Part shown: piece after piece, positions 1-23,875 of the stretch | Layout: the number at the start of each line of letters is the position of its first letter | How positions within the stretch are numbered: position 1 is the first letter of the stretch | The notes under the pieces: model-generated | What the model saw: the letters and a program-made list of their open reading frames with translations, nothing else | Databases searched by the model: none | Told to the model about the DNA's origin: nothing | NCBI GenBank assembly: GCA_965233585.1 | Contig: CBDDTI010000547.1 | Location: forward strand, 1-23,875 | Reading direction: 5' to 3' | Origin: a bacterium | Lineage (GTDB): Bacteria > SAR324 > NAC60-12 | DNA: 23,875 bases | Translations under genes and position numbers: made by a program

Positions 1-47
1 ATCCATCTATCCGTCCATCCATTCATCCATCTGTCTGTCTACCTACC
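1..47. repeat. (CCAT/CTAT/CTGT)n mixed tetranucleotide microsatellite, truncated by the window edge
   Basis: atccatctatccgtccatccattcatccatctgtctgtctacctacc read directly. Confidence 0.8.
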
Positions 48-56
48 AACAACGAG

Positions 57-3000
57 GAGCGGCTAAAGGCTGAAGTGGCCGAATTGCCTGATGTGGTGAT
101 GGCTGCCGCCCGGCCCAGGCATATTATCAACCATCGCAACAGATGATAATTTTGCTGGTTTCACGGTGATTTTTTTTTGGAGCAATGCTCATCATTGGAC
201 ACATGGGAAGTGCCTTCTTTGGATAAATGCTGACAGGTTGTGGTCGTTCATCATCATATTGGATTGCCTTTCGGACAGTGAGCATTTTCACCTGATTTTG
301 CTTGTCCGCCGATCCATGTCGCCAGTCGCAACGTGCCATCGGTGCAGTAGGGGTGCCCAATGACAGTCCATGGAGGTGGCTCCGACCACAGCAGGTGTTC
401 GCTTCGCCAAGGCAGTTGTTGAGCATGGACAACTCGCCCATCAAACGCTTGTTGCAGAGGAGATCCAGCCCAGCTTATCCAGTATTTATTGTACGGGTTT
501 ATGGGAAGGAGAGTGGCATAAACAATGTATTGTAACTAAACATTTGGCTGCTGGTTTCTTATCTTCATCACTTTCTCTCTTTTACTTGTCCACTTGGGAT
601 GATTGATTGCACAATATGGAGATCCTGTGGCCATTTCAGTACCGAACCCTGCTGACGTCTCATTGCAGGAATGGCGGAAGCATGACACAGGCTGCGTTGC
701 AGGAAGAGGCTGAGGAGGCTGAGGAGGCACTGGGGCTTTCAAACTTGCTCGTGGGCTTGCAGCTATTGGAGGATCGGTTGGGTACCATTCCGCCCTTGGG
801 CCAGTGCGCAGGTGACGATACGCCCAGGCTCACAAAATCGTTCCCAAAAGGACAGCTCTGCCTTTCATGTGATGTGACGCGTAGGTTTGATCACCGGTTC
901 CTCCCCTATGTAAATTGCAGGTGGTGCATAGATCGTTTTGGCACTTCTGTCATTCATGGCCAGCCATAGTCATAAAAGTTGTGATGCACACGTAATCCTT
1001 GAAGGCATCAAATGTCCTCGCAGGTGGCCACTGTCCATTCTTGCAAGGCCATATCCTATCAACCACCCCCAGCAAAAGTCCCATCAATCTTCACCCTTCC
1101 CTGAGTCTCTGAAGTGTACAAGGAGCTTCCAGCTGAAGAGATTGACGAGGAGTTGGAAGGCGGGACTTTCCCAAACCTTCCGCGGTCTCGAGTCCCTTTG
1201 CCAAGGAGGTAGAAGCTTTGAATGTCATCAAGAAGAAATGGCACAAAAAAAGCGCCTATTCAGGCTGCCCCACCCCACATTTGATGGCCTGCTACTTTAC
1301 AAATAACCAGCGAATTGTTGCATTCAGTTTCGCGTACCGAAGGCCTTACATTGTGAGCGCGTCCCAGCGCCAGGAGACGAGGGGAACGTGGGGAACGTGG
1401 AGTTGACCCAGCGCAGTGCCTTCGAGGAGATCGCTGGCTATCGTTGCCACATCAAAAAGCTGGCTCTTTTTGGAGATCAAAGCATATCAAGCTGGATAGC
1501 AAAAACATGCAAAAACCAATGATTGGCTGCTTCGAAGTTGTGGACGCCTTGCACATATCATCGACAGTCAGCAATGAACCAGATGCATTGAGAGATTCCT
1601 TGCAGCAGACACTTGAAGCGAGCCGATCAAATGGTTGAAGTTATAGATGACATCGCAAAGGCCCTGTAGCAATCCACCTTGTCAGAGGATTCATTGATGT
1701 ACACTGACAGCACCATCGGTGGGCAAGGTGATGCCACCCTAGGTCGGGGGCCCCCGACTGACTGCCTTGTGCTGCGATTTTGCCAAGGTTCGATTTTGTC
1801 CAAGGGCTGTAACAGCTGCAAGATTGGTCAGTTTGCCATGTTTGGGTGGAATCCACCCTTTGACTTTGTGAAAATGCTTCCTTGTTTTAGGTCACACGCT
1901 CATGGGCTTTGCCGATCAGGAGCGACAAACACGTTCAAGCAGCTTTGCATCCAGGGTGATTCATATCATCACAACACCTGACAATATATGTTTGGCCTTG
2001 CGTTTTTATCTCTGTGGTTTGAACCTATGGGATAGTTTGTTCTATGTTTTCCCACACCTTGTGATCAAATCCTCCAGAGAGGATACGCTTGATGCCCCAG
2101 AAGCAGAAGAGGAGCAGGAAGAGGCCATGACGATGAAGATAGAAACTGTGCTGAAATTTGTCGTGCACTCTTTTGGCCGCCCTTCGTGACTCTGAGACTT
2201 GGGACGGTATCAGCAAAAGCTTCCAAAGCGCATAGATAAAAACAGGTGATTCTATGCATCAATGTTCCCCAAGTCTTCTCTAAGGACGGTTTGCTTTGCG
2301 ACACCTGGGCCGGCCACACGTTGAAGCTAGAGCTTCGGGAGGAGCTGCAACCTGTTTTGGATGCCGATGACATCCCAGAAGAGCTCACCGCAGTGCCTGA
2401 AGCCAAGGTTTGGAATAGTTCGCACACTTTTCGGATGTTTCATTGCAGTCTTGTTGCTTCTGATGCTGGATTTTTGTTCGCGCATCAGAAGGTGCTATGT
2501 ATTGAAATCACATTCCGTTTCTGGTCTGGAAATGCCCATGCACCAATTCAACCGGCATAGGGTCACCGCTTTCTGCATTCCCAGAACTTACCGCAAGGAT
2601 GAGATTTGCCGCTCCCTATGTGCATCTCAGAACCGCCAACTTGACGCAGGTGGATGCAATAACTGTGCCGGCTTCTGCTGCGCTTCCGGATCCAGCTGCA
2701 CAAGTGGAACGGCTGTCGGCGCAAATCTCGCGCTTGTGCCCCGGTTCATATACAGTATGTGGATGCTAGGCCGGTTTCACTTTCATGTGAAACAACCGCG
2801 CTGCTGTGGCAGGGAGCGGCTCCAAAGTAGACCATTCACTGTAATTGAATGAAGCCTTGCAGCACTTGTTGTGCATACCTGGCTTTCGCACGGGCCCTTT
2901 CCGAGAGTATGCTGCTTTCAGGTACATGGATGTTGTGAGGGACTTAGATGCCTCAGCCCGCAAAGTTTGGGACGAGCTCTACGTGCTTTTCCAGGCGCTT

Positions 3001-4045
3001 CATGGAAAGGTCTTCAAAATACCAGTTTGTGAAACTGTGGTACATGTCAGGTATATCAAGATGTAAAGATGTTCATATGTTATTTCTGGCTCCACAGCAG
3101 ATCAACATTATTTTCATCACTACTACAACATTAGTTCGCTCCGTGGCACAAACCAATCATCCACGGGCAAAGGAGAAGATGAGAATCGACATGACAGACG
3201 AGGCACGAGTGCTGGCAGTCCTGGTCCTGAAAGCATTGCGTATCTCCATATGTTTCCATCTTGACACAATGCCCAGAAAATATTTATGCCCCAACCCTGT
3301 TGTTCAAAGTTCAAGCTCAAGGTCTTTGATTGCACATTGCGTGCCATGCTTTGATTGGGGGATCTAGAGATTGTTGTGCTACTGATGTGACATCACAGTA
3401 GTGGCGCAATTTCGAAAATATTGAAAGGAAAAATGCATCCTTCACAAATTCTTAAATTTGATTTCCACGACTGGATGGTCACAGCAAAAATGTCAACAAG
3501 TTTGTATGAAGTCAAAAATATCATGGGGCGGCGGCACCAGGACCAGAGCGAGATTGAGGCCTTCATTTTCGAGCATCTACCCACCGAGAGCTGCTTGTCC
3601 GAAAGAGATTGAATCGCGGGAGTGGTCTAGGGTAAGGCAAGACTTGCGCGGAATCTGATGCAGCAGCATTGCCGAAGAACAGTTGCAACATTTGAAAAGC
3701 TTGGAGTGTTGGCGGTCATTCGGCTACGCTGATGTCTTTTTATGGTCTTGCCGTTCACAACCAAGTAGATTTGTTCAGCAAGTTCAGGACTTGTTTGCCC
3801 ACCTGAGGCACTGAACTTATCTGGAAAGTTTACAAGGCCAAATGGGAAACTATGGGCTAGGGCCAAGTTCTTTGCCCACAAAAGCTAGCTGTTGATCAAT
3901 ATAGTTCCCCCTTTTATGCAAGATCTTCTTTCCTGCTGCATGATACCATTCCAGAGACACCTGGCTTGGGAGGTGCTTTACTTGGAGCAAGAACGAGATA
4001 GACTTCACAAATTAATGGAAAGCCCAGAGAAAACATATGTTTTGT
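57..4045 (+). CDS. Uncharacterised multi-exon gene (or gene remnant) with many short exons; exact structure unresolved
   Basis: Non-repetitive sequence of balanced composition with protein-like segments bounded by AG|G acceptors and AG|GC or AG|GT donors: 57-118 ERLKAEVAELPDVVMAAARP(R), 2082-2123 DTLDAPEAEEEQEE, ~2342-2407 ELQPVLDADDIPEELTAVPEAK, ~2940-2994 DLDASARKVWDELYVLFQ, from 3541 DQSEIEAFIFEHLPTE. No family recognised; the end coordinate is approximate and more than one gene is possible. Confidence 0.5.
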
Positions 4046-4374
4046 GAGCATGTCTTCAGTCGAACATATCACTCCCTTCATCATTGTGTAGGGTTCTTGC
4101 TTTTCTTATTCACGAAAAAAACAAACAACGCCATCTTTTTTCCGATGATTGGGGCTTTATAAGATTGGTAAGTTTGTCGGCCTTTGTATTATCATCTAAT
4201 TATGAAATAAAGGATTTGAGAACATATAGCATTTGAATTGAAACAAAGTTCTTTTATTTTGAAATAAAAATCAAAAATATATTTGGAAAATTTTGGTTAG
4301 AACTCAAATAAGTGAAATGAATGTATTTGGCCATATTATATAATAATTATTATACTAATATTACTATTTGACTG

Positions 4375-6095
4375 TACACAGAGCGCGCGCGCAGTTTCCC
4401 GAGCCCAAATCTCCCAAAAATCTGCCACAATTTTAGGACTTTCACGAAGACATCTTCAGTCTATGCGAATACAAACTCAGTCTGTACTTCCTGAGCCCCC
4501 TGCGCGGAAGTCGAAAATTCACTACTTTTTTGGGGATCTTTCGTTTTGTATTTCCCAAAAAAAAAGTGATCACTGGGCAAATGCAGCACGGTCGGTCGCG
4601 GACGGTCGGGGGTTTGATTCCCCTTAGGTCCGTCCCGACCCCCTGAGCTATTGCCTTCGCTTGCCTAGCTTCTGCGCTATTGTTTCTGTGCTCTTTCTAA
4701 CACGCACCTCTGCGAAACTGCCCGCTTGCTGCACCCACGTTCTACCGCACACTGTGCCTGCTTCCTTAGCCTGCGCGCGCTGTTTTGGGGAACTTCTTTG
4801 CTTTCGGTAGCAACTTTGGAGGGCAGCTTTGGGGAGCAACTTTGCAGCTTTGCAGCAGCATTGACGAACAGTTGCTTTGAAGAACGACAGCTTTTGGCAG
4901 TAGCTTTAGAAAGCAACTTTGGAAAGCAGCTTTCGGAAACAACTTTTGGAGGCAGCTTTAGCAGCTTGGGGGAGCAGCTGTTCGGAGCAGCTTTCGATAA
5001 CAACTTTGGGGAGCGGCTTTGGGGAACAGGTTTGAAGCATAACCGCTTTGGGGAGCAGCTTTCGGGGGCAGCTTTACAAACAACTTCAGGGAGCAGCTTT
5101 CACTAGCAACTTTCGGGAGCAGCTTGCGGGAGCCGCTTTGCAGAATAGCTTTGGGACCCGTTTTGAGGTATAGGTTTGAGAAGAATCGTAGCTTTGGGGC
5201 AATAGCTTTGGACAGCACCTTTGGGGCAATAGCTTTGGACAGCACTTTTGGGGAGCAGCTTTTGGTAGCAACTTTGGGGCGCTATCAGAGCCGCTTTGCA
5301 AAATAGGTTTCAGCTTTGCTTTGGGGCACAGCTTTGGGGAGCAGCGCCGGGTAACAGCTTTGAGGAACAACTTTGAAGAGCAGCTTTGGGGACCAACTGT
5401 GGGGAGCAACTTTGCGGCTTTGCAGGAGCATTGATGAATAGTTGCTTTAAAGAACGACAGCTTTGGGGAGTAGCTTTTTAGAAAACAACTTTGGGAAGCA
5501 GCTTTTCGGAAACAACTTTTGGAAGTAATTTTCGCTTTCGGTTATCGATTAGCAACCTGGCTTACTCTGAGCTTGGCTCTCCGTTTCCGGACTGCAGAGA
5601 GGGATTAACTGACTGCCTGTCTAGCTGAGTGTTGCTCCCGGGTATCGAGCCTGGGACCGGTTGGAAGAGGGACGCCGCCATAACCACTGAGCTAATTCGA
5701 CAACAACTTTGGGGGTCGGCTTTGAGGAACAGCTTTGTGGAGCAGGTTGGGGGAGCAGCTTTTAGGAGCAGCCTTGCATAGCAGCTTTCAAGAATCGCAG
5801 CTGTGGGGATTGACTTTAGAACATCACTTTGAGGAGCAGCTTTCGGTAGCAACTTTGGGTTTGTGGAGCCATTTTGGCAAATTTTCCGGAATAACTTTGA
5901 GGAACAAGTACATTGAAGAACAGCAGTTTTCGGGGGAAGCTTTTTGGAGCAAGCAGCGCGGAACTACTTTTGGAGTAACTTTGGGGACTAGCTTTGGGGG
6001 TTTGGAGGGTATTTTGGCGTAGTTTTGGGAACCAGTTTTGCGAATAATTTTTTGGGAATAACTGTGGGGCGCAGCTATGTGCGGAGGAGCTTTTA
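4375..6095 (+). repeat. Interspersed repeat with a GC-rich unique head followed by a degenerate GGGGAGCAGCTTT minisatellite array
   Basis: From ~4785 to ~6090, tandem 12-14 nt variants of ggggagcagcttt/agcaacttt. A higher-order duplication is visible (4831-4950 vs 5402-5523). Boundaries approximate. Confidence 0.75.
5533..5701 (-). mobile_element. tRNA-derived SINE-like insertion (169 bp) inside the GGAGCAGCTTT array
   Basis: The minus strand starts GTCGAAT-TAGCTCAGTGG (A-box, 5684-5694) and has CCAGG-CTCGATA-CCCGG (T-arm/B-box-like, 5638-5654) at tRNA spacing (72-nt head, 5630-5701), then a ~97-nt unrelated tail. It interrupts the host unit between TTTT (5529-5532) and AACAAC (5702); the equivalent uninterrupted unit is at ~4948-4972. 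Confidence 0.7.
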
Positions 6096-6176
6096 TTGCT
6101 TATTTATTTCTAAATTATACATTCTATTTTGTGATGGATTATATTTTTATATTATAATTTATGATTAATTTTTTTT

Positions 6177-7674
6177 TTCGTAAAAATATCTGAATATAAG
6201 CTTTTTCTAATAATAAAAAATTTATATTTTATTTTTTTATCCTTATATTTTCTTATGTTTATATTTTCTTATTTTTATATTTGTATATTTTTATATTTCC
6301 TTATTTTTACATTTTTTTATTTTTACATCTATATATTTTTATATTTTCTTACTTTTATATTTATTTATTTTATATTTTATAATGTTTATAATTTTATATT
6401 TTAATATTTTTTTTTTTGTATTTTTTCTTTTTTGCTTTTTGATTTTCTCCGCTTGCCTTCTTGCCTCTCCTTTTTTCTATTTTTTTTCTGAAGGCGGGGC
6501 AAGGATAGTGCTAACGAGACGGTACGAAATATAATGCTTTCGAATGAAATGAGGCTTGATTACCAAAAATTTTTACCTGGATGTCTAAATTATTTTATAT
6601 AATTTTTTTAATGAAATGAGGTTTGATTACCAAAAATTGAGGTAATATTACGATTTCAAGTTATTCCGTATAACCCTTTTGTATGAAATGAGGTTCGATC
6701 GTTAAAATTTAAAATTCCGCGTAATTATTTCGTACCAAATGAGGTTCGATTACTAAAAATTGAAGTGAAATCGTAATTTCTTTGTCTAATCATGATTATT
6801 TCGTATAAAATGAGGTTTAAATTGCGATTTACTGTGTGTAAAAGTATTTGTGTATAAATGTGTTTGTGTGTAAAAGTATTTGTGTGTAAAAGCATTTGTA
6901 TGTAAAAGCGTCTGTCTTTAAAATTGATAGTTTGTAAAAATATTTGTGTGTAAAAGTTTTTGTGTGCAAAAGTGTCTGTGTGTTAAAGTGTTTGTGTGTA
7001 AAAGTGTATGTGTGTAAAAGCGTCTGTGTGTAAAAGTGTTTGTATGTAAAAATGTCTGTGTATAAAAGTGTTTGTGTGTTAAATAAAGCTTTTGTGTGCA
7101 AAAGTGTCTGTATGTCAAAGTGATTGTATGAAAAAGTGTTTGTATATAAAACCTTCTGTGTATAAAAGTGTTTATGTGTAAATGTGTAAAAGCCGTCTGT
7201 GTGTAAAAGGGTCTGGGTGTAAAAGTTTCTGTGTGTAAAAGCGTCTGTGTGTAAAAATGTCTGTCTGTAAAAGCGGCTGTGTGTAAAAGTGTTTGTCTGT
7301 AAAAGCGGTTGTGTGTAAAAGTTTTGTGTATAAAAGCGTCTGTGTAAAAAGTAACAGTGTGTAAAAGCGTCTATGTGTAAAATTGTCTGGATGTAAAAGA
7401 GCCTATATGTAAAAGTGTCTGTGTATAAAAGTATCTATGTGTAAAAAAAGCTTTTGTGTGTAAAAGCTTCTTTTTGTCAGGGGTTGTTTGTGTAAAAATT
7501 TGCAATATTTCTGTGTGTAAAAGTATTTGTAATGCAAACTATTATTTTGTATTTATATAATATTATCTTGATTCGTTTTGTGTGCCTTTAATATATCTTG
7601 AATATATTAGTTTGCAAAAAAATGGTAGTTCTTTACTAACAAGAGAAGACCCTGTTCCTTTACGCTCTTGAGTC
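6177..7674 (-). mobile_element. ACAC-satellite family element, minus copy, heavily AT-decayed at its left end
   Basis: Reverse-complement homology to 11915-13055 in the same module order: terminus (6177-6225 vs 13008-13055), decayed GATGAGAA tract (~6230-6420), unique linker (6451-6527 vs 12587-12660), ~60-bp AAATGAGGTTCGATC units, TGTGTGTAAAAG satellite (6833-7525), and 7521-7558 vs 11921-11956. Confidence 0.8.
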
Positions 7675-7689
7675 ATCCGTCGTTTAATC

Positions 7690-8354
7690 TATTTTTCTTC
7701 TGAAGGCGGGGATAGGGGGCAAAACGAAATGTAACTCTTTCGTACAAAATGAGGTTCAAACGCCAAAACCTGAGGTAAGATTACGATTTCAATTTCTACC
7801 ACGCAATTCTTTCGTTTGAAATGAAGTTCGATCGCCAAAATCTCAGTTAAAAATACGATGTCCAAGTCGTTCCGCGCATTTTTTCGTACTGAATGAGGTT
7901 CGATCGCCAAAAGCTAAGGTAAAAGTGCTATTTCAAGTTGTTCCGTACAACTCTTTCGCACGAAATCAGGTTCGATCGTCAAAAATGGAGGTAAAATTAC
8001 GATTTCAAGTTGCTTCGAATAACCCTTTCGCACCAAATGAGGTTCGGTCACCAAAAATTGAGCTAAAATTCCTACCAAATCGCGACCCCTTTCGCATGAG
8101 ATGAGGTTAAATCGCCCAAAACTGAAAAAAATTTCGATTTTCTGTGCGAAAGCATCTCTGTGCAAACGCGTCTGCATGCAAAAGCGTTTGTGTTTAAAAC
8201 TGTTATTGTGTAAAAGCGTCTGTGTGCAAAAGCGTTTGTGTTTAAAAGAGCGTTTGTGTTTAAAAGTGTGGGCGTGCAAAAGCGTCTGTGTGTGCAAGGT
8301 TTTGTGTGCAATTCTGTGTGTAAAAATGTCTGCGTGTAAAGACCTCTGTGTGTA
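7690..8354 (-). mobile_element. Second, partial minus copy of the ACAC-satellite family
   Basis: Restarts at the linker tatttttcttctgaaggcgggg (same as ~6478-6499), followed by ~60-bp gaaatgaggttcgatcgccaaaa units and TGTGTGTAAAAG satellite. Confidence 0.75.
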
Positions 8355-8700
8355 ACAGAGACACTTTTACACAAAGAAGCTTCTACACAAAGATGTTTTT
8401 ACACACAGACACTTGTACACTTACACGCTTTCACACACAAATGCCTTTACACAAACAATCTTACACACAGACACTTTTACAGATATAAACTTTCACACAC
8501 AGACGCTTTTAGACACTGACACATTTACAGACAGAGGTTTTTACAAACAGGCGCTTTTACACACAGATCCTTTTACACACAAAACCTTTTACTAACACTT
8601 TTAAACACAACCGTTTTTACACACAAATGCTTTTTTACACAGTAACAGTTTTCAACAAAGACATTTTTGCTGACAGACAAACAAACTTCTTTTAGACATT
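8355..8700 (+). repeat. ACACAGACRCTTTTAC satellite fragment in the opposite orientation to the adjacent copy
   Basis: The motif switches abruptly from tgtgtgtaaaag to cttttacacaca at ~8354/8355. Confidence 0.8.
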
Positions 8701-8704
8701 CACG

Positions 8705-9990
8705 TGTAGGGTTTTGTTTTAGTTCTGTATCCTCTCCTTCCTTTCCATCCGTTCACCCACTGTCTCAGATGCTGTTTGACTCACCCAACTCATTCACTGG
8801 CTCCTTTGCTTTACGTGGCAGCCTTGGGACACCGCAGACTCCCAAGGGGTAGCTGCGCGCCGTGGCGTCCCTCGGGCTCCGCATTTTTTGAATGGCAGCC
8901 TTTTCATACCCCGGGCTCTGCCATTTTTTGGCAGTGTGGGCGAATGTTTCGTGCAAAGGGATCGGATGTTCACCCTTGTTTCACTGGGCCTTCGCCGCTT
9001 TTGCGCAGCGGGCATAGAACAATGCCTTCGTTCTGGCGTTCGTCGGGGTCCAGGTCTTTTGCAAAAAAGCAAAAGGTCAAATGCATGCACTGGCGTCCCT
9101 CGGGGTTCCAAGGAATGAAATGTGTAAAATGCAGTGCCAAGGCGTCGGATGTTTGTCCTGTTTCTTTTGGATCTGTCTCCTTTCCGAGGCTCTGCCGACA
9201 TTTTCAAGGGCTCGGACCCACGCCCTGGTGTCTCTCGCGCTCTGCCGCTTTTGCGAGGCTTTGCGAGGCAAGCTTGGGGAAATGTGCATGATTCTGGCTT
9301 TTTCAAAGAAACATTCTCTCTTGTTCATTCACTTTCATTTGTTTTGACTGAGTGATAGATTCTTTGAAATCAATCACACCCCAACTTAGTCAGACCTTCC
9401 ATCCCCAAAGCACTTTGTTAAAATTTTTTTTCCCCGACCCACACATTCACATTAGGCATGCGCACACACTCACGACACATGAAACAAACGCGTCGACACA
9501 CAAAAACTTTACACAGAACAGAAATTTTTGCATGCCGACAGCTTTAAAAACAGACTGGACTATTTTGGACATAGAAACCAAGAAACAACGGAAAATTCAA
9601 TCGCTTTGACAAACAAGTGTCTTGATATTTCCTCTCAGAAGCGGTTGCTACAAAAAATTTCACCCAAACCTTTTAGGCATGAAAGAATTTAAATTTCCGA
9701 GGGTTAGATTTACGCCTTAGAATCGCTCGAGCTCCATCTTTTTTGCGTTCTGGGTTTGGGAAATATGCATTGCTAGGGGTTTTGTTTCGAGGAAAGCCTG
9801 GAACAATGAATAATATATTTTTTCACTCACTCATTCACTTTCACTTTTTGCCCCACTGATTGATTTCCTGACAACACTCATGCAACCGTTAATCACTCAT
9901 TCATTTACTTCTTTGAGACAGACTGACTCACCCACACACCACTGACCTGTGCATGCACATAAACACACACAGATATTCTGCACCCATCAC
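8705..9990. repeat. Degenerate long-period repeat region (roughly 0.5 kb units) with CACTCATTCACT motifs
   Basis: Recurrent blocks: tagggttttgttt (~8707, variant ~9775), ttggg(g)aaatRtgcat (~9274, ~9756), tcattcact (~8790, ~9325, ~9831) and an exact tggcgtccctcggg at 8863 and 9091. Boundaries uncertain. Confidence 0.5.
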
Positions 9991-10806
9991 ACACCCTCCT
10001 AATTGTATTTCTTTCTTTTTTGTATTAACACATTTCCAAAATATATGGTTACACACTCATGTAATTCTAAATTATTTTTTTTTGGATTTTTATTTTTATT
10101 TAAATATATTTATCTATTTTTTTCTATATTAAATAAACAATTTTTTCCAATTTATTTATTTTTACAAATATTGATATATATTTTGATTTTTTATTTTTTT
10201 CTAATTATTTTTTTAATTTTAATTTTTTTAATTTTTTATGGAAGATGGATTGCTTGAAAGCGCAAGAGAGAATAATTTTTCATGGTAATAAGAAGACACC
10301 ATAGTCAAAACAAAGCATTGGTGCTACATTGACCATGTCATAGGTGTAACCGATCAACATCAGGTACTCAATTTTGGCCAGTACACCTTTGACCTAGCAG
10401 AGAAAGTGATGAATTAAATAATGCATTTAATTGGTAGACTACATACAATAGTAGGAGTGAGAAGAAAATTGCTATAGGGCGTTGGCGCGGGTTAATGAAT
10501 AAAAACTAAATAAACTATCAGTTTCAAGCATAGGATGATGATAAAGCATATCAAGCCATGGCTCCCGTTCGTTGCTGTTTTCCCAAACTTCAAACCAACA
10601 TTCTGACCTACCGAACATGACTTCCCAATGGAAATGTTCATTCCACCAGTAAATGACATTGTCGTTGATGATTGGACTGCGCAGCCGCTCTACAACCGCA
10701 GAACACCCAGCGTGTAGTTTCGATTTTTTGTGCCCGTCTGACTGCGGTGGAGGATGCTGCAGTCAATCGCCTAGCAAAGTCCATTACTCAATTGTCACTG
10801 TGTCAG

Positions 10807-10851
10807 GTCACTACAGACGAAGTTGATGCCGCCACCTATCTTCTCGACAAG
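10807..10851 (+). CDS. Possible isolated exon (VTTDEVDAATYLLDK) within a unique-sequence island at ~10560-11220
   Basis: cag|GTC...AAG|gc boundaries, 45 nt, phase 0, lying inside ORF 10672-10926. Neighbouring exons are not resolved. Confidence 0.3.
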
Positions 10852-11238
10852 GCATGCCAGAAGCTTGGAAGAATCCAGACATCCCACCCCAGAGGGTCAC
10901 TGACCTTGAAGCTGCCATACGCGTAATGCGTTATTAGAGCTGCATCTTTGATAGTTGCACAATTTCCGCCAGTTACGAAGTTAGCCAGGAAAAAAAAGCC
11001 ATACTGTTTGTGCCACACACAGCCAAAGGTGCAAGGACGTCATCGGAAGAGTAAAATGAACAGATTCCACCACGCACTGATGTTGAACGTAATCTTTCAG
11101 TTCATTAAGACTATTGGCAAGAGAACTTGTGTACCGGAGTCGGCGACAAACCCTGGCAGCTCCCCAGGCGAACCGTTTTGGCACCGTGCCCATCAAACAG
11201 CACCTTTAGAGTAGAGCTCAGGAAATTATCCACTACTG

Positions 11239-11779
11239 AGCGGCCTCTGATCGCCCCCTGTGGGCTGTTGGTGCCCCTTCATCATTTCTCACATTAGCTT
11301 ATGTTTCACTGTCCGTTTCCCCTTTTTTTTCTTCGCTCTCGTTGCGACACACCTTTGTCGTTGTTTGCTTCGAAGTGACTATATGTGAGCTGTTATGCCT
11401 TGATGTCTTGCGCCATGTGACCTCGGGGATCCTGGCTGGGGGGATCTATGGTTTCCGCATGGTGCTTTGTTGCTTCGCTCAGCTTGACGTATGGCCTTGT
11501 AATTTTGTTGTTCTTCCCTTTGTTTCTGCAGCCACACCATATCAAGATAATACAAGGTTATCACAAGATAATACAATGTTATCACTCGTGCATTAATTTG
11601 CCCATGAACTGGCACCTGTCACGCCTTTGTTTGGCTGTTTTGTTTTGGGTTGCTGTGTTTTGGTGGTTTGCTTTTGGTTTTTGTTTTCGGATTGTGGTGA
11701 CATGGTGACGGCCTACAGGACTATGCGCAGGTCCTATACCAGTTCACTCTTGAGGCCCTCAACTTGCAGACGACCATGT
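11239..11779. mobile_element. Probable interspersed-repeat fragment, possibly the 3' end of a non-LTR element, with a TG-rich tract and structured terminus
   Basis: Strong T/G skew at 11625-11700, a 21-nt internal tandem duplication (caagataatacaaggttatca, ~11543-11584) and nested inverted repeats at 11700-11779. No second copy in the window, so the class is a guess. Confidence 0.35.
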
Positions 11780-11914
11780 ATGTAATAATTAACCAATTAA
11801 TGCTATTTTGCAACATGCAATTGAACGTATTGGACAACCTGGCGGAAGCCATGAAGGCGTTGGACGGAAAAAAAACTAATAACTGAGCGGACGATTTGAT
11901 ACATATTGAAACGA

Positions 11915-13055
11915 TCTAACATAAATATAAAATAATTATTTGCATCGCAAATATTTCCATCCACAGAAGCCTTTAGAAACAAAAGCTTTAGAAATGTTTG
12001 TACACAAACGCTTTCCAGACAGGCACTTTTACACCAGACATTTTTACACAGGCGCTTTTACACAGACGCTTTTATACACAGACACTTTTACACACAGAAG
12101 CTTTCACACACAAACGCTTTTACGCACAAAAGCTTTTTTATACACAGGAACTTTTACACACAAAAAAAATTTACACACAAACACTTTTAGACACAAACGG
12201 TTTTGCAAACAAACGCTTTTACAAACAAATACTTTTACACACAAACACTTTACACACAGTTGCTTCTACACAGAAACACTTTAAAATACAGAAATTTTGC
12301 ACACAAACGCTTTTACCGACAGACACACAAACGCTTTTACCGACAGATGCTTCTACACACAGACACTTTTATACACAGAAGTTTTTATACACAGAGACTT
12401 TTACACGCAGACCCTTTCACACACAGAAGCTTTTATACATTCACACACAGACGCTTTTACACCAAAACGCTTTTACACACAAACACTTTTGCACACAAAA
12501 GCTTTTACAAACAGACACTTTTAAGTTGAAATCGCAATTTTACCTTAATTTTTGGCGTGATCGAGTCTCATTTCGTGCGAAAAGGTCGTGCCGTTTCGTT
12601 GGCACTGCCCCTGCCCCCGCCTTGAAGAGAAAAATAGAAAAGAAGGCAAGAGGGCAAGAGGAGAAGATGTCAGGATGAGAAGATGAGCAGATGAGAAGAT
12701 GTGAAGATGAGAAGGTGAGAAGATGTGAAGATGTGAAGATGTAAAGATGAGAAAATACGAAGAGAAGAAGATGTGAGGATGAGAAGATGAGAGGATGTGA
12801 AGATGAGAGGATGTGAAGATGAGAAGATATGAAGAGGAAAAGATGTGAGGATGAGAAGATGAGAAGATGTCAAGATAGAAGATGGTGAAGAAGATGTGAA
12901 GATAAGAAGATAAGGAGATGAGAAGATGAGATGAAGATGTGAAATTGTGAGGATGTGAAGATGGGAAAATAAGAAAATGAAAAGATATAAAGAGGAAAAA
13001 ATATTTTACAGACCACCACTATTGGAAGAATCCTGCGCTCAAGTGCTCTTGGGAA
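11915..13055 (+). mobile_element. ACAC-satellite family element, plus copy
   Basis: acacagacgcttttac satellite (~11960-12522), unique linker (~12525-12660), (GATGAGAA/GATGTGAA)n tract (~12665-13000), terminus ccactattggaagaatcctgcgctcaagtgctcttgggaa. Left boundary uncertain. Confidence 0.8.
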
Positions 13056-14178
13056 TAATCTATATATATATTTTTCAAAAAATATATTTTCTCATATATT
13101 GCAAATATATTTATAAATAATAAATCTATTTTTCCCTCAAATTATTTTCCTAATTTCTTGTAATTATTATTATATTTTTCGAAAAAAAAATAAAATTATA
13201 TACTATTTTTTTCCTATATATATATATTTATTTTATATTTCCAAAAATCCATCCCAAGAAATTTCCATATAAATATTTAAATATTTATAATATTTTTTTA
13301 AATAAAATATATCGATTTTCCCAAAATTTCAATTTTCCTTATTTTAATATATATATATTTGTAAAATTCTAATTTTCCATAAATTATTTAAATTCAATAA
13401 TATATGTATTTTCCTTATTTATTATTTTTTTCATTCCTTAAATAAATAGAATCAAATACTATATTTTCCTTCCTATTTTTTTTAAAAATATCATTATTTT
13501 TATTTATTTATTATTTATATAATTATATAAAATAATATATTTTTCTTATTTTCCCTTATTTATTACTATTTATATTTTTCAAATAATATATAAATTCGGT
13601 TAGATTCGGTTTATTTTCCCAAAATTTTAGATTTCATCATTACCTATTATTTTTTATTATTTTCATTATTTTTTATTATCTTTCCCATATATATATCTAA
13701 ATCAAATAAGATATCCATTTATTAATATTTTAATTTTTCCTTATTTTAATATTTTTTTTAAAATTTTTTTTCCCTATTTATCCATATATATATATTTATT
13801 TTTAAATTATATTTTTTAAATAATATTATAAATCATTATAATTTATTAAATATCATTATCTTTCATTATTTTCGTATAACATTATTTCCCATCATTATAT
13901 ATATAATATTAAATAATATATCCATTTTCGCAAGATTTTATTTCCCCTCCCTTCCCTTTTTATTTTCCTAAATAAAATAATAAAGCCGTTTTCCAAATGT
14001 CTAATTTCAATTTATTTATTTTTTATAATTAAAAATTATATTTTATATTTTTCTATAAATAATAAATTTATAAAAAAACATATTTTTAAAAATATCCATT
14101 TTAATATTAAATAATATATTTATCTTCCCGAAATTTTCTTAATTATTTTTATTATTTAATTATATTTTTTTCAAATAA
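13056..14178. repeat. Extremely AT-rich, G-poor low-complexity tract, probably a decayed satellite
   Basis: Almost entirely A/T with recurring residual motifs ttttccc, ttccat, atcattat and very few G on the + strand. The ORF track has no ORF lying within it. Confidence 0.65.
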
Positions 14179-16807
14179 TCGAAGGAAATTTAGAAGTCAA
14201 ACTTCCGACAATATGGACAGATGAAAAGCCGAGCAGGGAAGAGGCAGAGGGAAGAGAAAGATTAAAAGAAAGAAGAGTAGAAGAGAAAGAATAAGAAGAA
14301 AAAAGATATAAATGTATGAAAAGGTAGGAAAATCGCGAAAAACTGTGTTTTTCCAATAATTTGGGACTCCGGAGGGTCGAAAAGTAGGCTTGCTAAAGCG
14401 GCGGAGCTAGCTGGCCAAATGAATGTGAAAAATTACACGCCGTTATGGCGCGAAGCACATTTTGAAGTCAAAATATATAAAATACACCAAGTTCGGACCA
14501 CTTTTAGAAGTTCAAATATCGAAAAAGTACACGCCATTATAACGCGAAGTATATTTCCAAATCAAAATATATAAAATACCTCATATTCGCGCCATTTTTT
14601 AAGGGAGGGCTATTTTTTTTGGGAATTTTTTCCCGTTTTCTGGTGGAAGGAAGGAAAGAAGGAAGGAAAGAAGGAAGGAAGGAAGAAAGAAAAAAAGAAA
14701 GCAAGAAAAAAAGAAAGAAAAAATCTTCTCTTGAAAAATGAAAGGAAAGCTTCCTTCTCTTGACCCCCCCACCCGCATTTATTTTTTAGCCGGCTCCCCT
14801 TGCTACCTACTATTCTTTTTTTCATAAGCATCATCGTTGTTTATTTGGTTTCATTTAATCTTGATTAATATCCATCGCGACTTATACCTATGTACTTCTT
14901 TCTTGGTACGCATTACACCCCCCCACCAGCTTTTATTTTTTAATCGGTTCCCCTTACTACCTATTATTCTTTTTATTTTTCATAAGCATCATCGGTTATT
15001 TAGGTTCATTTTATCTTTATTAATATCCATCGAGATTTGTACCTATGTACTTCTTTCTTGGTATGCATTGCGAGGGGAAGCGCTGCGCCGCGGGAGGCGC
15101 TATGCCCTCCCCCCTACACCCCCCCACCCGCTTTTATTTCTTAATTAACTTCCCTTGCTACCTACTCTCTTTTATTTTTTTCATAGGTATCGTTTCTTTG
15201 GATTCATCTTTTTTTTCTTAATTTTTATTTATTCCATCGAGACTTGAGCCTATGTGCTTCTTTCTTAGTGCGCAGGGCCTCCCCCCTGTATCCCCCACCC
15301 GCTTTTATTTTTTAATCGACTTCCCTTACTACCTACTCTATTTCTTTTTCTTTCGCAAACATCGTTTATTTAAATTTATTTTTTTTATAATTAATATTTT
15401 CATTCTTGCTGCTACTACTACTACTACTATTACTACTACTACTAGTACTACTACTACTAGTACTACTACTATTACTACTACTATTACTACTACTACTCTA
15501 GTACTACTAGTACTAGTACTACTGCTGCTGCTGCTACTACTACTACTAATACTACTAGTACTACTACTACTACTAATACTACTATTACTACTTCTACTAC
15601 TTCTACATTTTTTATTTTCTTTTTAATCCTTATTTATTTTTTTTTAATTCCTTATTTTTTGTTTTTTTTAAATCCTTATTTATTTTTTTTAATCCTCTAA
15701 CCTCCCCAACAACAACCACAACCAACAACCACCAACAACAACCACCAACAACAACAAACAACAACCAACAACAACCAACAACCAACAACAACAACCACCA
15801 ACCACAACAGCAACCACAACCAACCAACACCAACCAACCAAGCAACCAAGCAACCAACCAACCATCCAACCACAGCAACAACAACAACACCATGCAAATC
15901 AAAGAACTTAGCTGCAAAACGCTGCAAATACCAATCAAAACCATCAAATCCCAAAAAACGAGAAAAAATTCCCAAAAAAAAATATAAAAAATTCCCAAAA
16001 AAAATTACAGCCCTTTTTTAAGGTTCGAATGTCGAAAAAATACATATTATTATAATATAAAATATATTTCATATGTTCGTATCACTTTTAGAGGTTTAGA
16101 TGTTTAAAAGTATACGCCATTATAACGCGAAGTACATTTCGACATCAAAATATATAAAAAACTCCACATGTTCGCAACACTTTTAGAAATTCAAATATCG
16201 AAAAAGTTATGCCGTTATAATGTAAAAAATATTTCCAAATAAAACTATTCAAAACAATAAAGATTTAAACCAATTTTAGAGGTTCAAATATCATTTCGTT
16301 TCAATATACTATATTAGAATTTATTATAATATAATATATTCCAGTACACTACATTACACTCCACTACATTACTACATTACACTAAATAACACTACAACAC
16401 AAATAAACAAGTAAACAACTAAACAAATAAACAAATAAAAGAGAAAAATAAATAAACAAATAGGTAAATAGACAAATAAATAATTAAATAAAAAAAAATA
16501 AAGGCCAGCTAGGTAAATAAAATAAATAAATAGCTAAACAAATAAAAGAAAAAAAAGAAAGAAAAAGAAATAAATAGATAAATAAATAGATCGATAGATA
16601 GATAAATCAATAAATAGATAAATATATAGAAAATAGATAGGTAGGTAAGTAAATAGTCAGAGAAAAAAAGAAAAAGAGTAAGAAAGATCAAGTACCTTTC
16701 AATCCATCAGTGGCTTCGTTCTACCATCCCTAATTCACAACAACCAACCTCTCCTATAAGTTTCCTATTTTTGAAACTTCCGTCACCGCCTTATGCGGTA
16801 CTACTGG
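14179..16807 (+). mobile_element. Non-autonomous Helitron-like element, copy 1 (AT-decayed, interrupted by a MITE)
   Basis: A|TCGAAGGAAATTTAGAAGTCAAACTTCCGAC start and ACCGC-cttat-GCGGT-ACTACTGG|T end. Colinear with 19050-20310 and 21908-23769 once 14603-16021 is removed. Confidence 0.75.
14603..16017. mobile_element. TIR MITE with TTAA target-site duplication and purine-start termini (Kolobok-like)
   Basis: TTAA (14599-14602)-GGGAGGGCT-ATTTTTTTTGGGAATTTTT ... AAAAATTCCCAAAAAAAATTAC-AGCCCTTTT-TTAA (16018-16021). Removing it rejoins the host unit ccatttt-ttaa-ggttcgaatgtcgaaaaa. Interior: (GGAA)n, four ccccccacccgcttttatttt-led units (~14764, 14918, 15119, ~15292), (ACT)n and (AAC/ACC)n. Confidence 0.75.
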
Positions 16808-16959
16808 TATTAATTTTAATATTTTTAATCCTATTCCTTACCATATTTCTTAAATCCATCCACTATGTAGAATCTACGATAAAATAATTAGATTCTTATT
16901 TAATTTAATTACAGGAAAAAATAAATTTGAAATATATATAAATAATTTATTTTACTTTT

Positions 16960-23875
<6,916 letters not shown>

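What the first reader, a model, noticed from the sequence alone, without database searches (positions are those of the whole stretch)
14179..16807. RIP-like, CpA/TpG-biased C>T and G>A hypermutation of a repeat copy
Seen: 14521-14576 reads GAAAAAGTACACGCCATTATAACGCGAAGTATATTTCCAAATCAAAATATATAAAA, against a by-eye consensus of the units in copies 2 and 4 of GAAAAAGTGCACGCCGTTGTGGCGCGAAGCACATTTCCAAGTCAAAATGTACAAAA. By hand that is 10 differences in 56 nt, all G>A or C>T: 7 at TpG/CpA, only 1 at CpG, with 3 of 4 CpGs intact. The trend continues through 16022-16807, where (GATA/GACA)n becomes (AATA/AACA)n, although some CpGs are hit there. Established: passive 5mCpG decay removes CpG first, while CpA>TpA on both strands of repeats is the signature of RIP in ascomycete fungi. 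Inference: this apparently non-fungal genome has a repeat- or domain-targeted cytosine mutation system. I do not know of a description of one in dinoflagellates, but could not search.
Basis: partly seen in the sequence, partly recalled or inferred. Interest (0 to 1): 0.85.

Follow-up and report, generated by a model that had tools for sequence, protein, structure and literature searches.

The report
Local C-to-T hypermutation of repeat copies
One copy of a very abundant repeat, and part of a copy of a second repeat, have had a quarter to two thirds of their G and C bases turned into A and T while sister copies a few kilobases away are untouched, which looks like the repeat-killing mutation process of fungi but sits in what seems not to be a fungal genome.

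Summary
Copy A (14179-16812) differs from sister copies B (19051-20310) and C (21909-23774) almost only by G>A and C>T. These make up 109 of 137 substitutions, against 3 A/T>G/C transitions and 25 transversions. Its other changes are no more numerous than in B or C, and an older fourth copy (20867-21215) has a balanced spectrum. Simple age is therefore refuted.

The CpA/TpG bias is real but modest: 41/96 against 61/276 for the other contexts, OR 2.6. CpG is not specially spared. Both strands are hit and interleaved, and the element's termini are nearly spared.

I found a second hypermutated locus in another repeat family (6221-6830). It is C>T-dominated and shows no CpA preference.

Sister copies nearby are intact, as are more than 10,000 ORF-bearing relatives in public assemblies. 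This argues against Neurospora-type RIP, which mutates all copies.

Best reading: an in-situ, locus-selective cytosine-deamination episode, RIP-like in outcome, with an unknown trigger.

No tool established the organism. Genome-wide frequency, raw-read support, methylation and candidate enzymes stayed unchecked.

The parts
14179..16812 (+). Copy A of repeat family 1 (Helitron-like, non-autonomous), the hypermutated copy
   Evidence: Self-BLAST and nhmmer against copies B and C.
14179..14426 (+). 5' arm of A. The mutated fraction of G/C sites by thirds is 1/36, 8/33 and 5/44.
   Evidence: Three-way alignment and profile.
14427..14604 (+). 94-bp units A1 and A2 (24% and 37% of G/C sites mutated).
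14605..16015 (+). Nested insertion with terminal inverted repeats, flanked by TTTTTTAAGG on both sides. It is not detectably hypermutated.
   Evidence: The inverted repeat 14613-14643 / 15951-15981 is 31 nt and 94% complementary. The flanking duplication is read. The internal 155-bp repeats carry 14 GC>AT, 11 AT>GC and 17 transversions.
16016..16292 (+). Tail of unit A2 and units A3-A5 (33%, 62%, 35% and 50% of G/C sites mutated). GC is 24%.
16293..16639 (+). Degenerate (CACTA)n and (GATA/GACA)n arrays turned into T-richer and A-richer forms.
   Evidence: Composition against B and C.
16640..16812 (+). 3' arm of A with a subterminal hairpin and CTGG end. The mutated fraction by halves is 10/41 and 4/40.
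19051..20310 (+). Copy B, a GC-normal reference copy.
21909..23774 (+). Copy C, a GC-normal reference copy. It is the longest and has an extra middle part at 22543-23120.
20867..21215 (+). Copy E, an older partial copy with a balanced substitution spectrum. It serves as the control for age.
   Evidence: nhmmer and four-way alignment.
13056..14178 (.). AT-rich block (13% GC over 13040-14178) left of A, with sharp edges on both sides. Its origin is unknown.
   Evidence: No progenitor in the window scored above shuffled controls.
16813..16960 (.). AT-rich block (16% GC) right of A, possibly the other half of the block that A inserted into.
   Evidence: No homology to the flanks of B or C.
6221..6830 (+). 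Second hypermutated locus: the 5' part of copy D1 of repeat family 2. (CTCATCTT)n has become (TTTATTTT)n, and the 72-bp units are mutated.
   Evidence: C is 36.3% in D3 (reverse complement) against 5.3% in D1. The units have 26/74 G/C sites mutated against 12/116 in D2+D3.
6833..7446 (+). 16-mer array of D1, not clearly hypermutated.
   Evidence: Per-position base frequencies are similar to the three other arrays.
7697..8355 (+). Copy D2 of family 2, a GC-normal reference.
11990..12996 (-). Copy D3 of family 2, a GC-normal reference that carries the unmutated (AAGATGAG)n array.

Best explanation
Copy A, and separately the 5' part of copy D1 of another repeat family, were hit in place in the chromosome by an episode, or a few episodes, of dense cytosine deamination on both DNA strands. 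This turned a quarter to two thirds of their G:C pairs into A:T. The process prefers C followed by A, especially purine-C-A, but takes every context including CpG. It is selective for individual loci rather than for every copy of a repeat. In copy A it fades towards the element's two ends. In outcome it is RIP-like: irreversible AT-enrichment and stop-codon loading of a repeat copy. It is not shown to be homology-triggered.

Shown: the direction, the spectrum, the strand mix, the spatial profile and the privacy of the changes. Inferred: that an enzyme-driven deamination (a DNA methyltransferase-like or AID/APOBEC-like activity recruited to silenced loci) causes it, rather than passive decay, and that it serves as genome defence.
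For: - Direction: 109/398 G/C sites are mutated against 3/440 A/T sites.
- Not age: other substitutions in A are no more frequent than in B or C. The older copy E is balanced at 7:9:13.
- Both strands: 81 G>A and 28 C>T are interleaved with no strand-coordinated runs. Same-type neighbour pairs number 59/101, against 0.60 expected.
- Element-centred profile: the termini have 5/76 sites mutated against 104/317 for the rest, p=7e-7. The 5' end is almost untouched although it abuts a 13%-GC block.
- Changes are private to this copy. None of 120 best family hits shares more than 3 of 18 A-type residues. Fourteen unit columns are hit in one unit only.
- Episodic: both copies of the 10-bp duplication around the nested insertion carry the same derived states. 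The insertion itself shows no GC>AT excess.
- Active rather than passive 5mCpG decay: CpG sites are mutated at 21/90 in A. In B and C only 1 CpG transition was seen in the arms (in B) and 1 of 48 in each set of units.
- Recurrence: D1 has 26/74 against 12/116, p=6e-5. In its array 85% of the C's are lost.
- Literature context, valid only if the genome is a dinoflagellate's. In Symbiodinium non-CG methylation is targeted to silent transposable elements, and the authors raise APOBEC-like editing as a possibility (PMC5890265, passages read). APOBEC-like genes are said to occur in dinoflagellates (preprint 10.64898/2026.01.13.699255, Discussion read).
Against: - There are only two loci in one 24-kb window, and no genome-wide census.
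- The two loci differ in context preference and in which strand dominates. A has G>A 81/241 against C>T 28/157. D1 has C>T 20/41 against G>A 6/33, with CpG 12/28 and CpA 3/12. One mechanism for both is therefore an assumption.
- In D1 the mutated zone stops inside the element, at the 16-mer array, which does not fit an element-centred process.
- The very AT-rich flanks of A cannot be assigned to any progenitor. A pre-existing AT-rich setting, or a regional effect, cannot be excluded.
- Tandem arrays can spread single mutations, so the array compositions are weak evidence.
- No enzyme, methylation state or raw-read support could be examined.
Confidence: 0.6

Rival explanations
1. Editing before integration. 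A single-strand-specific cytidine deaminase (APOBEC-like) edited the single-stranded transposition intermediate of this Helitron-like element, and the edited copy then inserted into AT-rich DNA.
For: Only this copy is mutated while sister copies are clean. The termini are spared and the boundary with the flank is sharp. The element's termini fit a rolling-circle transposon: 5' TC in 2 of 3 copies, a 3' hairpin plus CTGG in 3 of 3, and no target duplication (the Helitron rules are recalled). There is a roughly 2-fold strand asymmetry.
Against: Both G>A (81) and C>T (28) occur and are interleaved without strand-coordinated runs. A single transferred strand should show one type only. T at position -1 is the least favoured neighbour (23/117) and C at -1 is not favoured (21/81), unlike the recalled TC/CC preferences of APOBEC3 enzymes. 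In D1 only part of the element is mutated.
Confidence: 0.12
2. Passive decay. The locus lies in a compartment with dense all-context methylation or a strongly AT-biased regional mutation regime (for example a chromatin-domain boundary), and spontaneous deamination over time did the rest without a dedicated mutator.
For: The flanks of A are even more AT-rich, at 13-16% GC. The window holds several AT-rich islands. GC dips at Hi-C domain boundaries are reported for Symbiodinium microadriaticum (PMC8110479, passages read). Non-CG methylation targeted to transposable elements is reported in Symbiodinium (PMC5890265).
Against: The other substitution classes in A are not elevated. The element's termini are almost unmutated next to the 13%-GC flank. 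The younger nested insertion in the middle of the island shows no GC>AT excess. Island edges are sharp, not graded. CpGs in B and C do not decay at anything like A's rate.
Confidence: 0.15
3. Ordinary fungal RIP. The contig is from an ascomycete, and this is the standard RID-dependent premeiotic process.
For: C:G>T:A transitions fall on both strands with the order CpA > CpT >= CpG > CpC. AT-rich blocks alternate with roughly 48% GC sequence. RIP indices for 16016-16292 are TpA/ApT 0.92 and (CpA+TpG)/(ApC+GpT) 0.88 (the thresholds are recalled).
Against: Near-identical sister copies a few kb away are unmutated; the arms of B and C are 90.6% identical. The family has at least 8000 plus 2647 ORF-bearing relatives on contigs up to about 2 Mb, which efficient RIP would not tolerate. 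A few relatives also come from JGI and metaclust environmental sets. The CpA preference is weak.
Confidence: 0.05
4. Artefact. The AT-rich alleles come from assembly or base-calling errors, for example at modified bases.
For: None was found here. Raw reads could not be checked.
Against: The locus differs from its sister copies by indels, unit number, array length and a 1.4-kb nested insertion as well. The changes follow sequence context and a spatial profile. Flanks of 13% GC cannot be base-calling noise.
Confidence: 0.03

Closest known systems
Repeat-induced point mutation (RIP) of Neurospora crassa and other ascomycetes
   Same: It makes C:G>T:A transitions only, on both strands of a repeat copy. 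CpA is the preferred context and CpC the least. Mutation density falls at the edges of the element. The result is AT-rich, stop-laden relics.
   Different: The CpA preference is about 2-fold, not dominant. Sister copies with 82-91% identity within kilobases, and thousands of relatives, are untouched. The host is apparently not a fungus, though this is unverified. In one survey RID-type DNMT4 was found outside fungi only in diatoms, among MMETSP transcriptomes (PMC9998398, passages read).
RIP-like hypermutation in basidiomycetes (e.g. Microbotryum)
   Same: It is a repeat-associated C>T hypermutation whose context preference differs from the Neurospora rule.
   Different: It is still fungal. 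From PMC3318451 I saw only the start of the abstract in a search listing and one reference-list passage. The TCG target is recalled.
AID/APOBEC hypermutation of retroelements and viruses in vertebrates
   Same: Single copies are densely edited by cytosine deamination while relatives stay clean. There is a mild preference for a purine before the target C in CpA context: RCA 27/49 against YCA 11/42.
   Different: Here both strands are mutated and interleaved. There is no TC or CC preference.
Localised TpA A>G hypermutation of integrated viral DNA in the chlorarachniophyte Bigelowiella natans (preprint 10.64898/2026.01.13.699255)
   Same: It is a non-fungal protist with locus-selective, dinucleotide-biased hypermutation of foreign or selfish DNA, proposed as a defence (abstract and Discussion read).
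   Different: The chemistry and direction are opposite (A/T>G/C at TpA). The targets are viral insertions, and the process was measured directly in mutation-accumulation lines.
GC dips at Hi-C domain boundaries in Symbiodinium microadriaticum (PMC8110479)
   Same: Local GC minima lie in repeat-rich, gene-poor DNA of a genome with about 51% GC (passages read). The GC-normal parts of this window are 45-52% GC.
   Different: The reported dips are averages of about 5-10% over 10 kb, and no mutational origin is proposed. Whether this window lies at such a boundary, or in that kind of genome at all, is unknown.

Membership tests
Fungal RIP (Neurospora type) | Only C:G>T:A transitions, on both strands | tested here: met
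   109 of 137 substitutions are GC>AT transitions (81 G>A, 28 C>T), with 3 AT>GC transitions and 25 transversions.
Fungal RIP (Neurospora type) | Strong CpA (TpG) target preference | tested here: inconclusive
   Copy A has CpA 41/96 against 61/276 for the rest, OR 2.6. D1 has CpA 3/12 against CpG 12/28. There is a preference, but it is not a dominant one.
Fungal RIP (Neurospora type) | All copies that share enough length and identity in one nucleus are mutated | tested here: not met
   B, C and E, and D2 and D3, show no GC>AT excess. At least 8000 plus 2647 ORF-bearing relatives exist.
Fungal RIP (Neurospora type) | Mutation confined to the repeated segment and falling at its edges | tested here: inconclusive
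   Met for A: termini 5/76 against 104/317. Not met for D1, where the mutated zone ends inside the element.
Fungal RIP (Neurospora type) | RIP indices: TpA/ApT high, (CpA+TpG)/(ApC+GpT) low (thresholds 0.89 and 1.03, recalled) | tested here: inconclusive
   16016-16292 gives 0.92 and 0.88, so both pass. 14179-14604 gives 0.89 and 1.13, so one passes. B and C give 0.58-0.59 and 1.20-1.21.
Fungal RIP (Neurospora type) | Dependence on RID (DNMT4-type) or DIM-2, and premeiotic timing | not testable with these tools
   No proteome or genetics is available. In the literature, DNMT4 was found in MMETSP only in diatoms (PMC9998398).
Fungal RIP (Neurospora type) | Fungal host | tested here: inconclusive
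   No marker was found. Pfam gave 0 of 37 ORFs above the cut-off, and Rfam and tRNA scans gave nothing. The family's abundance argues against a RIP-proficient fungus.
APOBEC-type editing of single-stranded intermediates | One transition type only on a given strand (strand-coordinated) | tested here: not met
   81 G>A and 28 C>T are interleaved. Same-type neighbour pairs number 59/101, against 0.60 expected by permutation.
APOBEC-type editing of single-stranded intermediates | T or C preferred 5' of the target C (recalled) | tested here: not met
   The mutated fraction by 5' neighbour is A 34/99, G 27/87, C 21/81 and T 23/117.
Passive 5-methyl-CpG decay | CpG is the dominant mutated context | tested here: not met
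   In A, CpG is 21/90 against CpA 41/96. CpG observed/expected is above 1 in the parts of A at 14179-14604 and 16016-16292 and in most AT-rich blocks (1.2-2.7). It is 0.76 in 16293-16812 and 0.48 in 9950-10500. GC-normal DNA gives 0.6-0.8. D1 is the exception, with CpG 12/28.
Helitron (for repeat family 1 itself) | 5' TC, 3' CTRR preceded by a hairpin, insertion between A and T without target duplication (rules recalled) | tested here: met
   5' TC is seen in A and B, and CC in C. CTGG ends all 3 of 3 copies. A precedes the element in 3 of 3, and T follows in 2 of 3. No duplication is present. A 5-bp GC-rich hairpin lies 8 nt before the end. No Rep/helicase ORF is present, so if it is a Helitron it is non-autonomous.

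The most novel reading that the evidence does not exclude
A non-fungal marine protist, probably a dinoflagellate, has a locus-selective, both-strand cytosine-deaminating genome defence. It converts individual copies of Helitron-like and satellite-bearing repeats into discrete AT-rich blocks. The accumulated blocks would be the source of the local GC minima seen in such genomes, for example at chromatin-domain boundaries.
Probability: 0.25. Interest if true: 0.85.

Novelty: new variant of a known kind. Interest (0 to 1): 0.66.

Why it matters
Dense C>T hypermutation of repeats is known as a genome defence in fungi (RIP), and as antiviral and anti-retroelement editing in vertebrates. A clear case in a huge, repeat-laden protist genome would widen the range of such systems. 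It would give a mutational origin for AT-rich islands in these genomes. It would also point to testable enzymes, namely APOBEC-like deaminases or methyltransferases carried by or aimed at transposable elements.

My searches of the held library found no report of RIP-like C>T hypermutation in dinoflagellates or other algae. The nearest was the A>G case in Bigelowiella natans.

On the practical side, more than 10,000 public 'proteins' are translations of this repeat in all three frames. They are likely annotation noise.

Tried and rejected
Identifying the organism:
- Pfam on 37 ORFs gave no family above its cut-off, only one sub-threshold pentapeptide match.
- Rfam gave no family and the tRNA scan gave none.
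- A recalled dinoflagellate spliced-leader motif gave 0 matches with up to 3 mismatches.
- The protein atlas gave a best score of 0.79, which is not informative.
- All three homology searches returned unnamed records.

Looking for more DNA copies: a purine/pyrimidine-degenerate unit pattern matched 4 units in the window but 0 places in the bacterial and archaeal genome collection.

Looking for other hypermutated copies through proteins: the 84-aa ORF of copy A found 420 relatives, and the 120 best hits listed are all of the unmutated type. This says little, because hypermutated copies are full of stops and are rarely called as genes.

Origin of the AT-rich flanks:
- A transition-tolerant alignment against the rest of the window scored no better than shuffled queries for 13040-14178, 16813-16960 and 9950-10500.
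- Island-to-island BLAST did not exceed shuffled controls.
- The flanks of A are not homologous to those of B or C.

Other ideas tested and dropped:
- Kataegis-like strand-coordinated patches: no clustering.
- The nested insertion as the trigger of the mutation: the shared derived states in its flanking duplication argue that mutation came first.
- The D1 16-mer array as hypermutated: its per-position composition is like that of the other three arrays.
- A gradient from the island into the neighbouring D3 array: only the last 40 bp or so lose G, and 50 bp of GC-normal DNA then precede a sharp edge.
- Bisulfite-like artefact: rejected by reasoning, since conversion is partial and both transition types occur within single short stretches.
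Full report
WHAT IS THERE

The window has a background of about 45-52% GC, broken by AT-rich blocks of 13-30% GC. The finding's interval, 14179-16812, is one copy (A) of a repeat. The repeat also occurs at 19051-20310 (B), at 21909-23774 (C), and as an older fragment at 20867-21215 (E).

The element has four parts:
- a unique 5' arm of about 250 bp;
- four to five tandem 94-bp units;
- (CACTA)n and (GATA/GACA)n arrays;
- a 3' arm of about 170 bp.

The termini look like those of a non-autonomous Helitron. The 5' end is TC in A and B, and CC in C. The 3' end is CTGG in all three copies. A 5-bp GC-rich hairpin lies 8 nt before that end. A precedes the element in 3 of 3 copies, T follows it in 2 of 3, and there is no target duplication (the Helitron rules are recalled).

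The family is enormous in public assemblies. In the near-length search all 8000 scored candidates passed E<=0.001, and 2647 longer proteins did too. All are unnamed, and they lie on contigs of up to about 2 Mb. These 'proteins' read the 94-bp unit in all three frames, so they are probably not real genes.

CHECKING THE OBSERVATION

The quoted 56 nt are at 14521-14576.

In the single-copy arms, majority-rule polarisation over A, B and C gives these counts:

| Lineage | Substitutions | GC>AT transitions | AT>GC transitions | Transversions |
|---|---|---|---|---|
| A | 34 | 28 (23 G>A, 5 C>T) | 1 | 5 |
| B | 19 | 5 | 3 | 11 |
| C | 6 | 2 | 4 | 0 |

Against the B/C unit consensus, the units of A show 103 differences at 414 sites: 81 GC>AT transitions, 2 AT>GC and 20 transversions. 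The B units show 14 differences at 342 sites and the C units 20 at 344, with no such bias. Because the consensus was built from B and C, their counts are biased low.

Pooled, 109/398 G/C sites are mutated against 3/440 A/T sites. Counting each unit column once, 36 of 41 G/C columns are hit and 2 of 45 A/T columns; 14 of the hit columns are hit in one unit only. Array homogenisation therefore cannot explain the signal.

In the arrays G falls from 30-32% to 10%, and C from 35.5% to 21.8%. These are compositional figures, not independent events.

NOT AGE, AND THE POLARITY IS SECURE

In the arms, A's changes other than GC>AT transitions number 6. B has 14 and C has 4.

Copy E is more diverged. In a four-way alignment it has 29 private changes: 7 GC>AT, 9 AT>GC and 13 transversions. 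In the same alignment A has 12, 0 and 2. This is what age looks like in this family, and A does not look like it.

At the 18 positions where an 84-aa ORF of A departs from the majority of 120 family proteins, no protein shares more than 3 A-type residues. Sixty share none, 48 share one, 10 share two and 2 share three. A is therefore derived and its changes are private. They are not those of an AT-rich subfamily, with the caveat that stop-laden copies are rarely called as proteins.

CONTEXT AND STRANDS

Mutated fraction by context in A:

| Context | Mutated / sites |
|---|---|
| CpA | 41/96 |
| CpT | 25/103 |
| CpG | 21/90 |
| CpC | 15/83 |

- CpA against the rest gives OR 2.6, p=1.8e-4. CpA against CpG gives p=0.005.
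- The order is the Neurospora one (recalled), but much flatter.
- Within CpA a purine before the C is favoured: ACA 16/27 and GCA 11/22, against TCA 2/14 and CCA 9/28. RCA against YCA gives p=0.006.
- T is the least favoured 5' neighbour, at 23/117.
- G>A (81/241) is about twice as frequent per site as C>T (28/157), p=5e-4.
- The two types are interleaved as expected by chance. Same-type neighbour pairs number 59/101, against a permuted mean of 0.60.
- CpG is not specially spared in A compared with CpT and CpC.
- CpG observed/expected is 1.4-2.5 in two of the three parts of A (0.76 in 16293-16812). It is 1.2-2.7 in the flanks and in the 6000-6830 block, and 0.48 in the small block at 9950-10500. 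GC-normal stretches give 0.6-0.8.

SPATIAL PROFILE AND ORDER OF EVENTS

The mutated fraction of G/C sites runs along A as follows:
- 5' arm by thirds: 1/36, 8/33, 5/44;
- units A1, A2, A2 tail, A3, A4, A5: 24%, 37%, 33%, 62%, 35%, 50%;
- 3' arm by halves: 10/41, 4/40.

Termini against the rest give 5/76 against 104/317, p=7e-7. The nearly untouched 5' end abuts a 13%-GC block.

That block has sharp edges at about 13056 and at 14178. It has no recognisable progenitor in the window. I read it as a separate, older entity into which A inserted. The 150 bp at 16813-16960 may be its other half.

A 1.4-kb element with terminal inverted repeats sits inside unit A2. The repeats are 31 nt long and 94% complementary. 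TTTTTTAAGG flanks it on both sides. Both copies of that duplication carry the same three derived states relative to the unit consensus. At least part of the mutation therefore preceded the insertion. The insertion's own 155-bp repeats show 14 GC>AT, 11 AT>GC and 17 transversions. That is no excess, although majority-rule polarisation is weak here.

Together this suggests an episode aimed at the element, not a steady regional drift.

A SECOND LOCUS

A different repeat family consists of an 8-mer array, 72-bp units and a 16-mer array. It has copies D1 (6221-7530), D2 (7697-8355) and D3 (11990-12996, minus strand).

- In D1 the (CTCATCTT)n array has become (TTTATTTT)n. C is 5.3%, against 36.3% in D3.
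- The D1 72-bp units have 26/74 G/C sites mutated, against 12/116 in D2+D3, p=6e-5. They also carry 7 AT>GC transitions and 16 transversions.
- Here C>T (20/41) outweighs G>A (6/33), the opposite strand bias to A.
- CpG (12/28) is hit at least as much as CpA (3/12). The difference is not significant, p=0.48.
- The 16-mer array of D1 is not clearly affected, so the mutated zone ends inside the element.

The phenomenon therefore recurs within the window, but the CpA signature does not generalise.

MECHANISM

The data call for dense deamination of cytosines on both strands of duplex DNA, at selected loci, with a mild R-C-A preference.

Passive decay of methylated CpG is excluded as the main cause. 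CpG is not the leading context, and the CpGs of B and C do not decay comparably. Only 1 CpG transition was seen in the B/C arms, and 1 of 48 in each set of units, against 21/90 in A.

Neurospora-type RIP fails one defining test, because sister copies and thousands of relatives are intact.

Editing of a single-stranded transposition intermediate would explain the sparing of sister copies and termini. It predicts one transition type only, and that is not seen.

I therefore favour an in-situ, locus-selective, enzyme-driven process whose trigger is unknown. The trigger could be silencing state, non-CG methylation or partial homology.

If the genome is a dinoflagellate's, three published observations make this plausible without showing it:
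- Non-CG methylation is aimed at silent transposable elements in Symbiodinium, and the authors speculate about APOBEC-like editing (PMC5890265, passages read).
- APOBEC-like genes are reported in dinoflagellates (stated in the Discussion of preprint 10.64898/2026.01.13.699255; the cited source was not seen).
- GC dips occur at Hi-C domain boundaries in S. microadriaticum (PMC8110479, passages read).

RID-related DNMT4 was found only in diatoms among MMETSP transcriptomes (PMC9998398, passages read).

WHAT STAYS OPEN

- The organism. The resemblance of the repeat peptides to Symbiodiniaceae gene models is my recollection only.
- The genome-wide frequency of hypermutated copies.
- Read support, methylation and candidate enzymes.

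My literature searches found RIP-like C>T hypermutation only in fungi. The one protist case had the opposite chemistry (Bigelowiella natans). Supplements of the papers were not opened.

VERDICT

There is a real, local, directional cytosine hypermutation that is RIP-like in outcome, but it is not shown to be RIP, nor to be repeat-triggered, and its CpA bias is only modest and not general.

Noticed in passing
window 14605-16015: A 1.4-kb element with terminal inverted repeats and a 10-bp flanking duplication (TTTTTTAAGG) is nested in unit A2. It carries four 155-bp internal repeats plus (GAAA)n, (CTA)n and (CAA)n arrays. The inverted-repeat motif is duplicated at its 3' end.
   Followed up: partly
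window 14179-14230, 16757-16812 and the matching ends of B and C: Family 1 has Helitron-like termini: 5' TC, a 3' hairpin plus CTGG, an A/T target and no duplication. It also has an 8-bp hairpin (GGAAGTTT...AAACTTCC) at the 5' end, and the second arm of that hairpin recurs near the 3' end.
   Followed up: partly
proteins P0001-P0360: More than 10,000 predicted 'proteins' in public assemblies are translations of the 94-bp unit in all three frames, often starting in the 5' arm. They are probably gene-prediction artefacts on a repeat.
   Followed up: partly
window 8144-8642: Two 16-mer arrays of family 2 meet head to head at about 8355 (plus orientation, then minus), forming a large imperfect palindrome.
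   Followed up: no
window 10040-10240: A small, sharply bounded block of about 200 bp and roughly 10% GC. It resembles the 13056-14178 block in style (T-runs with TTTCC) but shows no homology above shuffled controls.
   Followed up: partly
window 17080-17205: A 62-bp segment is duplicated in tandem at 100% identity, so it is very recent.
   Followed up: no
window 4801-5788: A long degenerate 13-bp array (CAGCTTTGGGGAG)n of about 40 copies gives open frames on both strands.
   Followed up: no
window 18346-19046: A 700-bp (ATAC)n array lies directly upstream of copy B.
   Followed up: no
GC-normal stretches, e.g. window 1-4000, 17000-18340: TpA is strongly under-represented (observed/expected 0.33-0.64), CpA+TpG is in excess (1.25-1.38) and CpG is only mildly depleted (0.6-0.8). 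This is a background signature of the genome.
   Followed up: no
window 13056-14178: In this 13%-GC block the few remaining G's are often in CpG (observed/expected 2.7), mostly as TTCG. The GC skew is strongly negative. This is unexplained.
   Followed up: partly
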